Part shown: positions 1-64,000 of the stretch, piece by piece
Position numbering within the stretch: the first letter of the stretch is position 1
Layout of the letters: every line of letters begins with the position of its first letter
Source of the DNA: a virus
UHGV virus genome: UHGV-0351052
Reading direction: 5' to 3' (one strand)
DNA length: 64,000 bases
The notes under the pieces: generated by a model
What the model was told of the DNA's origin: nothing
Databases searched by the model: none
What the model saw: only the letters and a program-made list of their open reading frames with translations
Translations under genes and position numbers: made by a program

Positions 1-447
1 TCGTTTGGGGATACCTTATCTCATCACCCAAGAAAGCAAGAAATCCTTAATAAAATTTCAAATGCAATTAAAAATAATAATTCAAAATTATCACCAGAAG
101 AACTTAAGCAAAAACATGGTAGACCTAAAGATATCAAAGGTAAAACTATAGAAGAACACTATGGGTTAGATCGTGCTATAGAACTAAGCAAAAAGTTCCA
201 AGAAAGAAACGCTGCGCTTAATATGAAAGGCATCAATAATCCATATTATGGACAGACACATACCAATGAAGTTAGAAAACGAATTTCTGACTCACAAAGA
301 GGTAAAAAGAAACCCCATCTAAGAGTAAGTATAGATGGGGTAGAATATCCAACAATAGCAGAAGCTGTGCGTCAAACCGGAATAAGCAGAAAACTTATAT
401 CTAAAAGATGTGCTCTAGATTGTTGGGAATCATATTTATACTGCTAA
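1..447 (+). CDS. homing-endonuclease-like protein, C-terminal portion (5' end lies outside window)
   Basis: Frame 1 is open from nt 1 to the stop at 445-447. Translation shows two NUMOD3-like repeats ([14 protein letters not shown]; [20 protein letters not shown]) then an I-TevI-like helix-turn-helix tail ([28 protein letters not shown]). Antisense to td. Confidence 0.5.
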
Positions 448-681
448 AGTTCTACATTCTTCATATTGTTTTTCCGTTAAAACAGTAATATCATAATAAC
501 AGTCAGAAGAAGTTTTAACTGTAGAAATTTTATTATCAAAATACTCACGAGTCATTTTATGAGTATAATATTTTTTGCCATAAATGATAATAGGCTGATT
601 TGGTCCTGGAACTTCTAACTCGCTTGGGTTAGGAAGTGTAAAAAGAACTACACCAGAAGTATCTTTAAATCGTAAAATCAT
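436..681 (-). CDS. hypothetical protein (81 aa) immediately downstream of td
   Basis: ORF track; start overlaps td stop region. No recognisable motif; not NrdA-like. Confidence 0.35.
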
Positions 682-989
682 ATTGCCATTTTCCCTTTAA
701 TTGCTGGATGCGATTCATAATTTTCAAGGATAAAATCTTTCGGTTTCATGTATTCAGTTAACCAGTAAAGCTGTGTTTCGGTGTCACAATTTCCAAACTC
801 TATAGGCCAATCAATTTTAAGTTCACACAGTTCTTTAGGCTCACGACGTAAAATTTCTTTACATTGCTCAGTATGATTCATATAGATGTGAGTATTACCG
901 CCAGAAAATATCAAATCTCCTGGGATAAGATTACACATCTTAGCTACAATATGAACTAACGCAGCGTATGATGCAATATTAAATGGTAG
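678..989 (-). CDS. td: thymidylate synthase, exon 2 (103 codons plus stop)
   Basis: Translation LPFNIASYA...[10 protein letters not shown] is the TS C-terminal half; exon begins CTACCATTT directly after intron 3' end ...CTGAACATAATG, as in T4 td. Confidence 0.9.
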
Positions 990-1435
990 CATTATGTTCA
1001 GATAAGGTCGTTAATCTTACCCCGGAATTATATCCAGCTGCATGTCACCATGCAGATCAGACTATATCTCCAACTTGTTAAAGCAAGTTGTCTATCGTTT
1101 CGAGTCACTTGACCCTACTCCCCAAAGGGATAGTCGTTAGGCATTTATGTAGAACCAATTCCATTTATCAGATTTTACACGATAAGTAACTAATCCAGAC
1201 GAAATTTTAAAATGCCTCTTCCATCTCTTTTCAAAATCTTTAGCACTTCCTACATATACTTTATTGTTTAAAGTATTTTTAATCTGATAAATTCCGCTTT
1301 TCATAAATACCTCTTTAAATATAGAAGTATTTATGAAAGGGCAGTCCTACAATTTAGCACGGGATTGTCTACTAGAGAGGTTCCCCGTTTAGATAGATTA
1401 CAAGTATAAGTCACCTTATACTCAGGCCTCAATTA
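990..1435 (-). ncRNA. group I self-splicing intron of td, short form (446 nt) with internally deleted endonuclease ORF
   Basis: Minus-strand sequence after exon 1 (..TTGGGT) reads TAATTGAGGCCTGAGTATAAGGTGACTTATACTTGTAATCTATCTAAACGGGGAACCTCTCTAGTAGACAATCCCGTGCTAAATTGTAGGACT, matching the remembered T4 td intron 5' end; 3' end matches ...GGGGTAAGATTAACGACCTTATCTGAACATAATG. Confidence 0.8.
1137..1304 (-). pseudogene. I-TevI homing endonuclease remnant (55 codons; N-terminal 33 aa fused in frame to C-terminal 22 aa)
   Basis: Encodes MKSGIYQIKNTLNNKVYVGSAKDFEKRWKRHFK-ISSGLVTYRVKSDKWNWFYINA; T4 I-TevI is 245 aa with these same termini. The GIY-YIG catalytic domain is truncated and the DNA-binding domain is mostly gone. 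Confidence 0.7.
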
Positions 1436-2807
<1,372 letters not shown>

Positions 2808-2817
2808 ATTATTTTCC

Positions 2818-3117
2818 TTAAACAGACTTTTTCACAATTTTCCAATCAGCTTTAAACTGTTCAACGTCAGAATGGTAAATCCAGAATCCTGCGCTTTCTC
2901 CGTCTTCATAAAGCGGACACCCATCGCATTCATCTTCCCATCCCATGCCACGTAAAAGGTGTTCAGCTTTTTCAACAAGTTCAGAATCTTTACCGATGAT
3001 ATTAAAATACCATTTACCTCTAACTTCCGAATCTTTGATGCTCTGACGTTGTAATCTCATTTTATTCTCCTTAGTTGATAAGGCTATAGTATCACTACCA
3101 TAGCCTGTTGTAAACAA
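2818..3117 (-). CDS. hypothetical protein (99 aa)
   Basis: ORF track; 32-frd interval. Confidence 0.5.
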   Translation of the reverse strand: MFTTGYGSDTIALSTKENKMRLQRQSIKDSEVRGKWYFNIIGKDSELVEKAEHLLRGMGWEDECDGCPLYEDGESAGFWIYHSDVEQFKADWKIVKKSV

Positions 3118-3378
3118 TTATTTTTGAATTTTATCGAGCCACTTACCGAGCTTAATCATTTCTTTAGTAGCCTTTTCCATACTTCTGAACTTAACCAATA
3201 GAGGATAGGTATCGACACCCATAACTAAATTGGTTACAAGACTGTGTTCACCCACAAGCCATAACGAATACGTTTGAATATCGAGCCCGTAATTTCTGTC
3301 TTTATGGACCCGTACACCCATCACTTCAAATTTCTCACTAGCTTTTTCTACCGCATCCAGGAAATCATCTTTAGTCAT
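3118..3378 (-). CDS. hypothetical protein (86 aa; start moved to ATG at 3378)
   Basis: ATG at 3378 sits in a TAATATG junction with the upstream stop; ORF-track start is upstream and overlaps. Confidence 0.45.
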   Translation of the reverse strand: MTKDDFLDAVEKASEKFEVMGVRVHKDRNYGLDIQTYSLWLVGEHSLVTNLVMGVDTYPLLVKFRSMEKATKEMIKLGKWLDKIQK

Positions 3379-3379
3379 A

Positions 3380-3766
3380 TTAGGCCTTAAAAGTTTTTCG
3401 CAAAAGTTCAATGATTTCGTCTACATTGTTTTCATCTACAATGCAGTGAATTTTTGTTACGCCAGAAACTATACCTTCATTAGCGGATTGAGGCTTTTCT
3501 AAAGTTACCTCAGTAAAGTATTTGAATTCTTCAGGGTAAATCTCAAAATACGTCTCAAGTGGGCCACCCGCCATGTATTCAGTGCCATCTTCCATAGTTA
3601 CACGTACCACACATTCACCAGCACAATCATCACTTTCCATTTCATCTACAACAAAACTAGGTCCATGCTTCTCTATTAAATTTAGCATCATCACATTGCA
3701 ACGGCACTCGTTAGCAAAGTCATTTTTAAATAAAGGGTTAATGATATAAGTTTTTCCGATTTTCAT
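3380..3766 (-). CDS. hypothetical protein (128 aa)
   Basis: ORF track; 32-frd interval. Confidence 0.5.
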   Translation of the reverse strand: MKIGKTYIINPLFKNDFANECRCNVMMLNLIEKHGPSFVVDEMESDDCAGECVVRVTMEDGTEYMAGGPLETYFEIYPEEFKYFTEVTLEKPQSANEGIVSGVTKIHCIVDENNVDEIIELLRKTFKA

Positions 3767-3810
3767 TTATTTTCTCTCATTTTGATAGGGGCTTAATAGC
3801 CCCTTGATAA

Positions 3811-4038
3811 TTATTGTTCAATCAGTCCCATGTAAAATTCTGCGTCTTCAGAATCCATGCCATCACAATATTCATTAGCCATAAAGCGGGTAAGGTCTTC
3901 AAGAGGACCTTCAATAACGATTTGAATACTCCAAAACTTAGAATCTTGCACGCTTGTGATACTAAGTTCAGGATAACGATTACGAATAATCTCTTCAATA
4001 TATTCAAAATCAACGATGTCAATATCAACTTTAGCCAT
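3811..4038 (-). CDS. hypothetical protein (75 aa; start at ATG 4038 MAKVDIDIV...)
   Basis: GAGGAAAATAATATG ribosome site; the ORF-track N-terminal extension runs through the promoter block. Confidence 0.45.
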
Positions 4039-4077
4039 ATTATTTTCCTCTCTAATCATCAGCAGTATTGCCGATAG

Positions 4078-4132
4078 TTGTATAGTACCATGGAAGAACA
4101 AGGATGTAAACAGTTTTGTGAAAAAATTTTTG
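4078..4132 (-). promoter_or_regulatory. T4-type early (sigma70) promoter block, copy 1
   Basis: Minus strand reads AAAATTTTTTCACAAAACTGTTTACATCCTTGTTCTTCCATGGTACTATACAA: GTTTACA -35-like, about 17-nt spacer, TGGTACTAT extended -10-like. One of six near-identical copies. Confidence 0.5.
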
Positions 4133-4161
4133 AAATAAAAAAGGGGACCTCTAGGGTCCCC
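4131..4161 (-). terminator. intrinsic terminator hairpin downstream of gene 32
   Basis: GGGGACC-TCTA-GGGTCCCC stem-loop followed by a T-run on the minus strand. Confidence 0.5.
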
Positions 4162-4183
4162 AATTAATTAGTAATATAATCTA

Positions 4184-5092
4184 TTAAAGGTCATTCAAAA
4201 GGTCATCCAGGTCCGTGTCATCAGCACTAGATGAACTGCCAGAGCTTGAGCTCATAAAATCATCTTCAGTTTTTGTTTTGAAGTCATCAACATTGAATGC
4301 ATCCAAATCATCAGCAACTTTATCAGCTTTCTTAGCAGCAGTCGCTGCGGCACCACCCATAGCAGCAGTTCCCATAACTTGACTGAACTTAGTGCTCAGT
4401 TCTTCAAATGATTTGAATTTATCTTTAGAAGTCATTTCAGAAAGGTCAACCATTTGTTCGAACAGTTCTTTCTGGAAAGATTCATCATCAATGTTTGGAA
4501 TCGCAGATTGATTCAGGAATTTAGATTCATCGTAGTTACTAAATCCAGAAACCTGTTTAACTTTCAGTACAAAGTTAGCACCTTCCCACGGACAAGTTAC
4601 ATCAACCGGAGTTTCACCCATTTCAACATCAACTGCAATCATTGCATTGATTTTATCCCAGATTTTCTTACCGAAACGATATTTAAATACTTTACCTTCG
4701 TTTTCTGGAGCAGCTGGGTCTTTTACTACAAGAATGTTAGCCCAATAAGAAGTTTTACGTTTAACAAGACTGTACTCTTTATTGTCAGTGTTGTACAGAT
4801 CATTTTTACTGATGTACTGACATACTGGACAAGAATCGTAATCACCGTGGGTAGATGAACAGTTTTCAATATACCATTTACCATTTTTCTTGAAGCCGTG
4901 ATTTACAAGAATTGCGAATGGTGCTTGTTCATCATTTTTAGACGGAAGAAAACGAATTACTGCTTGACCGTTACCCGCATTATCGAGTTTCAGTTTCCAC
5001 TCGCCTTTATCTTCAGAAGAAAAACCACCTTTATTTCCAGCCAGTTTAGCCATTTGTGCAGCGAGTTCAGCAGTAGATTTACGTTTAAACAT
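4184..5092 (-). CDS. 32: single-stranded DNA-binding protein gp32 (302 aa)
   Basis: Near-identical to remembered T4 gp32 ([50 protein letters not shown]...), acidic C-terminal tail. Confidence 0.95.
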
Positions 5093-5170
5093 TTTTATTT
5101 CCTTTTTAATTTAATTTAATTTAATTTAATTAACAGTTGGTGCTATGACGATGTATGACCTCATAGCTGG
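5093..5170 (-). promoter_or_regulatory. gene 32 translational autoregulatory operator (pseudoknot plus (UUAAA)n tract)
   Basis: Minus strand upstream of the 32 ATG: GCTATGAGGTCATACATCGTCATAGCACCAACTGTT then AATTAAATTAAATTAAATTAAATTAAAAAGG; seen on the plus strand as (TTAAT)n at about 5106-5131. Confidence 0.6.
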
Positions 5171-5206
5171 TCAGTGAGATAATTATAATCTATTTATAAT
5201 AAGCAA

Positions 5207-5860
5207 TTAATATTTGCAAGATTTCACAGTTTCAATGAAAACATTTTTAGCTTTCTGTGAATCAATATTTAAAATTTTTCTATAAGCCTTTAACTTTATA
5301 GAATAATTATTCCAGACTAAATTATCAGTCTGTTCATCATGTTTATCAATTATATTTAAAAACGAATCAAGCAAGATAAACGTCTCAAACGAAATTATGT
5401 TCGATTGCAGAAGTTTAAAAATATAACTTGACTGAACCTTTGGATTATATTCAAAGATTTCTTTAAAAGCAGAAACTTCAACTTTCTTACTAAAATAATA
5501 AATGTTGCGAATATCTTCTTCAAACTTAAATTTAATTTGCTTTAAGCGTCCGATATATTCACGATAAAACACAAGTGCATCAGCGTCAGAGATGTCACCA
5601 ATCCAAGCATCTTGGTTAGCAACCAAATTGCTTATAAAGATTAAAGCAAGTTCCTTTAATTTATATTTTTCTGATAACTTCTGGAAAAAATACTTATCCC
5701 TTCGCTTTTGATAAGCGGCATCAGACACCCGCATGCACCAATTATACTTAATAACATCATACTTTCCATTCATATGTTGTTTTATCATTAAGTATAATTT
5801 ATAAACTGATTTACCATCAATGTATCTTTCACCACCAGCAGGCATGCGGAGTTTAATCAT
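5207..5860 (-). CDS. 59: helicase loader gp59 (217 aa)
   Basis: Sequence and length match remembered T4 gp59. Confidence 0.9.
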   Translation of the reverse strand: MIKLRMPAGGERYIDGKSVYKLYLMIKQHMNGKYDVIKYNWCMRVSDAAYQKRRDKYFFQKLSEKYKLKELALIFISNLVANQDAWIGDISDADALVFYREYIGRLKQIKFKFEEDIRNIYYFSKKVEVSAFKEIFEYNPKVQSSYIFKLLQSNIISFETFILLDSFLNIIDKHDEQTDNLVWNNYSIKLKAYRKILNIDSQKAKNVFIETVKSCKY

Positions 5861-6195
5861 AGCAGAAAATCTAATGTATTAGTTTTTTCACAACGAACAA
5901 CAGAAGGACGTAAAAGATTTTCGTCAATGGCTTCTGACTGAATTTTTTCAATTATACCCGAAGGAATAAATTTAGCAAATTGAGTTTCAGGAATAGAATT
6001 TTCTTCTAAGAATGCTGTTGTAGCTTCAAGATAACTCATTCCAAACTCTTCTACCATTTTTTCAATAATAAATCCATTTTCTTGACGATCAAGAAGCTTT
6101 GCTATTTCATCCTTTTCTTTCTTAATTGAAAGTTCTTTTTCTGAAAGACCGGTCTCATCGACCGGACGAATATCATTTAGAGAAAACTGTGTCAT
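5857..6195 (-). CDS. 33: late transcription co-activator gp33 (112 aa; start at ATG 6195 MTQFSLND...)
   Basis: ORF-track start at 6204 is a TTG; ATG at 6195 gives the T4-length product. Confidence 0.75.
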   Translation of the reverse strand: MTQFSLNDIRPVDETGLSEKELSIKKEKDEIAKLLDRQENGFIIEKMVEEFGMSYLEATTAFLEENSIPETQFAKFIPSGIIEKIQSEAIDENLLRPSVVRCEKTNTLDFLL

Positions 6196-6442
6196 AAAGT
6201 TCAACTACCTCTTCAGTTTCAGCTTCAAACACATCACGGTTATCTTTATGATACAAAGCTAATAGACGATTAAACATCTTACCATCAACGCCAAGTTCAT
6301 CTTTGGCACGAATTCGAATATCTTTAATCAGTTCATTATAACCGGAAATTTTCAGTTTATGATCAGATGCTTCTTTAATAAATTTAGCCAAGTCTTCGCC
6401 ATGGATAGCTTCATCAAATTCAACCATTTCTTTTTTAGCCAT
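6173..6442 (-). CDS. dsbA: DsbA, dsDNA-binding late-transcription modulator (89 aa)
   Basis: Size and position between rnh and 33 as in T4. Confidence 0.7.
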   Translation of the reverse strand: MAKKEMVEFDEAIHGEDLAKFIKEASDHKLKISGYNELIKDIRIRAKDELGVDGKMFNRLLALYHKDNRDVFEAETEEVVELYDTVFSK

Positions 6443-6450
6443 TATTCACC

Positions 6451-7368
6451 TCAAAATTCATTAATGCTATTAGTTAATTTAGAAAGACCCGCTTTTACAA
6501 AATATGAATAAATTTTGCCACGCGGTGGTAATTTATATGAATTATAGTAATTCACAATGTTTGAAGCAATATTATCAGGAATATAATCAAAATCAATTAG
6601 AACTAAATTTTCTTTATAACGATTATATTCAGATTCAGTGAGAAGCACCTTAGCTTGCTCACGGTCATTAGCAATAGCTTCAACGATTGAAGTTTTCATT
6701 GAAGGAGTTCGTTCACCTTCAACTCTGGTAAACCAAAAGTCAGATCGTACTTTAACTGAAGCAACGTTATCCTTTTTGTCGCCTTTAAGGATTTTAGTCA
6801 TACAGTCAATTTCAGCAGAACCGCTTTTAATTTTAACCCATTTCTTGTGCATCGGTGACCATTGCTTAACATTTGGGTATTTGTGAAGCTGTGTAAAGTC
6901 ACCATCCGACGAAATGATTAAAATTTTATGTCCTTCTAAAGAGAACTTTTTAACAAGAACAGCAATGTGGTCATCTGCTTCATACTTATCAATATCCATA
7001 ACAATGTATGGCATATAAGCTTTCAATTCATCTATAACTTTATGACTGGATTCAAAATAACCTTCCCAGTCCCAAGTAGATTCTTCTCGTGCTTTTCCGC
7101 GGTTTTTCTTGTAATAGTAAGCAAAATCACGACGCCAATATCCAGATTTCGCGTTATCAATACACAGCACAATTTTAGTGTATCCAAGCGTTTTTGCTTT
7201 TTTGACATTAAACTTAATTGAGTTCAATATCAAATGACGAACCATTGATAAATTAATTTTTTCTTTATCTGGGAAGTTTACTAAAGCAGTTGAAAGCGCG
7301 ATTTGACTAAAGTCAATTAAGCAGATTCCTTCTTTGTAATCTTCATCCAACATCATTTCTAAATCCAT
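6451..7368 (-). CDS. rnh: RNase H / 5'-3' exonuclease (305 aa; start at ATG 7368 MDLEMMLDEDYKEG...)
   Basis: FEN-family protein matching T4 Rnh; ORF-track start is an upstream TTG. Confidence 0.85.
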   Translation of the reverse strand: MDLEMMLDEDYKEGICLIDFSQIALSTALVNFPDKEKINLSMVRHLILNSIKFNVKKAKTLGYTKIVLCIDNAKSGYWRRDFAYYYKKNRGKAREESTWDWEGYFESSHKVIDELKAYMPYIVMDIDKYEADDHIAVLVKKFSLEGHKILIISSDGDFTQLHKYPNVKQWSPMHKKWVKIKSGSAEIDCMTKILKGDKKDNVASVKVRSDFWFTRVEGERTPSMKTSIVEAIANDREQAKVLLTESEYNRYKENLVLIDFDYIPDNIASNIVNYYNSYKLPPRGKIYSYFVKAGLSKLTNSINEF

Positions 7369-7428
7369 ATGAACCTCGTTCAATTAGTGAGATTTCTATT
7401 ATACCATCCAAATCTTAAAGTAAATAAG

Positions 7429-7436
7429 TATAAATA
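7429..7436 (+). promoter_or_regulatory. late promoter TATAAATA for gene 34
   Basis: Exact TATAAATA 35 nt upstream of the gene 34 ATG. Confidence 0.5.
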
Positions 7437-7470
7437 CTTATTATTGAAAACACAATAGGAGCCCGGGAGA

Positions 7471-10400
7471 ATGGCCGAGATTAAAAGAAAGTTCAGAGCA
7501 GAAGATGGTCTGGACGCAGGTGGTGATAAAATAATCAACGTAGCTTTAGCTGATCGTACCGTAGGAACTGACGGTGTTAACGTTGATTACTTAATTCAAG
7601 AAAACACAGTTCAACAATATGATCCAACTCGTGGATATTTAAAAGATTTTGTAATCATTTATAATAATCGTTTTTGGGCAGCAACGGATGATATTCCAAA
7701 ACCTGCTGGAAATTTTAATAGAATTCGTTGGAAAGCATTACGTACTGATGCTGTATATACAACCGTATCATCTGGACCATATCAATTAAAATCCGGAGAA
7801 GCAATTTCAGTAGATACATCAGTTGGCAATGACATTGAGTTTAATTTACCACCTTCTCCTCTTGATGGAGAAACCGTAATAATTCAAGATATTGGTGGAA
7901 AACCTGGTATAAATCAGGTTAAAATAAATTCTTCAAATCAGAGTATTGTTAATTTTAGAGGTGAACAGGTACGTTCAGTTCTAATGACTCATCCAAAGTC
8001 ACAAATGATATTCATTTTTAATAATCGTTTGTGGCAAATGTATGTTGCTGATTATAGCAGAGAAGCTGCGATTGTTACTCCATCGACTGCATATCAAGCA
8101 CAATCTAATGATTTTATCGTGCGTAGATTTACTTCTGCTTCAGCAATTAATATTAAACTTCCAAGATTTGCTAATCATGGCGATATTATTAATTTCGTTG
8201 ATTTGGATAAATTAAATCCTCTTTATCACACAATTGTTACTACATATGATGAAACAACTTCAGTACAAGAAGTTGGAACTCATTCCATTGAAGGTCGTAC
8301 ATCGATTGACGGTTTCTTGATGTTTGATGATAATGAGAAATTGTGGAGATTGTTTGACGGGGATAGTAAAGCACGTTTACGCATTATAACAACTAATTCT
8401 AATATTCGTCCAAATGAAGAAGTCATGGTGTTTGGTGCGAATAATGGAGCAACCCAAACAATTGAACTTCAGCTTCCGACTGATATTTCTGTTGGTGATA
8501 CTGTTAAAATTTCTATGAATTACATGAGAAAAGGACAAACAGTTAAAATCAAAGCTGCAGGTGAAGATAAAATTGCTTCCTCAGTTCAATTGCTGCAATT
8601 CCCAAAACGTTCAGAATATCCACCTGAAGCTGAGTGGGTTACAGTTCAAGAATTAGTTTTTAACGGTGAAACTAATTATGTTCCAGTTTTGGAGCTTGCT
8701 TATATAGAAGATTCTGATGGAAAATATTGGGTTGTACAGCAAAACGTTCCAACCGTAGAAAGAGTAGATTCTTTAAATGATTCTACTAGAGCAAGATTAG
8801 GCGTAATTGCTTTAGCTACACAAGCTCAAGCTAACGTCGATTTAGAAAATTCTCCACAAAAAGAATTAGCAATTACTCCAGAAACATTAGCTAACCGTAC
8901 TGCTACAGAAACTCGTAGAGGTATCGCAAGAATAGCAACTACTGCTCAAGTAAATCAGAACACTACATTCTCTTTTGCTGATGACCTTATCATCACTCCT
9001 AAAAAACTGAATGAAAGAACTGCCACAGAAACTCGTAGAGGCGTTGCTGAAATTGCCACACAGCAAGAAACTAACGCAGGTACTGATGATACTGCAATCA
9101 TCACTCCTAAAAAGCTTCAAGCTCGACAAGGTTCTGAATCATTATCGGGTATTGTAACCTTTGTATCTACCGCAGGAGCTACTCCAGCTTCTAGTCGTGA
9201 ATTAAATGGTACAAACGTTTATAATAAAAACACTAATAATTTAGTTGTTTCGCCTAAAGCTCTGGATCAGTATAAAGCTACTCCAACACAACAAGGTGCA
9301 GTAATTTTAGCAGTTGAAAGTGAAGTAATTGCTGGGCAAAGCCAAGAAGGATGGGCAAATGCGGTTGTAACGCCAGAAACGTTACATAAAAAGACATCAA
9401 CTGATGGAAGAATTGGTTTAATTGAAATTGCTACGCAAAGTGAAGTTAATACAGGAACTGATTACACTCGTGCAGTCACTCCGAAAACTTTAAATGACCG
9501 TATAGCAACTGAAAGTTTAAGTGGTATAGCTGAAATTGCTACACAAGTTGAATTCGACGCAGGCGTCGACGATACTCGTATCTCTACACCATTAAAAATT
9601 AAAACCAGATTTAATAGTACTGATCGTACTTCTGTTGTTGCTCTATCTGGATTAGTTGAATCAGGAACTCTCTGGGACCATTATACCCTTAATATTCTTG
9701 AAGCAAACGAGGCACAACGTGGTACACTTCGTGTAGCTACACAAGTTGAAGCTGCTGCAGGAACATTAGATAATGTTTTGATAACTCCTAAAAAGCTTTT
9801 AGGTACTAAATCTACTGAAGCACAAGAAGGTGTTATTAAAGTTGCAACTCAGTCTGAAACTGTGACTGGAACGTCAGCAAATACTGCTGTATCTCCAAAA
9901 AATTTAAAATGGATTGTGCAGAGTGAACCTACTTGGGCAGCAACTACTCTGATAAGAGGGTTTGTTAAAACTTCATCTGGTTCAATTACATTCGTTGGTA
10001 ATGATACCGTTGGTTCAACGCAGTCATTAGAATTATACGAGAAAAATGGTTATGCAGTATCACCATATGAATTAAATCGCGTATTAGCAAATTATTTGCC
10101 ATTAAAAGCAAAAGCTGTAGATAGTAATTTATTAGATGGTCTAGATTCGCTCCAGTTCATTCGTAGGGACATTGCACAAACAGTTAATGGTTCACTAACC
10201 TTAACCCAACAAACGAATCTGAGTGCCCCTCTTGTATCATCTAGTACTGCTACATTCGGTGGATCAGTTTCAGCAAATAGTACATTAACTATTTCTAATA
10301 CTGGAACGGCAACTCGTCTGATTTTTGAGAAAGGACCTCAAACTGGAACAAACCCGGCTCAAACGATGACTGTCAGAGTGTGGGGAAATCAATTTAGTGG

Positions 10401-11340
10401 GGAATCAGACACAACACGTTCTACCGTATTTGAAGTTAGTGATGAAACGTCTAGTCATTTTTATTCTCAGCGTAATAAAGCTGGAAATATAACATTTAAT
10501 ATCAACGGTACAGTAACACCGATAAATGTTAATGCTTCAGGAACATTGAATGCAAATGGTGTAGCAACATTTGGTAATTCAGTCACTGCAACTGGTGAAA
10601 TTATTTCTCGAAGCGCAAATGCTTTCCGTGCTATTAACGGAAATTATGGTTTCATTATTCGTAATGACGGGTCAGTAACGAATTTTATGCTTACTGCATC
10701 AGGCAATCAAACTGGTGGATTTAATGGATTACGTCCATTGTCCATTAATAATCAATCTGGGCAGGTCACAATTGGTGAAAGCTTGATCATTGCTAAAGGT
10801 GCTACTATAAATTCAGGTGGTTTAACTGTTAACTCGAGAATTCGTTCTCAAGGTGTTAAAACATCTGATTTATATACTCGTGCGCCGACATCTGATACTG
10901 TAGGATTCTGGTCAATCGATATTAATGATTCAGCCACTTATAACCAGTTCCCGGGTTATTTTAAAATGGTTGAAAAAACTAATGAAGTTACTGGACTTCC
11001 ATACTTAGAACGTGGCGAAGAAGTTAAATCTCCTGGTACATTGACTCAGTTTGGTAACACACTTGATTCACTTTACCAAGATTGGATTACTTATCCAACG
11101 ACTCCAGAAGCACGTACCACTCGCTGGACACGTACATGGCAAAAAACTAAAAACTCTTGGTCAAGTTTTGTTCAGGTATTTGATGGAGGTAACCCTCCTC
11201 AACCTTCGGATATAGGAGCAATCCCATCTGATAATGGAATAATAGGTAATCTTACTATTCGTGATTTCTTACGAATTGGTAATGTTCGCATTATTCCTGA
11301 CCCAGTGAATAAAACTGTTAAATTTGAATGGGTTGAATAA
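7471..11340 (+). CDS. 34: long tail fibre proximal subunit gp34 (1289 aa)
   Basis: Length equals T4 gp34; internal repeated motif xTxxxRGxxxIATxxExxxGTD..TPKxL. Confidence 0.9.
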   Translation: MAEIKRKFRAEDGLDAGGDKIINVALADRTVGTDGVNVDYLIQENTVQQYDPTRGYLKDFVIIYNNRFWAATDDIPKPAGNFNRIRWKALRTDAVYTTVSSGPYQLKSGEAISVDTSVGNDIEFNLPPSPLDGETVIIQDIGGKPGINQVKINSSNQSIVNFRGEQVRSVLMTHPKSQMIFIFNNRLWQMYVADYSREAAIVTPSTAYQAQSNDFIVRRFTSASAINIKLPRFANHGDIINFVDLDKLNPLYHTIVTTYDETTSVQEVGTHSIEGRTSIDGFLMFDDNEKLWRLFDGDSKARLRIITTNSNIRPNEEVMVFGANNGATQTIELQLPTDISVGDTVKISMNYMRKGQTVKIKAAGEDKIASSVQLLQFPKRSEYPPEAEWVTVQELVFNGETNYVPVLELAYIEDSDGKYWVVQQNVPTVERVDSLNDSTRARLGVIALATQAQANVDLENSPQKELAITPETLANRTATETRRGIARIATTAQVNQNTTFSFADDLIITPKKLNERTATETRRGVAEIATQQETNAGTDDTAIITPKKLQARQGSESLSGIVTFVSTAGATPASSRELNGTNVYNKNTNNLVVSPKALDQYKATPTQQGAVILAVESEVIAGQSQEGWANAVVTPETLHKKTSTDGRIGLIEIATQSEVNTGTDYTRAVTPKTLNDRIATESLSGIAEIATQVEFDAGVDDTRISTPLKIKTRFNSTDRTSVVALSGLVESGTLWDHYTLNILEANEAQRGTLRVATQVEAAAGTLDNVLITPKKLLGTKSTEAQEGVIKVATQSETVTGTSANTAVSPKNLKWIVQSEPTWAATTLIRGFVKTSSGSITFVGNDTVGSTQSLELYEKNGYAVSPYELNRVLANYLPLKAKAVDSNLLDGLDSLQFIRRDIAQTVNGSLTLTQQTNLSAPLVSSSTATFGGSVSANSTLTISNTGTATRLIFEKGPQTGTNPAQTMTVRVWGNQFSGESDTTRSTVFEVSDETSSHFYSQRNKAGNITFNINGTVTPINVNASGTLNANGVATFGNSVTATGEIISRSANAFRAINGNYGFIIRNDGSVTNFMLTASGNQTGGFNGLRPLSINNQSGQVTIGESLIIAKGATINSGGLTVNSRIRSQGVKTSDLYTRAPTSDTVGFWSIDINDSATYNQFPGYFKMVEKTNEVTGLPYLERGEEVKSPGTLTQFGNTLDSLYQDWITYPTTPEARTTRWTRTWQKTKNSWSSFVQVFDGGNPPQPSDIGAIPSDNGIIGNLTIRDFLRIGNVRIIPDPVNKTVKFEWVE

Positions 11341-11351
11341 GAGGAGATATT

Positions 11352-12467
11352 ATGGAAAAATTTATGGCAGAGTTTGGACAGGGATATGTCCAAACGCCAT
11401 TTTTATCGGAAAGCAATTCAGTAAGATATAAAATAAGCATAGCGGGCTCTTGCCCGCTTTCTACTGCAGGGCCATATGTTAAATTTCAGGATAATCCCGT
11501 TGGAAATCAAACATTTAGTGCAGGTCTTCATTTAAGAGTTTTTGACCCTTCTACGGGAGCATTAGTTGATAGTAAGTCATATGCTTTTTCTGCTTCAAAC
11601 AATACAACATCTGCCGCTTTTGTCAGTTTCATGAATTCTTTGTCAAACAATAAACTTGTTGCTATATTAACTAGCGGAAAGGTTAATTTTCCTCCTGAAG
11701 TGGTATCTTGGTTAAGGAGAGCAGGAACTTCAGTTTTTCCATCAGATTCAGTATTGTCAAGATTTGACGTATCATATGCTGCTTTTTATACTTCTTCTAA
11801 AAGAGCTATCGCATTAGAGCATGTTAAACTAAGTAATAGAAAAAGCACAGATGACTATCAAACTATGCTAGATGTTGTATTTGATAGTTTAGAAGACGTT
11901 GGAGCGACAGGATTTCCAAAAAGAACTTATGAAAGCGTTGAACAATTTATGTCTGCGGTTGGAGGAACTAATAATGAAATTGCGCGATTGCCAACTTCAG
12001 CTGCTATAAGTAAACTTTCTGACTACAATTTAATTCCTGGTGATGTTCTTTATCTTAAAGCACAGTTATATGCTGATGCTGATTTACTTGATCTTGGAAC
12101 TGCAAATATATCTATTCGTTTTTATGATGCATCAAATGGATATATTTCCTCGACCCAAGCTGAGTTTACTGGGCAAGCTGGGTCTTGGGAATTAAAAGAA
12201 GATTATGTAGTTGTTCCTGAAAATGCAGTAGGATTTACGATATATGCACAAAGAACTGCCCAAGCAGGTCAAGGCGGCATGAGAAATTTAAGCTTTTCTG
12301 AAGTATCAAGAAATGGCGGAATTTCGAAACCTGCTGAATTTGGTGTCAATGGTATTCGTGTTAATTATATCGGTGAATCCTCTTCACCTCCAGATATAAT
12401 GGTACTTCCTACACAGGCATCGTCTAAAACTGGTAAAGTGTTTGGACAGGAATTTAGAGAAGTTTAA
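11352..12467 (+). CDS. 35: long tail fibre hinge protein gp35 (371 aa)
   Basis: Position and size between 34 and 36. Confidence 0.8.
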   Translation: MEKFMAEFGQGYVQTPFLSESNSVRYKISIAGSCPLSTAGPYVKFQDNPVGNQTFSAGLHLRVFDPSTGALVDSKSYAFSASNNTTSAAFVSFMNSLSNNKLVAILTSGKVNFPPEVVSWLRRAGTSVFPSDSVLSRFDVSYAAFYTSSKRAIALEHVKLSNRKSTDDYQTMLDVVFDSLEDVGATGFPKRTYESVEQFMSAVGGTNNEIARLPTSAAISKLSDYNLIPGDVLYLKAQLYADADLLDLGTANISIRFYDASNGYISSTQAEFTGQAGSWELKEDYVVVPENAVGFTIYAQRTAQAGQGGMRNLSFSEVSRNGGISKPAEFGVNGIRVNYIGESSSPPDIMVLPTQASSKTGKVFGQEFREV

Positions 12468-12473
12468 ACTGAG

Positions 12474-12500
12474 GGAGCCTTCGGGTTCCTTTTTTCTTTA
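12474..12500 (+). terminator. hairpin plus T-run after gene 35
   Basis: GGGAGCC-TTCG-GGTTCC followed by TTTTTTCTTT. Confidence 0.4.
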
Positions 12501-12507
12501 TAAATAA
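12500..12507 (+). promoter_or_regulatory. late promoter TATAAATA for genes 36-37
   Basis: Exact TATAAATA 23 nt upstream of the gene 36 ATG. Confidence 0.5.
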
Positions 12508-12529
12508 TATTAAAATAAAGGGGCATACA

Positions 12530-13180
12530 ATGGCTGATTTAAAAGTAGGTTCAACTGTAGGTGGATCTGTCATTTGGCATCAAGGAAATTTTCCGTTGAA
12601 TTCAGCCGGTGACGATGTACTCTACAAATCATTTAAAATATATTCAGAATATAATAAACCACAGGCATCTGATAATGATTTCGTTTCTAAATCTACTGGT
12701 GGTACTTACACTGGTCCAATTACTATTAATTACGGGGTAAATAGTTATCTTCAATTAAGTAATAATGAAACCCCAATTCGAATTCGTTCCGGTGGCGGTA
12801 CCGGTAATACTCTTGTAATTGGCGGCTCTTCTGGCGGTATTAGTTTTAGACCTGCGGGTAGTGAAATCACTACTGGACAAATTACTATTACGCCAGAAGG
12901 TTTGACAACATTTACTAGGGCTGTAACGGCTCCATCTGTAACTGTTACATCTACTCCTTCCGCAGCATCAGATGCTACTCGTAAAGATTATGTTGATGGA
13001 GCAATAAATACTGTTACAGCAAATGCAAACTCTAGGGTATTACGCTCTGGAGACACTATGACAGGAAATTTAACTGCGCCAAACCTTTTTTCACAGAATC
13101 CTGCATCTCAACCTTCACACGTTCCACGATTTGACCAAATCGTAATTAAGGATTCTGTTCAAGATTTCGGCTATTATTAA
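12530..13180 (+). CDS. 36: long tail fibre distal connector gp36 (216 aa)
   Basis: Position and size; [24 protein letters not shown]-terminus. Confidence 0.8.
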
Positions 13181-13188
13181 GAGGACTT

Positions 13189-16100
13189 ATGGCTACTTTA
13201 AAACAAATACAATTTAAAAGAAGCAAAACTGCAGGTCAACTTCCTGCTGCTTCAGTATTAGCCGAAGGTGAATTGGCTATTAATTTAAAAGATAAAACAA
13301 TTTTCACAAAAGATGACTCAGGCAATGTTATAGAATTAGGTTTAAAATATGGAGGAACAATTGATGGTTCTTTAACTGTTAATGGAAATATAATTGGAAA
13401 TTTAACAGGTAACGCTGCAACTGCAACGAAATTAAAAACAGCACGAAAAATTAATGGTATATCCTTTGATGGGTCAAAGGATATCACGCTAACTCCATCT
13501 GACATAAATGTCAATAGCACAACATTTATAAAAAATAATGGCGAATTACCTGTTGATGCTAATTTAGATGAGTATGGGCCTGTTGAAGAATATCTTGGAG
13601 TTTGGTCGAAAGCAACTTCAACCAACGCTCAACCAGCAAATAAATTTCCAGAACAAAATGCTGTAGGTGTGCTAGAAGTATTTGTGGCCGGTCAATTTGC
13701 TGGTACTCAGAGATATACAACTAGATACGGAAATGTTTATATTCGTTCCTTGACTGCTACATGGAACGGAGTAAATGGTCCGTGGAGTGTGTGGCGAAAT
13801 ATTCAATCCGGTACTCGTTCACTGTCAACAACAATTGATCTTAATGATCTAGGAGGCGCTGAACACTTGGGTTTGTGGCGAAATAGTTCAAATTCCATTG
13901 CTACCTTTGACAGAAATTTCCCAGAAGAAGGATCGTCAGCTCAAGGACTTTTAGAAGTATATGAAGGTGGAAACTATTCTCGCACACAGAGATATACGAC
14001 CAGATTTGGTGTTGTTTATACTCGCTGTCTTACTGCTGCGTGGGATGCTTCTGCGCCTAAATGGGGACCGTGGCAACAAGTCGGTAATGTCACACCAGCG
14101 ACTTTTTATGATGGAGATCTGAATGATTTTAAAACTCCTGGGTTATATAATATTTTAGGCACTGATGCCGTTATTAACTGTCCTACAGGTGAAGGTTTGC
14201 CGACTGTTATTGTTGGTTTGCTGGAAGTTAAACAGCGTGCTTCTGGCGGTGCTATTTTCCAAAAATTTACTACTGCCGGAACGGGTTCAACTACTCGCGA
14301 TCGTATTTTTGAGCGCGCATATACCGGCGGTGTTTGGGGTACATGGAACGAAGTATACACATCCTATTCTCTACCAATTACTTTGGGTATGGGCGGTATT
14401 AAATCTAACTTAGCTGAGTTAGACTGGCAAACCTTTGATTTTGTCCCTGGTAGTATGTTTAGTGTTCCTTTGAACAAAATAAAGAATATGCCAGCAAATA
14501 TGGATTGGGGTACGATTGACGGAAACTTGGTTATGTTTTCTGTCGGTCCTAGCGAACACACTAGCACAGGGCGTACTGTTCAGGTTTGGCGTGGTACTGT
14601 ATCCCAGACAAACTACCGTTATTTTGTCGTTCGTGTGTTCGGTAATTCTGGAAATAGAACTTGTACAGTTCGACGCGTTGTTCTTGAAGATGGTCGCCAC
14701 AAATGGACAGCGCAACAAGATTTTAATGGTGCAGTTAACTTCGGTGCTCCTACCAATTTTAACTCTACTGTTAACCTTAATAACACTACCACATTTAAAA
14801 CAGAAGTTAAATTCCGCTCATTGAATGCATTTAAAATGTATGGTGGTAATTTTGGTACAATTTTCCGTAATGATGGTGAAAGTCTTTATATTCTTTCCAC
14901 CAACGAAAATGATCAAGATGGAAACTTTAACACCAATAGACCTTTCCGGTATCAGTTTAGAACTGGTGATGTTACTTTGGGTGGAACTAGTGGTGCTAAT
15001 ATTTTAAGATTAAAAAGTAGTTCTCTTGCTGCTACCTTTGGTGGTGATGTTAACTTAAGTAAAGGTACATTGACGTTTGAGGCGGGTGGTAAGCAATCAC
15101 GAGATTACTTCCGGTTTAACCATTGGGGTGATAGCAATAACGCTCGTGATAACATTATTCAGTTAGAAGACAGCAAAGGCGCTCATTTTTCCACTGAACG
15201 TACTTTAGCGACAGGTGCAATTAAAACTCGTTTCTTTGGCGAAACATTCACTGATGGTACATTATACCTAAATCAGATGAATAATAGCTCTGAACGATTC
15301 TCTATCAACAATTGGGGAAATTCAGAAGCTGGACGCGCGGCAGTATTGGAAGTCGGCGATTCCAAAGGTTATCACTTCTATACGGAACGCAGGACAGATA
15401 ACAGTTTGATGTTTGATGTTGCTGGCGCTTTTACTGTGCATGGACCTTCCGGGATTACTATCAAAAACTCAGCTGGCGCACGCCATATCTGGTTTAGAGA
15501 TGATAGCGATGCAGAAAAGGCTGTTATCTGGGCTACAGATGATGGTCTTTTACATATACGAAATAATAATGGGGGTTCATTTAGTCATCACTTCCAGGGT
15601 GCAATGATTAAAGTGGGAGAGCGTGTTCCTTATGCCGGAGATCGAGGGCTTATTCGCGGTGAAGTTTCTGGTGGTGCTTATGTGGATTGGAGAGGCCGCC
15701 CTGCTGGTTTGTTGCTTGACTGTCAACAAAGCGTTAATAGTGCTCATGCTATTTGGAAAGCGGTTGATTGGGGGCGTAACTACATCGCTGCTCTGGACGT
15801 TCATTGTCCCGGCGATAGTAATAATACTGCAGCAGCGGTTCTCCATGTTCAGTCTGCTGATTATCAATTCCATGCAAATGGGAGCTTTGATGCCAGTGGC
15901 AACGGAAACTTTAACGATGTTTATATTCGATCAGACCGTCGCCTTAAAGACAATATAGAAGATTATACCGGAAATGCGTTAAGTTTGATTGGTAAACTGA
16001 AAGTGAAAACTTACGATAAAGTTAAATCTCTTAAGGACCGTGAAATTATCGGTCATGAGATCGGCATTATCGCACAGGATTTACAAGAAATATTACCAGA

Positions 16101-16284
16101 AGCGATTAATATTTCGAAAATTGGCAATCTTGATAAACCAGACGAAGTTCTGACAATTTCTAACTCTGCTGTGAATGCTCTTTTAATTAAGGCCATTCAG
16201 GAAATGAGTGAAGAAATTAAAGAATTGAAAACGCCTTTCTTCACTAAAATTGCTCGCAAAATTGGTAAATATTTTAAATTCTAA
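13189..16284 (+). CDS. 37: long tail fibre distal subunit gp37 (1031 aa), T2-type with C-terminal self-cleaving chaperone domain
   Basis: N-terminus [13 protein letters not shown] conserved with T4 gp37; remainder diverges and lacks the T4 His-rich needle tip. Confidence 0.85.
15931..16281 (+). other. intramolecular chaperone / autoproteolytic domain at gp37 C-terminus (about 117 aa)
   Basis: Begins [12 protein letters not shown]..., the S-D-x-R-x-K-x-N-I signature of peptidase S74-type domains; T2 gp37 is known to lose about 120 C-terminal residues. Confidence 0.55.
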
Positions 16285-16290
16285 CAACAA

Positions 16291-16309
16291 GGGGGAAATT
16301 TCCCCCTTT
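16291..16309 (+). terminator. hairpin GGGGGAAATTTCCCCC plus TTT after gene 37
   Basis: Perfect 6-bp GC-rich stem then a short T-run; probably a weak or attenuating terminator. Confidence 0.35.
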
Positions 16310-16321
16310 GGAGTATAAATT

Positions 16322-17104
16322 ATGGCAGTAGTTGGAGTTCCTGGCTGGATTGGAAGTTCAGCCGTAAATGAAACGGGACAGCGCTGGATGAGTCAAGCGG
16401 CTGGTCAACTAAGATTGGGTGTTCCTTGCTGGATGAGTCAATTTTCAGGTCGCTCGCGAGAAATTATTCATACACTTGGCGCAGACCATAACTTCAATGG
16501 TCAATGGTTCCGTGATAGATGCTTTGAGGCGGGTAGTACACCTATAGTGTTTAATATTACAGGTGATTTAGTATCATATTCTAAAGATGTTCCTTTATTC
16601 TTCATGTACGGGGATACACCTAATGAATATGTTCAGTTAAATATACACGGCGTAACGATGTATGGTCGTGGTGGTAATGGCGGTAGCAATGGTCCTGGCT
16701 CATCTGGTGGTCATTGTATTCAAAATGATATTGGTGGAAGACTAAGAATTAATAATGGAGGTGCTATCGCAGGCGGTGGCGGTGGTGGCGGTGGTGGGTA
16801 TTATTCTCCCACGAAACCAATGAAATTAACCTTTGGTGGTGGTGGCGGTCGTCCGTTTGGTGCTGCTGGTGGATCTGCCAACATGCAATCAGGCGCAACT
16901 GCTGGTACTCTTTATGCGCCTGGCGCAGGGTCTGTAAACGGTGTCTATAGCGGCGGTGGCGGTGGTGAGGTAGGCGCCGCAGGAGGTAGATGCAATATTC
17001 GCGGTCAAGGATCTGAATATAATGGCGGCGCTGCTGGTTATGCTGTCATAGGGTCCGCTCCAACATGGCAAAATGTTGGAGCAATATATGGTCCAAGAGT
17101 ATAA
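16322..17104 (+). CDS. 38: receptor-recognising adhesin gp38, T2/T6 type (260 aa, glycine-rich motifs)
   Basis: Poly-Gly motifs ([54 protein letters not shown]) separated by variable segments; T4 gp38 is a 183-aa non-Gly-rich chaperone. Confidence 0.75.
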
Positions 17105-17108
17105 TTTG

Positions 17109-17116
17109 AATAAATA
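17109..17116 (+). promoter_or_regulatory. late-promoter-like AATAAATA upstream of t
   Basis: 7/8 match to TATAAATA, 18 nt upstream of the t ATG, followed by AAAGGAGG ribosome site. Confidence 0.35.
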
Positions 17117-17134
17117 TCCTTAAAAGGAGGGTCT

Positions 17135-17791
17135 ATGGCAGCACCTAGAATATCATTTTCGCCCTCTGATATTCTGTTGGGTGTTCTAGATCGCTTGTTC
17201 AAAGATAATGCTACCGGGAAAGTTCTTGCTTCCCGGGTAGCTGTCGTAATTCTTTTGTTTATAATGGCGATTGTTTGGTATAGGGGAGATAGTTTCTTTG
17301 AGTACTATAAGCAATCAAAGTATGAAACATACCGTGAAATTGTTGAAAAGGAAAGAAATGCACGCTTTGAATCTGTCGCCCTGGAACAACTCCAGATAGT
17401 TCATATATCATCTGAGGCAGACTTTAGTGCGGTGTATTCTTTCCGCCCTAAAAACTTAAACTATTTTGTTGATATTATAGCATATGAAGGAAGATTACCT
17501 TCAACAATAACTGAAAAATCACTTGGAGGATATCCTGTTGATAAAACTATGGATGAATATACAGTTCATTTAAATGGACGCCATTATTATTCCAACTCAA
17601 AATTTGCTTTTTTACCAACTAAAAAGCCTACTCCCGAAATAAACTACATGTACAGTTGTCCATATTTTAATTTGGATAATATCTATGCTGGAACAATAAC
17701 TATGTACTGGTATAGAAATGATCATATAAGTAATGACCGCCTTGAATCAATATGTGCTCAGGCGGCCAGAATATTAGGAAGGGCTAAATAA
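17135..17791 (+). CDS. t: holin (218 aa)
   Basis: Matches remembered T4 holin: single N-terminal transmembrane segment and large periplasmic domain. Confidence 0.9.
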   Translation: MAAPRISFSPSDILLGVLDRLFKDNATGKVLASRVAVVILLFIMAIVWYRGDSFFEYYKQSKYETYREIVEKERNARFESVALEQLQIVHISSEADFSAVYSFRPKNLNYFVDIIAYEGRLPSTITEKSLGGYPVDKTMDEYTVHLNGRHYYSNSKFAFLPTKKPTPEINYMYSCPYFNLDNIYAGTITMYWYRNDHISNDRLESICAQAARILGRAK

Positions 17792-18064
17792 TTATTTGTT
17801 CGTATACATCTCTAGATACCGATATACACCCTCAAAACCCTCGTTGAATTCGTCGATGAGGGTTTTCTTATCTTCTTGAGTTAATTCAGAAACAATTTTA
17901 CGGAATGAATTCTGATTTAACTTTCTACCTTCATGCGTTACTCCAATCTCATTCAGAAATGCAATAAAATTAGCACGATTCTCAACAATATCTTCTCTGG
18001 AAAATTTAATCAAAATAGACGCAACAGTAATAATTTCACGAACTGTATCAATATTTTTATTCAT
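17792..18064 (-). CDS. asiA: anti-sigma70 factor AsiA (90 aa)
   Basis: MNKNIDTVREIITVASILIKFSREDIVENRANFIAFLNEIGV... matches T4 AsiA. Confidence 0.9.
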   Translation of the reverse strand: MNKNIDTVREIITVASILIKFSREDIVENRANFIAFLNEIGVTHEGRKLNQNSFRKIVSELTQEDKKTLIDEFNEGFEGVYRYLEMYTNK

Positions 18065-18076
18065 TAACTATACCAC

Positions 18077-18229
18077 TCAATTAGTTGACTTTGTTATAAT
18101 ATCATCAGACGCTTGATTTGTAAACTGGTCTGTGTTATTTTCTTCAAAAATTTTTTCTACGAATTCCTTGAACGATTCACGTTCCTGAGCTACATTATGC
18201 TCGATTACTTTTTCAAGATTATGACTCAT
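18077..18229 (-). CDS. small hypothetical protein (50 aa), below ORF-track cutoff
   Basis: Manual read: ATG at 18229 overlaps arn stop (ATGA); encodes MSHNLEKVIEHNVAQERESFKEFVEKIFEENNTDQFTNQASDDIITKSTN. Confidence 0.3.
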   Translation of the reverse strand: MSHNLEKVIEHNVAQERESFKEFVEKIFEENNTDQFTNQASDDIITKSTN

Positions 18230-18504
18230 TCGAAATAATCTTCAATTTCATAATCATGGACATAAATCATTATAGTTTTTAATACATCATCAATACTTTT
18301 TCCTGGAGCTGGAATTACGTAGAAATGTCCCGCCTTTGAGCTATCTTTATAAGTTCCAATCAAGAAATCATTATTCTCGCGATGCAGTTCTTCAACTAAT
18401 TCATTAACAATTGAGTGGTATAAATTTGGTAGAAACTTATATAGCTTTTCTAGAATATCAATTTTGATTGTGTATTGAACCACAGATTGAGAATTAATAA
18501 TCAT
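18226..18504 (-). CDS. arn: anti-restriction nuclease Arn (92 aa)
   Basis: Size and position next to asiA as in T4; acidic small protein. Confidence 0.75.
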   Translation of the reverse strand: MIINSQSVVQYTIKIDILEKLYKFLPNLYHSIVNELVEELHRENNDFLIGTYKDSSKAGHFYVIPAPGKSIDDVLKTIMIYVHDYEIEDYFE

Positions 18505-18587
18505 AGACCTTCCCCTTATGTTTCTGTTTGCGATTAGATTCTTTAAACGCTTTCTTTTTATCTTTATGGACAGAAGCTTTATTAAAA

Positions 18588-18806
18588 TTATGTTTTGCGA
18601 CTAAATTGTTCATAGTGCTGAATTACCTCTCTTAAACATTTGCATGTGAATGAAAACTTTTTAGCTACACCACATTCAAATATATGTTCTCTTAAATCGC
18701 GTGTGTCAGTATATCCCATCTCAACAATAAAATGTCGTATTAGATTTTTATCTTTATCATTGAGAGAATTAAAATAATCGGATTTTGAATTAATTTCCCT
18801 GGCCAA
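18588..18806 (-). CDS. hypothetical protein (72 aa; arn.1 position)
   Basis: ORF track; Cys-containing small protein. Confidence 0.45.
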   Translation of the reverse strand: MAREINSKSDYFNSLNDKDKNLIRHFIVEMGYTDTRDLREHIFECGVAKKFSFTCKCLREVIQHYEQFSRKT

Positions 18807-19086
18807 ATTGAATAACCTTTAGTTGACGTTTTAGTTCTTTTATCATTTCTTCGTTCATCGCAATATAAAGATCGCGTAAAGCAGGTTTTAGCATTCCATT
18901 TACTGGAGAACTAAATGGGCACACATAATCTTTTCCTACGAGCTTTTTAGTGAATTCCATATTACAGAACTGAAATGCCGGTTCATTGACATAAATTCCC
19001 CATTTTGTTGACATCATTTTATTGGCATATTCCAGTGCCTTAATTTGATTCGTAATTCCGTCAATTTGAAACTTTTTAATATTCAT
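18790..19086 (-). CDS. hypothetical protein (98 aa)
   Basis: ORF track. Confidence 0.45.
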   Translation of the reverse strand: MNIKKFQIDGITNQIKALEYANKMMSTKWGIYVNEPAFQFCNMEFTKKLVGKDYVCPFSSPVNGMLKPALRDLYIAMNEEMIKELKRQLKVIQFGQGN

Positions 19087-19547
19087 TAGTAAAGGTCCTC
19101 AGAGTAAAGTTCTTTTTCACTACCACCGCGTTCAATACGTACTTGTCCAGCATAAGTTGCAATAATCATTGCTTCTTCGCGTGTCCAATAATTACTATAT
19201 TGGTCAATAAACCCTTGGTCATCATCACAAACTTGCTGAGTAACTAATTGAGGTTTAACTACATCTAAAACTTCTGCCATATCTTTAGAATAATGACGAG
19301 CACCTGGAATAATAAGAGTTCGTCCATCTTTTAATTTAAAACGGTTGGCTGCGCAGACAATTCGTCGTTGATACTTTTGGTTTTCATCCCAATACGCAGT
19401 CTGCCAACAGATTTCAGGAACTTCTTTCAGAATATCTTCTTCTGTGCATTTATAACCATGTGCTTTAAATTTTTCAACAAGACTTTCTGGAGTTTCACGA
19501 GATAAAGGAACATTCAGCATTTTTAAACGATTAATAAATGGGTTCAT
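19086..19547 (-). CDS. hypothetical protein (153 aa)
   Basis: ORF track; ATGA overlap with neighbour. Confidence 0.5.
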
Positions 19548-19888
19548 TTAAACCATCCTTTAATACGCTGCCACAAAGTTTTCTGTTGAGCTTTGTTAAC
19601 ACCAATTGAGCGAATAACTGGTTGAGATTCCTGGAATTCTTTATAATCAGCAAGGTAAATTTCGTAAGCCGATTGAACAAAGGTACTAATCGCTGCCATG
19701 AAGTTTTTACGTACACCGCCAGGAGCTACTCCGTTAGGTAATTCAGAATTTTCACGAATAATTAAATATAGCCCAGTTCTAACTTTAACAATAGTTCCAA
19801 GATAAGCTCCGTGGTACCAGATGTCCCACCCCTCTTGAGTGGGTTCTGCACAACGACGAAGTTCATTGATAATTTCTAACTTGTTCAT
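19544..19888 (-). CDS. hypothetical protein (114 aa; motA.1 position)
   Basis: ORF track. Confidence 0.5.
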
Positions 19889-19898
19889 TATTTATTCC

Positions 19899-20534
19899 TC
19901 ACAGTTCAGACGCTACGGTGATTACTGCTTCAATGTTTTCTGCCGAGCGTTTAATGTCAAGATACACATTACCGTTTTTAGCGATTTTACATGACATTCC
20001 GATGTCAGTAAATTTCTGAATATGATGTTCCATCATTTTGTATCCAAAAATTCGCATATTTCCATTGTTGTTAATTTCAAAATTGCGAATTCCGTGAGTG
20101 CGTTTTTCTAAAATAGCAAGATAGTTACTACGATAAGTTTCAACCTTTTTAAGAACAAATCCATTTTCATCTAAAAGTTTTAACATGAAGTCTTTATCTT
20201 CTTCCATATCGGAAGTAATCTCGCGAGCTTTACGAGTTGCTCGTTTTTTCAGCAGTTCCGGAGCATTTTCCTGTGCGTATAAAGTTGCTGCATTTGAAAT
20301 AATATCCTGAGCTTCACCAGTAATGATTAATCCATCACCAGATTTCTCCACCAGGCCTTTTTTAATCAATACCCCAATATTACTATTAACTACTGCATTA
20401 CCTAAATCTGGATGCACCTCACGAACTTCTGCAGCTGTAATGAAATCTTTCTTAGCAATAGTAATTAAAATCGCAGCAGTTTTTTCGTTCAGAACATCGT
20501 TAGAAGCTTTGATGATGTAAGTTACTTTAGACAT
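19899..20534 (-). CDS. motA: middle transcription activator MotA (211 aa)
   Basis: MSKVTYIIKASNDVLNEKTAAILITIAKKDFITAAEVREVHPDLGNAVVNSNIGVLIKKGLV... matches T4 MotA. Confidence 0.9.
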   Translation of the reverse strand: MSKVTYIIKASNDVLNEKTAAILITIAKKDFITAAEVREVHPDLGNAVVNSNIGVLIKKGLVEKSGDGLIITGEAQDIISNAATLYAQENAPELLKKRATRKAREITSDMEEDKDFMLKLLDENGFVLKKVETYRSNYLAILEKRTHGIRNFEINNNGNMRIFGYKMMEHHIQKFTDIGMSCKIAKNGNVYLDIKRSAENIEAVITVASEL

Positions 20535-20571
20535 TTTCTAATCTCCGTAATTCTGTATCAGTAGTTGATAG

Positions 20572-20626
20572 TTGTATAGTACCACAGTATGCTTTGGTTG
20601 TAAACCGTTTTGTGAAAAAATTTTGA
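20572..20626 (-). promoter_or_regulatory. T4-type early promoter block, copy 2 (drives motA)
   Basis: Same conserved block (GTTTACA ... TGGTACTATACAACTATCAACTACTGATACAG) upstream of motA. Confidence 0.5.
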
Positions 20627-20635
20627 AATAAAAAA

Positions 20636-20655
20636 GGGAGAGCCTCGGCTCTCCC
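20636..20655 (-). terminator. intrinsic terminator (GGGAGAGC-CTCG-GCTCTCCC plus T-run on minus strand)
   Basis: Perfect 8-bp stem followed by TTTTTTATTT on the minus strand. Confidence 0.45.
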
Positions 20656-20660
20656 TAAAA

Positions 20661-20810
20661 TTACTTCTCGATCGCGATAACTATCGTGATAATACGTTGA
20701 ATTCCGAACGCAAGAAGACCTCCTGCTACGGCTGAAACAACACCTAAACCCGCCAGTAAAATGCCACCAGATACTAATGCAGCGCTTGTAATACCTATGA
20801 ATGGACTCAT
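20661..20810 (-). CDS. small membrane protein (49 aa; start at ATG 20810)
   Basis: MSPFIGITSAALVSGGILLAGLGVVSAVAGGLLAFGIQRIITIVIAIEK; ATGA overlap with gene 52 stop. Confidence 0.4.
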   Translation of the reverse strand: MSPFIGITSAALVSGGILLAGLGVVSAVAGGLLAFGIQRIITIVIAIEK

Positions 20811-22135
20811 TTGATTTCCTCTAAATCTTTGGTGTATTCTGTAACTACACCAGTAGTTTTCCAATATTCGTTTTCTTCTTTTTTAGCTTTAGCTTCTTCA
20901 GCAAGTTTCTTTGCTTCATCGGAGGTCATATGAAAAATATTCATTCCAACTAATTTATCAACATAAGAAGAATACATATCGATTTTCGAAAGTTCTTCGG
21001 TCAGTTCTTTACGAGTTTTACCCTGTACAACAATTTCACCTGAAATTACTTTCTTAATGAAATGTGCCTTGGCAAAGGCTAAACGAAAAGCTGACTCAGT
21101 TTCTTTAATTTTGTTATCAATTCGTTTTTGGACATAAGTTTTACGAACTTCAACGAAGTCTTTAATTAAATCAACTACGTTATCGTAAACTTGTAGCTTT
21201 CCTTTCTCATTAATGACAGTAATATTCTGAGAACGACGCTCAATCAGTCCGAAGTCTTTCATAATTTTTGCATGGCGTTCTTCTTCATTATCGCTCAAAG
21301 AGTATTCTTTTCGGAATTTAACTTTGAATCCAAAACCATGCTCACCACAAGCATCATCCCATGTAATGAAGCCTTTATCTTCAAGCGGGTCTAAGATTTT
21401 ACTCACATAAGTTTCACGATCATACTTATATGGAATCTCGGTGATATGCATTTGAGTTCGTGAAGTAAACTTATATGTTCCACGAATTTCATATTGCCCA
21501 TCAATTTCAACGACTTCACCACGAAATTCTGGGAATTCTACCTTCGGTTTAGTTACTTTCTTTCCTTGAAGAGCTTGCAATACAGCTTTCTTAACAGAAG
21601 AAACACTATGAGGAAGAATGTAAGTTGCATAACCAGTTGCAATACCGGAAACGCCATTAAGAAGAACAGTAGGAATAACAGGCAAATAGAAAGCAGGCGG
21701 AATGTGTTCTTTATCTTGATGTACCGGAGCATATTCAGTATCTTTATATACGTTATAGAAATTTTTACTTACACGAGCAAAAATATAACGACTTGCCGCT
21801 GCCTTTTGGACAGTACGAGAACCAAAGTTTCCTTGACCATCTAACAGAGGAAAGTTATTATTCCAAGTGTTCGCCATCAAAGCACCCGCATCTTGTGCAG
21901 AGTTTTCACCATGGTGATATCCAAGGTCCGCTACACCACCTGCGATAGAAGCGAGCTTATGAAACTTATCTTTATTTCCTCGTGCCAAATCAAGAGCTCG
22001 AGCAATAACAAATCGTTGAACTGGCTTAAATCCATCAATCATATTTGGAATGGCACGATTTTCAACCGTGTACATAGCATAAGCCAATGCTTCATTATCA
22101 ATGATACTTTTTAAATCACGATTATTCAGTTGCAT
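20807..22135 (-). CDS. 52: DNA topoisomerase II medium subunit gp52 (442 aa)
   Basis: GyrA-like N-terminal domain; size equals T4 gp52. Confidence 0.9.
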   Translation of the reverse strand: MQLNNRDLKSIIDNEALAYAMYTVENRAIPNMIDGFKPVQRFVIARALDLARGNKDKFHKLASIAGGVADLGYHHGENSAQDAGALMANTWNNNFPLLDGQGNFGSRTVQKAAASRYIFARVSKNFYNVYKDTEYAPVHQDKEHIPPAFYLPVIPTVLLNGVSGIATGYATYILPHSVSSVKKAVLQALQGKKVTKPKVEFPEFRGEVVEIDGQYEIRGTYKFTSRTQMHITEIPYKYDRETYVSKILDPLEDKGFITWDDACGEHGFGFKVKFRKEYSLSDNEEERHAKIMKDFGLIERRSQNITVINEKGKLQVYDNVVDLIKDFVEVRKTYVQKRIDNKIKETESAFRLAFAKAHFIKKVISGEIVVQGKTRKELTEELSKIDMYSSYVDKLVGMNIFHMTSDEAKKLAEEAKAKKEENEYWKTTGVVTEYTKDLEEIK

Positions 22136-22139
22136 AAAT

Positions 22140-22280
22140 TTACCATACTAGTGAATGTAGTGCCATAATAACATCAGAAATGAAAAGCACGACTTGAATT
22201 AATCCGAACATTATTCCGTAATATAATGCTATCAATAAAATAGCAAGGGCTAATGAATAGCCCAAGATTTTCTTAATCAT
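22140..22280 (-). CDS. small membrane protein (46 aa; 52.1 position)
   Basis: Manual read: MIKKILGYSLALAILLIALYYGIMFGLIQVVLFISDVIMALHSLVW. Confidence 0.35.
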   Translation of the reverse strand: MIKKILGYSLALAILLIALYYGIMFGLIQVVLFISDVIMALHSLVW

Positions 22281-22431
22281 TAGTAGATAACAACACAAAT
22301 GTTAAACATGCACACATACCCTGGGCTAAAGCCTGTGAAAACACACTGCTAGAATCGATACAGATAGTTAAAACACATGCTACTATCCAACAAATAAATG
22401 AAATAACTCCTAATAATTTTGCGATATTCAT
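22273..22431 (-). CDS. ac: acriflavine-resistance membrane protein Ac (52 aa)
   Basis: Manual read: MNIAKLLGVISFICWIVACVLTICIDSSSVFSQALAQGMCACLTFVLLSTND; size and position (52-ac-stp-ndd) as in T4. Confidence 0.5.
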   Translation of the reverse strand: MNIAKLLGVISFICWIVACVLTICIDSSSVFSQALAQGMCACLTFVLLSTND

Positions 22432-22438
22432 ATTTTCC

Positions 22439-22519
22439 TCACTGGCGTCCGAAGACGCCTTTGGTTTTAAGATTGTTACGATAGAACTGCATCACATGTT
22501 CGTTATGGAAATTACTCAT
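22439..22519 (-). CDS. stp: Stp peptide (26 aa)
   Basis: Manual read: [26 protein letters not shown], identical to remembered T4 Stp; ATG overlaps ndd stop (TAATG). Confidence 0.7.
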
Positions 22520-22971
22520 TAATATGCCTGCAAAACAAATTTAAAGTTATCAGCCAACATACGGTTCATTTCTTCAAGTGTTTGATACTCAGAATGATGA
22601 TTACGAGTAAATGCCAAAGCTAACTGACCTTTACCAAATCCCGTCGTCAGAGGTTTCATCTTAGAAGCAGGCAAATAAAATACTGCGTATGGAACATTAT
22701 TATTTGCAATAGTGCGCGCGAGCTGAGACCGACGTTGACGAATATGACTTAGAACTGCACTGAATCCTTGTTTAGAACGCTGATTACCTACATAAAATCG
22801 TGCAGATACGCATGAACCATATGAACCATCGAATTCACTTACTAAAAAGTAAAATCCAGGTTTAGATAAAATATCTTTGTGTGGAGTTCCCAAAAACCAC
22901 TCACCACCCTTGATTGTACCAATAACAGTAGCGCCTGCGTTGTTCAGATCAGTAACAGTCATATATTTCAT
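22519..22971 (-). CDS. ndd: nucleoid disruption protein Ndd (150 aa; start at ATG 22971)
   Basis: [45 protein letters not shown]... matches T4 Ndd; GAGGAAA ribosome site. Confidence 0.85.
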
Positions 22972-23031
22972 ATTAATTTCCTCTAAATTATTTTCTACTC
23001 CAAGGCCGCATGAATACACACGGCCATTAAA

Positions 23032-23247
23032 TTAATCGTCGCAGTCGACGCTCAATTCCCAAAACTCTTCTACAGTATAAGTTTCAGTATCATTTTCAAT
23101 ACAGAAACGTTCATTACTATTATTTTCTAAAGTAGCGTTAACTGTCGGTTTCTCGCTAGTGCTCTTAAGAGGTGAAATACGAATTAACTGATCACCGTTA
23201 TCTAAACAGAAAATTTCACCAACTTTTACATCTTTAAAAATTTTCAT
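23032..23247 (-). CDS. hypothetical protein (71 aa)
   Basis: ORF track; ndd-denB interval. Confidence 0.45.
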   Translation of the reverse strand: MKIFKDVKVGEIFCLDNGDQLIRISPLKSTSEKPTVNATLENNSNERFCIENDTETYTVEEFWELSVDCDD

Positions 23248-23362
23248 AATTCACCTCAAGGAGTATAAAATCCGAATGCAGTTGTTGACCATCCCATCCA
23301 ATATGGAAAATTTGCACCAATGTAAAACATAAGAATATAAAACCAACCGCTCAGCAAATTCA

Positions 23363-23581
23363 TCATTTTACACCGTTCCAAATTGTTTCAACCACGGGTT
23401 TTAAACCATTTTGATGAATATCCATTCCGACTACTGCCATCAAATAGATTCCAACTACAACTGAACCTAAGGCAAAAATCAGCATGAAAATGAATAAAGC
23501 CGGAAAAATATTATCGAAAAACCATTCAATAAATGTAAAAGCACTGCGTTTACGCTTCATATTTTCCTCACATAAATCCAA
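23363..23581 (-). CDS. small membrane protein (72 aa)
   Basis: Two predicted transmembrane segments. Confidence 0.4.
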   Translation of the reverse strand: MDLCEENMKRKRSAFTFIEWFFDNIFPALFIFMLIFALGSVVVGIYLMAVVGMDIHQNGLKPVVETIWNGVK

Positions 23582-23681
23582 AGTAAACGTTTAATACATC
23601 AATCATTAAAACGATTGGGAATATACTCAAAACTATTAGTATTATAACTACATTCCATATAGCTTTAACAATCTTTTTCAT
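23568..23681 (-). CDS. small membrane protein (37 aa; start at ATG 23681)
   Basis: GGAGGAACAGAAAATG ribosome site; ORF-track N-terminal extension overlaps promoter block. Confidence 0.35.
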   Translation of the reverse strand: MKKIVKAIWNVVIILIVLSIFPIVLMIDVLNVYFGFM

Positions 23682-23705
23682 TTTCTGTTCCTCCGTAGTT
23701 GATAG

Positions 23706-23756
23706 TTGTATAGTACCACAGAAGAACAGTCTTGTAAACAACTTTTTTAAAAATAT
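23706..23756 (-). promoter_or_regulatory. T4-type early promoter block, copy 3
   Basis: Conserved block as in copy 1. Confidence 0.45.
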
Positions 23757-23981
23757 TCGTAATAAATGTGAATACCAACTACTACCGCTGAAACCTGTGC
23801 AACCCACCACGCACAAGCAATAAGTACAGAATTCAAAATTTTCATAATAACCTCATCACAAAAGTAAATGTTAAACAAATTACTGGAATACTAATTAACC
23901 AAACAAAACACCACCATAATGAACTCATAGCTCAATCTCAGCGATTTTCATTTTATTCTCCAAATCCGTATCAGTTGATAG

Positions 23982-24036
23982 TTGTATAGTACCACGGTCC
24001 TTGTGGTATGTAAACTGTTTTGTGAATTTTTTTAAA
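23982..24036 (-). promoter_or_regulatory. T4-type early promoter block, copy 4
   Basis: Conserved block plus leader ...CTGATACGGATTTGGAGAATAAAATG. Confidence 0.45.
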
Positions 24037-24589
24037 TGGAAAGATACCATCCGTTGTAGTTGCTTTTTCTTACAACCTTACGAAGGTCTTCTCTGTCACC
24101 GATGAACTTCGGAGTGTACTGGATGACACCTGGATGAATTTCTTTAGTGTTGAATATAATTATACAGTCAGCGACCTGATGATTCAGAATGGGTCCTAGA
24201 TTTATTCCAGAACCATATGGATACTCTCCGCTGCATCCTGTTGTTACAGAAATCCAACGTGAGTCAGTTTGATGTGTCTTAACTTCTACACGAAGCCCGC
24301 AGTATTTTGGATGTGCTAAAACATCCCATGCATACGTGTACGGATCATCGACATCTTCTTGACCTTTGTTAACATAGCCGCTCAACCAATCTGCTACAAA
24401 AAACTCTGCGTACACCGCGATACGGCATCTTTCGATAACTTCTGCTTTATCCTGGTTCGGGTTTTGTTTTAAAGAGTATCTTGCTGTATCAGCAATTTTG
24501 ACCTTCATTTCACTAGTTAAGTCACTGTTCGATAGGGTAAATGTCGGAATCTGAAATAGTCTCTGTAAACCCGGATTCGTTTTCTGCAT
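24032..24589 (-). CDS. denB: endonuclease IV DenB (185 aa)
   Basis: Size and sequence match T4 DenB; AAGGAAAG ribosome site. Confidence 0.85.
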   Translation of the reverse strand: MQKTNPGLQRLFQIPTFTLSNSDLTSEMKVKIADTARYSLKQNPNQDKAEVIERCRIAVYAEFFVADWLSGYVNKGQEDVDDPYTYAWDVLAHPKYCGLRVEVKTHQTDSRWISVTTGCSGEYPYGSGINLGPILNHQVADCIIIFNTKEIHPGVIQYTPKFIGDREDLRKVVRKSNYNGWYLSI

Positions 24590-24851
24590 TTAAACTTTCC
24601 TTTTTACCGCTGAGATAGGCGTTATATACTTTAAGAGTGCCATAATAAATTCGATCATTTTCATCTAAAGAATTACGATCAAGTTCATCGAGATTCTTTT
24701 TGTCCATGACTATAACATCATTGCAGTAAAGAACTCCAAGTTTTTCATGCCCAAATTCGAATTTATTGCAGTACACAATATTAGCATAATGATTACCATG
24801 TAGAGAAATTTCTTTAATTCCGGGATCACCAACATTCATAAAGTGAATCAT
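24522..24851 (-). CDS. hypothetical protein (109 aa)
   Basis: ORF track; 3' end overlaps denB start by 68 nt in another frame. Confidence 0.4.
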   Translation of the reverse strand: MIHFMNVGDPGIKEISLHGNHYANIVYCNKFEFGHEKLGVLYCNDVIVMDKKNLDELDRNSLDENDRIYYGTLKVYNAYLSGKKESLNAENESGFTETISDSDIYPIEQ

Positions 24852-24868
24852 AATTTCCTCTTAAAACA

Positions 24869-24886
24869 AAAGGGCCGAAGCCCTTA
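24869..24886 (-). terminator. hairpin with UUCG tetraloop (AAGGGC-CGAA-GCCCTT on plus)
   Basis: Minus-strand RNA forms a GC stem with UUCG loop followed by a T-rich tract. Confidence 0.4.
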
Positions 24887-24887
24887 T

Positions 24888-25082
24888 TTATTTAAATTGT
24901 GCAATTCTTTTCTCTAAACAGTCAGCATAAGATTTCATTGAGATGAACTGTGAAAGTAGCAGTTCTTGCTCAACTGCACTAACCGTTAGAAACTTTGCGC
25001 TTTCTAAAAATTTGCTCAGTGCATTAATTTTGAGCATTAATTGATCGTATTCTTCTTTTACTCGTGCTTGATAACCTAACAT
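24888..25082 (-). CDS. hypothetical protein (64 aa)
   Basis: ORF track; immediately downstream of rIIB. Confidence 0.4.
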   Translation of the reverse strand: MLGYQARVKEEYDQLMLKINALSKFLESAKFLTVSAVEQELLLSQFISMKSYADCLEKRIAQFK

Positions 25083-25110
25083 AATTTTCCTTAGTTAAGG
25101 GTCGAAGCCC

Positions 25111-26049
25111 TTATTTAAATTGTTCAGTAACGTCTTCAACTACTTCGTATTGGCAGGTACGCATTTTAGCATCGTTGTAATCAATCGGAATTGATACTAC
25201 ATCGCGAGGATGTACTTTAACTTTTACAACTCGACTAGTTGAACTGCCAAAGTGACGAATATAAGATTTAGAACACACATGCAGACCATGAGAACAAGTT
25301 TGTGTATCATCGTCATTCACACGAGTACGTGGCATTTTAACTACTTTACCCGGACTGTTATCAAAGGTGTTTGAGTGACAGTCAAAGTAGTTGTCACGAA
25401 CTACTTTCCAAGCATAGAAGTAACCATCTTCTGTAATTTCAATATCATTTGCTACCAAGAAATCAAAGAGTCGAGATACCGCTTTTTGGCTTGGGTTTTC
25501 CAACAGATTTTCCAAGAACGGAAAATAAAATTCAAAGTTTTCGCCTTTTTCCATCGAGTCAAGAATACGATCAACCAAACCAGACCGCAATTCAATATTT
25601 TGATAGAACAAGCTTCCACCTTCAATTCGAACATCGCCGGAAATATATTTTTCAACAGCGCGACGAACATTAATTTTTTGCGCAGCTTCTTCCAGCTTAT
25701 CCGCTACAAGCAGATTAAGAATTTCCTGGAAGTTTGAATGAGTATTAGGAGTTGCGTTATAAGTTACACCGTCAACAGTAATTGAAATGAATTTTTTAGA
25801 AGCATTCCAAATAATATCAGATTTAGCAACTGGAGCAATAGCTACATCGCTATTAACTTTAACTGTAATATCACCGCTAATAGTAACTTTAGGATGTTTA
25901 GCTTCTTCAGCATTTTTCAAAACACGACGGATTGTGTCAACCGATACACCTTGCCAATCAGCCAATTCCTGCTGGGTGTAATTACCACTTGAATACAGTT
26001 TAACAATTTCAGCTTGTTCGTTTTTGGTCAGGCATTTAATATTGTACAT
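25111..26049 (-). CDS. rIIB: rIIB membrane-associated protein (312 aa)
   Basis: Length equals T4 rIIB; position next to rIIA. Confidence 0.9.
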   Translation of the reverse strand: MYNIKCLTKNEQAEIVKLYSSGNYTQQELADWQGVSVDTIRRVLKNAEEAKHPKVTISGDITVKVNSDVAIAPVAKSDIIWNASKKFISITVDGVTYNATPNTHSNFQEILNLLVADKLEEAAQKINVRRAVEKYISGDVRIEGGSLFYQNIELRSGLVDRILDSMEKGENFEFYFPFLENLLENPSQKAVSRLFDFLVANDIEITEDGYFYAWKVVRDNYFDCHSNTFDNSPGKVVKMPRTRVNDDDTQTCSHGLHVCSKSYIRHFGSSTSRVVKVKVHPRDVVSIPIDYNDAKMRTCQYEVVEDVTEQFK

Positions 26050-26060
26050 AATTTTCCTTA

Positions 26061-28238
26061 TTAGGCCGCAAGGGCCTTCATAGTTTTAGCGATTTGGGAA
26101 ACTTCATCATCACTTAAAGAGCTGCGATAACCGATGAAGTCAGAAACAATACGGAATTTCTTGGTAAACTCAGCAACCATTTTATCACTGTTTTTTGAAG
26201 CATTATTTGATAATACATCAAAAAGATTAGTTACTGTCCAGATGTCATGACCGATGGTATCTCTTCCACCATTAAAATATACACCCTGTAATGAACTAAC
26301 CATATTAGCAAGTCGTGTATATTCTTCAGAAACTTCATCTACACTGAAGTACTTCATCATAAAATCTAACTCAGGATACTTGATAATTTTATCAATATAT
26401 CGTTTAGCTGAACTTGAATAACCTACATACTTATCATAATCTACATCATCAAAAGCATCTACATATAAATCACGCAAAGCTTCAAAAATACATTGGCACT
26501 GACCGAGTTCTTTTATCTTTTTCTGCAAAAGCGGACGAATAACATAAAATTCATTAATGCCAATAAGATTAGCCATACGAATCAAAATATTCATAGATGG
26601 ATGACAAAGAGATGTAGTACCATCCATAGAGAAAATATCAGAACGATGCATATACGCTACATAACCAGTAATTTCATCTGCTTCTGATGTGAGCGTAAAT
26701 AATTCCTCTTTTTCCCAGCGCCCGTCTTTAATTTCAAACTTAAATGCTGTAGCAGCTTTAGGACGAGGAGCTTTACTTTTAACTACCTTTGGAATATAGC
26801 TTTTAACTAAAGCTTCAATTTCTGACAAATAATGAATGTTAACTTCATCACTTTCAAACATCGCCATAATATCAGGGAGTAAATCAATTTGCGATTCTAC
26901 TTCTGGATTAATAAACAGAAGGCGTTCGTTGTGATGAATATTCAAAGTGTTATTAAATTCACTATCATCTAACGCATGTGCTAATCCACGGACAATATTA
27001 ACACGATTTTTAATATTATCAATAACGATATTAATTTTTGTTGTATTAATACCAAACAGACGATAGCTTGATGCAACGGCTGAAGTTTCATGACTTTGCT
27101 TAATGCGCTTCAGTCGAGGGTCAAGATTTACTTCATACACAACCCCTGCATTACATAACTTACTGTCAGGTTCAAACATGCTCTGCATCTTTTTATATGA
27201 CAGATTTTTAGTCGTGAATTTGACTGAATTACTAATCATATAATCTCGAGCAGAATACCCCATCTTCATCAATTCACGATATGTGTGACGAGGAGATGTA
27301 GATTCTTTAAATCGTTTTACATCTTCATTAAATGCTTTCTCACTAAGCTCTTTAACTCGTTCAATAATATTTTTACGAGTACGATCATCCAGTGAAAGAG
27401 CCTCGCGAGATGGAGCAATATCAAGTGAACCCATTGGAAACTTAATGTAATTCACTTCATTGCGAATGCTTAGCCAGTTACGATCTCTAATAACACCATC
27501 GATAGGATAAACAATACCGCCATAGATAGCATATAATCCACCACGATCAGGCCAGTATCTTTCTGGATTTACGCCATAATAATCATCAAAATCCGGAAAA
27601 TAATCAATTTCGCGGTCAAGACCATTAATGATAGCCAAATCTTTGAATGGTCGCATGATATAAGAAACTTCATAAGCAAAGTTTCTAAAGTCTTTTTCTT
27701 CAACTGGAACTACGATTTCAATACCAGTTTTATCATCTGGACCCATTTCTTTTACGAATGTAGGTTTAATCTGTGGACCATCACCATCCATGTAAGCTAC
27801 ATAACCACGAATTTCACCTTTATGATACGAAGTAATACTAAACGTATCAGTATAACTAAATGGAGATTTAGAACCTAAACCAAATCCGCCAATGAAATCG
27901 TTAGATTCAGCCTTAGATGAACTGAAGTATGAATTATACAGACCAGGAGAATTATCATCACCCTGAATATCAAAATCACTCATACCCGGACCAAAATCTC
28001 GACAAACAAATCGCGGGTCTAAACGTCCTGGAACTTGTATGATAAATTTTTCAGGATTTCCATTGAGAGCATGGGCATCAATCATGTTAGTAATCAATTC
28101 ACGGACTACTGCGCGAATCTTGTTTGTATACAAATCAGATGACAGAATTTTAAATACTTTAGGAGATGCAGTAATACTAAATGCTTTTGATTTAGAACCA
28201 TTACCAAGAATTGTTTCTTTTTCAGTGGTGATAATCAT
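26061..28238 (-). CDS. rIIA: rIIA protein (725 aa)
   Basis: Length equals T4 rIIA; N-terminal ATPase-like region. Confidence 0.9.
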
Positions 28239-28248
28239 AATTTCCTCA

Positions 28249-28452
28249 TTAATTCATATTACGCTTAATAACTTCAGCAACTTCTAGTAGCTCATCTTTA
28301 GTTGCGGTGTCGGATTGAATTTTATCTCTAATATCTTTAAAGCGGTTTTTAAATTCTTCGGCTTCTCCCATATCGAAAAAGCGTTGAATGATTCTATATT
28401 CTCGATGAACTGCTTTATCAAAAAGTTCTAAATTTACTTTATATGATTTCAT
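28249..28452 (-). CDS. hypothetical protein (67 aa; rIIA.1 position)
   Basis: ORF track. Confidence 0.5.
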
Positions 28453-28509
28453 TTCAATATCCTCATTTGCCCAATTAATTATACCACATCCTTGTGGTAA
28501 AGTAAACTA

Positions 28510-28851
28510 CTGACTCATCCATTCTTTACGAAGGTCAGCATTATCTCCCATGAGCATTTCAAAAAGCTCTTTCCAGTTCTCAGGAAGTTTAACAACATCA
28601 TATACTGGATTTTGAATCATCTCACGATATTCAGATTTTTCCAAAGAGCCAAGTCCTTTAATATAACGGATGCTATGTTTAGGTAGAGCATCTTTGGCAC
28701 TCTCATATTCAGCGACTGTATAAAACCATTCTTGTTTTTTACCGACCTGAGCGATGATTACAGGAGTTTTGACAAAGCGAATTCGTCCTTGCTCAAACAA
28801 TTCTGGCCAATTACTAAAAAACCCGAGCAGAGAAGGATAAATAGAACCTAA
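28510..28851 (-). CDS. 60: topoisomerase II subunit gp60, segment 2 (codons 47-160, resumes at UUA after the bypass)
   Basis: Translation LGSIYPSLLGFFSNWPELFEQGRIRFVK...RKEWMSQ continues T4 gp60; the ORF-track start here is an in-frame TTG. Confidence 0.85.
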
Positions 28852-28901
28852 TCCAATAATCTCTTAATTATGAGGTATTTCTATAGATAGCCCGAAGGCT
28901 A
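28852..28901 (-). promoter_or_regulatory. gene 60 translational bypass element (50-nt coding gap)
   Basis: Take-off GGA (28902-28904), UAG stop (28899-28901), hairpin GAUAGCC-UUCG-GGCUAUC, landing GGA (28852-28854). Confidence 0.8.
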
Positions 28902-29039
28902 TCCATCGTGATCTGCGTCTGTCATAATAGCGACATTCGCATAGTTCATTGAAGAGGATTTAATAGAACGACGAACATTGTTCTGCAATTTATATTTTTT
29001 CATATCAACGCTAGAAGAATCAATTTTTACAAATTTCAT
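28902..29039 (-). CDS. 60: topoisomerase II subunit gp60, segment 1 (codons 1-46)
   Basis: MKFVKIDSSSVDMKKYKLQNNVRRSIKSSSMNYANVAIMTDADHDG then UAG, identical to remembered T4 gp60 N-terminus. Confidence 0.85.
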
Positions 29040-29838
29040 TATACACCTCATAGAACTTTTCATCAGGAATCCAACCGCGTTTAAATTCATTAAATGCTCG
29101 GCCGAATAATTTTGAATTCACAGTTATATTATTAACTGATTTCCATTTAGCAACTCCCGTTCGTTTATAATGATCGGGGTCATATTTCGTGACGTACCAT
29201 TCATATAAATTTGGTATTAATTTTACAGCCTCTGGATTTGTCGCTGATTTATTATACCATGGTTTCGCTTTTTCAAGTTCAGCTGCTTTTGCAGTAGCAG
29301 CAACAGTATTTCCAATACCAACTAATTTTTCAGCTTTAATGCGTGGATCATTAACATGAAGACGAAAAACTTCGCCTTTTTCATTTTTAAAGCATGTCAT
29401 GCCTTTAATTCCAGGAAGCTTAACACCTTTATTAACACCGCACCATTCCTTTGGGTTAAATGATCCTTTAATTAATAAGGCGCATTTACCCGATTTAATA
29501 CTTCTCATTAAAACTTTATCTTTCATAAAGTTTTTTGACCATTCAGATACTGCTCTTTGATGGTAAATTCTAGCAATTTCATATAATTTACTAGAACGTA
29601 AATATTTTTCAGTGTTTAACATTCTATTCATCGCATATGCCATTTCACGATTACGATGAATTTTATATAGTAGAAAATGTGCTAAAAAGTGTTCACGAAA
29701 AGTCAGTTTCACCAAATTTTCTTTATCATCAGAACCTCCCATTGATCTTGGAAGGATATGATGAATTTCACCCTTAAATTTAGAAACGCGGGTTTTACCC
29801 CGCACTATTAAGTCATTATAGATTTTTTCGTAATTCAC
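29020..29838 (-). CDS. mobA: HNH homing endonuclease MobA (272 aa)
   Basis: HNH motif EIHHILPRSMGGSDDKENLVKLTFREHFLAH; located between 39 and 60 as in T4. Confidence 0.8.
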   Translation of the reverse strand: MNYEKIYNDLIVRGKTRVSKFKGEIHHILPRSMGGSDDKENLVKLTFREHFLAHFLLYKIHRNREMAYAMNRMLNTEKYLRSSKLYEIARIYHQRAVSEWSKNFMKDKVLMRSIKSGKCALLIKGSFNPKEWCGVNKGVKLPGIKGMTCFKNEKGEVFRLHVNDPRIKAEKLVGIGNTVAATAKAAELEKAKPWYNKSATNPEAVKLIPNLYEWYVTKYDPDHYKRTGVAKWKSVNNITVNSKLFGRAFNEFKRGWIPDEKFYEVYNEICKN

Positions 29839-31366
29839 CTACTGTTATCCATTTACCATTAATCTGTACCTCATCATTTTCATTTACGATAATTGTATCG
29901 CCATTTAGTTCGAAAGTAAACCACTCGCCATCTTCTTTTTCTTCAAACGCCTTTTCACCAAGAACTAGACCAGTGATTGCGCAAATATCAAATAGTTCTT
30001 TGTTTTTAAGCATATCTGCATAAGACATACCCCAACTGTTGAGAACTTTACCACGCAATGGATAACCACCATGAAGTTCTTTATCGCGAACATCAATAAG
30101 ATATCCGATAGCAGAATCACCCTCAGTCAAGAAAAGAGTAGTATCAGCATCTTTACCACAAAGGTTCGCTTTGATATGTTTATGAACCTTAGCTTTAGAA
30201 GCCTTTTTAGCTGCTTTAGTTTCTGCTGCTTTTTCTGCCGCCAATTTACGAGCTAATGCTGCTTCAATGATTGGCATCAGAATTGCTTCATTATTTAGAA
30301 TAGCACGTGAAATCTTTTTAGCGTCAAGTTGAATATGACTACGAATTTCGCCAAATGGAGAAGTCAAACGCTCTTTAGTCTGAGAATCAAATCGCATGTT
30401 TTTCATATCACGAACAAACATAACGATAGTCAAACATTCTTTGACACGTGCTTTAGTCACATCAATTTTGAACTTACGTTTGATTTGTGGAATAAGGTCT
30501 TCACAAATATCATCCATAACACAGTCAATGTGATGGCCACCATTCTTAGTATGAATGTTATTAACGTATGTTAATTGACGAAAACCATCCGGTGAACGAC
30601 CAACTGCAATAGAACAATTTTCTTGTTCTTGAACAATAGCATGCTCATCATATTGGCGTGCATATTTCTTAAAATTGCCCTGAACCTTTTTACCATTAAA
30701 GGTAAATTGAATATCAGGATAAACTACTGCAAGTGTCTGGAGACGATCTAGTGTAATGTCAAGATAAACTTGGGACAGCTCATTAGTTTCAAATGACATA
30801 AAATCAGGAATGAAAGTAACACGAGTTCCTTTCCATTTTCCAGGAATATCTTCCCATGATTTATTTTCCATGCCATTTGAACAACGAACTACAATATTAT
30901 TTTGACCATCGCCAGTTTCACCAACAAACATCACAGAAAAAATGTTTGTCAAACTAGAACCAACACCATTCATACCGCCAGTGACGCGTTCTTTATCATC
31001 ACCAAAGTTACCACCTGCTTTTGGAATAGTCCAGGCAGCAACAGGACCAGGAATTTCTTCACCGGTAGGTGTTTTAACCATCGCTTGTGGAATACCGCGA
31101 CCGTTATCTTCAACTGTTACTTGATTGTTTTTAATAGTAACATTAATTTTATTTGCGAATTTAAACTTAGTACGAATACCTTCATCTACTGAGTTATCGA
31201 TAATTTCATCAATAAGCTTAACAAGACCAGGTACATACTGAACACTTTCCCATTTACCAAACAGAAAGCGCTCATGCATTTCATTAGCGGAAGAGCCAAT
31301 GTACATGCCGCTACGCTTTTTGATATGTTCAATATCGCTCAGAATTTTAATTTCATTCTTAATCAT
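29816..31366 (-). CDS. 39: DNA topoisomerase II large subunit gp39 (516 aa; ATG at 31366)
   Basis: GyrB-type ATPase; ORF-track first codon is GTG, ATG follows a GAGGA ribosome site. Confidence 0.9.
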   Translation of the reverse strand: MIKNEIKILSDIEHIKKRSGMYIGSSANEMHERFLFGKWESVQYVPGLVKLIDEIIDNSVDEGIRTKFKFANKINVTIKNNQVTVEDNGRGIPQAMVKTPTGEEIPGPVAAWTIPKAGGNFGDDKERVTGGMNGVGSSLTNIFSVMFVGETGDGQNNIVVRCSNGMENKSWEDIPGKWKGTRVTFIPDFMSFETNELSQVYLDITLDRLQTLAVVYPDIQFTFNGKKVQGNFKKYARQYDEHAIVQEQENCSIAVGRSPDGFRQLTYVNNIHTKNGGHHIDCVMDDICEDLIPQIKRKFKIDVTKARVKECLTIVMFVRDMKNMRFDSQTKERLTSPFGEIRSHIQLDAKKISRAILNNEAILMPIIEAALARKLAAEKAAETKAAKKASKAKVHKHIKANLCGKDADTTLFLTEGDSAIGYLIDVRDKELHGGYPLRGKVLNSWGMSYADMLKNKELFDICAITGLVLGEKAFEEKEDGEWFTFELNGDTIIVNENDEVQINGKWITVGELRKNL

Positions 31367-31420
31367 CACTTATCCTCGTTTGGTTTCGGGAATATTATAC
31401 TCCGGTAATCATAAAGCTAA

Positions 31421-31435
31421 AGGCCCGAAGGCCTT
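31421..31435 (-). terminator. hairpin AGGCC-CGAA-GGCCT (UUCG loop on minus RNA)
   Basis: GC stem plus flanking A/T runs. Confidence 0.4.
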
Positions 31436-31696
31436 TTATTTAAAACGAATAGTCGAATCCTTGAAGAATAGTCCAGAACATACTGTTCCTTCTACTTTCT
31501 GTCCAGTAGGTCCAATAGCACGAAATCCAGTATGCTGGAAATCATTTTCAGAGCAACCGAACCAGTTATATCCAGTGATTTCAATATTAGTAAAACCACT
31601 TGAAGACAAAACTTTGGTTGCATTATCAGCATCAGTACATCCTATTAAAGACACTGCTAATACTAATGCTGCAATAGAACGATTAACATATTTCAT
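31436..31696 (-). CDS. putative lipoprotein (86 aa)
   Basis: Signal peptide with lipobox-like LIGC (MKYVNRSIAALVLAVSLIGCTD...). Confidence 0.45.
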   Translation of the reverse strand: MKYVNRSIAALVLAVSLIGCTDADNATKVLSSSGFTNIEITGYNWFGCSENDFQHTGFRAIGPTGQKVEGTVCSGLFFKDSTIRFK

Positions 31697-31731
31697 AATT
31701 ACCCTTTAAGCAAGTCGTAAAATCCACCGTT

Positions 31732-31875
31732 CACATGCTTAGGAGCGGAAACTAACCGAATAGCAATCCGATGACAATCAGGACATACATCAGTATCCCT
31801 TTCAGAAATTTTCTTGATTTTTTCGTATTCTTTTGCACAGTCTTTGGATTGACATTTATAATCATAAAGAGGCAT
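31732..31875 (-). CDS. small zinc-ribbon protein (47 aa), below ORF-track cutoff
   Basis: Manual read: MPLYDYKCQSKDCAKEYEKIKKISERDTDVCPDCHRIAIRLVSAPSM; CxxC...CxxC spacing typical of FmdB-type zinc ribbons. Confidence 0.35.
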
Positions 31876-31877
31876 AA

Positions 31878-32303
31878 TTATTCCTTAAAGTGAGCTTTCA
31901 ACATCTGATACAAGGACCATGCCTGTTCATTATTTTCAATAGTAACTTTCATTACCGGGAATTCTGTGAAATCTTCTATTTGTTCTTGCTCTTGCTCTTC
32001 CTGCTCTTGTTCTTCAGCTGCCTGGTATGGATTTTCAACTTCATTAAAGAACCCAGCTTCGTTAGTAGAAAGCCAGATAAAGTTTTCGCCAAGGATATCA
32101 CCATATGTTGAATATCCAACTGTGCCAGTAGATGTCACAATTTTAGTAGGACGCCCGTAATAGTCAACATCTAAAATTTTAAAAGGCTCCATACCTAAAC
32201 GTCGTGCGTAGATTCCGTTATAAGTATGGTCTTTAATAAAAGCTTCTTGAGCTTGTTTATTTTTAAATTGATACCATTTATTAACTTCAAATTTAATAGC
32301 CAT
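31878..32303 (-). CDS. hypothetical acidic protein (141 aa; possibly goF/comC-alpha)
   Basis: Size and position downstream of 39 fit T4 goF; poly-EQ tract ([14 protein letters not shown]). Identity not verified. Confidence 0.4.
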
Positions 32304-32518
32304 TAATAAATTTCCTTCCAGTAAGTTGTGCCATCTTCAGTAATTTCACGAAATACGCCATAAATTGGTTGTTTATCACCGACTTTCTCATACACATAAA
32401 CCGAAGTCAAGTGAGTAAACTTGCTAGTATGTTCCTTTTGAACTACTACCAAATCTGGATCGAATAATACATCTTCAAATTCATCATTAGTGCAATTCTG
32501 AACAATTTTACGTTTCAT
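32303..32518 (-). CDS. hypothetical protein (71 aa; possibly cef)
   Basis: Size and position only. Confidence 0.35.
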
Positions 32519-32631
32519 TACAATTTCCTCATTAATTAAACATTGGAGCGATGCGTTTCAGAAGAGTATCAGCACCTTTAGCGAATTTCCATTTTATTCT
32601 CCAAGTTGTTTTCTGTATCAGTAGTTGATAT

Positions 32632-32686
32632 TGATATAGTACCATAATCAACTACCGATGTATATAGTTTTATGAAAAAAATTTTA
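32632..32686 (-). promoter_or_regulatory. T4-type early promoter block, copy 5 (divergent -35)
   Basis: Conserved -10/leader block; -35 region differs from the other copies. Confidence 0.35.
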
Positions 32687-32690
32687 AACT

Positions 32691-33182
32691 TTATGCATAG
32701 CGGGCTTTGCTATAGTGTTTAATCCAACTTTCAGGAATGACTTTGTATGTTCCTAAAAATACCGCGTTGTACAACTTAACGCCATCTTCTACCCACTGAT
32801 CGGTAATGTATGCGCACATAGCACGAGTACGCCGAGGAAGTGGTTGTCCACCTTCGGTAAATTCGAATTCATAAGGAGCAATGAACTTAATAGCCTGACC
32901 GAGTTTCCACTTAAAGTCTACACCTACATGTGAAGTATCAATCGTTTCAATTCCTTTAGCAGGAACAGCTTTCAAAAACGCAGATTCAAGAAATTTCGCA
33001 CGAACATAGCCAAACTGAGGTTTAGACTTTCCATCTTTAGGAATGATACGCACTTTTACTTCAGAATCTTCATCTTTAACGCCATGTTTAAGCTGAATGC
33101 TTACAATTTCAACCAATTTTCCTGCTGCTTTAGAACGGGATTTATCAGATACACGAGCAATTTCACCAATATTAATAATCAT
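32691..33182 (-). CDS. MotB-like protein (163 aa)
   Basis: Position and size fit T4 motB; shares a C-terminal domain with the next ORF (YITDQWVEDGVKLYNAVF vs WVTDQWIEDGVELLNVVH). Confidence 0.45.
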   Translation of the reverse strand: MIINIGEIARVSDKSRSKAAGKLVEIVSIQLKHGVKDEDSEVKVRIIPKDGKSKPQFGYVRAKFLESAFLKAVPAKGIETIDTSHVGVDFKWKLGQAIKFIAPYEFEFTEGGQPLPRRTRAMCAYITDQWVEDGVKLYNAVFLGTYKVIPESWIKHYSKARYA

Positions 33183-33258
33183 AGTTATCTCTCACTTGTT
33201 AAAAAGATTTTATACTCCACAGGACCATTATACTCTGGTCCCAAGAGTTTGTAAACTA

Positions 33259-33804
33259 TTAATTCAAAATAGCTACCACTGCACTACGAGGTACTACGCT
33301 AAAATCACCTGCATGAACAACGTTCAGAAGTTCAACACCATCTTCAATCCATTGGTCTGTTACCCAACCACAGATAGGATTATCAAAAGGACGACGAATA
33401 GACACAGCAGCACACAACAGGTCTGTAGGGTCTTGTTCTTCAACTTCTTGGAACAGGATGAACTCATCTTCATAAACCAGGTTTTTCTTTATTTTGTTAT
33501 TATCTAACCGGCGACCGTGGATGACGTAAGATTTGTCAAACCACTCACTTTTGGCAAATTCTTCAACAATAAATTCGCCTTCGCCAAAAACATCAGTCAG
33601 AGTTTTATGACCAGAAATCAAGGCATTAGTTTTAATTTTAGGTTCAACCAGTTTGTAGGTTTTGCCGATTTCAATAGCGGTAGTCATAGTAGGTTCCTTA
33701 ATTTCCAGTGGTTTAACAGGGCATACATAAGTGCTTACAACATCAAAATCAATCAGCTTAGCTACCGGATTTGGTGTGTATTCAGGATTATAATTAAATT
33801 TCAT
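33259..33804 (-). CDS. hypothetical protein (181 aa), paralog of preceding ORF
   Basis: Shared C-terminal domain with 32691-33182. Confidence 0.45.
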   Translation of the reverse strand: MKFNYNPEYTPNPVAKLIDFDVVSTYVCPVKPLEIKEPTMTTAIEIGKTYKLVEPKIKTNALISGHKTLTDVFGEGEFIVEEFAKSEWFDKSYVIHGRRLDNNKIKKNLVYEDEFILFQEVEEQDPTDLLCAAVSIRRPFDNPICGWVTDQWIEDGVELLNVVHAGDFSVVPRSAVVAILN

Positions 33805-33806
33805 AA

Positions 33807-34304
33807 TTATCTCATTTCAATAAAATCTACAAGTTCAGCATGCGATTTGCGGAACATTACTTGGTGCCCGCCAATGATAACTTCATCTTCAGGAACTTCG
33901 TATACAGCGAGATAAAATCCTTTAGAAGATAATTCTTCCCGCTCTTCTCGCGTGAACCATCTCATCATATCATATTCGCTAGCGAAAGCAAAATGATAAA
34001 GACCTATAAACCATCCTGGAATATGATATTCTACTCCAACATAATCTTTCTTGAACTTAGTATTAATTACTATATTAGCGTTTTTAACTAATAGTTTATC
34101 TTCGTGTGGTAAAGGAATTCTTTTATTATCGCTATGATGCATAAAATTAGGTCTGTTATAACCTACGTGTAATAGCCACTCTTCACTCCATGAATCTATT
34201 ATACTCCTGTACGGCGTTATTTGAATACAAAGATTTCGACGTATTGTTATAGCATCTTCATTATTAAGAATACTAAAAGATGATTCAACACGATAAATTT
34301 TCAT
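33807..34304 (-). CDS. hypothetical protein (165 aa)
   Basis: ORF track; no recognisable motif. Confidence 0.45.
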   Translation of the reverse strand: MKIYRVESSFSILNNEDAITIRRNLCIQITPYRSIIDSWSEEWLLHVGYNRPNFMHHSDNKRIPLPHEDKLLVKNANIVINTKFKKDYVGVEYHIPGWFIGLYHFAFASEYDMMRWFTREEREELSSKGFYLAVYEVPEDEVIIGGHQVMFRKSHAELVDFIEMR

Positions 34305-34367
34305 TTTATTATCCTCAGTAGCTATGGTGTTATAATACCATAACTAACCGAGGAAGTAAACAACTTT

Positions 34368-35051
34368 TTATCGTTTTGTTGGAAGAGACAGAGGATCGCA
34401 TTCTTCCTCTGATGGAGCATCTTCGAGACCCATAGCATATCGCAAAGCATACTTCATCATCAGGATGTCTTTCGCACAGTCATGAATAGAATCATGTGCA
34501 ACGAATCCATCTAAAGTTCCCTTTGGAAGAGGACACGTGGTCATATCACGAACAAGCAGAAGTGCTTCAATTCTGGTACGAATATCACGCTGATTCCAGA
34601 ATTTACATGGTTCTAACTTAAATGTATCAAGCTCATTTTCGGAAACGCCGTTAAGACGTTGAATATCACGAATAAGATCGACTAAAATTGGAAAATCAAA
34701 CGACATTCCACGGCACCAGCCTTGAGATTTCCAAGGATCGATATTATGTGCATTGATGTAATCATTAAATTTTGCAATACCGTCAATAGTACTTACATCT
34801 TCATCGGATGGTGCAATATTTTTTCGAGCTTCAGGTGATTGATTTTTCCACCATTCAATAGTGCTTTTAGTAAAAAGACGATGTCCTTTTTGGCTTTTTA
34901 AATCAAATTTGATTTTAATGCCACGTGAAACTAATTCATCAAATGTTTCAACTACTTCTGGATTAGGGTCAAAGGCAATAACAGCCAAATCAATAACAGC
35001 TGCCTTTTCACCGCTTCCCATTGTTTCAAAATCTATAATAAAATCAAACAT
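34368..35051 (-). CDS. dexA: exonuclease A DexA (227 aa)
   Basis: DnaQ-like exonuclease motif FDFETMG near N-terminus; length equals T4 DexA. Confidence 0.85.
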   Translation of the reverse strand: MFDFIIDFETMGSGEKAAVIDLAVIAFDPNPEVVETFDELVSRGIKIKFDLKSQKGHRLFTKSTIEWWKNQSPEARKNIAPSDEDVSTIDGIAKFNDYINAHNIDPWKSQGWCRGMSFDFPILVDLIRDIQRLNGVSENELDTFKLEPCKFWNQRDIRTRIEALLLVRDMTTCPLPKGTLDGFVAHDSIHDCAKDILMMKYALRYAMGLEDAPSEEECDPLSLPTKR

Positions 35052-35293
35052 TAAATTTTCCTTGCTAAATCGCGAATTTGACCTACAGTATAGTCTTGAA
35101 TATAAACTTTATTAATGGGCTCATCAATAAATTTTGCCACAGATTCAATGTCTTTTTGTATCTCTTCAAGACTGTATACTATCTTTGAAGCTTTTTCGCG
35201 AATAGTAATATTTTCAGGACCCGGATTTTCTTCAATGACATCTTTAACACTTGTCATAAGAGATTTAAACTGCCACCAACTTAATTCAATCAT
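35051..35293 (-). CDS. hypothetical protein (80 aa; start at ATG 35293)
   Basis: ATGA overlap with upstream stop; paralogous to the next small ORF. Confidence 0.4.
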   Translation of the reverse strand: MIELSWWQFKSLMTSVKDVIEENPGPENITIREKASKIVYSLEEIQKDIESVAKFIDEPINKVYIQDYTVGQIRDLARKI

Positions 35294-35546
35294 TAATAAC
35301 CGCCTTATAAAGATAGCTAATTTCACCTAAAATGTAATCACTGATTGTAACAGTTTTTACTTCACCACAAAAGAATTCTAACGCAATTAAATCTCGTTCA
35401 ATTTCTTCCAATTGAAGCATTAACTTGCCTGATTCAGTTTTCACATTTTTGCGATTTTTGCTATAAGCAATTTCATAAATTTCGCTTACTTTATCTTGAA
35501 GAAGATAAAACTGATCTTTAGTTATTTCCACGAATAGCTTCCTCAA
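35286..35546 (-). CDS. hypothetical protein (86 aa)
   Basis: ORF track; similar to 35051-35293. Confidence 0.4.
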   Translation of the reverse strand: MRKLFVEITKDQFYLLQDKVSEIYEIAYSKNRKNVKTESGKLMLQLEEIERDLIALEFFCGEVKTVTISDYILGEISYLYKAVIND

Positions 35547-35552
35547 ATTTAA

Positions 35553-36872
35553 TCATACATAAAACACATCATAACGACCACGCGTTACACCAACATAAAG
35601 AAGTTGTTGAGCCAATTCAGCATCTGCATAATGAATACAAGGCGTATAAATGAAAGCACGGTCTACAGACATGCCCTGAGCTTTATGGAATGTTGATGCA
35701 GGAAGTGCTTTCACTTTACTAAACTGTGATTTAGCATCCCAAAAATCACTCCACGGGGCTTTTCCGCCTTTATTCCAATTTTTATAAGTTTCTGCCGTTT
35801 TACCTAAAAATAGGTTAAACTTATACAATTCTTCATCAGATGAAATTATTTTAATCTTTTCACGATAATATTCATCATCGCCGTAAGTTTCTACTGTTAA
35901 ATCCCAATGACGAATTAAGTATTCTCCAGGAACACCACGGGCTTTAACAAAGGTTGATGTATACTCTGCTTCTATAATACGAACTAATTGTCCGTTATTA
36001 AAAATAATTTCTGACACAGGCTTTCCATCAATTTTATATGTTTTAATTAATGGTTCCTGCATTACAATAATTTCACCAACAATAAAATCTTTATCAGTTT
36101 CAAAAATCTTTTTACGAATAATGCTATTTAACTTGTCAACAGATTTATTCGTAAATGCCATTACGCGATTTTCAAACAAATCATCTAGTGATTTGACGAT
36201 TGAAAAATAATTTACCATAAAATCGCGTAAAGCAGTATCACCAGTAAATCCACGTACTCCATGCCCGTCAACAATTTTATCATAAATCCACTTACCGTTA
36301 CGAACGTCAGTAGCTACATCAATAATAGGAGCATTACTGCGTTTAACTTCAGTGAGTTCACACTGATAAAAATCTTTGTGTGTAAAGAATGGACTGATAT
36401 AAGCAGTATTTTCTCCTGGGTCAACAGGTCTAATTTGCTTATTATCCCCTATTCCAATTATAGTACACCACGGCGGGATAGTTGAAAGCAGAATTTTGAA
36501 TAGCTTTCTATCATACATTGACACTTCATCGCAGATTAATACCCTGCATTTAGCTAAATCTGGTACTTCCTTCTGTTCAAAAAGAACATTTTCTTCATAT
36601 GTTACTGGGTTAATTTTAAGAATACTATGAATAGTACTTGCTTCTTTCCCTGATAGTTTTGAAAGAATCTTTTTAGCTGCATGAGTAGGAGCTGCTAAAA
36701 TAATACCAGTTTCACCCGTAGATATTAAAGCTTCAATGATGAACTTGGTAAGAGTAGTCTTACCGGTACCAGCAGGTCCATTAATAGTTACATGATGTTT
36801 CTTTTCTTTGATAGCCCTCATAACGATGTTAAAGGCATTTTTCTGGCCTTCTGTCAAATCATCAAATGTCAT
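35553..36872 (-). CDS. dda: Dda DNA helicase (439 aa)
   Basis: Walker A GPAGTGKT; length equals T4 Dda. Confidence 0.9.
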   Translation of the reverse strand: MTFDDLTEGQKNAFNIVMRAIKEKKHHVTINGPAGTGKTTLTKFIIEALISTGETGIILAAPTHAAKKILSKLSGKEASTIHSILKINPVTYEENVLFEQKEVPDLAKCRVLICDEVSMYDRKLFKILLSTIPPWCTIIGIGDNKQIRPVDPGENTAYISPFFTHKDFYQCELTEVKRSNAPIIDVATDVRNGKWIYDKIVDGHGVRGFTGDTALRDFMVNYFSIVKSLDDLFENRVMAFTNKSVDKLNSIIRKKIFETDKDFIVGEIIVMQEPLIKTYKIDGKPVSEIIFNNGQLVRIIEAEYTSTFVKARGVPGEYLIRHWDLTVETYGDDEYYREKIKIISSDEELYKFNLFLGKTAETYKNWNKGGKAPWSDFWDAKSQFSKVKALPASTFHKAQGMSVDRAFIYTPCIHYADAELAQQLLYVGVTRGRYDVFYV

Positions 36873-37180
36873 CGTAAATTCCCTGCAATTGGTATACTAA
36901 CAATACGCCCAGTATCTAAAATTCGCTGATATAATCTTTGTGTGTCTACATCAGGCTTAACATGTTTAACTTCTATTTTATTAAACCAAAATTTACGTGG
37001 AGTCTCAACTAATCTTGGAATTCCCTTACCTAAAGCTAGTCGATACTGCTCTTTGAGAGTAGTAAAAACTCTATCAGCAATCTCTCTTTCAAAAAACACA
37101 GCAGGACGATGTTCATCAAGCGGAACTGGCGCCGTAAATCCGTCTTTGTCTCGGTAAACTATCGCATATACATAAACCAT
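36869..37180 (-). CDS. hypothetical protein (103 aa; dda.1 position)
   Basis: ORF track. Confidence 0.45.
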   Translation of the reverse strand: MVYVYAIVYRDKDGFTAPVPLDEHRPAVFFEREIADRVFTTLKEQYRLALGKGIPRLVETPRKFWFNKIEVKHVKPDVDTQRLYQRILDTGRIVSIPIAGNLR

Positions 37181-37181
37181 A

Positions 37182-37928
37182 TTATCCTCGGATAAGTTTA
37201 AAAATTGAACAATTTAGCGGATATCCTCTTTTCAGTTTAAGTTTATCAATAAAAGACAAGTTTTGATACCGCTCTACACCTTGAATAATTTTATCACACA
37301 TATCATATTGCATTTCTGCTTCTGACAACTTTTTCACAGTTTTCCAATCCGAGCCTTTAAGAAGAACGTTCAATTTAACAACTTCAGCGCCTTCTGCTAT
37401 ACGAGAACCATCAATACGAGCTTTGAGTGCTACAATCGTTAGCTTAATATCAGAGGTTTGTTTTGATTTAGAAAGCTGAGAAATGTGTTCAATTCGGTTT
37501 TCACGTTTTTTCTGTATAGCTTTAATTTGATTATAAGTCTTTTTGATTTTAGCCCATTTCTTTTCATCTAAATTTAGTTTATGAACTTTTTTCGCAGATG
37601 AACGACCAATTCGCAAAGCAAACAAATCACGCTTTTCAATCAACTCTTCTAAAGTATAATCAGAACGAAATGTATTATACTTTTTCTTTACTGCAATAAC
37701 ATTCCCTTTAATGTATCCAACGTTATTATCAAAACGTTCTAATGATAATTTCTCTCCTTCAATACGATTATCAAAAGGTTCTCCCGAGTAAGCGCAAACT
37801 TTCTGATCTAAAATGTTCTTAATGTAATTGAAGTCTAAGTTAAAATCTTTAGAACGTCTTTTAGCAGATGCCTGAGTGTGCTCTAGACGACGTGTAATTT
37901 TACGAATTTGATTTTTAGACAGCTTCAT
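37182..37928 (-). CDS. Srd-position protein (248 aa) with degenerate HNH-like segment
   Basis: Location between modA and dda fits T4 srd; segment CAYSGEPF..LSLERFDNNVGYIKGNVIAV resembles an HNH/AP2-type fold lacking the catalytic His. Confidence 0.4.
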   Translation of the reverse strand: MKLSKNQIRKITRRLEHTQASAKRRSKDFNLDFNYIKNILDQKVCAYSGEPFDNRIEGEKLSLERFDNNVGYIKGNVIAVKKKYNTFRSDYTLEELIEKRDLFALRIGRSSAKKVHKLNLDEKKWAKIKKTYNQIKAIQKKRENRIEHISQLSKSKQTSDIKLTIVALKARIDGSRIAEGAEVVKLNVLLKGSDWKTVKKLSEAEMQYDMCDKIIQGVERYQNLSFIDKLKLKRGYPLNCSIFKLIRG

Positions 37929-38053
37929 ATTTTTCTCACATCTTACGGACGATTTAATACTTTATTACTATAACATTTTTACCTTAACTTGTAAACAACT
38001 TTATGTAAAAATGCTTTAAAAATTTCATGGTATAATGAATCTAAGTCCTTCCA

Positions 38054-38656
38054 TTATAGATTAAATCCTTCAAAATCAAGAGTATAGATAGTGTATGTTG
38101 AATACTTTTTGTACTCATATCTATCTGCAATTCTAAATACGCTTCCAGCCGGTATCATTACTTCTTGTTCATCTGAAACTAATTCCATATTACGATAACG
38201 ATGGCTATCTGGAAACTTAAAGTTTGGATTGTATTCTTTACAGCGTAGAGCTTTTATAGCATACTCCTGGAAATTGAATACCATAGGAGCTTTGAATTCA
38301 AAAATAACTTGTGTGTTATACTCTAACCCAGAAGCAAAATGTAGAGCTATATTTTTATCATATGAAGCTGATACGACTTTATCAAATGTAATAATATCAA
38401 TTCCTTGATTTAATACTTGCTTAGTCTCAGCTGGAACACCTCTCCAAAGAGGTTTATCGTTTGGAACCAAACGAGATTTGATTATTTCATTTAACCAAGT
38501 ATGGTCATCTGGTTTGTTGGTAATACAATGAATTAAAAGTTCAATTTCAGATAAATTAAACCCTTCAGAAAGTAATTCTTCACGAATAGAAGCACGCACC
38601 GATGCATCCACTGATTTTATTTTAAAATCTTTTAGTTGCATTACTGAGTATTTCAT
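38054..38656 (-). CDS. modA: ADP-ribosyltransferase ModA (200 aa)
   Basis: R-S-E type motifs (LWRGVP, SAS, EQEVMIPAG); size equals T4 ModA. Confidence 0.7.
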   Translation of the reverse strand: MKYSVMQLKDFKIKSVDASVRASIREELLSEGFNLSEIELLIHCITNKPDDHTWLNEIIKSRLVPNDKPLWRGVPAETKQVLNQGIDIITFDKVVSASYDKNIALHFASGLEYNTQVIFEFKAPMVFNFQEYAIKALRCKEYNPNFKFPDSHRYRNMELVSDEQEVMIPAGSVFRIADRYEYKKYSTYTIYTLDFEGFNL

Positions 38657-39288
38657 TCAACTACCTCAATATCATACACTTTAAATGTTCCAAATGAATC
38701 GTGTAATTTTTCTTTTGAAATAGAAGTTATTCTATACTTTCCAATTGGAATCATCCATTCTTGTTCACGCACAATCATCATTAAGTTATCAGTACGTTCT
38801 GAATCTAATCCATCAGTATCTTCATATGTATACTTAAACTCAGTATTAGGAGAAGAAAGTATAATATCGCTGATATGGTCAGAATAATTAAAAGCTTTAT
38901 CAGTTTTTAAGCGAAATATTATTTCAGTGAAATACTCAACATAAGAAAAACCACATGCTGTGAGTAAACTAGTAGTAAATGAATCTACCCTGTTCGTTGA
39001 AAACACTTCTCCAACTTGTAAATCTTTAATGAGTTCTTTTGCCGATTTTGATATACCACGATATAGCTGATAAGGCGATTTAGTTAAATGCTTTTTAACG
39101 ATTTTATTCAACTGCCTATGAAGAGCTTCATTCTTTTTGGCTTCCATACATTGCCAAAGAATTGACTGTTCAAAGTCAGTAAATTTTTCACAGACCTTTT
39201 TATACATATCATATTGAAAATCGACACTTTCAGCTTTTATAGATAACTGTTCAACATCTGCAAGATTAATAATCATGATAGCCTCCAT
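38653..39288 (-). CDS. modB: ADP-ribosyltransferase ModB (211 aa)
   Basis: Paralog of ModA with LYRGIS and EQEWMIPIG motifs. Confidence 0.7.
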   Translation of the reverse strand: MEAIMIINLADVEQLSIKAESVDFQYDMYKKVCEKFTDFEQSILWQCMEAKKNEALHRQLNKIVKKHLTKSPYQLYRGISKSAKELIKDLQVGEVFSTNRVDSFTTSLLTACGFSYVEYFTEIIFRLKTDKAFNYSDHISDIILSSPNTEFKYTYEDTDGLDSERTDNLMMIVREQEWMIPIGKYRITSISKEKLHDSFGTFKVYDIEVVE

Positions 39289-39343
39289 ATACTTCAGAAG
39301 CTATCATATCATCGTTAGAAAGGAAAGTAAACAACTTTTTGAA

Positions 39344-39526
39344 TTATTTTGCCCAGGGAGCCCAGGGCGGAGGGTCAAGATGGTATGAAGCTAGTTCTTC
39401 TAGAAGAGCATCTGGGGCTTCAATTCCATAATTCTGTAATACTATACGGTACTCTTTCTTATAATCACTAGAATCATTCTGGATATTCGTAGAATGATTA
39501 TCTTCTAACATCTCAAATAAATCCAT
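39344..39526 (-). CDS. hypothetical protein (60 aa)
   Basis: ORF track. Confidence 0.35.
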   Translation of the reverse strand: MDLFEMLEDNHSTNIQNDSSDYKKEYRIVLQNYGIEAPDALLEELASYHLDPPPWAPWAK

Positions 39527-39534
39527 ATTAATTC

Positions 39535-40005
39535 CTAGCGATAAAAACCAAAATAACGATTAGCTTCAATAATCTTTCTTTCTTCTTCGGACATTCTCCA
39601 GCGTAGTCCAACATCAAAATGAGCCCAGACCATCTTAACAAATGCATTTATATCTTTAATATCTTCAATAATGAATGTTTTACTTTTCGAAGGTTGACTC
39701 GCTAATTTAACTTTATCATCTTCAAACAGGTCAAAAAGACCATATTCATGAGCTCTTTTATAGCCTTTAATAGTTAAAGCTTCGGAAGAAGAAAACGGTG
39801 AATCAGTATTTTGTAAAATATCTTCAGTATGCTTTATAATTAGAATAATATTTTCTGGATATTTTCTTTCTTTTATATCTTTAATTAAAAAATCCGGATT
39901 TTCTGCTAAAGGAATAATCAATGAGCAATTTTTATCAAGCGTATTTACTGATTTACCTTCTTTAGACATAAATTCTATCGAATAATGTTTTGCTACTTCA
40001 ATCAT
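39535..40005 (-). CDS. hypothetical protein (156 aa; mrh position)
   Basis: ORF track; size near T4 Mrh. Confidence 0.45.
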
Positions 40006-40162
40006 GTGATTTCCTTTTGCCTACTAATGGACCGTCGGGAATTTTGTTTTCCTGGATATATTTCTCATTTTCTTCCATCATTTTACTACCAATTTTAAGA
40101 AGCAAATCCATTGCTTCATTTGCTTTAGCCTTAGCCTCTTCTAACGTCATATCTTTGTTCAT
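39998..40162 (-). CDS. small hypothetical protein (54 aa), below ORF-track cutoff
   Basis: Manual read: [54 protein letters not shown]; ATGA overlaps at both ends. Confidence 0.35.
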
Positions 40163-40362
40163 GATTTATCCCCATAGATGTCTCTCATCAATTTAAGCGC
40201 TGAGCGTTCTAATTTCTTTTCTTTCTCAGCACTAATCATTGATTTCATCCACTCTTCCGATTCGTTCTGCATTTCTTTATTTGCCTGTTCAACCCAACCA
40301 TCATCAATATACATTGAGTTTGGTCTATTGAACCATTCAAGCATCTTCTTCAGAACTTTCAT
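40159..40362 (-). CDS. hypothetical protein (67 aa)
   Basis: ORF track. Confidence 0.35.
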
Positions 40363-40834
40363 TTGTTTTACCTAAAACAATAGTAGGAGCATCGTCAAAT
40401 TCATGAATTTTTAGCAATTTTGGATTTAAATTATTCCATACATAATAAATGAAGTATGATAAAGCATCTTCACTCGCAATTATAAATTTATTTCCTTTAT
40501 CTATTTTCCAGTCATATACTGAATCGTACGAATAAAAAGATAAAGGGTTATCATTATATTGTTCTGCGCTAACATTGATGTATTCGGATTTAGTAAATGC
40601 TTCAATTGCTCTAAACGGACTATTTGGCACAGTTTCAATAATTCCGATCTTTTTAAGTTTTATTTCAGCATCTTCTGGAACTGGCATTGAAACGAAATTT
40701 TCTACGAGATACATAGGGTTACGATAACCCTTATCAATCATTACGGCTACAGTAATTGGAACATCTTTAGCAAACGACATGCTATTACTGCTAATATACA
40801 TTTCAAACAAAATCGCTTCCATAATTTTCCTCAA
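40337..40834 (-). CDS. hypothetical protein (165 aa)
   Basis: ORF track. Confidence 0.45.
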
Positions 40835-41175
40835 TCACAAGATGTAGATGAACAACTAGAATCACAAGAACTTCCACATGAATCGCCCGTCCATACATGA
40901 ACAGGAACATTAGTATCATATGAATCAGAACTAGACTGTGTATTCTGTGTGTTAGGTGATGTAGTAGGTGTTGACCAGCGCCAAGGATTTTTATAATATT
41001 CTTGGGCTTCTTCATAAGTCATAGTAACTGCTTCTACTGTTCCATCTCCCATATAAACATACTCAACTACAGTTAAAGGAAGATAGTCATTTGAAATAGG
41101 AACTACACCTTCCCCAGGAGTTGTAGAGAAAAAATCCGTAAAGAAACTTTTAAACCAATTAAAGATAAACATCAC
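40831..41175 (-). CDS. hypothetical protein (114 aa) with Cys/Ser-rich C-terminal tail
   Basis: Hydrophobic N-terminus; C-terminus [19 protein letters not shown]. Confidence 0.45.
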
Positions 41176-41384
41176 AAAAATCCTCTTTGAAATTCGACTC
41201 TTTGAAATCCACCCCAGTCAGTATATCGCATTTCAGCATTGAACTCGACTGAACCATCTGCATGCATCATGAATGAATGCGTGACGACATCACAATCCCA
41301 GCTTTTCATACCCCATTTATCAGCGATAGCTTTATCAAGAACCTTCTGGAGGTCTTCATTTGGTTTAATCCAACGATTTAACAT
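41172..41384 (-). CDS. hypothetical protein (70 aa)
   Basis: ORF track; ATGA overlap. Confidence 0.4.
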   Translation of the reverse strand: MLNRWIKPNEDLQKVLDKAIADKWGMKSWDCDVVTHSFMMHADGSVEFNAEMRYTDWGGFQRVEFQRGFL

Positions 41385-41456
41385 AGCGCTCTCCTCTATA
41401 AGATAATTTTATTATACCATACTCATTTTGGAAAGTAAACCGTTTAAATGAAAAAA

Positions 41457-41477
41457 GGACTCCCGAAGGAGTCCTTG
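41457..41477 (-). terminator. intrinsic terminator after soc (GGACTCC-CGAA-GGAGTCC)
   Basis: 7-bp GC stem with UUCG loop on minus RNA then TTTTTTCATTT. Confidence 0.5.
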
Positions 41478-41482
41478 AATTA

Positions 41483-41719
41483 TTAACCACCTATTTCTGT
41501 AGGCGTAAACATTGCAGCATTCTTAGTTTTCCAGTCAGCTGCATCAGAAACTACAGTAGAATATGCCGCCTTTTCAGAAGGAAAGGTCTGATAATGAGAA
41601 TCTGCAATACGATGCTCGTTAGAATAGATTTCAAACGGAACAGAAACTTCCATACCTTTAACTTCTTTGCCTTCACCCGCTGGATGAGTAAAGGTCTTGA
41701 TGTTAACGAAACCACCCAT
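41483..41719 (-). CDS. soc: small outer capsid protein Soc (78 aa)
   Basis: ...HYQTFPSEKAAYSTV... matches the remembered T4 Soc core. Confidence 0.8.
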   Translation of the reverse strand: MGGFVNIKTFTHPAGEGKEVKGMEVSVPFEIYSNEHRIADSHYQTFPSEKAAYSTVVSDAADWKTKNAAMFTPTEIGG

Positions 41720-41749
41720 AATAAACTCCTTTATTGTTTAATTACAGGT

Positions 41750-41757
41750 GTATTTAT
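41750..41757 (-). promoter_or_regulatory. late promoter TATAAATA for soc
   Basis: Exact TATAAATA on minus strand about 30 nt upstream of the soc ATG. Confidence 0.5.
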
Positions 41758-41758
41758 A

Positions 41759-41932
41759 TCAGTCTTCAATGAAAACTTGTGCCAGGAATTCGTGTTCATC
41801 TTGAATTTGTTTATATAAAGCCATTACAGCATTTATATTAGAGCTATCTACTTTAAGTTGATAAGCATACCACTCGTGTAAATTAATTAAAGCTTTTTGA
41901 CGTCTAATAAATTCTTCTTTGGATATTTTCAT
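41759..41932 (-). CDS. small hypothetical protein (57 aa), below ORF-track cutoff
   Basis: Manual read: MKISKEEFIRRQKALINLHEWYAYQLKVDSSNINAVMALYKQIQDEHEFLAQVFIED. Confidence 0.35.
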   Translation of the reverse strand: MKISKEEFIRRQKALINLHEWYAYQLKVDSSNINAVMALYKQIQDEHEFLAQVFIED

Positions 41933-42129
41933 TTTGAATGCTCTATAATTAATTTTAAGGCTTTTTCACTGACAAAAATTTCATCAGGACCTTCTTCTAT
42001 AACCCAATCAACTGTACGAAGCTGATTAGATAGGAGCTCGTATGTGAGCTCCTTGTCATAATTTTTAAATAGCTGGTCAATACGTTTCTTGTGGGCTTTC
42101 TTAAGTTGACGTTTATTTAAACGAGCCAT
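41929..42129 (-). CDS. hypothetical protein (66 aa)
   Basis: ORF track; occupies the soc-56 interval where T4 has segF. Confidence 0.4.
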   Translation of the reverse strand: MARLNKRQLKKAHKKRIDQLFKNYDKELTYELLSNQLRTVDWVIEEGPDEIFVSEKALKLIIEHSK

Positions 42130-42647
42130 TAATAACCTCGGTCTTGACGAGCGAAGTTTTCAGCATTTTTCAGATAATAAAGTTTAAAGATTTCTTCTGC
42201 TGTAAGACCAAGACCTTGAAACATGTTCAGAACAAAATGGAGAATATCAATCATTTCGAATTTGATTTCTAACTGGTCCTGTGGAGACAAATCAGTAATC
42301 AGAGTTTCACGACGTTCACCATGCTGAGCTTTCCACGGCTTCCATACAGCAGATGCATCTTTTTCGCCATTGCTCATACCACCAAGAGAAGTCAGAAGTT
42401 CGCGGAATTCATCATCAATATAATCTTTCTGATTACGCAGCCAATCAACAACTTCACCTGCGGTAGCCAAATCATCAGGATGACGATTATATTCAGGTTT
42501 ATCTTTAGCTAAACGAATCTGCAGAGATTTCTGCATGTCAAGCATTACCTGTAGCGGGTCTTTTTCATCACCGAGAATATCCCAATATTCATTTTGAGCT
42601 TTATCAGCGCCTTCGATCAGTTGACTACATTCGTTAAAGTAAGCCAT
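42129..42647 (-). CDS. 56: dCTPase/dUTPase gp56 (172 aa; start at ATG 42647)
   Basis: MazG-like pyrophosphatase matching T4 gp56. Confidence 0.85.
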   Translation of the reverse strand: MAYFNECSQLIEGADKAQNEYWDILGDEKDPLQVMLDMQKSLQIRLAKDKPEYNRHPDDLATAGEVVDWLRNQKDYIDDEFRELLTSLGGMSNGEKDASAVWKPWKAQHGERRETLITDLSPQDQLEIKFEMIDILHFVLNMFQGLGLTAEEIFKLYYLKNAENFARQDRGY

Positions 42648-42707
42648 TATTTTTCCTTTCAATTCATTAATAAGTTAAATAATTATATCATTTGAATATG
42701 TAAGCAA

Positions 42708-43496
<789 letters not shown>

Positions 43497-43568
43497 TCAT
43501 TTATTGCAGCAAAAAACGAATTATACAATTCTTCATCATATGTATTTGATAATACTAACACGTTTTGC

Positions 43569-43576
43569 GATAAATA
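43569..43576 (+). promoter_or_regulatory. late-promoter-like GATAAATA
   Basis: 7/8 match to TATAAATA 20 nt upstream of the plus-strand ORF at 43596. Confidence 0.3.
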
Positions 43577-43595
43577 TTAATTTAAAGGAGGATAC

Positions 43596-43796
43596 ATGGT
43601 ACAAAAATTAATGGCACTTGTTAATGCCATAAAAGGTAATAAGAAACGTATAGCTTTTACTATTTCTGCTATGATAGGAATTTTACTTTGGAATTTTGTT
43701 TTATCGCCAGTTGCTATTGCTCATGGCGTTAGTATTCCAGTAGTTACTCTTGATACATTCGTAGATTTAGCATTTGCTTTAGTTGGGTTAATTTAA
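43596..43796 (+). CDS. small membrane protein (66 aa), plus strand, convergent with gene 61
   Basis: Strong ribosome site AAAGGAGGATACATG; hydrophobic product with two predicted transmembrane segments. Confidence 0.5.
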   Translation: MVQKLMALVNAIKGNKKRIAFTISAMIGILLWNFVLSPVAIAHGVSIPVVTLDTFVDLAFALVGLI

Positions 43797-44821
43797 ATCT
43801 TAGCATATTTAGATAGCCGCATTTTAGCCATCAACCCCTGGGCAATATTATTTTTCATATATTCCATAATTTGTTCAGGGGTTGCACCTTCCTTTCTAAT
43901 CATATCATTAACATCTTTTGATTTCCAGGGAGATTTATCCCAAAACATAACCCTTTCTCCTGCATCAACTAATTTAGTCATTCGTTTAATAGTGTCAGGG
44001 TGACGAGGTTCATTATCTAAGACCCACACTCGTCTATCTTTAAATGGAACAACTTCTAGGTCTAATTGACCACCCGTAATAGCTATACCATTTTCAATAA
44101 AAAGTGAATCTATAGGTCCTTCTAGAACATATACATCACCATCTTTAACTCGTTCGACTCCATAGATTTTTGTTGCCTCAGGATAAGCTTTGATGGTGAT
44201 ATATTTTTGAGGAGCATCTTTCTTTAATGCACGTCCTTGAAAAGACTCAGCTTTTCCATTAGCATTATAAATTGGAATAACAAGACGAGGCTCAGAAATT
44301 TCCTTTTTGTATGTTCCCGGTGCTATGCTATTAACCAATTTAGGCCATTCGGTTGTAAACCAAAGATATTTCCATTTATCCTTTGGAATACAACGAGCTT
44401 TTACGTATTTTATAATTGGATGGTCTTCCGCCAGTTTATCTAATCTAACACATGACGGAAGAGATTTAATTATTTTCTTCTCAGGTTGTTTAGGAAGTTC
44501 TTTAGGTTTTTCTACTGGACGACTTTTACCTTTTTCTTTTCTTATTTCAAAGATATACTCACGATATAAATCAGGTTCAAACTCCTTTAGATATATTCCG
44601 ATTGGTGCATGATAGTTACAGTTATAACAATGAATATTTCCTTCATTATTATCACCATAATACCATCCACGGGCTTTATTTTGGTCGGTTTTTGAATCTC
44701 CACAAACAGGACATCTAAACCGTAATTTAAAAGTTGAACTATTATTTACTTGTGTGAATTTAGGTAAATGAGCTAATGCACGGTATGCGAACTCATTATC
44801 AATCCAAGGTATTGATGACAT
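43793..44821 (-). CDS. 61: DNA primase gp61 (342 aa)
   Basis: Zinc ribbon CPVCGDS...CYNCNYH and TOPRIM region; length equals T4 gp61. Confidence 0.9.
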   Translation of the reverse strand: MSSIPWIDNEFAYRALAHLPKFTQVNNSSTFKLRFRCPVCGDSKTDQNKARGWYYGDNNEGNIHCYNCNYHAPIGIYLKEFEPDLYREYIFEIRKEKGKSRPVEKPKELPKQPEKKIIKSLPSCVRLDKLAEDHPIIKYVKARCIPKDKWKYLWFTTEWPKLVNSIAPGTYKKEISEPRLVIPIYNANGKAESFQGRALKKDAPQKYITIKAYPEATKIYGVERVKDGDVYVLEGPIDSLFIENGIAITGGQLDLEVVPFKDRRVWVLDNEPRHPDTIKRMTKLVDAGERVMFWDKSPWKSKDVNDMIRKEGATPEQIMEYMKNNIAQGLMAKMRLSKYAKI

Positions 44822-44823
44822 TT

Positions 44824-44988
44824 TTACTCTTCTTTTTCTTTAGATTCCTCTTTTTTCTTTTTAGGAATCTGTTCAGGACCTTTATTTACTACAGCACCTG
44901 ATGTTGTTCCAGTAGAGATATTTTCAGGATTACCACCTGAATCTCCAGCAACCATATCTTCTTTGATAAATTCTTTATATGTTTTCAT
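44824..44988 (-). CDS. small hypothetical protein (54 aa; 61.1 position)
   Basis: Manual read: MKTYKEFIKEDMVAGDSGGNPENISTGTTSGAVVNKGPEQIPKKKKEESKEKEE. Confidence 0.4.
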   Translation of the reverse strand: MKTYKEFIKEDMVAGDSGGNPENISTGTTSGAVVNKGPEQIPKKKKEESKEKEE

Positions 44989-44989
44989 A

Positions 44990-45616
44990 TTAACCTCTAT
45001 TCATAAAAGCATTAAAAATTTGGTCATCAATAGAAACATTTACTTTAGACTGTTTTTCAGATGGCAATTCATATCCACATATTACAATTTTATGATCAAT
45101 ATCAAAATACACAGAAGCAATATGATTAATGATGTTTTCAGTAAAGTCTAAATCAACATCAATATCTTTTTGACCACAGCCCAAAGGATAAATAATGCGA
45201 GTAATTCGATTATCTTTAACAAATATTCCACCGACATACTCTGTGCTGCGTTTAAAGTCTACACGCCGACGAAATGAAAAATATTCAGGCTCTTTATGAG
45301 CTCGGCTCATAGGGCACAACGAATAACTAGAATAAGAGATGTCAAATCCTACGCCTTCAATATGAACTAAATTGTCATGATTAAACCAATTATAATCATA
45401 TGCCAAGTCCATTAGATTGTCATATGTAAAAGGCACCGGATTAACATCATTGGTCACAAGCATATAATTAGCAACTGCTATAATTTCATTATTTTTAACG
45501 AATACAAACCGTGATTGATGCGAATGACCTGGACCTGCGTTTTCACGATTAATGATATAACACTGGGCACCTTTATATTTGTACGTGTCTTTACACTTGT
45601 GCATTTGATAAAGCAT
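44990..45616 (-). CDS. hypothetical protein (208 aa; 61.2 position)
   Basis: ORF track. Confidence 0.5.
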   Translation of the reverse strand: MLYQMHKCKDTYKYKGAQCYIINRENAGPGHSHQSRFVFVKNNEIIAVANYMLVTNDVNPVPFTYDNLMDLAYDYNWFNHDNLVHIEGVGFDISYSSYSLCPMSRAHKEPEYFSFRRRVDFKRSTEYVGGIFVKDNRITRIIYPLGCGQKDIDVDLDFTENIINHIASVYFDIDHKIVICGYELPSEKQSKVNVSIDDQIFNAFMNRG

Positions 45617-45909
45617 TATTCACCTACCACTTCAGCGATGATATTTTTATTATTAAAGTTTTTATCACAATACAGAACATAATTATACTGCATTACACCA
45701 CCAGACTTAAGCTGTTTTTGCACTTCAGCTTTCATTTCAGGACGATCACGCTCAACTATATTCATAATATCTGCTTCAATTTGAGTTTCAACCTCAGTCT
45801 GATCCGCAGTCATAGACCATTCGCACAAATCTTTATCATAACCTGCCATAGCAGGCTGAGCAGCACAAGAAGCTAAAGCAAAAATTGTAGCAAAGATAAA
45901 TTTTTTCAT
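45616..45909 (-). CDS. sp: Spackle periplasmic protein (97 aa; start at ATG 45909)
   Basis: Signal peptide MKKFIFATIFALASCAAQPAMA; matches T4 Sp. Confidence 0.8.
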   Translation of the reverse strand: MKKFIFATIFALASCAAQPAMAGYDKDLCEWSMTADQTEVETQIEADIMNIVERDRPEMKAEVQKQLKSGGVMQYNYVLYCDKNFNNKNIIAEVVGE

Positions 45910-45970
45910 GATTAATCTCCTCAGTAGTTTATGTTTATATAGTATCTCAATTTCCAATAAAAGTAAACAG

Positions 45971-46228
45971 TTATTTTAAAACTTTTGCATAATCACATGT
46001 TACAAACTGTTTCTCTAACTTGACGATCTTACGAAAATACCTTTTACACTGACGAATCTGCCTCTTCGTAGGACGTACAGCAAACTTAATAAATTCCACT
46101 CGACCAAATGGAGGACTTTCTTCTGCTGGAATATCTAACACCAATTCCCACGTATCTGCAATAAGTGCTTTGAATTGCGTATTTTTCCTGATGTTATACG
46201 GCGTAGGTTTAAATAAAACAATATGCAT
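45971..46228 (-). CDS. hypothetical protein (85 aa; start at ATG 46228; 61.4 position)
   Basis: TAATATG stop/start junction with dmd. Confidence 0.45.
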   Translation of the reverse strand: MHIVLFKPTPYNIRKNTQFKALIADTWELVLDIPAEESPPFGRVEFIKFAVRPTKRQIRQCKRYFRKIVKLEKQFVTCDYAKVLK

Positions 46229-46229
46229 A

Positions 46230-46412
46230 TTATCCTCGGCAATCCACTTCACATACTTTCTTGTCATCAATGAAAGCTTTAACTAATGCTTTATTAACTT
46301 CAGCATATTGAGTAGTAGCCCATTGAACGTCATCTTTCATCATTGTGGTTTCTTTAGTAAACATGCTTTCATTCTTAAACCACCCCATAAAAACTACCTT
46401 TACCAATTCCAT
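46230..46412 (-). CDS. dmd: Dmd antitoxin (60 aa)
   Basis: MELVKVVFMGWFKNESMFTKETTMMKDDVQWATTQYAEVNKALVKAFIDDKKVCEVDCRG, essentially identical to remembered T4 Dmd. Confidence 0.85.
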   Translation of the reverse strand: MELVKVVFMGWFKNESMFTKETTMMKDDVQWATTQYAEVNKALVKAFIDDKKVCEVDCRG

Positions 46413-46470
46413 AACAATCTCCTCATTTAACCAACAAGACTACTATACCATAGTCTCGTCAGCTTGTAAA

Positions 46471-47898
46471 CTAAAATTTTAATTCATTTGCCAAAGCATC
46501 TAACTGAGCTCGAGTGGATTCGTTTCTTTGATAGCGATTCTGCTCAGCCTGAATCTGCTGCGAACCTGCTACTTCACTCACTCCAGTTGGAGTAGAATCT
46601 TGTTCAATTTCTACCCATTTCTGATTTCCCTTTTGAACACCCATCAAAAACTTATTCCATTTGTTCTTATCACCATATCGTGATTTGATTTGCTTAATGA
46701 GTTGTTGCTCAGCAGCTGCTAGCTCCTCAGTTTCAATGACCGCAAGCATAAAATCAGCTGTTGCTGGAAGACCAGCAGATTCTGCAATATCGCTCATGTT
46801 AACATCGGAAGAGTCCCAAGCTTGTTTACCAACCTGTGCTGCAGTCCAAAGAACAGTTTCGGTTTCAACAGCCAGAGCACGCAATTCCTCTGCAATAGCT
46901 TTAACAGTTGTGTAACTATTTTCTGAATAAACTCTAATGCGGCAAGATTTACAAATACCTAGATAGTCAACAATAATGATTGTTGGAACAAAATTCTTCT
47001 TGAGCTTTAATTCATTTAAAAGCGATCGAAATGTATTAGCATCTGCTCCACCGGTAGGATACTGTTTAACGATTAAACGACCGAGAGTAGATTTCTCACG
47101 CCATTTTTCCATTTTTCCTTTATACTCAGCGTAAGAAATATGCCCATCATCAATGTCATCAAGAGAAACATCAAGCATATTAGCATCAATACGCTTAGCA
47201 CAGACTTCTTCTGCCATTTCCATGGAAATGTAAAGAACATTATGTCCGAGCTGTAAATAATCTGCTGCCAATGAACACAGACCTAATGACTTACCAACGT
47301 TAACGCCAGCCATTAAAACGTTCAGTGTTCCAGTTTCAGCTCCGCCTTTAGTAATTTTGTTTAGAATTCTGAGTTTAAATGGAACCTTACGAGCTTTATT
47401 CATATAAGATAGCCAACGTGCTTCATAGTCATCCATCCAATCATGACCAACGTAACTATCAAATGAAATTGATAATGCTTGGCGCATGATGTCAGGAATA
47501 GCACCAACATCCGGCATTTTCTTATTTCGTTTTTCCGGAGGAAGCTCAGCATTAGTTTGAATTTCGATTATTTTAGACGTAGCATTAAACATCGCCCTTT
47601 GCTGAACATATTTTTCTGTTTCTTTTACTAACCAGCTATGGTCTTCCGGAGAATCAGCTAGTTTTGAAATAAGTGTTTTTACACCAGAATATTCTGTTTC
47701 AGTAAATGAACTATTTTCTAATGCAACATTTAACGCATTAATAGATGGAACGCTATGATACTCATTGACATGAGATTTAATTAATTTGAATGTATTTTTA
47801 GCTGGACCACTTTCAAAATATTCTGAATCCATATATGGCCAAACTTTTGAAAAATAAGCTTGATCAAATATGAGATGAGAAAGAATAATTTCTACCAC
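46471..47898 (-). CDS. 41: replicative DNA helicase gp41 (475 aa)
   Basis: DnaB-family Walker motifs; length equals T4 gp41. Confidence 0.9.
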   Translation of the reverse strand: MVEIILSHLIFDQAYFSKVWPYMDSEYFESGPAKNTFKLIKSHVNEYHSVPSINALNVALENSSFTETEYSGVKTLISKLADSPEDHSWLVKETEKYVQQRAMFNATSKIIEIQTNAELPPEKRNKKMPDVGAIPDIMRQALSISFDSYVGHDWMDDYEARWLSYMNKARKVPFKLRILNKITKGGAETGTLNVLMAGVNVGKSLGLCSLAADYLQLGHNVLYISMEMAEEVCAKRIDANMLDVSLDDIDDGHISYAEYKGKMEKWREKSTLGRLIVKQYPTGGADANTFRSLLNELKLKKNFVPTIIIVDYLGICKSCRIRVYSENSYTTVKAIAEELRALAVETETVLWTAAQVGKQAWDSSDVNMSDIAESAGLPATADFMLAVIETEELAAAEQQLIKQIKSRYGDKNKWNKFLMGVQKGNQKWVEIEQDSTPTGVSEVAGSQQIQAEQNRYQRNESTRAQLDALANELKF

Positions 47899-47907
47899 AC
47901 TTACTCC

Positions 47908-48270
47908 TTAAAAGAATTTAAATTTTTTCTTTGACCTTTTATTAAATGCATCTTGCAGTTGCATTGTAATACATTTTTCTACATGAGGAGCTAACTCAGC
48001 TTTTCTTTCTTGGTCAAGAACAGCAAAGTCCATTACAACCTTTCCATCAACCCAATCCAGTTTAGTTACATACACTATATGTGTAGAACCATCTTCTAGT
48101 TTAATGACAATCTCCTGGATAACATTTTCCATAGCGGATTTAATTATCTTAAGAGACTCATTAAAAAGACGTTCTTTTCTTTCTTCTTCCCCCTCCGAAG
48201 AGGGGGATTCATCGATAATTTCTAGATCTAAATCTAAATCATCTTTACTCATTAAATTCTTCCATATCAC
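47908..48270 (-). CDS. 40: gp40 head assembly protein (about 120 aa; start uncertain)
   Basis: Position between uvsX and 41. Confidence 0.6.
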   Translation of the reverse strand: MIWKNLMSKDDLDLDLEIIDESPSSEGEEERKERLFNESLKIIKSAMENVIQEIVIKLEDGSTHIVYVTKLDWVDGKVVMDFAVLDQERKAELAPHVEKCITMQLQDAFNKRSKKKFKFF

Positions 48271-49426
48271 TTAACTGCTCGAGGTCAGTTTCTAAATCAG
48301 CAGCTGATTTACTTTTACTTTCTGGAGATTTAAATTTTTCAACCTTTGAGTTAATCAATTCATCAACTTCAGCTTCAACAATTTCATTACTATCAATAGC
48401 ACCTAACTGATAAGCGCGTTTAATAGCATCTCGGAATGGTTGATGCTTAAATAAAGGACCCCAGAATGTAGTGCAGTTGGTATCTTTTGCACGCCAAGAT
48501 TTTTCTTCGCGAATCATCTCGCCAGTTTCTTCGTCAAGAAATTCACGAGCATACCAGCCATTTTTAGGTTTTACTACAAATCCTAATTCTAGAGCCATAT
48601 CTAACAATCCAGAATAAGGATCGATACCACCGTCAAATTTAACATCAATAAAGAATTTACTTTTTTCTTTAACGGTACGAGATTTTTCTACATTTAGAAC
48701 AAATTGATACCCCTGAAGATCAGAACCATCTTTAATCTGACGCTTACCGATAATGAATACGGTATCAGCCGAATACATTACGCCTGTACCACCTGTCATC
48801 ACGGTTTTACTAAACATTTCAATTGTTTCAATTGTATGGTTAACCGCAACACATGGAATATTTTTAATGCTAAAATAAGGAGTAACAATACGGAATAATG
48901 ACTTCAGTGATTTAGCACGAGTCATATCTGCCACAGATTTTTCATTCAAGGCATCTTCCGTTTCTTTCTTAGAAGCCATATTACCGATTGAGTCGATGAA
49001 TACAATAACCTTTTCACCACGCTCAATAGCTTCAAGCTGGTTCACCATATCAATTTTCAGCTGTTCAACTGACTGAATTGGCGTATGAATTACTCGTTCC
49101 GGGTCAACTCCCATGGATCGCAAATAAGCTGGAGTAATACCAAATTCGCTATCATAGAATAGACAAACCGCGTCAGGATATTTGTTCAAATATGCCGCAA
49201 CCATAGTCAAAGACATATTTGATTTAAAGTGTTTAGAAGGCCCTGCGAAAATAGTTAAACCAGACTGCATACCGCCATCAATCGCACCAGAAATAGCGAT
49301 ATTAAGCATTGGAATTTTTGTACGAATTACATCCTTTTCATTAAAGAATTTAGATGTAGTCAGTTCAGCAGTCATTTTAGAAGTGGAAGCTTTAATCAAA
49401 CGGGATTTTAAATCTGCAATAGACAT
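48245..49426 (-). CDS. uvsX: recombinase UvsX (393 aa)
   Basis: RecA-fold Walker A GPSKHFKS; matches T4 UvsX. Confidence 0.9.
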   Translation of the reverse strand: MSIADLKSRLIKASTSKMTAELTTSKFFNEKDVIRTKIPMLNIAISGAIDGGMQSGLTIFAGPSKHFKSNMSLTMVAAYLNKYPDAVCLFYDSEFGITPAYLRSMGVDPERVIHTPIQSVEQLKIDMVNQLEAIERGEKVIVFIDSIGNMASKKETEDALNEKSVADMTRAKSLKSLFRIVTPYFSIKNIPCVAVNHTIETIEMFSKTVMTGGTGVMYSADTVFIIGKRQIKDGSDLQGYQFVLNVEKSRTVKEKSKFFIDVKFDGGIDPYSGLLDMALELGFVVKPKNGWYAREFLDEETGEMIREEKSWRAKDTNCTTFWGPLFKHQPFRDAIKRAYQLGAIDSNEIVEAEVDELINSKVEKFKSPESKSKSAADLETDLEQLSDMEEFNE

Positions 49427-49503
49427 TCATTTTTTCCATAGGCATCATTATATTTTCCTCACTGGTTAAAGATAGAGTAATTATAACACAATAAATTTAG
49501 GCA

Positions 49504-50352
49504 TTAATCAACTGCTATTGGATGAATAGCATTAAACTTATGAAATGCTTCTGATTTTTCTTTACGCGAAACACACATGCGAAGAACCTTTAATGGCTCG
49601 TCTTCTTCACCCAACGATTTTCGTTTTTCAATATTCGATGTTTTCCAACGAGCTTGCTCTGGAAACTCTCTATTGATTTGCTCAAGCGCTCTATTATGTT
49701 TAGAATTACTACGAATTGAACTACACCCACCGGGAGCGTGTGATTTTCCAGATACAACTAGATATTTGAACAAGGCCAAATGCGGATAACCTTGATTAAT
49801 TAAATTGAGAAATGCATACATATCTTCGCATAAATCAATTTTTCCATACCCAATTTGTTCTGTCGTAAGTTTTCCGAGGTCATACCATGTATTCGTGAAT
49901 CCATATGAGTTTTCACGATAATTACCCCAAGATGAAGTAATTTTAAAAATTGGTAGACGAGCATGACCGTGATAATACCCGCAATCCATGGCATCCTCAA
50001 CGTATTGAATCAATTCATAGAACTGTTCACGAGTTAATTGATTAATTTTATCTACGCGCCGTTTATCGTCTCTCTTTCGTATTGAACTCATACGAATAGT
50101 AGTATCATCATCAATCATCCAGATTCGTTGACCTGCATACATATCAGTAATTGCTTTACGAGTACCGGCAATTCCGTTTACATCATCAGGAATAGTTACA
50201 ATTTTAGCTCTAGACCCATAAGCATCATAATAAGCTTTTTCTTCGTGTTCACGCACTACAATATGGGGCTCATAATCAGTCGGAAACATATTAAGGGCAG
50301 AAACTGCCCCTACACGCTGATAACTTGGAATTACGAATTGAATCATTTCCAC
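49504..50352 (-). CDS. putative GT-A type glycosyltransferase (282 aa) at the beta-gt locus
   Basis: Lies between uvsX and 42, where T4 encodes beta-gt (351 aa); carries a DXD-type motif (RIWMIDDDTTI) and is unlike T4 beta-gt. Confidence 0.5.
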   Translation of the reverse strand: MEMIQFVIPSYQRVGAVSALNMFPTDYEPHIVVREHEEKAYYDAYGSRAKIVTIPDDVNGIAGTRKAITDMYAGQRIWMIDDDTTIRMSSIRKRDDKRRVDKINQLTREQFYELIQYVEDAMDCGYYHGHARLPIFKITSSWGNYRENSYGFTNTWYDLGKLTTEQIGYGKIDLCEDMYAFLNLINQGYPHLALFKYLVVSGKSHAPGGCSSIRSNSKHNRALEQINREFPEQARWKTSNIEKRKSLGEEDEPLKVLRMCVSRKEKSEAFHKFNAIHPIAVD

Positions 50353-51083
50353 TCACCGTTATAATCTTTTTTCACAATATGAGTTTCGCCAGTATTCCAC
50401 CAATGATCAACCAAGTAAAAATGACGAGAATATACATGAAGACTTCCAACATTCCATATAATAGAACCTGCTTTATACTGACGAGTTGAATCGCCTGCAT
50501 TCAAATCAGATACTAATTTATCTAATACGTATTTTTGCCATGCATAATCATTACGGAATCCGAAGACCACGTCATTTGAGCGCATGTTAACAACCGCATT
50601 GACTTTCTTATCACGAATCAGGTACTGTACTGTATTAGTACACATGAAATCTGACATACCATCTTTATTGTAGTCAAATTGCATGGATGGACGAGTATAA
50701 ATCATGATACCACGTCGAGAATCAGGATTTTGACCAAGTTCAGCTAAACACATATCATACTGAGCATAGTTATCTTCTGACCAGATAGCCCAACCATAAT
50801 TCGAGTTAATTTCGCCTTTAGAAGATGCTACTTGTTGCCAAATCTTTGGTGTTTCACCCGGAATATCTTTAACGAACAAGCTTTTAGATTTATACCATTC
50901 AAGTTCACGCTGAATGTATTCATCATTAAGAGCGCCAAAAATAAACGGTTCATCTGCTACAAATGATGCGCCAATAATTTCAATAGTTTTAACACCAGTT
51001 TTATCAACTACGAAATCTTTTTCTTTTAATGCAAGCCCCAAATGAAGACGGATTTCTTCAACTGTCATAGAGTCACTAATCAT
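50343..51083 (-). CDS. 42: dCMP hydroxymethylase gp42 (246 aa)
   Basis: Thymidylate-synthase-like fold; length equals T4 gp42. Confidence 0.9.
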   Translation of the reverse strand: MISDSMTVEEIRLHLGLALKEKDFVVDKTGVKTIEIIGASFVADEPFIFGALNDEYIQRELEWYKSKSLFVKDIPGETPKIWQQVASSKGEINSNYGWAIWSEDNYAQYDMCLAELGQNPDSRRGIMIYTRPSMQFDYNKDGMSDFMCTNTVQYLIRDKKVNAVVNMRSNDVVFGFRNDYAWQKYVLDKLVSDLNAGDSTRQYKAGSIIWNVGSLHVYSRHFYLVDHWWNTGETHIVKKDYNGEWK

Positions 51084-51090
51084 TTAAACC

Positions 51091-51240
51091 TCAATTGATA
51101 CATTCATATTTAACTTGTAACAGTAATAAACCCCAACCTAAAATAATAGTTGGAATCATAAGAGGAACCGTTACACTATAGTATATACTTATTATAATCA
51201 TCAAGATTAAAAGCAATGCTGCTATAATTTTGCTTTTCAT
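51091..51240 (-). CDS. small membrane protein (49 aa), below ORF-track cutoff
   Basis: Manual read: MKSKIIAALLLILMIIISIYYSVTVPLMIPTIILGWGLLLLQVKYECIN; ATGA overlap with imm stop. Confidence 0.35.
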   Translation of the reverse strand: MKSKIIAALLLILMIIISIYYSVTVPLMIPTIILGWGLLLLQVKYECIN

Positions 51241-51488
51241 TCCTTTTCTCTGATGATAATTACCTGATTTGGCTGTGCAGACTTTTTAGTTTCACCCGCA
51301 ATTGACCAAATAAATGTAATAAACCAACCAATAATTGACCAGTTAAACAGTAAAGATGTGAAAAAGATTCCTACTGTCGATTTTGACCCACGCATCAAGG
51401 CAATAAACCATGGAAGCATGTATATAATAATAGCCAACACACCTGAAACTAAAACCATAAAAATTGAACCTGCTACTAAAGTTTCCAT
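51237..51488 (-). CDS. imm: superinfection immunity protein Imm (83 aa)
   Basis: Two transmembrane segments; matches T4 Imm. Confidence 0.85.
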   Translation of the reverse strand: METLVAGSIFMVLVSGVLAIIIYMLPWFIALMRGSKSTVGIFFTSLLFNWSIIGWFITFIWSIAGETKKSAQPNQVIIIREKE

Positions 51489-51495
51489 GTTTTCC

Positions 51496-51876
51496 TCACT
51501 TAGTCAAATTTTTTACACATGAATTATAAGAATTCACTACATACTCCATCGGAGCATTTTTACCTGTACGCCATTGGTAATTATTAGCCCAATTTGCCCA
51601 AAGTTCAGCGCAGTAGTTTTCAATTTTTTCTTCGCGTGTAATTACATCAGAATTACGATATGCTTGAGCAGATTCATCTGGACGAATAGCCTCGTCAAAA
51701 TTCGCCTGCATTTGTTCTACTGTCTGTTTTGGAGCTTCTTTATAACACTTGACATTAGGATTATAAAACTTGCTTGAACAGTTTACAATTTTTCCTACAT
51801 CAGACTGATTTACTACCGGTCCTTGAGCCACACAACCAGTAAGACCTAATGCAATAACCAAAATAGCGATTTTCAT
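51496..51876 (-). CDS. putative lipoprotein (126 aa)
   Basis: Signal peptide with lipobox LTGC (MKIAILVIALGLTGCVAQG...). Confidence 0.5.
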   Translation of the reverse strand: MKIAILVIALGLTGCVAQGPVVNQSDVGKIVNCSSKFYNPNVKCYKEAPKQTVEQMQANFDEAIRPDESAQAYRNSDVITREEKIENYCAELWANWANNYQWRTGKNAPMEYVVNSYNSCVKNLTK

Positions 51877-51886
51877 AATAATTTCC

Positions 51887-52123
51887 TCAAATGCAAGTAG
51901 TAATTACTCCAGTAGTGCTTATGCAGGTATTACCCATTTGCACACCTAAAGATCCATTTGTATTCACATGAAGATTATCATCAATTTTAACTGATATTTT
52001 ACCATTAGTGTGAATAACGGTGCTAGATTTAATCACAGGTTGAGTATCATTTTCAACACTAACAAATGGAACTGCTACTAATGCAACTAAACACACTGCT
52101 AAGCAACCATAAACAATTTTCAT
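51887..52123 (-). CDS. secreted small protein (78 aa; start at ATG 52123)
   Basis: Follows conserved early leader GGATTTGGAGAATGAAATG; N-terminal signal-like segment. Confidence 0.45.
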   Translation of the reverse strand: MKIVYGCLAVCLVALVAVPFVSVENDTQPVIKSSTVIHTNGKISVKIDDNLHVNTNGSLGVQMGNTCISTTGVITTCI

Positions 52124-52156
52124 TTCATTCTCCAAATCCGTATCAGTAGTTGATAG

Positions 52157-52210
52157 TTGTATAGTACCATAGAAGAACAGGGATGTAAACAGTTTTGTGA
52201 AAAATTTTTA
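52157..52210 (-). promoter_or_regulatory. T4-type early promoter block, copy 6
   Basis: Near-identical to copy 1. Confidence 0.5.
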
Positions 52211-52277
52211 GGGAATCCAAAGGGTCCAGAATCATCTCTTTTTCATAAGTATAGATTTATATTACTTGTATGAAAAA

Positions 52278-52293
52278 GGGACCTGGAGGTCCC
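52278..52293 (-). terminator. intrinsic terminator after gene 43 (GGGACC-TGGA-GGTCCC)
   Basis: 6-bp GC stem then TTTTTCAT on minus strand. Confidence 0.5.
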
Positions 52294-52306
52294 TAGATTT
52301 ATTCTA

Positions 52307-55003
52307 TCAGCCAAACAGGAAGTCTAACGAAGCTTTTTCTTCATAGTCCATACCAGCCGATTCACACATGCCTGCAAGCGGTTTAACAAACGATTTTTGG
52401 AACAAAGTTGAGTGGTCAATCCAAGATAGTACGTCAGAACGAATTTCTTTTGGAAGTTCTGTACCAGACGGCCAAGCAATGCATTTGTCACCAAATGGAT
52501 TTCCTTCACGTAATGGAAGAACCATTACTTTATTTCCATCCAAAATTGGAGCTACACCCAGACCACTAACAGCTCGACGATAAGTTAGCACACCGCGAAT
52601 ATGGAACGGGCATTTAAATCCTGGCCAACCTTTATCATCATATTTCGCTATATCGTTCGCAGTTTTTACTTCAGCAATAACTTTATAGTCGAGTTGACGA
52701 TATTCTTTCTCGAAGTTCTTGTAGTATTCTTGGACAGACTCTTCGCCTTCCTGAAGAATACGACGAATACTTTCTTCGAGAGCTTCTTGCACTGCTTTTG
52801 GTGTTGAACTCTGCTGAGTTTCCATACCCATGATTTTTAGATGCGGTTCAGCAAATCGCTTATCTTCCATATCATAAACGTTCAGAGCATAACGCTTTTT
52901 CGCTTTCCAAAATCCACCAACGCCCTTTGAACCAAGTGGAGGACAAGAAATAGCTTCACGGTCCATATGCATCAGATGCTCGCGGTTATTCATATAATCA
53001 CATAACTCACGATATGCAACATCAATCATAGGTTCCATCTTTTTCTTACCGAACTGATTCATAAATTCAACCAAATCGTTCTGCTCTTTGAATCGGTCAA
53101 GACCAACTTTTTCAATAACTTTATCTACACAAACATATACCGAATCAGTATCACCTGCTGCGATAAAATCTTCACCATTAGTTCCGCATACTTTATTCAG
53201 ATATTCATTGATTTTACGAGCAATCCACTGAATACCGACTTGGCCAAAAATTGTGATAGCAGTAGCATTTCGCAAATCATAGTAACGGAAATGAATATTA
53301 CCAAGAGCACCATAAAGACTGTTAATGAGAATTTTACGGTTCAGCTGATTTGTGTTAGCAAGTGTAGCAGCTTTTTCACATTCCTCAATCAGACTATTGA
53401 GAACAGATTCAGTATAATTCGACAGTTCATTTAAGAAATCATCACTGAACTTAACATATCGTTCAACTTCTGGTTTAGTTGAACAAGACCCTGCGCCTTT
53501 CATAATAATCTTTTTAATAGCTTCGGCATTCATTTCTTCAGCGAACATTTTCTTTTTCCAGTCTTTACGCTGGAAAAATACTTTAGCGATTTCCTTTGGA
53601 ATGATACCTTCTTGATGCTTATCATACATCCATCCATTCGGAGAACAAGAATATTCTTCACTTGGCTTAGGAGCTGTTCCTGCGATATATTCATGGATTG
53701 GATGAACTTTAAATTGTCCACGAATAGTCTCAGGACTAATGTTAACCTGACGAATAATGCTCGGATACAGAGACGTCAAGTCAAAACTCATAATATATCG
53801 ACGAGCAATTGGTTTAGGTTCAAACACAAATGCACCCGGAAAACTCTGTTTAACGTGCGAACCTTGTTGAGGAATAACCTTATGTTCACCTTTCAATGAG
53901 TTAAAAATAATAGCATCCCAAGTTTTAATAGGACTCATTACACCGGAAAAAGGCATTTTAGCGTAATAAGACATACTTAAAACTAGATCGATAAACCCGC
54001 GAATTTTATCAATTGCTTGAACTGATTCTACGTCAATGATGTTATAACTAATGTATCGTTGATGATTAGTTTCACGAAGTTTATTAATAGGACCGTCGTA
54101 TGGTAATTTACCTTTTTTGGTTTCATGTTGAGCAACTGATTCCAAAGAGAATGACGGCAAATTAGTAAATGCGAACTTCTTGTACAAATCTAAATAATCA
54201 AGAATAGATACGCCATCAATAGAATAAATTTCTTTGCTACCGTACACATTTTGAATTAGTTTAGATTTTACTCGACCGATTGGAGAGAAGCGTTTCATAC
54301 TACGTTCACCGAGAACCATTTTAACACGATTCATGATATACGGAACGTCAAATCCCTCAATATTCCAACCGGTAAAAATAGCAGGTCGTTTCTGTTCCCA
54401 GAGATTAATATATTCCATGAGCATATCACGCTCATTATCAAATGGCATATAAATTACTCGGTCAAGAATTTCTTGAGGAACTTCATCACCACCTTCACAG
54501 TCAAGCTTAGCAGCTAACTTTGCATCCCATTTTGATACTGAACCGTACATTGAATTCAACAAATCAAAGACGTAAAAACGATCGTCAATTGAATCATAAT
54601 GAGTGATAGCATCAATTTCATATTCTGCTTTCATTGGGTCAGGAAATTTATCACCAGTAACCTCAATGTCGCAGTTAGCTACACGAACAAATTTTCGGTC
54701 ATAAACAATTTCTGAACCATATGTATCACTGATGTAAGCGAGTTTAAAATCGTTCATACCGAGAGCTTCGAGACCGATGTCTTCCATTCGCTTCATCCAG
54801 TCTCGTGCATCTTTCATTGATGGAAATTTTTGAGGAGCGCAGTTTTTACCATAGATGTCTTTGTATTTTGACTCTTCCTTACAATGTCTAAACATAGTTG
54901 GAAGATATTCTACTTCACGAGTACGTTCCTTTCCGTTTTCATCAATATAACGTTCAACAATGTTATTTCCGACTGTTTCAATAGAGATATAAAATTCTTT
55001 CAT
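52307..55003 (-). CDS. 43: DNA polymerase gp43 (898 aa)
   Basis: Family B polymerase; length equals T4 gp43. Confidence 0.95.
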   Translation of the reverse strand: MKEFYISIETVGNNIVERYIDENGKERTREVEYLPTMFRHCKEESKYKDIYGKNCAPQKFPSMKDARDWMKRMEDIGLEALGMNDFKLAYISDTYGSEIVYDRKFVRVANCDIEVTGDKFPDPMKAEYEIDAITHYDSIDDRFYVFDLLNSMYGSVSKWDAKLAAKLDCEGGDEVPQEILDRVIYMPFDNERDMLMEYINLWEQKRPAIFTGWNIEGFDVPYIMNRVKMVLGERSMKRFSPIGRVKSKLIQNVYGSKEIYSIDGVSILDYLDLYKKFAFTNLPSFSLESVAQHETKKGKLPYDGPINKLRETNHQRYISYNIIDVESVQAIDKIRGFIDLVLSMSYYAKMPFSGVMSPIKTWDAIIFNSLKGEHKVIPQQGSHVKQSFPGAFVFEPKPIARRYIMSFDLTSLYPSIIRQVNISPETIRGQFKVHPIHEYIAGTAPKPSEEYSCSPNGWMYDKHQEGIIPKEIAKVFFQRKDWKKKMFAEEMNAEAIKKIIMKGAGSCSTKPEVERYVKFSDDFLNELSNYTESVLNSLIEECEKAATLANTNQLNRKILINSLYGALGNIHFRYYDLRNATAITIFGQVGIQWIARKINEYLNKVCGTNGEDFIAAGDTDSVYVCVDKVIEKVGLDRFKEQNDLVEFMNQFGKKKMEPMIDVAYRELCDYMNNREHLMHMDREAISCPPLGSKGVGGFWKAKKRYALNVYDMEDKRFAEPHLKIMGMETQQSSTPKAVQEALEESIRRILQEGEESVQEYYKNFEKEYRQLDYKVIAEVKTANDIAKYDDKGWPGFKCPFHIRGVLTYRRAVSGLGVAPILDGNKVMVLPLREGNPFGDKCIAWPSGTELPKEIRSDVLSWIDHSTLFQKSFVKPLAGMCESAGMDYEEKASLDFLFG

Positions 55004-55042
55004 AGATATTCCTTAGTTTATAGCCCGAGTTATTAGGCTCTT
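55004..55042 (-). promoter_or_regulatory. gene 43 translational operator (hairpin with loop AAUAACUC plus Shine-Dalgarno)
   Basis: Minus strand: CAAGAGCCTAATAACTCGGGCTATAAACTAAGGAATATCTATG, matching the remembered T4 gp43 autoregulatory RNA site. Confidence 0.7.
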
Positions 55043-55063
55043 GATATATTATACTCCAAATAA

Positions 55064-55078
55064 GGGGCCGAAGCCCCT
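55064..55078 (-). terminator. hairpin GGGGC-CGAA-GCCCC (UUCG loop on minus RNA) between the 73-aa ORF and the 43 operator
   Basis: 5-bp GC stem followed by TTATTTGG. Confidence 0.5.
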
Positions 55079-55081
55079 TGC

Positions 55082-55303
55082 TTAAATTAGTACTATTTGC
55101 CGGGTGAAAATTGTCAATCCATCTGCATTAATTGACTTAACGACTGCTGTAAAATGTTTTTGTTCTGGATGAACTAGTTTTTGAAATTCTACCTGAAATT
55201 TTAGTTGGAGGTTTTCTGGTAAATCAAAAAGTGTTTCTGTTGCAGAAAGATTATATTTTTCTTTAAGAGACACCATGTATTCTTGCGGGGTTATAGCAGT
55301 CAT
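55082..55303 (-). CDS. hypothetical protein (73 aa) between regA and gene 43
   Basis: ATG at 55303 overlaps regA stop (TAATATG); encodes MTAITPQEYMVSLKEKYNLSATETLFDLPENLQLKFQVEFQKLVHPEQKHFTAVVKSINADGLTIFTRQIVLI. Confidence 0.45.
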   Translation of the reverse strand: MTAITPQEYMVSLKEKYNLSATETLFDLPENLQLKFQVEFQKLVHPEQKHFTAVVKSINADGLTIFTRQIVLI

Positions 55304-55304
55304 A

Positions 55305-55673
55305 TTAATTACCAATCGTATATTTAGGAACGAGTTTCCATTCATGTTTTTGTTTAAAAGAAATAACTCGGAAGTTATTAGTTAAATCTTTCATAAAAGT
55401 TCTTTGACCAGGGACGATTTCAATCAGTCCCCAATCTTCTAACAACCATGCAATCGAATCACGACGAACTTCATCTTCTTCTGTCATTTCAACTTGACGA
55501 CCATCCATACGAAGCATTTCTTTAAAATGGACGATATAGTATAGTCCTTTTTTCTGAAGAATATGACAGGACTGATACAGAACTTTATCTTTATTATTAG
55601 CAATTCCCATACGAGTCAAAGTTTCTTTTACTTTCAGAAAATCTTCAGGTTTTTTAAGAGTAATTTCAATCAT
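55305..55673 (-). CDS. regA: translational repressor RegA (122 aa)
   Basis: Length and sequence match T4 RegA. Confidence 0.9.
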   Translation of the reverse strand: MIEITLKKPEDFLKVKETLTRMGIANNKDKVLYQSCHILQKKGLYYIVHFKEMLRMDGRQVEMTEEDEVRRDSIAWLLEDWGLIEIVPGQRTFMKDLTNNFRVISFKQKHEWKLVPKYTIGN

Positions 55674-55674
55674 T

Positions 55675-56238
55675 TTACCATTCCAATGCTAGTTTTTTGA
55701 GTTGTTTCTGTTCTTTTACGTTCTTAGTCACTTCTTTCAAAAAATCATCCGTGACTAAACCTTTTAGTTCTTTTAATACTAAAGGAAGTTTTCCATTTTT
55801 AGTAAGAATTGATTTATAGTTAATTGCATCATTTGTATTAACTTGATACCGTTTAGCAAGTAACTTAATAATCAATACTTCGGTGGAATCTTCAACCAGT
55901 TTTGCCCATTTACCGTATCTTTTACCCCGAGGAACAGCAGCCATCAGATAATTAAAATGGGCTTCATCACTTAAACCTGATCCAATTAAATTCATAGCAT
56001 ATACAGCTGGCATGCATTCAGGAAATTGTGATAATGCATTCTCAACCATGTATTTTGAATAATCTTTTTGAGCAATAGAGCATTTAGTTTTATTATTAAT
56101 AGCTCCAATTATTTCAAAAAATTCATTTTCAGCTTTTTCTTTAAAAGAATCAGCAGCGGATTGGACAGCTGTCCAATCTTTTGAATACCAAGCAACTTGA
56201 TGCTCGTTTAATTGAATATCATCTTCAAATAAGCTCAT
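55675..56238 (-). CDS. 62: clamp loader small subunit gp62 (187 aa; start at ATG 56238)
   Basis: [22 protein letters not shown]... matches T4 gp62. Confidence 0.85.
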
Positions 56239-56239
56239 A

Positions 56240-57199
56240 TCACTTCCACTGCATTTCACATGCCAATTGAATGAAAAGATATGCTAAATGTAATTCAGTA
56301 TTAGCCGCAATTCCATGATACTGGTTATTTTCACCAACAATTTCATACATACGAATAATACTTTGCGGAGTTACGCGTGTATAGATTTCTTCGGCAAGTT
56401 TACCAACGAACCACGAATAATCAGCTGCATATTTTGGTGCTAAAGCTCTGAGTTGTTTAACATCTTTATTTTTGAGAGACTCAAGAACATCATCAATAGC
56501 ACCACGATCGTTAGTAACCAGTGATAAAATACCAGCATCCAAAACACCTTTAGATGAATAACTATCGAGCTCGCCAATAGTTTTACGAAAATCAGGAAAA
56601 TTCTTTTTAACCAAAGCTGCTACAACTTTCATATCAGCTATAGCAATTCCTTCACGCTTGCAGATTTCAGTCAATCGACGAATCATCTGCTTCATCATTT
56701 CAATTTTATCTTCATCGGTCGGTTGACCGAATGTAATAACTCGGCAGCGTGACTGAAGCGGTTTAATAATACCATCAATATTGTTAGCAGTAATAATAAT
56801 ACTACAGTTTGAACTATAAGCTTCCATAAAGGAACGAAGATGTCGCTGAGACTCTGCTAACCCTGAGCGGTCAAATTCATCAATAACGATTACTTTTTGA
56901 CGACCATCAAATGAAGCTGCACTCGCAAAATTAGTTAAAGGACCACGAACGAAATCAATTTTACAATCTGATCCATTCACAAACATCATATCAGCATTTA
57001 CATCATGACACAATGCTTTTGCTACAGTTGTTTTACCTGTTCCTGGAGAAGGAGAATGAAGAATAATATGTGGAATCTTACCTTTACTTGTAATAGATTT
57101 AAAGGTTTCTTTATCAAAGGCGGGAAGAATACATTCATCGATAGTAGATGGACGATATTTCTGTTCAAGAATGTGTTCTTTTTCATTTACGGTAATCAT
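56240..57199 (-). CDS. 44: clamp loader ATPase gp44 (319 aa; start at ATG 57199)
   Basis: AAA+ Walker [11 protein letters not shown]; GAGGAAA ribosome site. Confidence 0.9.
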
Positions 57200-57231
57200 A
57201 ATTTCCTCATTCAAGTTTTAGTGTAAATTAT

Positions 57232-57249
57232 AAAGGGCCGAAGCCCTTT
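57232..57249 (-). terminator. hairpin AAAGGGC-CGAA-GCCCTTT between 45 and 44
   Basis: UUCG tetraloop on minus RNA; T-rich flank. Confidence 0.45.
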
Positions 57250-57250
57250 A

Positions 57251-57937
57251 TTAAAAATCGTGGGTAGAATCAGCTTCAAGAGCTACCACATAATTCGCGT
57301 GTTCACCTTCAAATTTAGCAGCACCTTGTTTACCTTTTGCCCAGAGCAGAAGTTTATAATTTCCTGGTTGCATTTTCATATTTGCCATATTGATAATGAA
57401 ATTAAATGTATTTTCACCATCATAATCACCAAGAGTCAAAGAATATTTAACACGGGTCAGAGCAGAATCTTCTACTTTATTAAAACCGTTAATTACGATT
57501 TTACCTTCTTTTACCGTGATAGCAATTGTATCAATTTGCAGACCACGAGATACACGCAACAGTTGTTGAAGGTCTTCAGCTTTAATTTCAGTAACAACAG
57601 ATGCTACCGGGAATGGAATTGGTTTATTAGGAGCAACTACTGTACTCGGATCGGCTGCTGGCCAAAAAATTGTTGAACGAGCATCAGCAATTTTAATATT
57701 TCCATCTTCTGACTGGGAAATTTCTGCATCATCATTAACTAGCGACAGAATACCGAGAAAACCGTTCAAATCGTAAATTGCTACATCAAAATCAATAGTG
57801 TCAGAAATATTTGCTTCCGCATAAGTTGTACCATTAACTGCGCGAGTCATAATAAATTGACCGGATTTAAGCATAATACCGGAGTTAATAGTAGCGAAAT
57901 TTTTAAGCAGAGCGGTAGTATCTTTAGACAGTTTCAT
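57251..57937 (-). CDS. 45: sliding clamp gp45 (228 aa)
   Basis: Length equals T4 gp45; acidic protein. Confidence 0.9.
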   Translation of the reverse strand: MKLSKDTTALLKNFATINSGIMLKSGQFIMTRAVNGTTYAEANISDTIDFDVAIYDLNGFLGILSLVNDDAEISQSEDGNIKIADARSTIFWPAADPSTVVAPNKPIPFPVASVVTEIKAEDLQQLLRVSRGLQIDTIAITVKEGKIVINGFNKVEDSALTRVKYSLTLGDYDGENTFNFIINMANMKMQPGNYKLLLWAKGKQGAAKFEGEHANYVVALEADSTHDF

Positions 57938-57993
57938 GTAATTTCCTTCAATTCAAATGAGATTTAATTTTATAACTAATTTAATAAAAGCAA

Positions 57994-58383
57994 TTAACGA
58001 TTAAAATCAGCCGCAATTGTTTCGGCAACAATTTGAGCAGCAACAATCAGACGTTCATCTGCATTGCCGCAATATTCATCTTCAAGGCGTTCACCACATG
58101 AAGTCATAATAAATTTAGCACCAGCGTTTAGGGATTCTGTAGTATGTTTGCGCATTAGTTCAATCCATTTATTACTTACTTCACGATCGATAGCTTCATA
58201 ATACGCATGACGAGCAGGTGCAGATTTAATTTTGTTCTGAATAACTTCCATTGCGTTATCAGAAAGAGACAAAACCCATGCTCGACGAATTTTATTTTGG
58301 TTTTGTGGATTTGATTCAGAACGCACGTGTTTTGGCTGAATATCTTTTACGTCAACAGTATAATTCACAGTAATTTTAGTCAT
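57994..58383 (-). CDS. rpbA: RNA polymerase-binding protein RpbA (129 aa)
   Basis: Size and position between 45 and 46. Confidence 0.75.
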
Positions 58384-58392
58384 AATACACCT

Positions 58393-58581
58393 TTAGTCAT
58401 AATAATCAGTAACAGTCCAAGCTTCATTTCTATTGGACATTATTTTTGTATATTCTGCTTTAAATGCATTCCTAAGCATAGATTCAGTAACTATATGCTC
58501 TTCATTAGAAAAATTATTTCTCAGAATATATCGTTTTATTTCAGGAATAGTTAATAGATGCTGTCCAGTTGAATATTCCAT
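58393..58581 (-). CDS. hypothetical protein (62 aa; 45.2 position)
   Basis: ORF track. Confidence 0.45.
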   Translation of the reverse strand: MEYSTGQHLLTIPEIKRYILRNNFSNEEHIVTESMLRNAFKAEYTKIMSNRNEAWTVTDYYD

Positions 58582-58636
58582 GTTTTTCCTCCATAGAGAT
58601 TATACTCTAATAAATTAAAGCATAATCTCTTATAAA

Positions 58637-60319
58637 TTAAACCATTACAGTAAATCGACCGACTTTCTTCATTTGAAGATGCTGACCATATTCTTGTGGG
58701 TCATGGTCTTTATGCGAAATTATAAAAACATTAGTGTTTTTCATTGAATTTATAATATTAGCTACACCTTTAATACCTTCGGCATCAAATGACCCATCAA
58801 ACACTTCATCAAGAATTAATGTACTAATACTAACACCAGATACGATAGAAGCAATATCACGCCAAGTAAATAAAAGAGCAATATCAATTCGTGCCTTTTC
58901 ACCTTCACTAAATGAAGCATAACTAAAATCTTCACGACCACGGGATTTAATTGTCTCATTAAATTCTTCATCTAATGTAAACACATAATCCGCTTCCATT
59001 ATTTTAAGATAATGGTTAATCTGCTTATTAAATAATGGAATGTACTTTTTAATAATAGCACCTTTAATACCAGAATCTTTGAGCATATCAGTCAAAATTC
59101 CTCGGTGGTATTTTTCCATTACTAAATTAGTTTTTGTCTTAACAATTTTATCAAGTTCTTCTTGAAGCAGTGCTATTTCATCAGCATGGTCAATAAACTC
59201 AGAAGATGCTTTTTCTATAGCCGCTTTAACCTTTTTGGCTTTATCTACCGTCGTGATTAGAGATTGCTTTTTATTGCGAATATCATTTGCCAACGACTGT
59301 TGGGTTTTAATATTATCTCGGTATTCATCAACAAGAACTTTTAAATTATCACGATGTGTTGAAAGCTGTTCAAATGAATGTGTGCATTCAGAAACTTTAT
59401 CTTTAATTTTAGAAACAACTTTATCACCGGAACTTAATTGTGACAAACAGGTTGGGCATAATCCACCTTCGTGATACATATTAATGACTTTATTATACGA
59501 GTCAATTTTTGATTTAATTAAAAATGCTTCTTGACCGATTTTATTAAATGCATCAGTCGGGTCTTCATCTAAAACAATATTAACTAATCTTTCATTAGCT
59601 TCTTCTATTTCCGATTTTAGCGTTCTAGCTTCTTTTGCCAAATCATCATACATATTTTGTAGACGAGTAAGGTTGTCACCAGTTAATTTTTTCTGGCGTT
59701 CAACGTTATCATTATATATTTTAATTTGTTGGATAATACTATCTTTTTTAACATCAAGCACTTGGTTCTGCGAATTTAATTCACGTATTAGTGCTTTATT
59801 AAGCTTATCCATTTCAGCTAATGTTCCTACCTCAAGCAGGTCTTCCACAAGCTTTCTTCGCGCAGGGGTCGACAAACCCATGAAAGGGGTATACCCTGCT
59901 GTACCAAGGACAACAATCTGCTTGAAACTGGCATATGACATTCCGATAAGCTGTTCAAATTCTGCTTGGAAATCTTTACTGCTGGCAGATTCATTAAGAC
60001 GTGTACCGTTAACGGTGATTTCGAAAACGTTCGGTTTTTGTCCTCTTTTGATATAGTACTTTTTCTCATCATATTCCATCCACAGTTCAACTAAAAGTTC
60101 TTTCTTATTTGTGCTGTTTATTAATTGGCCTTTCTTTACATCACGGAATGGTTTGCCAAAAAGCCCAAATGTGATGGCTTCTAGCATAGTAGACTTACCA
60201 CCGCCATTTCGGCCAGTAATAAGAGTTTTTTGAACCTTATCTAATTGAATGTCAATCCCATTTTGACCAACTGACATTATATTTTTATATTTTACTCTAT
60301 TAAGTTTAAAATTCTTCAC
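58637..60319 (-). CDS. 46: recombination nuclease subunit gp46 (Rad50/SbcC-like, 560 aa)
   Basis: Walker A GRNGGGKST, central coiled coil with CPTC zinc hook, C-terminal signature region. Confidence 0.9.
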   Translation of the reverse strand: MKNFKLNRVKYKNIMSVGQNGIDIQLDKVQKTLITGRNGGGKSTMLEAITFGLFGKPFRDVKKGQLINSTNKKELLVELWMEYDEKKYYIKRGQKPNVFEITVNGTRLNESASSKDFQAEFEQLIGMSYASFKQIVVLGTAGYTPFMGLSTPARRKLVEDLLEVGTLAEMDKLNKALIRELNSQNQVLDVKKDSIIQQIKIYNDNVERQKKLTGDNLTRLQNMYDDLAKEARTLKSEIEEANERLVNIVLDEDPTDAFNKIGQEAFLIKSKIDSYNKVINMYHEGGLCPTCLSQLSSGDKVVSKIKDKVSECTHSFEQLSTHRDNLKVLVDEYRDNIKTQQSLANDIRNKKQSLITTVDKAKKVKAAIEKASSEFIDHADEIALLQEELDKIVKTKTNLVMEKYHRGILTDMLKDSGIKGAIIKKYIPLFNKQINHYLKIMEADYVFTLDEEFNETIKSRGREDFSYASFSEGEKARIDIALLFTWRDIASIVSGVSISTLILDEVFDGSFDAEGIKGVANIINSMKNTNVFIISHKDHDPQEYGQHLQMKKVGRFTVMV

Positions 60320-60579
60320 AAAAGATTCCTTTTAATGTATCTTTTAGACCATTCTATCATATCATCATAATCTAAAAAGTATTCATCAAATTCAGCCATG
60401 CAAACAACACCTTGTGCTGCTTTTGATGTGATATAAATTATTCCAACATATCTAGAATCTTCTTCGGTATAATCAATATTTGCTATAAATTCATCATTAA
60501 TGTCAAATGTCGAAAACTTCACAGTATGCATCCTTAATACAAGATACAGCCATATCTCGCAATGATTTAGGTGTGTCAT
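60316..60579 (-). CDS. hypothetical protein (up to 87 aa; start uncertain)
   Basis: ORF track; overlaps next ORF by 77 nt at full length. Confidence 0.4.
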   Translation of the reverse strand: MTHLNHCEIWLYLVLRMHTVKFSTFDINDEFIANIDYTEEDSRYVGIIYITSKAAQGVVCMAEFDEYFLDYDDMIEWSKRYIKRNLL

Positions 60580-60766
60580 TATCTAAAATGTTAAAGTTAA
60601 AAGATACAGCCCAGTCAGTGCAGACCGTAACCTTTTTAATACAATTATCTTCAACTTCTAGCGGTTCAAACCAGTATTCAATAATTTCTTTATGCCCAAT
60701 ATCATCTTTTACTTCGCATTCAAAATGCTGACTCATCATAACATTTTTAAATTCATCAAAAGTCAT
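60503..60766 (-). CDS. hypothetical protein (87 aa)
   Basis: ORF track; ATGA overlap with gene 47 stop. Confidence 0.45.
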   Translation of the reverse strand: MTFDEFKNVMMSQHFECEVKDDIGHKEIIEYWFEPLEVEDNCIKKVTVCTDWAVSFNFNILDNDTPKSLRDMAVSCIKDAYCEVFDI

Positions 60767-61782
60767 TGTGTTGCCTCTACATATAGCTGGTTTGCATATT
60801 GAATAAGTGCTTCACGGTCAGAATCAGTGATGTCTGGAATTGCATTAATGTATTCTTCCATCAACGTCTGAAGAGATTGAACTTCAACCTCTTCGCTGTC
60901 ATCTGACTCGACAGAGTTATCAATCTTTGACACAACTCGTAACGAATGCACAACTTTCTCTAGTTCAGATTCGAACTTCGTCAGATTTTTGTCTACTTCA
61001 GTTACTATAACACGTACTGATAGATTTGTAAAATCTTTATAGTCAATTTTTCCTTTAAATGGATAATGAATTCTACGATGCCAGGTAGTATTGTTTGGAA
61101 TAAATTCCATTCGTTCTGTTTCTGTATCAAACATCCAGAACCCACGAGGGTCATTCTCGTCACCTGCAGTTAGTGTCCATGGTGTCCCAATATATCTGAC
61201 GTTTGCAGCCTCAGAAATAGTATGGAAGTGACCAGACCACACTTCTTTATAAGTCTTAAGGAAATCAGGTTCAAGACCGTGAGATTTCATTCCTTTATAA
61301 AAATAAAATCCATTCAGTTCCCAGTGACCGACACAAAAAGAAGCAGATGAAGTTTTGATATGCTCAAGAATTTCACCAGTATTTTCTTCGCACATCCAAG
61401 GAATCAAATCAATCAAACATCCGTCAAAATCTACTGTAGTAGGCTTATCATATACTTTAACATTAGGATATTTAGCCAAAAGCTCAGTAGAGGCATTTGG
61501 ATGCATTACATTTTTATAGTGGAGATCGTGATTTCCTACAATAGTATGTAATGTAATTCCAGCATCATCAAGCGTTTGAACTATTTCACGGGCAAACTCC
61601 ATAGTTTTATGTGTGATCGCTTTTCGCACATCAAAAATATCACCGTATTGAATCCAGGTAGTAATTCCATTTTTCTTAGAATATTCTATTGCTTGTTTAA
61701 TTCCATCAATTTGAATACCGCGAATCCACTCATCATCAGCTTTAACGCCTAAATGCCAATCACCTAAATTTAAAATTTTCAT
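60763..61782 (-). CDS. 47: recombination nuclease subunit gp47 (Mre11/SbcD-like, 339 aa)
   Basis: Calcineurin-like phosphoesterase motifs (LGDWH, GNHD); length equals T4 gp47. Confidence 0.9.
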   Translation of the reverse strand: MKILNLGDWHLGVKADDEWIRGIQIDGIKQAIEYSKKNGITTWIQYGDIFDVRKAITHKTMEFAREIVQTLDDAGITLHTIVGNHDLHYKNVMHPNASTELLAKYPNVKVYDKPTTVDFDGCLIDLIPWMCEENTGEILEHIKTSSASFCVGHWELNGFYFYKGMKSHGLEPDFLKTYKEVWSGHFHTISEAANVRYIGTPWTLTAGDENDPRGFWMFDTETERMEFIPNNTTWHRRIHYPFKGKIDYKDFTNLSVRVIVTEVDKNLTKFESELEKVVHSLRVVSKIDNSVESDDSEEVEVQSLQTLMEEYINAIPDITDSDREALIQYANQLYVEATQ

Positions 61783-61919
61783 ATATCAAGAACCGTCATT
61801 GAAATGCAAAATAAAATTATTGAAATAAATCCATCTGGAGTGCTAAAGAACCCAATCCAACATGCTCTAGTGAATAGATAAAATGCAAGAAAAAGTATCA
61901 CATATCCAAGAAATATCAT
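61779..61919 (-). CDS. small membrane protein (46 aa), below ORF-track cutoff
   Basis: Manual read: MIFLGYVILFLAFYLFTRACWIGFFSTPDGFISIILFCISMTVLDI. Confidence 0.3.
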   Translation of the reverse strand: MIFLGYVILFLAFYLFTRACWIGFFSTPDGFISIILFCISMTVLDI

Positions 61920-61942
61920 TATATCAAACTCCGCATAAAGCT

Positions 61943-61960
61943 AAAGGGCCGAAGCCCTTT
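61943..61960 (-). terminator. hairpin AAAGGGC-CGAA-GCCCTTT immediately after a-gt
   Basis: Same UUCG-loop hairpin family; overlaps the a-gt stop codon. Confidence 0.45.
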
Positions 61961-63161
61961 ATTTTGTAATAATGTCAAACTGTTCTTTAAAGCAGAAGCT
62001 TGAATCTTGATGCTGATACAAAAATTCATATGCTTTTTCTCGCTCACGGTCATAAAGAGCTCGGTCAGATGACAATTCTTTAATACGTTCAAATGTTGAT
62101 TCCATGTCATTTTCATCAAACCAAATGATACCACTATCATGTGAGGTCAAAGGAGTATTATCAACACGGAATTTTAAATTATCACCCGTTGATTTCCAGA
62201 AAACAGGAATTGTTCCACATGCACCAAGCTCGAGATGAGTATATTCGAGTGAGCGTTGTAAGTATTTTTGGTTAAGTTTACTCAACTGATATCCAAAGCC
62301 AGATTTACTCATTCGTTCAAGCATTTCACTATTAATATAACAATCTAGGATTTGTGCCGGTTGATTCGGCGTGAGATTCATTTTATCAATCTCACGATTA
62401 CCATAATATTCATACGGAATACCTTTTTCCTTAATTGCAATAAAAGCAGGGGAACGTTCAAGACCTTCCATTACAGTGGATTTACCAGCAGGTTTTAAGA
62501 ATTTTTCGTGAAAATCAAACATCTGATAAAAACCTTTCCATGTAGTCGTACGACCAATCCAACGGTTGATGTTCATGTTAATTTCAGAAACATCTTTCCA
62601 ATAAGTTGACCGAACCTTCACAATATCCATAGGAGGCTGAAAATTATATACTGTTGGTGCTTCTTCAATATCATCAAACAGAGAAACAGTTTCTGGATAC
62701 CATTCTTTCATCAGAACTTTATTAAAATCACCATTATCAGAATGGCTAAAAATAACGTCAGCTCGACGAACAGTTTCTTCTAATCCCAAATTTCGACGCA
62801 AAGAAAGAACAGAATGATCATGCTGATAAACTACAACACGAATAGAAGGTTTAATATTATCTAAAAGTTTTTTATAGTTATTAATCGTGGCTTCTTGAAC
62901 GGAAGTAGCAGGAACAGAATTAATAATTAGAATATCACAATCATTTACCAGCTTAAGTGCTTTATCGTATTCTTTAGCTAAAATAACTGGAATTGAAAAT
63001 GATTTGTGGTCATGAGAACTTGTACGAGTAAATGATTTATCTTTAGCATAAACCAAAGTTACTTCATGACCATTTTTAATAAACCAATCACGCTGCTCAA
63101 GAGAAAATTTAGTTACACCGCAACCTTCAAGACCCCGAGCCAGAAAAATGCATACTTTCAT
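61959..63161 (-). CDS. a-gt: DNA alpha-glucosyltransferase (400 aa)
   Basis: Length and sequence match remembered T4 alpha-gt (GT-B fold). Confidence 0.85.
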   Translation of the reverse strand: MKVCIFLARGLEGCGVTKFSLEQRDWFIKNGHEVTLVYAKDKSFTRTSSHDHKSFSIPVILAKEYDKALKLVNDCDILIINSVPATSVQEATINNYKKLLDNIKPSIRVVVYQHDHSVLSLRRNLGLEETVRRADVIFSHSDNGDFNKVLMKEWYPETVSLFDDIEEAPTVYNFQPPMDIVKVRSTYWKDVSEINMNINRWIGRTTTWKGFYQMFDFHEKFLKPAGKSTVMEGLERSPAFIAIKEKGIPYEYYGNREIDKMNLTPNQPAQILDCYINSEMLERMSKSGFGYQLSKLNQKYLQRSLEYTHLELGACGTIPVFWKSTGDNLKFRVDNTPLTSHDSGIIWFDENDMESTFERIKELSSDRALYDREREKAYEFLYQHQDSSFCFKEQFDIITK

Positions 63162-63213
63162 TTAATATCCTCTTTGTTTTGGTTTATTTTATCAAAAAAT
63201 TTATAAAGCAATA

Positions 63214-63232
63214 TAGGAGCCGAAGCTCCTAT
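63214..63232 (-). terminator. hairpin TAGGAGC-CGAA-GCTCCTA upstream of a-gt
   Basis: 7-bp stem with UUCG loop on minus RNA; T-rich flank. Confidence 0.45.
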
Positions 63233-63406
63233 CCGCATAATACGCCATACAGAGGCTCATTAGAACTTTTAAATTTTTATGCGCTTATATGTTATAGTTC
63301 CTTCTGCTTTAGCTTTATCGTAAGACTCTTTAAAGCGTCTCATCATTTCCTCTTTAGAGAAACGAATTTTATTATAATCTATTTCAGAAGTCTGGGTGTT
63401 CATCTT

Positions 63407-63613
63407 TCATAACTGCCACCATTTTTTGACTTGATAAGAATCAACCCACACTTTCATATTAGGGTCTGCTCTTACAATAGGAGGATTAACTTCTTTAATT
63501 GAACTATCATGGTATTCTTTTTCAGAAATTTTCACACAAAGATGACCATTTAAAGATTCAGTAAATCCTGCATTAATTTTAAGACGCTTGAATTTTACGT
63601 GTGTAAGCATCAA
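63407..63613 (-). CDS. hypothetical protein (68 aa)
   Basis: ORF track. Confidence 0.35.
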   Translation of the reverse strand: MMLTHVKFKRLKINAGFTESLNGHLCVKISEKEYHDSSIKEVNPPIVRADPNMKVWVDSYQVKKWWQL

Positions 63614-63896
63614 TCATATCCTCAATCTGCGATCTAGTAGTCTTCCAAAGAATACTGATGAGTTCATCGTTATATGGCTGTTTCAGAATATCCCGACTTT
63701 TCTTGATAGCATATTCGTATTGAGCAAAATTATTATTTTCAGCTGCGATCTGAGCGTGCTTATAAAGACGATTCAGTTCGCGTTTGTTTTTAGACAATAA
63801 CTTATTTGCTTTTCTTTCTGCTTCAAGACGGTTCTTTTCTTCAATAGAAGAAATAAGCTTTTCCACTTCATCATTAATTTCGGGTTTATCAGTCAT
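63579..63896 (-). CDS. hypothetical protein (105 aa)
   Basis: ORF track; predicted helical, charged protein. Confidence 0.45.
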   Translation of the reverse strand: MTDKPEINDEVEKLISSIEEKNRLEAERKANKLLSKNKRELNRLYKHAQIAAENNNFAQYEYAIKKSRDILKQPYNDELISILWKTTRSQIEDMIDAYTRKIQAS

Positions 63897-64000
63897 ATTA
63901 TTTCTCTAATATAAAATAAAAATCATCATCTGTTAAATGATACCGATAGTTTAATTCTACACCATTAGATTTAAAAGCGGTATCATACGGATTTTCTGGA

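Follow-up and report, generated by a model that had tools for sequence, protein, structure and literature searches.

The Locus and Its Gene Content

The DNA analyzed here, a stretch of 64,000 nucleotides (hereafter, the window), comes from a T4-like (Tequatrovirus) phage. Its left edge harbors a reading frame of the + strand (frame 1), open from base 1 and extending over 148 codons to a TAA stop codon at 445–447. The frame is considered below as the 3′ part of a homing endonuclease gene (HEG), the 5′ 285 nt and the promoter of which are situated to the left of the window. All genes adjoining the open frame are on the − strand (Table 1), td, frd, and gene 32 included; hence, a preliminary description of this DNA was right in placing the frame opposite to the td/frd/32 unit. 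The same description had the frame converging on td, but the convergence is on the nrdA.2 homologue standing between the two: the nrdA.2 stop overlaps the HEG 3′ end by 12 nt, and HEG lies ~0.5 kb from td exon 2.

Table 1. Features at the left end of the window and the evidence for them (positions are those of the window).
Feature	Position	Strand	Basis
3′ part of HEG (codons 96–243 + TAA)	1..447	+	Open frame; 99.3% amino acid identity to residues 96–243 in Ozark and sutha; full-length gene in the collinear relatives L001, L002, and L013–L020
Best NUMOD3 motif (24 residues)	226..288 (residues 76–96)	+	Pfam PF07460, E 4.2e-7; aligned to 1I3J
I-TevI-type helix-turn-helix (HTH) DNA-binding tail	313..429 (residues 105–143)	+	Pfam PF20987; 1I3J; Foldseek
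TATAAATA late-promoter box	433..440	-	Exact match; inside the last HEG codons (Y-L-Y), antisense toward nrdA
nrdA.2 homologue (DUF5496, 81 aa)	436..681	-	Pfam DUF5496, E 8e-52; T4 annotation; junction alignment
Right end of the inserted cassette	448..455	.	blastn and alignments
td exon 2	up to ~989	-	
td group I intron, 443 nt	990–1432	-	Rfam RF00028, E 3e-8
td exon 1	1433–1984	-	
frd	1981–2562	-	
Gene 32	4184–5092	-	

The td intron of the window is much reduced in comparison with that of T4 (443 vs. 1016 nt). The I-TevI ORF within it (1137–1304, − strand) is an in-frame remnant of 55 aa, with the N-terminal 33 aa joined to the C-terminal 22 aa. What is missing seems to have been deleted between the two copies of CATTTTAAA (RHFK) that T4 I-TevI has at nt 90 and 657; the same remnant allele is present in phage e11/2 and in six metagenome contigs.

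In the 148-aa fragment encoded by the open frame, the NUMOD3 profile of Pfam matches two stretches (E 4.2e-7, 30.2 bits at a cut-off of 20.4), the weaker one being located upstream of the motif at 226–288. The latter aligns with 1I3J and is the counterpart of the minor-groove-binding helix of I-TevI. The I-TevI_DNA-bd profile scores slightly under its gathering cut-off (E 9.2e-5, 22.7 bits vs. 27), and the same tail aligns with 1I3J, the solved DNA-binding domain of I-TevI, at E 1.8e-7; the predicted structure of the tail is matched to 1i3j_A by Foldseek (E 8e-4, probability 1.00). Since the 148 aa are 99.3% identical to annotated full-length homing endonucleases of other phages, the signal of the fragment is far beyond chance. 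Thus, the NUMOD3 repeats and the I-TevI-like HTH tail, predicted earlier for the frame from its sequence, are borne out by the profile search and by the solved structure, and the frame very probably encodes the DNA-binding, C-terminal half of a GIY-YIG homing endonuclease of the free-standing kind.

The Full-Length Gene and Its Product

What is known of the nuclease domain, the start codon, and the promoter of the window copy comes solely from relatives 95–99% identical to it, i.e., from DNA outside the window, and its N-terminus is taken from such relatives collinear with it. The window's own upstream sequence was not found in viral and metagenome contigs by exact-match scans with window-specific 70-mer and 31-mer patterns, nor in viral contigs by a protein-guided scan. 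In the relatives, the gene comprises 732 nt (243 aa) and lies on the strand opposite to nrdA and td, between nrdA and nrdA.2 or td. It is labeled in GenBank as “homing endonuclease”, “GIY-YIG nuclease”, or “endonuclease I-TevI”, and some Acinetobacter copies already bear the label “I-TevI-like” in databases. Three metagenome contigs (L013, L016, and L020) contain HEG in its full 243-aa length; from HEG to frd, across the td intron with its remnant, they are collinear with the window at 95–97% identity.

The 243-aa protein contains a GIY-YIG domain at residues 3–91 (Pfam, E 1e-15), so the nuclease motif to be sought in the complete frame is present in the 99% identical collinear full-length copies, and a nuclease-less DNA-binding protein was rejected as an interpretation. 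The protein belongs to PHROG 314 (“homing endonuclease”) and scores 130.5 bits against TIGR01453, “group I intron endonuclease” (cut-off 56.05; the window fragment alone scores 28.2 bits, under the cut-off). BLASTP aligns it with T4 I-TevI over 242 aa at 46% identity (E 9e-72). The alignment to I-TevI displays retention of the GIY and YIG elements along with R27, H31, H40, E75/76, and N90/91; when the catalytic set of I-TevI (Y6, Y17, R27, H31, H40, E75, and N90) was checked in the full-length relatives, all its members were conserved.

The AlphaFold model of the protein (pLDDT 82.6) is in line with these alignments: the modeled nuclease domain superimposes on 1MK0, the catalytic domain of I-TevI, with a TM score of 0.93 at 1.5 Å and 69% identity, and the C-terminal part matches 1I3J. 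The resulting order of domains comprises an N-terminal I-TevI-type nuclease, a linker with NUMOD3 repeats and no zinc finger, and the C-terminal HTH.

Replacement of nrdA.1 by the HEG Cassette

In T4, td, nrdA.2, nrdA.1, and nrdA follow one another on one strand; accordingly, the preliminary statement that nrdA is directly downstream of td in T4 proved inaccurate, since nrdA.2 and nrdA.1 lie between them. T4 does not hold HEG at this place: the site is occupied by nrdA.1, oriented as nrdA. The homology between Ozark and T4 spans nrdA and its Shine–Dalgarno sequence (CATAAGTCCTC), ends there, and restarts in the 3′ part of nrdA.2, at window position ~456, which is where homology to the HEG-less genomes (T4, e11/2, and F26) resumes in blastn and in the alignments. 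Between these borders, a cassette of 787 bp replaces 300 bp of T4 (L004 7690–7989), which comprise nrdA.1 in full and ~38 nt at the end of nrdA.2. The last six codons and the stop of nrdA.2 in the window (436–456) come from the cassette, so that its product has 81 aa vs. 87 in T4. With its rewritten C-terminus, ending in ...EECRTLAV, this small gene persists as a chimera.

The alternation is consistent across the loci compared: none of the 17 with HEG has nrdA.1, and all four without HEG have it. At this place, e11/2 has nrdA.1, like T4. The Klebsiella Jiaodavirus genomes display the same pattern. In RCIP0102 (no HEG), with flanks 99.5% identical to those of PKO111, an nrdA.1 homologue and a 68-aa ORF occupy the spot where PKO111 has HEG and an extra 80-aa ORF. 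The usual Jiaodavirus form is exemplified by Merci, where HEG is 59 nt from nrdA and the intergenic sequence is homologous to that of Ozark.

The 80-aa ORF of PKO111 (L003 4414–4656, − strand), unannotated and positioned between nrdA and HEG, occurs in this phage only: neither Merci and RCIP0102 nor the Tequatrovirus loci have an equivalent. It resembles another small insertion into the same hotspot. In e11/2 (L008 524–3692) and in HEG-bearing metagenome contigs (L013–L020, 1–2445), the neighboring nrdA consists of two ORFs with a MobE-like HNH gene between them, reminiscent of Aeromonas phage Aeh1 and its “genes in pieces” nrdA. Thus, the td–nrdA–nrdB region of these phages can carry up to three or four endonuclease genes.

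Distribution and Mobility

A megablast search of GenBank phages with window positions 1–700 returned the whole stretch at 97–98.5% identity in nine of 521 matching records, representing eight Escherichia/Shigella Tequatrovirus phages. The first 448 nt alone were found at 87–90% identity in a further 18 Klebsiella Jiaodavirus records (of ~150 for this genus). The carriers thus amount to eight Tequatrovirus and about 15 Klebsiella Jiaodavirus genomes. F26 and F1, the phages nearest to the window over positions 456–6000 (96%), have no HEG. The state of td varies among the carriers: Ozark has no intron in td; the intron of sutha, L015, and L019 encodes full I-TevI; and that of the window and of six contigs encodes the 55-aa remnant.

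The cassette is far more alike across phage backgrounds than its flanks. Between Ozark and PKO111, it is 91.2% identical vs. 70.5% for nrdA and 73.5% for td. Over ten Tequatrovirus loci, the mean pairwise identity of HEG is 99.8% (minimum 99.3%) vs. 97.9% for the adjacent 1 kb of nrdA and 97.7% for nrdA.2. By this disparity, HEG has moved recently, by horizontal spread, between phage backgrounds and genera. Its substitution pattern between the Tequatrovirus and Jiaodavirus copies (Ozark vs. PKO111) corresponds to dN/dS = 0.11, a sign of functional constraint. No clear sign of a co-conversion gradient was seen in the flanks: the right flanks of the carriers diverge within ~230 bp, that of sutha being T4-like and those of Ozark and the window e11/2-like. 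Overall, the suggestion of a mobile-element insertion at the td 3′ flank is supported by the cassette standing in place of nrdA.1, by its patchy occurrence, and by its movement between backgrounds.

Distant versions of the gene (47–78% aa identity overall) share the slot nrdA(−)/HEG(+)/td(−). The phages with this arrangement include Yersinia phage phiR1-RT (Tegunavirus; 55% aa identity) and Acinetobacter phage Octan (Lazarusvirus; 47%), and the arrangement recurs in metagenome contigs at 75%, 56%, and 54%. In the distant members of the lineage, the HEG end meets or overlaps the td stop. One metagenome contig of this slot lineage (L011) also possesses a zinc-finger I-TevI within its td intron. 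Aeromonas phage Aes508 has its relative within an intron, and td is followed there by nrdA.1.

Probable Expression as a Late Gene

The element TATAAATA, the T4 late-promoter consensus, is located 30–36 nt upstream of the HEG ATG and is followed by a Shine–Dalgarno sequence in eight of eight diverged loci. Since both strands of the 64-kb window contain only five exact copies of it, this positional conservation is not due to chance. The direction of HEG is opposite to that of the early/middle td–nrdA transcripts; HEG is presumably a late gene with a TATAAATA promoter of its own, like I-TevI. For the window copy, AAGTTACCCCATATAAATA would be expected ahead of the 285-nt 5′ part. Scans for sigma-70 promoters and intrinsic terminators around HEG gave nothing above shuffled sequences.

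The second TATAAATA box, that of the − strand within the 3′ end of HEG, is conserved in Ozark, PKO111, and L010, lies directly beyond the stop in L011, and is absent from phiR1-RT, L012, and Octan. It could serve late nrdA transcription or give rise to an antisense RNA.

Relation to Known Homing Endonucleases

The likeness of HEG to I-TevI is comprehensive: the proteins are nearly equal in length (243 vs. 245 aa), share the order of domains, the NUMOD3-type helix, the C-terminal HTH, and the catalytic residues, and are 46% identical as a whole and 69% identical in the catalytic domain. Both genes have a late TATAAATA promoter close upstream and reside in the neighborhood of td. At the same time, HEG differs from I-TevI in being not intron-encoded, in its opposite strand, and in the lack of the linker zinc finger; moreover, its DNA-binding region is only ~30% identical, therefore its target is presumably different. 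Thus, the catalytic domain, the whole-protein TIGR01453 score, and the NUMOD3 + HTH region place HEG in the I-TevI subfamily, although neither the linker zinc finger nor the location in a group I intron, the features of I-TevI proper, is present.

The absence of an intron was established with an Rfam search around HEG in Ozark, which detected no group I intron; the same kind of search does find the td intron in the window, and an intron-borne frame was rejected on this ground. The I-TevI zinc finger PF22635, as precomputed for I-TevI-type homologues only, does not occur in the HEG lineage, and the CxC...CxxC (Cys4) motif characterizes all intronic I-TevI-type sequences and none of the HEG lineage. 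In a rough neighbor-joining tree, built with no bootstrap, the enterobacterial nrdA/td copies form one clade and the Acinetobacter copies another, with the zinc-finger I-TevI separate. Hence, HEG is a full-length, selectively maintained paralogue of I-TevI which is not intron-borne; among free-standing genes, it is the one most closely related to I-TevI. At the DNA level, HEG and I-TevI are 70.5% identical over their 5′ 339 nt (L001 4716–5054 vs. L004 9097–9432). In the intron-bearing carriers, these 5′ parts of the two genes are inverted relative to each other and roughly 1.5 kb apart, and could thereby lend themselves to gene conversion or inversion between both endonuclease genes.

With T4 SegA–G, HEG has in common the organization of a free-standing GIY-YIG gene between conserved genes and the patchy occurrence among relatives, and the cassette more alike than its flanks is likewise Seg-like. 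SegA–G spread by double-strand-break repair with co-conversion of flanks (PMC2988022), which is expected of HEG too. HEG differs from the Seg and Mob enzymes in that it occupies none of the seg or mob sites of T4, including the seven seg sites in Table 1 of PMC2988022, and it is closer in sequence to I-TevI than to Seg: T4-type genomes matched it only at the I-TevI place at E ≤ 1e-5. The segD gene is antisense to its neighbors, as is HEG, and has no known promoter (PMC2988022); HEG differs by having a conserved late promoter of its own. Overall, HEG would function like the Seg/Mob free-standing endonucleases of T-even phages while belonging to the I-TevI subfamily by sequence.

A comparable architecture is known from I-BmoI, a relative of I-TevI from the thyA intron of Bacillus mojavensis, with a linker lacking the zinc finger and NUMOD3-type repeats. 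Likened by description, I-BmoI is associated with thymidylate synthase, as is HEG, but it is intron-encoded and has a Gram-positive host. In MobE/I-TevIII trans homing and F-CphI collaborative homing, a free-standing HEG stands beside an intron-containing gene of nucleotide metabolism, the intron ORF of which is defunct or absent (PMC2790892; PMC2988022). The HEG described here differs from these systems since it is equally found by intron-less td, and the sequence comparisons speak against td as the target.

Probable Target and Mode of Spread

The preliminary guess that td or nrdA is the homing target is not favored by the comparison of PKO111 (with HEG) and RCIP0102 (without it). No difference between the two genomes is seen in the first 600 nt of nrdA, next to the cassette, or at nt 200–600 from the td 3′ end, a segment including the I-TevI homing site; there is a single difference at nt 100–200. 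The remaining differences are confined to the last ~25 nt of td and the replaced segment. Similarly, Ozark and T4 are identical for 100 nt or more on either side of the cassette. In the characterized cases of homing, carriers are protected by a sequence difference. If this is true of HEG as well, the identity of the flanks places the recognition site in the displaced segment, of which nrdA.1 is the sole element common to both genera. Hence, the target of HEG probably belongs to the displaced nrdA.1 segment. The nrdA.1 DNA contains 23–24-nt stretches identical between T4 and RCIP0102, and TGGGGAAATTACGTCGGTAAAGAT and TTGTCATGGTGATATAATAGCTC, conserved between the genera, are candidate binding stretches.

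The homing site of I-TevI resembles the operator over its own late promoter. An operator-style search with the HEG promoters of Ozark and PKO111 against the td–nrdA regions of T4, e11/2, and RCIP0102 gave best matches of 14–15 out of 20, no better than shuffled controls.

Taken together, the findings are best read as those of an active, late-expressed, mobile, free-standing GIY-YIG homing endonuclease, a reading to which we assign a probability of roughly 0.85. Late in infection, HEG would be transcribed from its own TATAAATA promoter. During a mixed infection, its product would bind and cut the HEG-less allele of the co-infecting phage, most likely inside the nrdA.1 segment. The break would then be repaired from the HEG-bearing genome, so that the ~0.8-kb cassette is copied in, with nrdA and nrdA.2/td providing the homology arms. 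The carrier itself would be immune because the target segment is gone.

Competing Interpretations

A tentative and rather unlikely extension concerns the origin of the gene: the nrdA/HEG/td lineage might be a free-standing sister or source of I-TevI, with the intron-borne enzyme arising by invasion of the td intron (the “collaborative homing” route). In this case, some members of the lineage might still act on td, and modules might be swapped with I-TevI via recombination of the ~70%-identical inverted 5′ halves.

The strong purifying selection reflected by the dN/dS value, together with the slot, orientation, and promoter kept constant across genera at ~50% protein difference, would also suit an endonuclease domesticated for a non-homing role beneficial to the phage, e.g., the exclusion of competitors or action as a DNA-binding repressor. 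A point against the preferred reading is that the cross-genus synteny at 47–55% aa identity could also reflect long vertical persistence, not needed by a purely selfish element. For a non-homing role, a precedent is provided by I-TevI, which doubles as an autorepressor (PMC2988022). Nevertheless, this role is improbable considering the patchy presence of HEG within both Tequatrovirus and Jiaodavirus, the flanks diverging far more than the cassette (the signature of recent horizontal spread), and the retention of all catalytic residues; in addition, an operator-like repeat of a nearby site was looked for and not found.

Still less probable is the function of HEG as a helper of the td intron, i.e., cleavage of intron-less td near the intron site and, as a result, mobilization of the intron with the 55-aa I-TevI remnant by collaborative or trans homing. 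The idea draws on the position of HEG as the closest I-TevI relative outside the intron clade, on td exon 2 being only about 0.5 kb away, and on the defunct ORF of the window intron, the remnant allele being present in seven of 11 Tequatrovirus HEG loci; the mobilization of the I-TevIII/nrdB intron in trans by MobE is a precedent (PMC2790892; PMC2988022). However, HEG coexists with intron-less td in Ozark, PKO111, Merci, phiR1-RT, Octan, L010, and L012, so such a helper would cut its own genome. Furthermore, the identity of PKO111 and RCIP0102 at the I-TevI homing site of td leaves no protective polymorphism there; hence, by this indirect comparison, a target by the intron site with carriers protected at it, as expected of trans homing, is not observed. 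The recognition-helix region is also unlike that of I-TevI, in keeping with the low identity of the DNA-binding part.

Finally, it is hardly credible that the window copy is dead, 5′-truncated or otherwise inactive like I-TevI or I-TevIII in some T-even phages: only codons 96–243 are visible in the window and defunct endonuclease genes such as the I-TevI remnant are common in the region, but the 444 nt within the window show just three differences to the intact gene of Ozark (one non-synonymous) with no stop or frameshift, and the collinear contigs with the same remnant intron carry the full gene.

Significance

The active mobile endonuclease, as preferred here, is annotated in databases but uncharacterized; no description or test of HEG or of nrdA.1-linked endonucleases was found in the literature. 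In itself, it is an ordinary selfish phage element in the expected kind of place. Homing endonucleases have their reference system in the T-even phages, with 15 catalogued in T4; HEG is not among these and is an additional occupant of the endonuclease-dense td–nrdA–nrdB region, beside I-TevI, MobE, and I-TevIII. The clean alternation of nrdA.1 and HEG in two genera makes for a directly testable prediction of the target.

The nuclease domain of I-TevI is used in genome-editing fusions. As a natural variant of I-TevI that has no zinc finger in its linker and binds DNA through another module, HEG could aid the study of the evolution of linkers and target specificity. The chief interest of HEG is, however, evolutionary: a stand-alone I-TevI paralogue permanently resident beside td, with ~70% nucleotide identity to the 5′ part of I-TevI, is relevant to the question of how the endonuclease came to be in the td intron. 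If the lineage were indeed a sister or source of I-TevI, the two together would illustrate, in the phage system studied best, the states before and after a mobile group I intron arose in nature.

Follow-up and report, generated by a model that had tools for sequence, protein, structure and literature searches.

The td intron of phage T4 and its endonuclease I-TevI are the textbook mobile group I intron, and the locus considered here raises the question of what such an intron becomes when most of its endonuclease gene is gone. In the window, i.e. the complete 64,000-nt stretch of viral DNA that was analysed (UHGV virus genome UHGV-0351052), a first-pass annotation made from the letters alone had placed a td intron of 446 nt at 990-1435. 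It proposed that this intron had kept its ribozyme and the ability to splice, and that a deletion within the I-TevI ORF had removed the endonuclease and with it the ability to home. We consider it highly probable that the element is indeed a degenerate td intron in which I-TevI was lost by a repeat-mediated deletion, the ribozyme is intact, splicing is kept and homing is lost, and that the deletion is recurrent.

The minus strand of the window carries a T4-like frd-td-nrdA.2 block (Table 1), and the closest 25-kb stretch in the phage collection is that of Shigella phage SHFML-26 (95.6%). The reading frame of td exon 1, the last bases of which are ...GUUUUCUUGGGU, ends at a UAA made of the opening bases of the intron, and the ATG at 992 that opens the mechanical ORF upstream of exon 2 consists of the final three intron bases. 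The intron occupies the T-even td insertion site, and joining the exons in silico (1984..1436 + 989..678) restores the frame: the product is a Td protein of 286 aa that is colinear with its T4 counterpart (239/286 identical) and has the conserved junction ...VDVFLG/LPFNIASY.... The intron starts with UAAUUGAGGCC... and ends with ...CUGAACAUAAUG, both as in T4, and aside from a gap of 570 nt nothing notable distinguishes it from the intron in NC_000866.4. Exon joining and the T4 alignment thus bear out both the proposed identity and the proposed coordinates, to the nucleotide. Most relatives have a td intron of 1016 nt, and with the boundaries drawn here that of NC_000866.4 measures 1017 nt. 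The td exons are intact in the window and in all related short-intron loci.

Table 1. Features of the td region and its neighbourhood in the window (positions count from the first letter of the window).
Feature	Position	Strand	Description	Evidence
td (thymidylate synthase) exon 1	1436..1984	minus	183 codons	ORF list, alignment to T4 td
td group I intron	990..1435	minus	446 nt; full-length td intron minus 570 nt of the I-TevI ORF	Alignment
td exon 2	678..989	minus	103 codons plus stop	ORF list, alignment
Ribozyme 5´ half	1342..1435	minus	Intron positions 1-94, identical to T4; P1 guide, P2, P3 5´ strand, P4-P5, P6, P6a 5´ strand	Rfam, folds, T4 identity
Ribozyme 3´ half	990..1157	minus	Intron positions 279-446; P6a/P6 3´ strands, P7, P7.1, P7.2, P3´, P8, P9, P9.1, P9.2, terminal G	Rfam, folds
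I-TevI remnant ORF	1137..1304	minus	55 codons; residues 1-33 fused to 224-245	ORF list, Pfam, structure-chain alignment
Deletion junction	1206..1214	minus	Lone surviving copy of CATTTTAAA	Alignment with T4
Former I-TevI late promoter 8-mer	1328..1335	minus	CATAAATA here, AATAAATA in full-length introns	
Hairpin hiding the Shine-Dalgarno and start codon of the remnant ORF	1303..1334	minus	AAAUACUUCU ... AGAGGUAUUU; intact	Folds
Free-standing GIY-YIG homing endonuclease	1-447	plus	C-terminal 148 aa of 243 aa; runs past the window start	

The upstream border of td varies among relatives. frd and td share 4 nt in the window (1981-1984), as in T4; G8, Lutter, Pu-Krd and AV121 have an extra ORF of 115 aa between the two genes (compare L003 1641-1988), and fPS-2 and EC121 have one of 68 aa (compare L019 417-623). 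These additional ORFs account for the differing match spans of the td-region search among relatives.

The first-pass annotation had asked for an alignment to the T4 td intron and had stated that full-length I-TevI holds two RHFK-coding stretches, in which it suspected the endpoints of the deletion. Both stretches exist in the T4 ORF, as AGG CAT TTT AAA at intron position 223 and AGA CAT TTT AAA at 793, 570 nt apart and in the same frame; the alignment with NC_000866.4 opens one single gap, of 570 nt, with its endpoints at this repeat, and one copy is left in the window. The direct repeat, CATTTTAAA, codes for HFK of both RHFK motifs, one at residues 30-33 of the GIY-YIG domain and one at 220-223 in the C-terminal helix-turn-helix (HTH), and GAGGCATTTTAAAATTTCG would be specific for the junction. 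In silico excision of these 570 nt from the AV121, EC121, Isf-Pm2 and Pu-Krd-SF6 introns leaves a single difference from the window intron, A101C, which points to a full-length td intron of the common Tequatrovirus type as the probable parent. Repeats of this length are unremarkable alone in an AT-rich ORF (7 pairs of 9 nt observed, against 5.4 +/- 3.0 in shuffles), and the telling point is that the deletion endpoints coincide with the repeat rather than that the repeat is rare. Deletion between short direct repeats is a classical mutational pathway in T4, familiar from the rII deletion studies. Replication slippage or illegitimate recombination between the two copies of CATTTTAAA would have removed 570 nt (190 codons), a segment lying entirely within the dispensable L6a loop, and because both repeats are in one frame the product is automatically in frame.

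As a consequence, the two ends of I-TevI are fused in an ORF with the start and stop of the full-length gene. Residues 1-33 of the remnant are identical to residues 1-33 of the catalytic-domain crystal chains (1MK0/1LN0), and residues 30-55 are identical to the final 26 residues of the DNA-binding-domain chain (1I3J). This complete identity (100%) at both ends confirms that the ORF arose from I-TevI by an in-frame internal deletion and rules out an origin outside I-TevI, which had been named as a finding that would overturn the proposal. Pfam recognizes both ends (GIY-YIG 2.6e-10; I-TevI_DNA-bd 1.4e-12), and neither domain is complete. First, the catalytic domain of about 92 residues, including E75, is represented by 33 residues of the 97-residue 1MK0/1LN0 chains; the GIY and YVG motifs and R27 are retained, and E75 and everything else beyond residue 33 are gone. 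Second, the DNA-binding domain (PF20987) is matched at profile positions 29-51 of 51, with coverage of 26/116 residues of 1I3J at its C-terminal end, corresponding to the final 22 residues of the domain with one HTH helix. The zinc-finger linker (PF22635) had no Pfam match in the remnant, and tblastn with full-length I-TevI found no second I-TevI copy in the 64-kb window. The deleted residues 34-223 include E75 and the greater part of the GIY-YIG fold, the linker with the zinc finger, the minor-groove helix, and two HTH helices out of three. The intron-encoded element is not a functional member of the I-TevI family, the domains that define the family being absent. Judged from these missing domains, the 55-aa product would neither cleave nor recognize the td homing site, and the intron would have lost autonomous homing. 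The intron still splits the I-TevI target, and the allele stays immune to I-TevI from co-infecting phages. Other shortened I-TevI ORFs, of 56-73 aa (P0009-P0012), occur on Logan/ENA contigs; they share a common N-terminus and then diverge or stop, and are possibly frameshifted pseudogenes or sequencing errors.

The deletion of residues 34-223 leaves the core helices untouched, in agreement with the claim that the endonuclease lacks essential parts while the ribozyme core is intact. The covariance model of group I introns (RF00028, Intron_gpI) aligns over its whole length (1-253) with 40.5 bits (E 1.7e-8), and the remnant ORF appears as an insertion of 197 nt in the P6 loop. An Rfam scan of the whole window at the gathering threshold returned nothing, and the intron surfaces in E-value mode. 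The authentic T4 td intron scores 40.3 bits against a gathering score of 50, so that the miss is uninformative: an intron of proven function falls below the same threshold. The minimum free energy (MFE) fold of the intron has a z of -4.9, and this fold together with a consensus fold of five short alleles recovers P2, P3, P4-P5, P6, P6a, P7.1, P7.2, P8, P9, P9.1 and P9.2. Eight base pairs, located in P2, the ribosome-binding-site (RBS) hairpin, P8 and P9.2, are kept by double changes among the short alleles. By sequence and structure of P3-P9 the element is a group I intron of the td type, and its core is identical to that of T4-type introns.

With its final codons the remnant ORF runs into the 3´ strands of P6a and P6; that of P6a is UGGUUCUACA. 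P6a/P6/P7 are built in part from the terminal 20 nt of the I-TevI ORF (PMC3073962). The deletion spares the final 66 nt of the ORF, which supply the P6a/P6 3´ strands and lead into P7, and since it ends 66 nt before the stop codon, dispensable loop sequence alone has been removed. Variants of td with shortened P6a regions self-splice, according to passages of PMC2729099 that cite Galloway Salvo 1990. Core identity, intact exons and the published tolerance of deletions in L6a together argue strongly that the intron is competent for splicing. The RNA should still self-splice and td would still yield the 286-aa enzyme, and splicing in the absence of homing appears to be the best reading of the locus.

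The short intron is neither an artefact nor unique to the window. A 101-nt probe across the junction is found unbroken in five isolates, vB_EcoM_112 (e11/2), vB_EcoM_F1, vB_EcoM_FN, vB_EcoM-G28 and FL18, which make up 8 records with their RefSeq copies among the 177 that match the probe at all. All five carry the CDS of 168 nt, labelled ‘endonuclease I-TevI’, ‘homing endonuclease’ or ‘hypothetical protein’. At least 23 contigs encode the exact 55-aa protein (NCBI, ENA sewage metagenomes, Logan SRA assemblies), and within its 90% cluster 7 variants are spread over 63 contigs. Scans for the exact junction found it neither in IMG/VR nor in JGI metagenome contigs or GTDB genomes, collections that contain few T4-like td introns (the intron 5´ end is found on two contigs in IMG/VR).

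A diverged pair of Logan contigs argues that the deletion has occurred more than once. One of them (L031, SRR28523098; top phage-collection match 86.6% identical) has a td intron of 440 nt in which the junction is the same and the 55-aa ORF (P0008) differs at five amino acids. The other (L032, SRR28523209) has a full-length intron coding for an I-TevI variant (P0016) that is 77% identical to the T4-type protein, and in which AGACATTTTAA occurs twice, exactly 570 nt apart. Upstream of the junction the two introns agree completely (100% over 186 nt), and downstream they are 99.2% identical over 252 nt. The bases that abut the junction in L031 are lineage-specific, AGA (not AGG) on one side and AAT ATT TCT GGT on the other, and the deletion was therefore not imported from a T4-type short allele, it arose again at the homologous repeat. 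A single origin of all short alleles is rejected by this pair. By these comparisons, at least two intron lineages have each undergone the deletion on their own. Both domains keep RHF across I-TevI variants, which is why the repeat is conserved; the deletion recurs at a repeat that protein constraint holds in place.

Rearrangements of other kinds are found at related loci. In Escherichia phage ph0021 (OP557970.1; L033 2501-2752), a larger and different deletion fuses frd.1 in frame to the last 36 I-TevI codons at a shared ATGTGATGG; frd, exon 1 of td and the intron's 5´ half are lost, and td exon 2 remains as an orphan. In IMGVR_UViG_3300030021_000013 (L017 2901-3060), the first ~150 nt of the td intron, up to I-TevI codon 7, abut the last ~120 nt of exon 2, either by a deletion that inactivates td or in a chimeric metagenome assembly.

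Alignment of the short introns with long forms deleted in silico sorts the T4-type short alleles into two haplotypes: one of 446 nt with A101C (the window, F1, FN and two ENA contigs) and one of 445 nt that has lost one A at position 104 (e11/2, G28, FL18 and several ENA/Logan contigs). These alleles may go back to a single deletion event or to two. Both private changes fall within AATAAATA, the late promoter 8-mer that lies 24-31 nt upstream of the start codon and is annotated as a promoter in the record of phage Lutter; the change in the window, A to C at 1335, is inside the TTTAAT block of the I-TevI operator. This promoter is overlapped by an operator through which I-TevI represses its own late transcription (PMC2988022). 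Among the 168 phage records with the segment, the C variant has an exact match in 3 records only, those of F1/FN, and the one-A-deletion variant in 5 only, those of e11/2, G28 and FL18. Neither variant matches exactly in the ~160 full-length records, all carriers being short alleles, and in each T4-type lineage the promoter change is the sole difference from the common full-length haplotype. Two independent changes in a predefined 8-nt element of 446 nt have a naive p of ~3e-4, a post hoc figure based on two events. The lesion is not a universal feature, nor does it precede the deletion; both notions are rejected by L031, which retains AATAAATA and upstream of the junction is 100% identical to its full-length sibling. 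Since L031 is short and its promoter intact, the lesion follows the deletion and does not enable it. We suggest that the orphaned late promoter and operator tend to mutate next after the deletion, which may reflect either decay of a useless element or selection against a late promoter without its repressor.

The hairpin at 1303-1334 is kept in all alleles, with two compensatory pairs in the diverged L031. It hides the ribosome-binding site in early and middle transcripts (PMC2988022), and its retention fits the published observation that ribosome entry into the td intron impairs splicing (PMC2988022; PMC3073962). A sewage scaffold from ENA (MUNK22; L008 2871-3315) has a short allele of the C type that has lost one T between the Shine-Dalgarno and the ATG and in which the intron ends in AUAGUG, not AUAAUG; these extra changes may be continued decay or assembly errors.

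The distribution of the short haplotypes leads to the question of whether the intron still moves. They occur in at least four exon-1 flank haplotypes that also occur with full-length introns, and in e11/2 the allele is mosaic and its 3´ arm belongs to the type of phage U5. Both observations would be expected if the short intron were a non-autonomous mobile element that homes with a nuclease supplied in trans, either I-TevI from a co-infecting phage with a full-length intron or, by co-conversion, the free-standing GIY-YIG endonuclease encoded 543 bp downstream, at the start of the window. Homing in trans has been documented for an intron with a defunct endonuclease, in the case of T4 mobE and I-TevIII (PMC2790892). 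The free-standing endonuclease, an I-TevI paralogue that adjoins td in the window, L012 and other phages, has an N-terminal domain close to I-TevI (MKSGIYAIINTKTNKHYIGSAINFEERWKRHFKD...), NUMOD3 motifs and an HTH of the I-TevI type, and full-length copies are found at L012 3783-4514(-), L027 3001-3732, L028 3001-3732 and L029 2501-3232. It lies antisense between nrdA and nrdA.2/td, at the position of nrdA.1, with an overlap of 12 nt with the nrdA.2 stop, and it could co-convert the nearby td region. However, the gene is absent from most phages with the short allele (e11/2, F1, G28 and FL18), and it shows no specific association with this allele, being found beside an intronless td (Ozark and Klebsiella phage KP179), a full-length intron (RPN226) and the short intron (the window and L012). 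The mosaic, in turn, is explained equally well by recombination within two nearly invariant intron arms of ~220 nt, and ordinary recombination of this kind is the simplest cause of the mosaicism. Trans homing of the short intron is unsupported, and we regard it as unlikely. In the same neighbourhood, RPN226 (L028 1-2945) and L012 (4570-6069) have an HNH endonuclease gene that splits nrdA into two ORFs, just outside the part homologous to the window start, an arrangement that resembles the genes-in-pieces nrdA of Aeromonas phage Aeh1.

A broader proposal would join these elements, such that a deletion hotspot in I-TevI, the RHFK repeat, repeatedly spawns a 446-nt non-autonomous intron, which then inactivates its late promoter, unrepressed after loss of the autorepressor, and hitch-hikes by trans homing with I-TevI from co-infecting phages or with the neighbouring free-standing paralogue. 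The short intron would then relate to the I-TevI intron somewhat as a MITE relates to its parent transposon. As a whole we find this proposal improbable.

Another alternative is that the 55-aa product is not a dead remnant and instead is a functional small protein under selection, e.g. a regulator derived from I-TevI. None of the copies has an interrupted ORF, its Shine-Dalgarno, ATG and regulatory hairpin are kept, and a comparison of the window with L031 yields ~10 synonymous against 5 non-synonymous differences. However, all of the differences in the L031 peptide (5/5) are already present in the full-length P0016; they are older than the deletion and the synonymous excess is inherited, for which reason purifying selection on the peptide was rejected. 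Within the T4-type cluster, moreover, variants are mostly non-synonymous (T11I, S20N, K33T, V42I and K47N, against one synonymous change seen), the product holds 33 of ~92 catalytic-domain residues and one HTH helix, and the promoter needed for its expression is the very element that mutates. A functional peptide is very improbable on this evidence.

Misassembly had been named as a second finding that could overturn the deletion, and breakpoints within a repeat are indeed what a collapsed assembly would produce. The repeat of 9-11 nt is, however, far shorter than the k-mers of assemblers, and the short form recurs in independently sequenced isolates and in many separately assembled metagenome and SRA contigs. 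These include the genome of e11/2, which was built from 454 reads with Consed and the announcement of which is silent on the truncation. The short alleles are furthermore marked by linked private mutations (A101C or loss of an A at 104). The objection is not upheld, and an artefact is next to inconceivable. Hardly more credible, and effectively refuted already, is an ancestral, ORF-less short intron into which the endonuclease gene was later inserted with a target duplication of 9 bp: such an insertion would formally also leave a single copy of the repeat in short introns and two in long ones, but the short ORF already has the first 33 residues of the GIY-YIG domain and the last 22 of the HTH in frame, it is not credible that an insert would bring precisely the middle part that both domains lack, and each of two diverged lineages has a near-identical pair of long and short forms.

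The degenerate td intron that very probably remains is an ordinary kind of selfish-gene decay, a known kind of event comparable to the defunct I-TevIII of T4. What is new is this particular allele, the repeated origin of the deletion at one repeat pair, and the promoter lesions linked with it. Our literature search, which did not extend to the survey of Sandegren & Sjoberg 2004 (JBC), found no description of a natural td intron deleted for I-TevI. A circulating natural derivative that lacks I-TevI and should still splice offers a ready-made case for the fate of an intron after loss of its endonuclease. With it one could learn for how long such an intron survives while intronless alleles are common, whether the orphaned late promoter, normally autorepressed, becomes a liability, and whether a nuclease acting in trans can carry a defunct intron along. 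That the deletion recurs at one repeat pair shows that loss of the nuclease can be a one-step event of high probability rather than a slow decay. On a practical note, the labelling of the 55-aa remnant as ‘endonuclease I-TevI’ or ‘homing endonuclease’ in at least eight GenBank/RefSeq records inflates counts of active homing endonucleases.

Compared with the td intron of T4 (subgroup IA2) and I-TevI, the window intron has the same td insertion site, splice-site sequences, ribozyme core, RBS hairpin and ORF start and stop, and, the deleted segment aside, a single base separates it from full identity (100%) with common Tequatrovirus introns. It differs in the loss of residues 34-223, in having the 8-mer CATAAATA rather than AATAAATA, and in encoding no active endonuclease.

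The closest natural parallel is the nrdB intron of T4. Eddy & Gold reportedly recognized in 1991 that T4 I-TevIII is an internal deletion of the intact RB3 form. The I-TevIII gene of the T4 intron has an inactivating internal deletion and the gene in RB3 is intact (PMC2790892; PMC1865063). Both are T-even group I introns with an inactivated endonuclease and an intact version in related phages, which still splice (as the td locus here is predicted to do) and persist without mobility of their own. As with I-TevIII, the remnant can be recognized as defunct from pairs of long and short forms, here the window against AV121 and others, and L031 against L032. The two cases differ in the host gene, in the deletion and in the family of the endonuclease (GIY-YIG here, HNH in nrdB), and trans homing by the neighbouring mobE has been demonstrated for I-TevIII, whereas it is hypothetical here. 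We know of no report of recurrence at one repeat pair for I-TevIII.

A second parallel is provided by engineered td introns with deletions in P6a/L6a (Galloway Salvo, Coetzee & Belfort 1990, as cited in PMC2729099), which likewise lack most of the ORF loop, still self-splice and define a region tolerant of deletion, into which the natural deletion falls. The allele described here differs from these constructs in being natural and present in isolates and sewage metagenomes, in its endpoints, and in having the ends of the ORF fused in frame.

Homing endonucleases are said, after Goddard & Burt in 1999, to pass through a life cycle of invasion, fixation, degeneration and loss. The window intron corresponds to the degeneration stage, in which the nuclease is lost and the intron retained. 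This life cycle is discussed in PMC2988022. Unlike in the cycle, the td intron is not fixed in Tequatrovirus, the I-TevI upstream segment being present in 168 of ~790 td-matching records, and the nuclease has therefore been lost while targets remain, through a mutational hotspot rather than by slow decay.

Follow-up and report, generated by a model that had tools for sequence, protein, structure and literature searches.

An S74-type intramolecular chaperone domain at the C-terminus of the long tail fiber protein gp37 in virus genome UHGV-0351052

The window, i.e., the whole stretch of 64,000 nucleotides analyzed here, belongs to UHGV virus genome UHGV-0351052 and carries a block of T-even late genes in which gp37 is preceded by gp34, gp35 and gp36 and followed by gp38, holin t and asiA (Table 1). 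The locus is the same as in T4, and the N-terminal 66 residues of gp37 are homologous to those of T4 gp37, with an identity of 79%. Annotated homologues of the protein carry the name 'long tail fiber distal subunit'. Regarding known domains, Pfam matches within gp37 were obtained for Gp34_trimer (residues 521-587) and Peptidase_S74 (residues 915-972). The only other candidates for genes overlapping gp37 were two short out-of-frame ORFs at 15577-15873 (minus strand) and 15623-15958 (plus strand), which were discounted since all or nearly all of their length falls inside the reading frame of gp37.

Table 1. Features of the gp37 region in window coordinates; masses are computed.
Feature	Position	Strand	Remarks
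gp34	7471-11340		T-even late-gene block
gp35	11352-12467		T-even late-gene block
gp36	12530-13180		T-even late-gene block
gp37, long tail fiber distal subunit precursor	13189-16284	+	1031 aa, 113.1 kDa
Predicted mature gp37	13189-15930	+	aa 1-914, 99.8 kDa, end ...NFNDVYIR; from the position of Ser915 and reported cleavage sites
Predicted scissile bond Arg914-Ser915 with Ser915...Lys920 dyad (R^SDRRLK)	15928-15948	+	from conservation in relatives
Chaperone (Peptidase_S74) core	15931-16230	+	aa 915-1014; PF13884, PDB sequence matches, AlphaFold2 model, Foldseek
Cationic amphipathic C-terminal tail	16231-16281	+	aa 1015-1031, 17 residues; part of the predicted released fragment
gp38, T2/S16-type tail-fiber adhesin	16322-17104	+	260 aa
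holin t	17135-17791		T-even late-gene block
asiA	17792-18064	-	T-even late-gene block

The Gp34_trimer match lies within the shaft of gp37 (window 14749-14949, E=6e-14). The same profile is also matched by the gp37 proteins of T2 and T4, the latter falling just under the Pfam cut-off (25.5 vs 27 bits), which suggests a repeated module common to the proximal and distal half-fibers. A perfect 20-nt GC-rich palindrome (AAGGGGGAAATTTCCCCCTT) at 16289-16308 separates the stop codon of gp37 from the Shine-Dalgarno sequence of gp38 (GGAG, 16310-16313); folded as RNA, it yields a minimum free energy of -16.5 kcal/mol (z=-2.4). The hairpin was rejected as a canonical plus-strand terminator because no T-run follows it on its 3' side; it may serve as an mRNA stability element or influence the translation of gp38.

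The C-terminal end of gp37 had been singled out in the first-pass annotation, which placed the beginning of a domain of about 117 residues at position 15931. Codon 915 (TCA, Ser) indeed starts there and the TAA stop codon occupies 16282-16284, and the stretch 15931-16284 thus encodes exactly residues 915-1031 (117 residues) plus the stop. The accompanying proposal that the domain begins in the manner of peptidase S74 was borne out by the Pfam profile PF13884 (Peptidase_S74, 'chaperone of endosialidase'), which matched residues 915-972 with 59.0 bits (E=5.8e-16), far above the gathering cut-off of 22 bits. The match covers profile positions 1-56 of 58 and starts exactly at Ser915, with the catalytic dyad in register; a chance match is excluded. 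Ser915 and Lys920 of the motif SDRRLK show the spacing of the dyad (i, i+5) and correspond in the alignment to SDRRIK in Salmonella phage S16 and to SDERHK in GA-1.

Within an alignment of 12 relatives, S915, D916, R918, L919 and K920 are invariant. A word-indexed protein search retrieved only 18 relatives, most of them fragmentary, so that an exhaustive search of representative proteins was needed to capture the spread of the family. Run with HMMER over 1.84 billion protein representatives, the exhaustive search yielded 2062 relatives of the domain at E<=0.001. Of the 156 retrieved homologues that align from position 1, 155 combine a Ser in the first position with a Lys in the sixth, the single exception having Gln in place of Lys. 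The domain forms the extreme C-terminus of gp37, as it does in the homologues, in which a median of 5 residues remain after the match although the lengths of these proteins vary between about 100 and more than 5000 residues. Such a terminal position across protein lengths is the behavior that would be expected of a portable C-terminal module.

Comparison of the alignment profile with PDB sequences yielded matches to S16 gp37 (6f45, the gp37-gp38 structure reportedly described by Dunne et al. in 2018, cited in PMC7917993 and PMC6851490; E=1.7e-12) and to the intramolecular chaperone domain (ICA) of MyRF (7dc3; E=8e-8), as well as to the tail fiber 8jov and to 3gud, the neck appendage chaperone of GA-1, in which the aligned SDERHK opens the chain. 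A monomer model of gp37 residues 895-1031, built with AlphaFold2 from the shallow 12-sequence alignment, reached a pLDDT of 83-91 in the core and a mean pLDDT of 77. The model has a long terminal helix in addition to two short helices and four strands; this agrees with the S74 fold of 3GW6, 3GUD and 7DC3, in which a long C-terminal helix comes after short helices and beta-hairpins. In a Foldseek search against the PDB with this model, ranks 1-10 were all occupied by intramolecular-chaperone chains (7dc3, 3gw6, 3gud), the top match being the MyRF ICA (7dc3) with a TM score of 0.65 and E=3.5e-6. Profile, dyad, position and fold confirm that the last 117 residues of gp37 are a Peptidase_S74-type intramolecular chaperone domain.

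The gp38 encoded directly downstream is of the T2/S16 adhesin type, which is marked by GP38 and Gp38_N domains, glycine-rich motifs and three N-terminal tryptophans. It matches the Pfam families GP38 (E=6e-72) and Gp38_N (E=2e-20), has the three tryptophans (W9, W22 and W37, all invariant), and is 53% identical to T2 gp38. The N-terminal tryptophans of S16 gp38 insert into pockets of the gp37 tip (PMC7917993, PMC6851490), and gp38 sits in the virion on the cleaved gp37 tip in S16 and T2 (PMC7917993, PMC3157838, PMC6851490). By analogy, the gp38 of the window would likewise dock on a cleaved gp37 tip.

The eukaryotic homologue MyRF, the best structural match above, stands in an unrelated biological context: MyRF is a membrane-bound transcription factor, the cleavage of which frees a DNA-binding trimer. 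The endosialidase chaperone 3GW6, the C-terminal intramolecular chaperone of K1F endoNF and the prototype of the MEROPS/Pfam family S74, and its GA-1 counterpart share with the window domain the Pfam S74 membership, the fold-level match and the Ser-Lys dyad at i, i+5. Unlike the window domain, they belong to tailspikes or appendages instead of a long tail fiber, and their cleaved end has no adhesin cap; sequence identity in the fold alignments to these two chaperones is only about 12%.

The first-pass annotation had further held that T4 gp37 ends in a His-rich tip instead, and this agrees with what was found. T4 gp37 is without an S74 match; it contains Collar and Phage_fiber domains according to Pfam and seven HxH motifs at residues 883-998, whereas the gp37 of the window yielded no Pfam match to Collar or Phage_fiber, contains no HxH motif and does not show the T4-type tip of collar, iron-binding HxH needle and head domain. 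T4 gp37 is also paired with an unrelated, chaperone-type gp38. The T4 fiber is folded by separate chaperones (the chaperone-type gp38 and gp57A), and gp37 itself is the adhesin (PMC3157838, PMC6851490).

A close known system is offered by S16, in which the order of gp37 and an adhesin-type gp38 with three N-terminal tryptophans is the same and the C-terminal S74 domain has a similar length (113 vs 117 residues in the window) and the same SDRR[IL]K start. Differences concern the residues before the cleavage site (DLNVS vs DVYIR in the window), the basic tail, which S16 lacks, the remainder of gp37 and the variable loops of gp38. In a 2021 paper, the last 113 residues of S16 gp37 are described as an intramolecular chaperone that cuts itself off between the two serines of DLNVS^SDRRIKK and so uncovers the docking site of gp38 (PMC7917993). 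The same paper predicts cleavage of gp37 in the Tequatrovirus fPS phages at DVYIR^SDGRLK (PMC7917993). The two sites, DVYIR^SDGRLKI in the fPS phages and DVYIR^SDRRLKD in the window, are almost identical, and the same mechanism has already been proposed in print for the fPS phages (PMC7917993); the upstream shaft sequences of the fPS proteins are unlike that of the window, and the fPS cleavage is likewise a prediction.

A link to the reported processing of T2 gp37, also drawn in the first-pass annotation, holds as well. T2 gp37 (1341 residues) contains Peptidase_S74 at residues 1243-1300, with the start NVYIR^SDIRLK, and is followed by an adhesin-type gp38. Two reviews, with reference to Drexler et al. 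1986, state that the gp37 of T2 and T6 undergoes proteolytic cleavage at the C-terminus, after which gp38 caps it (PMC3157838, PMC13030884). A loss of about 120 residues from T2 gp37 was not confirmed by the T2 sequence, in which 99 residues (vs 117 in the window) extend from the serine of the predicted site to the end. The window does not represent T2 itself: gp37 is 1031 rather than 1341 residues long, and the chaperone domains are only 38% identical, so that the window is assigned to a different Tequatrovirus.

The reading that we consider very probable as an explanation of the whole is that gp37 is made as a precursor of 1031 residues, in which Ser915-Phe1031 would act as a C-terminal intramolecular chaperone. 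As in endosialidase, T5 pb1, S16 gp37 and GA-1, three chaperone domains would associate and, in the correct register, nucleate folding of the trimeric beta-helical fiber tip. After trimer formation, Ser915, activated by Lys920, would attack the Arg914-Ser915 peptide bond. The resulting 13-kDa fragment (computed mass 13.2 kDa) would leave, and the new C-terminus, ...NDVYIR, would form a flat tip of three chains. One gp38 could then insert its N-terminal helical bundle with the three tryptophans into this exposed tip, and the docked gp38 would set the receptor specificity. What we infer by homology is that autocleavage depends on trimer formation, which bond exactly is cut and in which order these events occur. 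The initial interpretation, a self-cleaving chaperone domain that bares the dock for gp38, is supported, and no finding contradicts it.

A true S74-type folding module might also be cut by a separate protease of host or phage instead of cutting itself, and such an external protease was reportedly an open possibility when the processing of T2 was first described. The Ser/Lys dyad is intact in gp37 and almost universally conserved, and the family prototype of S74 (Pfam/MEROPS) is an autoprotease; both points weigh against an external enzyme and make this variant very unlikely. The reviews of T2 and T6 leave room for it, in that they say only 'proteolytically cleaved' and name no enzyme (PMC13030884, PMC3157838), but autocleavage is what is described for the S16 homologue (PMC7917993). 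We regard it as extremely unlikely that the domain escapes cleavage and stays on the virion as a structural C-terminal cap, with gp38 binding elsewhere. No specific support was found for such a cap, which would be conceivable where the dyad has been lost, as in the one homologue with Gln for Lys; in the gp37 of the window the dyad is intact. The N-terminal bundle of S16 gp38 docks where the chaperone domain would sit (PMC7917993, PMC6851490), and T2 gp37 loses its C-terminus (PMC3157838).

The basic tail of 17 residues is unmatched in the characterized chaperone domains and, in a comparison of sequences, was absent from T2, KFS-EC and S16. With a helical hydrophobic moment of 0.67, it ranks among the top 0.7% of shuffles. 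It is near-identical in HP3.2 and P0002/P0003, despite an identity of only about 68-69% in the rest of the domain, and is strongly conserved in one Tequatrovirus sub-lineage. These properties would fit a second function of the released 13-kDa fragment exerted through the tail, e.g., membrane binding or the control or timing of gp38 loading, in which case the released trimeric fragment would not just be discarded. T2, S16 and KFS-EC use the same mechanism without the tail, however, its conservation may reflect recent recombination of the 3' end of gp37 together with the 5' end of gp38, and in structural terms it may be simply the end of a coiled-coil helix. A second function is accordingly given hardly any weight here, and autocleavage followed by docking of gp38 remains the preferred reading.

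As such, the S74 domain of gp37 is an ordinary feature that is already known from publications on close relatives. No new biology is claimed: S16 and T2 already establish the mechanism, and a published prediction extends it to a gp37 whose cleavage site is nearly identical. The main value of the present assignment lies in correct annotation and in engineering. Since the mature fiber is predicted to end at Arg914, recombinant gp37-gp38 receptor-binding constructs and host-range swaps must retain the chaperone domain for folding, and a gp37 product of approximately 100 kDa should be expected from such constructs.

Regarding the relatives of the window, no record in the phage collection was identical; over gp37-gp38, the best match was SHFML-26 (93.6%). 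HP3-like phages are about 96% identical over the replication genes. The 117-residue domain is 100% identical in PV654517.1. Compared with HP3.2, the last 44 or so residues of the domain differ at one position, and the first 70 have diverged; judged from this pattern, the chaperone domain encoded at 15931-16281 is a mosaic. Together with the low identity to the T2 domain, the mosaic structure shows that several domain subtypes circulate and recombine within Tequatrovirus.

A related domain occurs outside this genus in the Krischvirus KFS-EC (NC_055757.1, 1875-2576 of locus L004), the gp37 of which carries a chaperone domain with 75% identity to residues 1-100 of the 117 in the window. Downstream of KFS-EC gp37, two ORFs of 107 and 72 residues without a match to the Pfam family GP38 were found, i.e., no recognizable gp38 adhesin at that place. 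In HP3.2 (OP978391.1, 1843-2650 of locus L003), the annotated gp38 comprises only 216 residues, is devoid of Gp38_N and starts 157 nt after gp37; its start codon was probably mis-called in the record.

Follow-up and report, generated by a model that had tools for sequence, protein, structure and literature searches.

A recombinant gp38 adhesin allele, T6-like by sequence and probably directed at Tsx, in a T-even phage genome

Introduction

The gp38 adhesins of T-even phages read their receptor through the segments that lie between glycine motifs (PMC3157838; PMC6851490; PMC12892980; bioRxiv 10.64898/2026.04.02.716166), and the conserved glycine motifs themselves have been described as sites of exchange (PMC3157838). 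In T2 and T6, the C-terminus of gp37 is cleaved and gp38 then caps the protein (PMC3157838), while in the S16 structure three N-terminal tryptophans of gp38 dock into the gp37 trimer (PMC6851490). The gp38 of T4 is not a virion component, and the T4-type arrangement is the less common one among T-even phages (PMC3157838; PMC6851490). With two solved structures, the adhesin family is already well characterised, and the gene described here does not change how gp38 adhesins are understood.

Receptors have been reported for several relatives. The T6-like phages RB3, RB5, RB6, RB7, RB14 and RB27 are all Tsx users, and Tsx binders have been described with a common set of four sequences in their hypervariable segments (HVS) (PMC3157838). 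FL04, FL15, FL23 and FL44 use Tsx, FL18, FL08 and AV119 use OmpA, and the transfer of modules between genera has already been described (PMC12032242). Tsx is also the receptor of Bas36 and Bas37 (bioRxiv 10.64898/2026.07.23.740414); the main text of the BASEL paper does not state the receptors of these two phages. CM8 uses Tsx as well, and the HVS3 substitution Q206L switched RB68 from OmpF to OmpW. In PST, the changes Q167R/M168I/G208I extended plating to Yersinia and brought in OmpA (PMC3157838). Two independent studies have found that gp38 similarity or phylogeny predicts the receptor.

Here, we analysed a stretch of 64,000 nt from the virus genome UHGV-0351052 (the window), in which an initial annotation had described a glycine-rich adhesin of T2/T6 type in an otherwise T4-like backbone.

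Genome background and gene neighbourhood

Judged from nucleotide identity, the window belongs to a Tequatrovirus of the RB3/SHFML-26 group. The entire region is collinear with Shigella phage SHFML-26 at 95%, and this phage was the best match when positions 1-25000 were compared with 50,697 phage records, none of which exceeded 95.6% identity. The tail-fibre region contains the following features:

11352-12467: g35, from gene order
12530-13180: g36, from gene order
13189-16284, + strand: g37, distal half-fibre subunit of 1031 aa, T2/T6-type, without an adhesin tip of its own (Pfam Gp34_trimer and Peptidase_S74)
15931-16284, + strand: C-terminal intramolecular-chaperone domain of gp37, predicted to be cleaved before capping by gp38 (Peptidase_S74; S16 alignment)
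16291-16306, + strand: perfect 16-nt palindrome GGGGGAAATTTCCCCC, RNA hairpin between the g37 stop codon and the ribosome-binding site (RBS) of g38 (sequence scan)
16322-17104, + strand: g38, receptor-recognising adhesin of 260 aa, assigned to the T6 subtype (ORF, Pfam, PHROG, AlphaFold2 model)
17135-17791, + strand: gene t, holin (Pfam Phage_holin_T, 1.5e-116; T4 homology back)

The order g35-g36-g37-g38-t is followed by homologues of asiA, arn and motA on the other strand, and 37 nt separate the g37 stop codon from the g38 start codon. The description of the backbone as T4-like was borne out: nucleotide identity to T4 was 90.8% over g34-g36 and 96.6% from position 17110, i.e. from gene t onwards, and homology was lost only between 13343 and 17110, which corresponds to the body of g37 and g38. 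Past its first ~155 nt, g37 had no homology to the g37 of T4. Homology to T2 was lost between 13338 and 17024. From these comparisons, the window appears to carry the usual T2/T6-style g37-g38 module at the place where T4 has a lambda-derived one.

In gp37, the Peptidase_S74 domain spans aa 915-972. The motif SDRRLK, starting at S915 and followed by 116 aa after that residue, aligned with SSDRRIK of S16 gp37 (6F45_A). By analogy with T2 and T6, the C-terminus of this gp37 would be cleaved.

Three further observations were made in this region. Over positions 1-25000 the genome lies near the 95% species boundary, and it may represent an undescribed Tequatrovirus species. The long-tail-fibre hinge connector gp35 (11352-12467) matched the Pfam family ILEI (interleukin-like EMT inducer / FAM3C-type) over aa 58-122, with 33.4 bits against a cut-off of 27, and its homologues on two other contigs did likewise. 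Residues 160-392 of gp37 (13666-14364) contain three degenerate units of ~45-50 aa with the pattern G[VL]LEV...TQRYTTR.G.VY.R.LTA.W...W, which begin at residues 160, 253 and 343 with a spacing of ~90 aa; these are presumably knob-domain repeats within the distal half-fibre.

The short g37-g38 interval was inspected for regulatory elements. A stem-loop of different sequence is located at the equivalent spot in RB5, phiS, FL15, T2 and T4, and one was found in every T-even phage compared; RB5, Bas37 and SHFML-26 have a GGGGG-AAAT-GCCCCC-like form, T2 and T4 the form GGGC-TTCG-GCCC. It seems that the structure of this hairpin is conserved rather than its sequence. An intrinsic terminator on the + strand was rejected, as the palindrome was called on the - strand only and the + strand tail, TTTGG, is not a T-run. 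The element TATAAATT (16314-16321) fills the gap from the RBS to the start codon of g38 and agrees at 7 of 8 positions with the T4 late-promoter consensus, TATAAATA. A late promoter was nevertheless rejected, because the element overlaps the RBS-start spacer, transcription would begin inside the ORF, and the element, present in P922, phiS, Bas37, FL15 and SHFML-26, is absent in RB5. It probably represents no more than an AT-rich spacer.

Architecture and predicted fold of gp38

The g38 ORF runs uninterrupted on the + strand from the ATG at 16322 to the TAA at 17104 (260 codons) and is preceded by the RBS GGAG at 16310-16313, 8 nt 5' of the start codon. Glycine makes up 24.6% of the protein (64 residues), with a density of 37.8% in aa 114-240 vs 9% in aa 47-113. 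The runs comprise G9 (aa 151-159) and two G5 (aa 172-176 and 211-215), and further glycine-rich stretches include GRGGNGG (aa 115-121) and several GG pairs. The length of 260 aa and the at least four poly-glycine motifs given in the initial annotation are both confirmed, and all five canonical glycine-rich motifs (GRMs) of the adhesin family could be placed in the protein. Three runs of at least four glycines per sequence were reached by 407 of 20,000 composition-preserving shuffles of gp38. The protein spanned the whole Pfam GP38 model (PF05268; E 6e-72, 242.5 bits, cut-off 25), and it matched Gp38_N (PF21721) over aa 1-41 (E 2e-20, 72.9 bits, cut-off 25) and, at 1e-111, PHROG 2056 ('tail fiber protein; host specificity'); no NCBIfam model matched gp38 or gp37. 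The glycine composition and the 6e-72 match are each far beyond chance. The following domains and segments were delimited:

16322-16459, + strand: attachment domain at the N-terminus (aa 1-46), a T6-type variant carrying W9, W22 and W37 (Gp38_N at aa 1-41; 96% identity to T6, RB5 and M1)
16661-17041, + strand: specificity domain (aa 114-240), with the GRMs (polyglycine-II sandwich) interleaved with HVS1-4 (37.8% glycine; contrast between GRMs and HVS; identities)
16799-16834, + strand: HVS2, i.e. loop B (aa 160-171), the most diverged receptor loop (TKPMK; maps onto PP01 loop B)
16874-16951, + strand: HVS3 (aa 185-210), which includes loops C and D (substitutions vs RB5; PP01 loop mapping)

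Among 109 aligned homologues, the mean frequency of the top residue was 0.72-0.90 in GRM columns vs 0.40-0.52 in the four HVS between them, in line with the initial description of variable segments separating the glycine motifs. W9 was invariant and W22 nearly invariant both among 14 reference sequences and among the family homologues, and W37 was invariant among the 14 reference gp38s. These three residues correspond to the tryptophans that dock S16 gp38 into gp37.

An AlphaFold2 model built from the 109-sequence alignment reached a mean pLDDT of 91.7. When this model was searched against the PDB with Foldseek, it matched 9V85 (PP01 gp38; E 9e-26, TM 0.87 normalised by target length, rmsd 2.3 Å) and 6F45_D (S16 gp38; E 6e-23, TM 0.80 normalised by query length), with TM values of 0.75-0.87 for the two structures and all other matches at E>4. 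A sequence search of the PDB likewise returned only 9V85 (1.3e-81) and chain D of 6F45 (6e-50). The predicted fold is that of a three-domain adhesin with a polyglycine-II sandwich. Loops A-E of the PP01 crystal structure were transferred to gp38 through a HMMER alignment and fell on aa 121-125, 161-170, 184-189, 205-209 and 225-232 (34 residues), where loop B corresponds to Q161-V170 of PP01. Since the sequence matches, the predicted fold and the g36-g37-g38-t synteny agree, g38 encodes a T-even long-tail-fibre tip adhesin of a well-known family. By analogy with its relatives, the protein would be present in the virion.

Subtype and likely receptor

Over its whole length, gp38 was 95% identical to the protein of phiS, 93% to those of RB3, RB5, RB6, RB7, RB9 and RB10, 92.7% to Bas37, SHFML-26 and IP008, and 92.3% to Bas36. 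Because identity was 88% to T6 vs 51% to T2, we assign gp38 on sequence grounds to the T6 type and not to the T2 type. The T2/T6 label of the initial annotation can thus be narrowed to T6: T2 gp38 (FadL/OmpF) shares family and architecture with this protein, but it has another subtype of attachment domain (63% identity in the N-domain) and only 45% identity in the specificity domain. The N-domain was 96% identical to the T6 variant (T6, RB5 and M1) and 52-63% identical to the RB27, FL23 and T2 types.

The specificity domain (aa 114-240) was 85-89% identical to T6, RB5, RB27 and FL23, 64-73% to M1, Ac3 and FL18, and 45-50% to FL08, AV119 and T2. The gp38 of wV7 is nearly identical to those of the OmpA users FL08 and AV119, M1 is presumably an OmpA user as well, and the OmpC class was represented in the comparison by 9V85. 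All 177 of the 177 phage-record matches to the HVS2-4 segment were of the T6-like type. As the specificity domain shares 85-89% identity with proven Tsx users vs 45-73% with the OmpA and FadL classes, the receptor of the adhesin is probably the nucleoside channel Tsx of E. coli/Shigella, which is the best prediction because the receptors of the relatives are known and gp38 similarity predicts the receptor. The earlier statement that the receptor cannot be inferred from T4 biology therefore holds for T4 itself, while the T6-like relatives do allow Tsx to be inferred with moderate confidence. That the segments between the glycines read the receptor agrees with what the cited papers have established for this adhesin family.

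The allele departs from the tested Tsx binders in part of its receptor loops. The core of loop B reads TKPMK vs F[S/P][Q/R]MR in all Tsx users examined (in full YYSPF[S/P][Q/R]MRLT). Four of the five core residues of HVS2 and 5-6 residues of HVS3 differ from the Tsx users, and HVS1 and HVS4 are near-identical to theirs. In the HVS3 region, A182, A186, N187, L197, Y198 and V208 stand against P, I, D, I, S and I in T6/RB-type proteins, the last five as compared with RB5. There are 18 aa differences from RB5, 10 of them in aa 160-210 (P=0.0005) and 8 within the 34 residues that align with loops A-E of PP01 (P=0.0007). P166 occupies the position of Q167 in T6. Among the sequences found, this loop B otherwise occurs only in the gp38 of phiS and in P0006, a gp38 encoded on a phage contig. 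Literature searches by phage name and accession returned nothing relevant on the receptor of phiS, P0006 is without a published receptor, and the loop peptides are absent from the supplements of the 2026 receptor-prediction preprint. Because the loop-B and HVS3 changes cluster in contact loops and small HVS changes are known to switch receptors, the Tsx prediction is not a safe one for this particular allele.

Mosaic origin of the allele

No phage record exceeded 91.1% nucleotide identity over the g38 gene. Relative to P922, there were 3 mismatches in nt 1-135 and 2 in nt 676-783, while nt 361-585 showed 33 mismatches to P922 vs 7 to the P0006 contig. The allele is accordingly a nucleotide mosaic with P922-like ends and an HVS2-HVS3 core like that of the P0006 contig, with crossovers around GRM2 (nt 436-477) and GRM4/GRM5 (nt 598-666). 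The same specificity core is combined with a T6-type attachment domain in the window and in phiS, and P0006 combines it with an RB27-type domain. Against every relative, synonymous codon differences exceed non-synonymous ones by ~3:1, which indicates that g38 is under purifying selection overall.

The phage phiS, which is filed under Krischvirus, shares only positions 15221-17094 of the window (phiS 2901-4773) at 89% nucleotide identity; this stretch takes in g38 and the final third of g37. Identity drops to 72% in its t gene, and no alignment was obtained for the remainder. From this alignment, it looks like the tail-fibre-tip module of phiS and the window has been exchanged between genera. 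Little is new here: a recombinant allele, with no more than 95% identity to the protein of any named phage, and a receptor-loop variant. The exact gp38 sequence has been assembled before, on one 26.6-kb Logan contig from a public read set (cluster table).

Alternative explanations

The position between g37 and t could suggest that g38 encodes a T4-like assembly chaperone not found in the virion, with gp37 carrying the receptor tip itself. Gene name and position are all that the protein has in common with the gp38 of T4, which is unrelated in sequence and differs in function: BLASTP between the two gave no similarity (E=1.7), so that an alignment along the full length does not exist, and the earlier description of the T4 protein as 183 aa long (552 nt without stop) was accurate. 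Moreover, gp37 has no T4-type tip at its C-terminus, where an S74 chaperone domain is found instead, and the predicted fold of gp38 matches adhesins whose structures were determined together with the gp37 tip. The chaperone reading is already refuted by sequence and predicted fold, and we give it negligible weight. Nor is the adhesin itself unusual, because adhesin-type gp38 was detected in 813 and T4-type gp38 in 297 of the 50,697 phage records (tblastn); an adhesin gp38 is the ordinary and commoner state in T-even phages. The mosaic origin raises the question of whether the allele is a non-functional or decaying copy, and it is the one observation pointing that way. We consider such decay very improbable, given an intact, full-length ORF with an RBS, the retention of family-invariant residues, the ~3:1 excess of synonymous differences vs every relative and a model of high confidence.

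A different kind of alternative accepts the adhesin and its mechanism and supposes that the TKPMK / AN..LY allele has a shifted or widened specificity, which might concern another outer-membrane protein (e.g. OmpA), a second receptor as in PST, or a divergent Tsx or another enterobacterial host. The concentration of substitutions in the receptor loops, the location of P166 at the equivalent of the PST host-range site and the precedent of a single-residue receptor switch in RB68 are all compatible with such a shift, and the recurrence of the allele on two attachment domains and in two genome backgrounds suggests a selected functional module. However, beyond loop B the specificity domain is much nearer to Tsx binders (85-89%) than to the other classes (<=73%), HVS1 and HVS4 are almost unchanged, and the tested Tsx users already vary at two loop-B positions (S/P and Q/R). 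A shift therefore appears possible from these sequences, though somewhat unlikely. In its most far-reaching form, the TKPMK / AAGGSAN..LY allele, seen so far only in the window, phiS and one Tequatrovirus contig, may define a receptor specificity outside the characterised gp38 classes (recognition of an outer-membrane protein other than Tsx, or an obligatory need for a second receptor), carried on a T6-like scaffold as a cassette mobile between attachment-domain types; we regard this as a speculative and rather doubtful proposal.

Proposed mechanism and implications

A T6-subtype capping adhesin, with Tsx as its most likely receptor and encoded by a recombinant allele, is the overall explanation that we think likely to hold. 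Added to the family membership, fold, architecture, subtype and mosaic structure documented above, the following sequence of events can be proposed. The folding of gp37 would be aided by its own C-terminal intramolecular-chaperone domain, which would then be cut off at about S915. The N-terminal three-helix domain of gp38 (W9, W22 and W37) would plug into the exposed gp37 tip, such that a monomeric gp38 caps the trimeric distal half-fibre. The GRMs would pack as a polyglycine-II sandwich and present five short hypervariable loops at the distal end of the fibre. There, these loops may bind extracellular loops of an outer-membrane beta-barrel protein, which would be the first, reversible step of adsorption. 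By recombination inside the conserved glycine motifs, the HVS2-HVS3 core of another lineage would have entered a P922/SHFML-26-like gene.

The practical value of these results concerns receptor prediction for T-even phages. Judging from its adhesin, the phage would probably depend on Tsx and not on the OmpC/LPS that T4 uses, which bears on host range, on routes to resistance (loss of tsx) and on the design of phage cocktails. The allele is also a further natural example of cassette exchange at glycine motifs, with crossovers where that model places them. As its loop B falls slightly outside the range of sequences known from tested Tsx binders, it provides a test for sequence-based receptor predictors.

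Comparison with known adhesins

The complex of S16 gp38 with the gp37 tip (PDB 6F45) has the same three-domain fold, composed of attachment helices, a beta-helix and a polyglycine-II sandwich (full-length TM 0.80), and S16 gp37 carries a chaperone-domain motif like that of the window gp37. The S16 adhesin is 44% identical to the one described here and differs in its loops; it binds Salmonella OmpC (cited in PMC12892980). The receptor-binding domain of PP01 gp38 (PDB 9V85) is closer, at 68% identity and an rmsd of 2.3 Å, and its loops A-E map one-to-one. However, PP01 binds OmpC of E. coli O157, and all five loop sequences as well as the receptor class differ.

Among the T-even phages, the adhesins of T6, RB3, RB5, RB6, RB7, RB14 and RB27 share the length class, the T6-type N-domain and the GRM scaffold, with near-identical HVS1 and HVS4; at 88-93% overall identity, the differences lie in HVS2 and HVS3. 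The gp38 protein P0006 (Tequatrovirus contig in E. coli assembly GCA_026110335.1) has the same loop B, with 7 of 147 residues differing from aa 114 to the C-terminus, but it combines this region with an RB27-type attachment domain (258 aa in all), and its partner gp37 has 1103 aa. The closest named protein is the gp38 of phiS (PP449093, Escherichia coli phage), which has the same loop B and is 95% identical overall, and which differs from the window protein in HVS3b, HVS4 and the C-terminus.

Follow-up and report, generated by a model that had tools for sequence, protein, structure and literature searches.

A T4-type ("clade 1") MobA mobile element, complete with a 50-nt translational bypass cassette, almost certainly resides in the phage topoisomerase II (Topo II) large-subunit gene of the virus genome UHGV-0351052 (we put the probability of this assignment at about 0.96). 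The window analyzed here is a 64,000-nt stretch of that genome. The element, 1106 nt in length, splits the Topo II gene into genes 39 and 60, and encodes the endonuclease MobA, extensions on both gene halves, and the bypass cassette itself. Programmed recoding has its classic extreme case in the gene 60 hop. All core cis signals in the window are identical to those of T4, which makes the T4 mechanism the most likely one, and no sequence evidence speaking against the identification of a bypass cassette within a MobA element was seen. From the identity to the T4 cis signals, we infer that gp60 is produced as a single polypeptide by bypassing, as has been shown experimentally in T4; that bypassing actually takes place here, its efficiency, and the activity of MobA would follow by the same analogy.

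Anatomy of the bypass cassette and of the MobA element

The genes around the gene 60 locus are all located on the minus strand of the window (Table 1). Gene 60 starts with the ATG at 29039, with a Shine-Dalgarno sequence, GAGG, 6 nt upstream. The gap that interrupts its reading frame contains stop codons in all three frames and has a length of 2 modulo 3; the only GGA within it is the landing codon. The locus thereby shows the matched codons of a T4 gene 60-type bypass, namely, GGA at take-off and GGA at landing, read by the same tRNA, with a non-coding gap between them. The earlier note on this DNA had described the gap at 28852-28901 with its take-off GGA, UAG, UUCG hairpin, and landing GGA, and this description proved exact, for the minus strand. 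The resumption with LGSIYPSL proposed there was borne out as well: the frame restarts at 28851 as LGSIYPSLLGFF, which is the +2 frame, and runs to the stop at 28507. The 46-codon leader contains the residues Y16, Q19, V22, R24, Y33, and T40, as expected of the nascent-peptide signal.

Table 1 Features of the 39-mobA-60 locus and of the distal tail-fiber module in the window
Feature	Position	Strand	Description
Gene 60 segment 1	28902..29039	-	46 codons, MKFVKIDSSSVDMKKYKLQNNVRRSIKSSSMNYANVAIMTDADHDG; ends in the take-off codon; carries the nascent-peptide bypass signal
Take-off codon GGA (Gly46)	28902..28904	-	
UAG stop directly after the take-off GGA	28899..28901	-	Kept in 8/8 sequences, 4 genera
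Coding gap, exactly 50 nt	28852..28901	-	UAGCCUUCGGGCUAUCUAUAGAAAUACCUCAUAAUUAAGAGAUUAUUGGA
Take-off stem-loop	28883..28906	-	10-bp stem; the 5' arm includes the take-off codon
Shine-Dalgarno-like GAG	28861..28863	-	6 nt 5' of the landing codon; surrounding tract 81% A+U
Landing codon GGA	28852..28854	-	
Gene 60 segment 2	28507..28851	-	114 codons plus stop; begins LGSIYPSLLGFFSNWPELFEQGRIRF
Predicted 5' stem-loop	28909..28948	-	Upstream of the take-off hairpin; sequence and predicted fold same as in T4
Predicted 3' stem-loop ("forward slippage barrier")	28783..28837	-	Parental sequence
Gene 39, Topo II large subunit N-terminal part	29816..31366	-	516 aa; Pfam HATPase_c, DNA_gyraseB
mobA, intact HNH-family homing endonuclease	29020..29838	-	272 codons, GTG start; between 39 and 60
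MobA mobile element	28843..29948	-	1106 nt; C-terminal extension coding sequence, mobA, gp60 N-terminal extension, bypass cassette, 9 recoded nt (TTAGGTTCT)
Distal tail-fiber module	13189-17104	+	gp37, 1031 aa, with C-terminal Peptidase_S74 intramolecular-chaperone domain; gp38, adhesin type

The take-off hairpin has the sequence AUGGAUAGCC-UUCG-GGCUAUCUAU, with a CC-UUCG-GG tip in which the UUCG tetraloop caps the stem at 28896-28893, and folds at -14.7 kcal/mol when a 28-nt piece is analyzed. Folding of the 76-nt stretch as a whole yielded a z-score of only -2.06; the fold signal sits in the discrete 10-bp hairpin rather than in the whole gap. The window has one copy of the 19-nt take-off motif, versus 0 expected (100 shuffles); together with the 266-nt match to T4 and the identity of the gap and of gp60, this shows that the cassette is not a chance occurrence. 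A scan of positions 28000-30000 on both strands against Rfam (E ≤ 1) produced neither a family nor an intron-like RNA; Rfam holds no family for the element, so that this search provides no independent covariance-model confirmation. ARAGORN found no tRNA genes in the window (1-64000), and any phage tRNA-Gly relevant to the decoding of GGA would be encoded elsewhere in the genome.

The likeness to T4 extends well beyond the cassette. Over 3161 nt, from rIIA.1 through 60 and mobA to 39, the window is colinear with T4 records, the identity being ~98.5%, and the gene order rIIA - rIIA.1 - 60 - mobA - 39 is the same, in agreement with the earlier note, which had called this the T4 arrangement. When the region was aligned with T4 gene 60, the match spanned 266 nt at 99.6% identity (E = 4e-132), and the gap was identical in 50 of 50 positions to that of T4T (HM137666), in which this very stretch bears the annotation "non-coding translational bypass region". 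The GGA/GGA pair, the UAG, the UUCG hairpin, the GAG mini-Shine-Dalgarno, and the 46-codon leader are all identical as well: segment 1 of gene 60 differs from T4T at 0 of 138 nt, and the joined gp60, 160 aa long, is identical at 160/160 residues. Gene 39 carries 38 substitutions over 1551 nt, which translate into 3 amino acid differences. The reading frame of mobA is intact, as it is in T4T, whereas the T4 reference, NC_000866, annotates mobA as defective, split into a fragment and 60.1. Apart from the host backbone, which here is not T4, the cassette region differs from T4 by one synonymous change past the landing site, A to G at 28822 (Gly56, GGA to GGG), located 30 nt past the landing codon within the predicted 3' stem-loop. 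The G at this position is absent from all of the six other cassette-bearing phages compared and is found in the cassette-less phage YUEEL01. The predicted 3' stem-loop folds at -11.2 kcal/mol here versus -14.1 kcal/mol in T4 (~2.9 kcal/mol weaker, by fold prediction only), so that the efficiency of bypass could differ slightly from that in T4, and this private change might naturally alter it. The 5' and 3' auxiliary stem-loops are described as T4-specific and not conserved between clades, and the need for them has been doubted; a role for the 5' stem-loop in T4 has also been reported (bioRxiv 10.1101/2022.08.31.505936).

Comparison with uninterrupted homologs demonstrates what is restored when the two segments are joined. 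The cassette-less phages RB6 and YUEEL01 encode gene 39 as a single gene of 605 aa. The joined gp60 aligns with residues 472-605 of RB6 gp39 without gaps and at 96% identity, the hop junction DADHDG-LGSIYPS matches the uninterrupted protein exactly (within IMTDADHDG-LGSIYPSLL), and the joined protein is continuous with the full-length Topo II profile PHROG 543. Segment 2 contains the Pfam TOPRIM_C domain and matches PHROG 7229 at 2.4e-81. Immediately after landing, the element has the codons TTA GGT TCT where the parental gene has TTA GGA AGC, both encoding LGS; this synonymous recoding implies that these codons are under protein-level selection, which counts against both downstream initiation and a pseudogene.

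The same comparison delimits the element. Residues 1-473 of gp39 are parental, being 100% identical to the fused RB6 gp39, and residues 474-516 form a novel, element-encoded 43-aa tail, the C-terminal extension (CTE). Alignment with the fused genes of RB6 and YUEEL01 indicates that the element replaces 64 nt of the uninterrupted gene 39, with the 5' break after nt 1418 of gene 39 and the 3' break 9 nt past the landing codon. The boundaries were determined by prefix/suffix scoring, given that MAFFT misplaces the 3' junction of the insertion. A 5' boundary at 1415 was considered and dropped, the apparent break being a single flank mismatch at 29951. The element adds the 43-aa CTE and a 46-aa N-terminal extension (NTE), and is inserted at the canonical site: MobA elements are reported at nt ~1399-1419 of the Topo2L gene, have lengths of 1097-1106 nt, replace 55-75 nt, and encode a CTE of ~44 aa and an NTE of 44-46 aa (bioRxiv 10.1101/2022.08.31.505936). 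For clade 1, the T4-like one, Manning & Atkins 2022 (bioRxiv 10.1101/2022.08.31.505936) give a length of 1097-1106 nt, a 64-nt deletion in the HY01 example, a CTE of ~43 aa, an NTE of 46 aa, and 9 extra nt after the bypass. The size, the 64-nt replacement, the CTE and NTE, and the 9 recoded nt of the window copy are all the same as in the clade 1 elements of Tequatrovirus; also shared are the out-of-frame overlaps of mobA with both neighboring ORFs and the near-identity of the element among carriers with diverging flanks. We found no structural difference in the window copy; a single private change, synonymous, was seen at 29870 in the CTE, and the copy in phage e11/2 is 1 nt away.

An HNH endonuclease gene, mobA, had been proposed in the earlier note to sit at 29020-29838 between genes 39 and 60, and indeed an intact ORF is found there. 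It shares 20 nt with the end of gene 39, ahead of the stop of the latter, and 20 nt with the start of gene 60. The product matches PHROG 655, "homing endonuclease", at 2.5e-57, and its Pfam HNH match (residues 24-43) scores 20.1 bits, marginally under the cut-off of 21.4; the PHROG assignment is decisive for the identity of MobA despite this sub-cut-off score. The length of the ORF is within the 269-279 aa range of the MobA mobile elements, and there is one amino acid difference from T4T (A169 versus T). The record of e11/2 labels mobA as MobE.

Alternative readings of the split gene

Three other readings of the locus have to be weighed, and all are far less probable than a bypass cassette carried by a MobA element. 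Under the first of these, there is no bypass: a 46-aa peptide ends at the UAG, the C-terminal part is independently initiated, and the topoisomerase is assembled from at least three pieces. An ORF of 97 aa with a TTG start does exist at 28800..28507, and several annotators call separate downstream coding sequences. Moreover, in T4, about half of the ribosomes indeed terminate at codon 46, and the overall efficiency of bypass is ~50% (bioRxiv 10.1101/2022.08.31.505936). However, the 17 codons between the landing codon and this TTG (LGSIYPSLLGFFSNWPE) encode a sequence identical to that of the uninterrupted protein and are synonymously recoded, which indicates that they are translated, and there is no AUG in the downstream frame between the landing codon and the TTG at 28800. 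Independent initiation also offers no reason why synonymous take-off and landing pairs would be kept in four genera despite codon changes. Finally, a single landing product has been identified in T4 by mass spectrometry, according to the same source (bioRxiv 10.1101/2022.08.31.505936). We accordingly consider this reading highly improbable.

Even less credit can be given to the possibility that gene 60 is a pseudogene, or that the UAG and the 50 nt arose through a mistake in sequencing or assembly, with no functional gp60 made from the locus. A naive reading of the DNA does yield a 46-codon ORF ending at a stop, and many database annotations fragment gene 60 or apply the label "frameshift". 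Against this, the identical 50 nt recur in as many as 53 phage records that are independent of one another, the two coding segments match T4 at 100% on the protein level, the downstream segment is conserved as protein with synonymous differences, and the architecture is kept in the diverged versions from three other genera. By this conservation, the notion of a pseudogene or an error is effectively refuted. T-even phages carry self-splicing group I introns, with homing endonucleases, elsewhere in the genome, and on that precedent one might envisage that a small intron, or an RNA processing event, takes the 50 nt out of the mRNA before it is translated, but introns of group I and group II are far longer than 50 nt, the Rfam scan described above gave no match on either strand at E ≤ 1, and the endonuclease gene lies outside the 50 nt, so this option is as negligible as the preceding one. 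Readthrough or simple frameshifting across the gap was considered too, and is ruled out by the stops in all three frames.

Genome background and mobility of the element

The window derives from a Tequatrovirus other than T4; the best 25-kb matches (PD112, JEP6, HY03, and others) are ~95-96% identical. For the replication module, the nearest relatives are PD112, CE1, JEP6, and HY03, all of which carry the cassette. A different set of relatives emerges for the distal tail fibers: the best match is the Shigella phage SHFML-26, at 93.6%, with SF2-1 and the RB3 group also among the nearest, and the best match being just 93.6% identical, the receptor-binding module is not identical to that of any phage listed. 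The fiber relatives that were checked at the 39/60 locus (SF2-1, RB6 of the RB3 group, and YUEEL01) lack the cassette. The combination of fiber relatives without and replication-module relatives with the cassette justifies the term mosaic that had been applied to this genome. The accompanying description of the fibers as T2-type requires a qualification. The fibers belong to the gp38-adhesin class and are not of the T4 type: gp38 (260 aa) matches the Pfam GP38 adhesin family at 6e-72 and has no similarity to T4 gp38 (E = 1.7), which itself matched no Pfam family, and gp37 resembles T4 gp37 over the first ~66 residues only. The T4 RefSeq note places the adhesin-type gp38 in a "T2 subfamily"; the fibers in the window are, however, not those of T2 itself, as is apparent from the match to SHFML-26. 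Mosaicism of fiber modules and homing endonucleases is the norm in T-even phages and comes as no surprise.

Two further genes of the window deserve mention. The 282-aa ORF at 49504-50352 on the minus strand matches PHROG 842, "beta-glucosyl-HMC-alpha-glucosyltransferase" (2e-88), and Pfam TAGT; we take it to be the T2/T6-type second glucosyltransferase, not the T4 beta-gt, in which case it would be another non-T4 module. The 208-aa ORF at 44990-45616, also on the minus strand, matches the Pfam family AdfA (anti-DarT factor A) over the full length at 1.5e-136 and is an anti-defense gene.

The element is conserved in excess of its surroundings. Compared to T4T, it contains 4 mismatches in 1106 nt, against 40 in 1754 nt of the flanks (Fisher p = 1.4e-5). 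At third codon positions, 1 of 273 differs in mobA versus 33 of 472 in gene 39 (p = 4e-6), a contrast showing that protein-level constraint does not explain the conservation of the element. Among seven cassette-bearing Tequatroviruses, pairwise diversity averages 0.76% within the element, as against 3.6% in the flank to its left and 2.1% in that to its right; segregating sites occupy 20 of 1106, 125 of 1418, and 17 of 336 positions, respectively (p = 3e-14). Examination of the closest copy reveals the same pattern on a finer scale: across the element, the window and e11/2 are a single nucleotide apart, the left flanks differ at 48 of 1418 positions, and the identity between the two extends beyond the element ends for only 68 nt on the left and 20 nt on the right. 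The element is carried by 42 of the 842 matching phage records in one search and by 53 of 803 in another; RB6 and YUEEL01, with their fused gene, are 97-99% identical to the window in the flanks. The excess conservation of the element over the flanks, as observed in these comparisons, is consistent with a lateral spread through homing. Some of the difference in diversity could instead stem from the extra constraint imposed by the overlapping ORFs and the RNA signals, and not from recent spread; of the 1106 nt, just a small fraction is taken up by these overlaps.

One may further ask whether this copy results from a separate, recent homing of MobA into an adhesin-fiber, non-T4 Tequatrovirus backbone, with very short co-conversion tracts. 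We regard this scenario as doubtful, and if true, it would contribute at most one data point on tract lengths and one natural variant for use in bypass assays.

Diverged versions of the cassette were collected by a sensitive search with the 266-nt region in other genera of Straboviridae, and several of these were aligned. The window and T4 have GGA as both take-off and landing codon and a gap of 50 nt. The Proteus phages (Bragavirus: SJ_PmiM and Pm5461) have GGG and GGA with a gap of 51 nt; the S16 group (Gelderlandvirus: Salmonella phages S16 and SEA1, and Escherichia phage UoN_LG358_1), GGU and GGC with a gap of 48 nt; and the Acinetobacter phages (Lazarusvirus: fHyAci03 and phi1_092060), GAU and GAC with a gap of 43 nt and the take-off one codon upstream. 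All groups keep the UAG, the CC-UUCG-GG tip, a stem of 10-11 bp, and a synonymous take-off/landing pair, and the changes in the stem are compensatory; in particular, the stem pair that includes the third base of the take-off codon covaries: T4 and the window have A-U, the Proteus phages G-C, and the S16 group U-A. The three other genera share with T4 the insertion site, a leader of 44-46 codons, the UAG after take-off, and take-off and landing codons that are read by one tRNA; in most of these phages, the endonuclease gene is located upstream. The residues Y16, Q19, V22, R24, Y33, and T40, reported earlier as conserved in the leader (bioRxiv 10.1101/2022.08.31.505936), are all present in the Proteus phages, and in the S16 group and the Acinetobacter phages, whose leaders are shorter, they stand at the aligned positions. 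The idea that these diverged cassettes had not been reported was dropped, the same clades, codon pairs, and covariation being described in bioRxiv 10.1101/2022.08.31.505936.

Several of these cassettes have peculiarities of their own. In the Proteus phages, the reading frames on the two sides of the gap are in phase and the UAG is the sole in-frame stop; readthrough of this UAG in SJ_PmiM and Pm5461 would yield a protein longer by 17 aa, an alternative to bypassing. Salmonella phage SEA1 (OQ927978.1, 2671-3002) has a split gene in which 48 nt, the cassette GGT UAG ... GGC, separate the two topoisomerase halves, with no endonuclease gene; endonuclease loss of this kind is mentioned in general terms in the survey (bioRxiv 10.1101/2022.08.31.505936). 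In Salmonella phage GRNsp7 (ON720975.1, ~217), a T4-like cassette contains an extra T between GAGA and TTATTGGA, extending the gap to 51 nt; this T would put the downstream frame in phase, and may represent either natural variation or a sequencing error in a homopolymer. The T4-like phages themselves fall mainly into two gap haplotypes: CUAUAG, the T4 type, is that of the window, and HY01, JEP6, and pSe_SNUABM_01 have CCAUUG along with V11I and L18S in the leader; the G50 gap, CCAUAG, is intermediate.

Outside the phages, the closest parallel considered is the mitochondrial "byp" of Magnusiomyces capitatus, which likewise involves programmed bypass with matched take-off and landing codons. The byp inserts are 27-55 nt long and are reported to behave as mobile elements (bioRxiv 10.1101/2022.08.31.505936). 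They differ from the phage cassette in belonging to another lineage and translation system, in being present in many copies per genome, in having an unassigned sense codon in the A site versus a stop, and in that no associated HNH endonuclease has been reported.

Proposed mechanism and significance

Should the T4 mechanism operate in this phage, the following sequence of events would be expected (sources on mechanism and homing: bioRxiv 10.1101/2022.08.31.505936, PMC5462505, PMC6551183). The ribosome would translate 46 codons, with the nascent peptide, including KKYKLQNNVRRSIKSSS, contacting the exit tunnel, and would stall with peptidyl-tRNA-Gly on GGA and the UAG in the A site. The UUCG-capped hairpin would then form at the A site, and the tRNA would unpair from the mRNA while staying in the ribosome, which would slide over ~50 nt without decoding, in an EF-G-dependent manner. 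The GAG located 6 nt upstream of the second GGA would pair with 16S rRNA, the tRNA would re-pair at that GGA, and decoding would resume at UUA, giving a single gp60 of 160 aa that reads DHDG-LGSIYP across the junction. In the DNA itself, the 50-nt insert would disrupt the MobA target and thus shield the carrier genome from its own nuclease, and MobA would cut the cassette-less gene 39 of co-infecting relatives, so that the element is copied into them. Nicking of the cassette-less gene 39 by MobA and protection by the insert have been reported for T4 and T2 (Bonocora et al. 2011 PNAS 108:16351, as cited in bioRxiv 10.1101/2022.08.31.505936).

The window thus holds one more copy of an element that is known and well characterized, and, all core signals being identical to those of T4, it adds nothing mechanistically new. 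In related records, gene 60 is annotated inconsistently and often appears as two or three coding sequences, under names such as "hypothetical protein", "frameshift", or "DNA topoisomerase small subunit", and few of these records join the segments. Recognition of the hop matters mostly for annotation, where gene 60 should be given as one joined coding sequence. Beyond that, this copy illustrates the passage of the MobA/bypass element, as one unit, from one T-even backbone to another, the flanking topoisomerase sequence having diverged several-fold more than the element itself.
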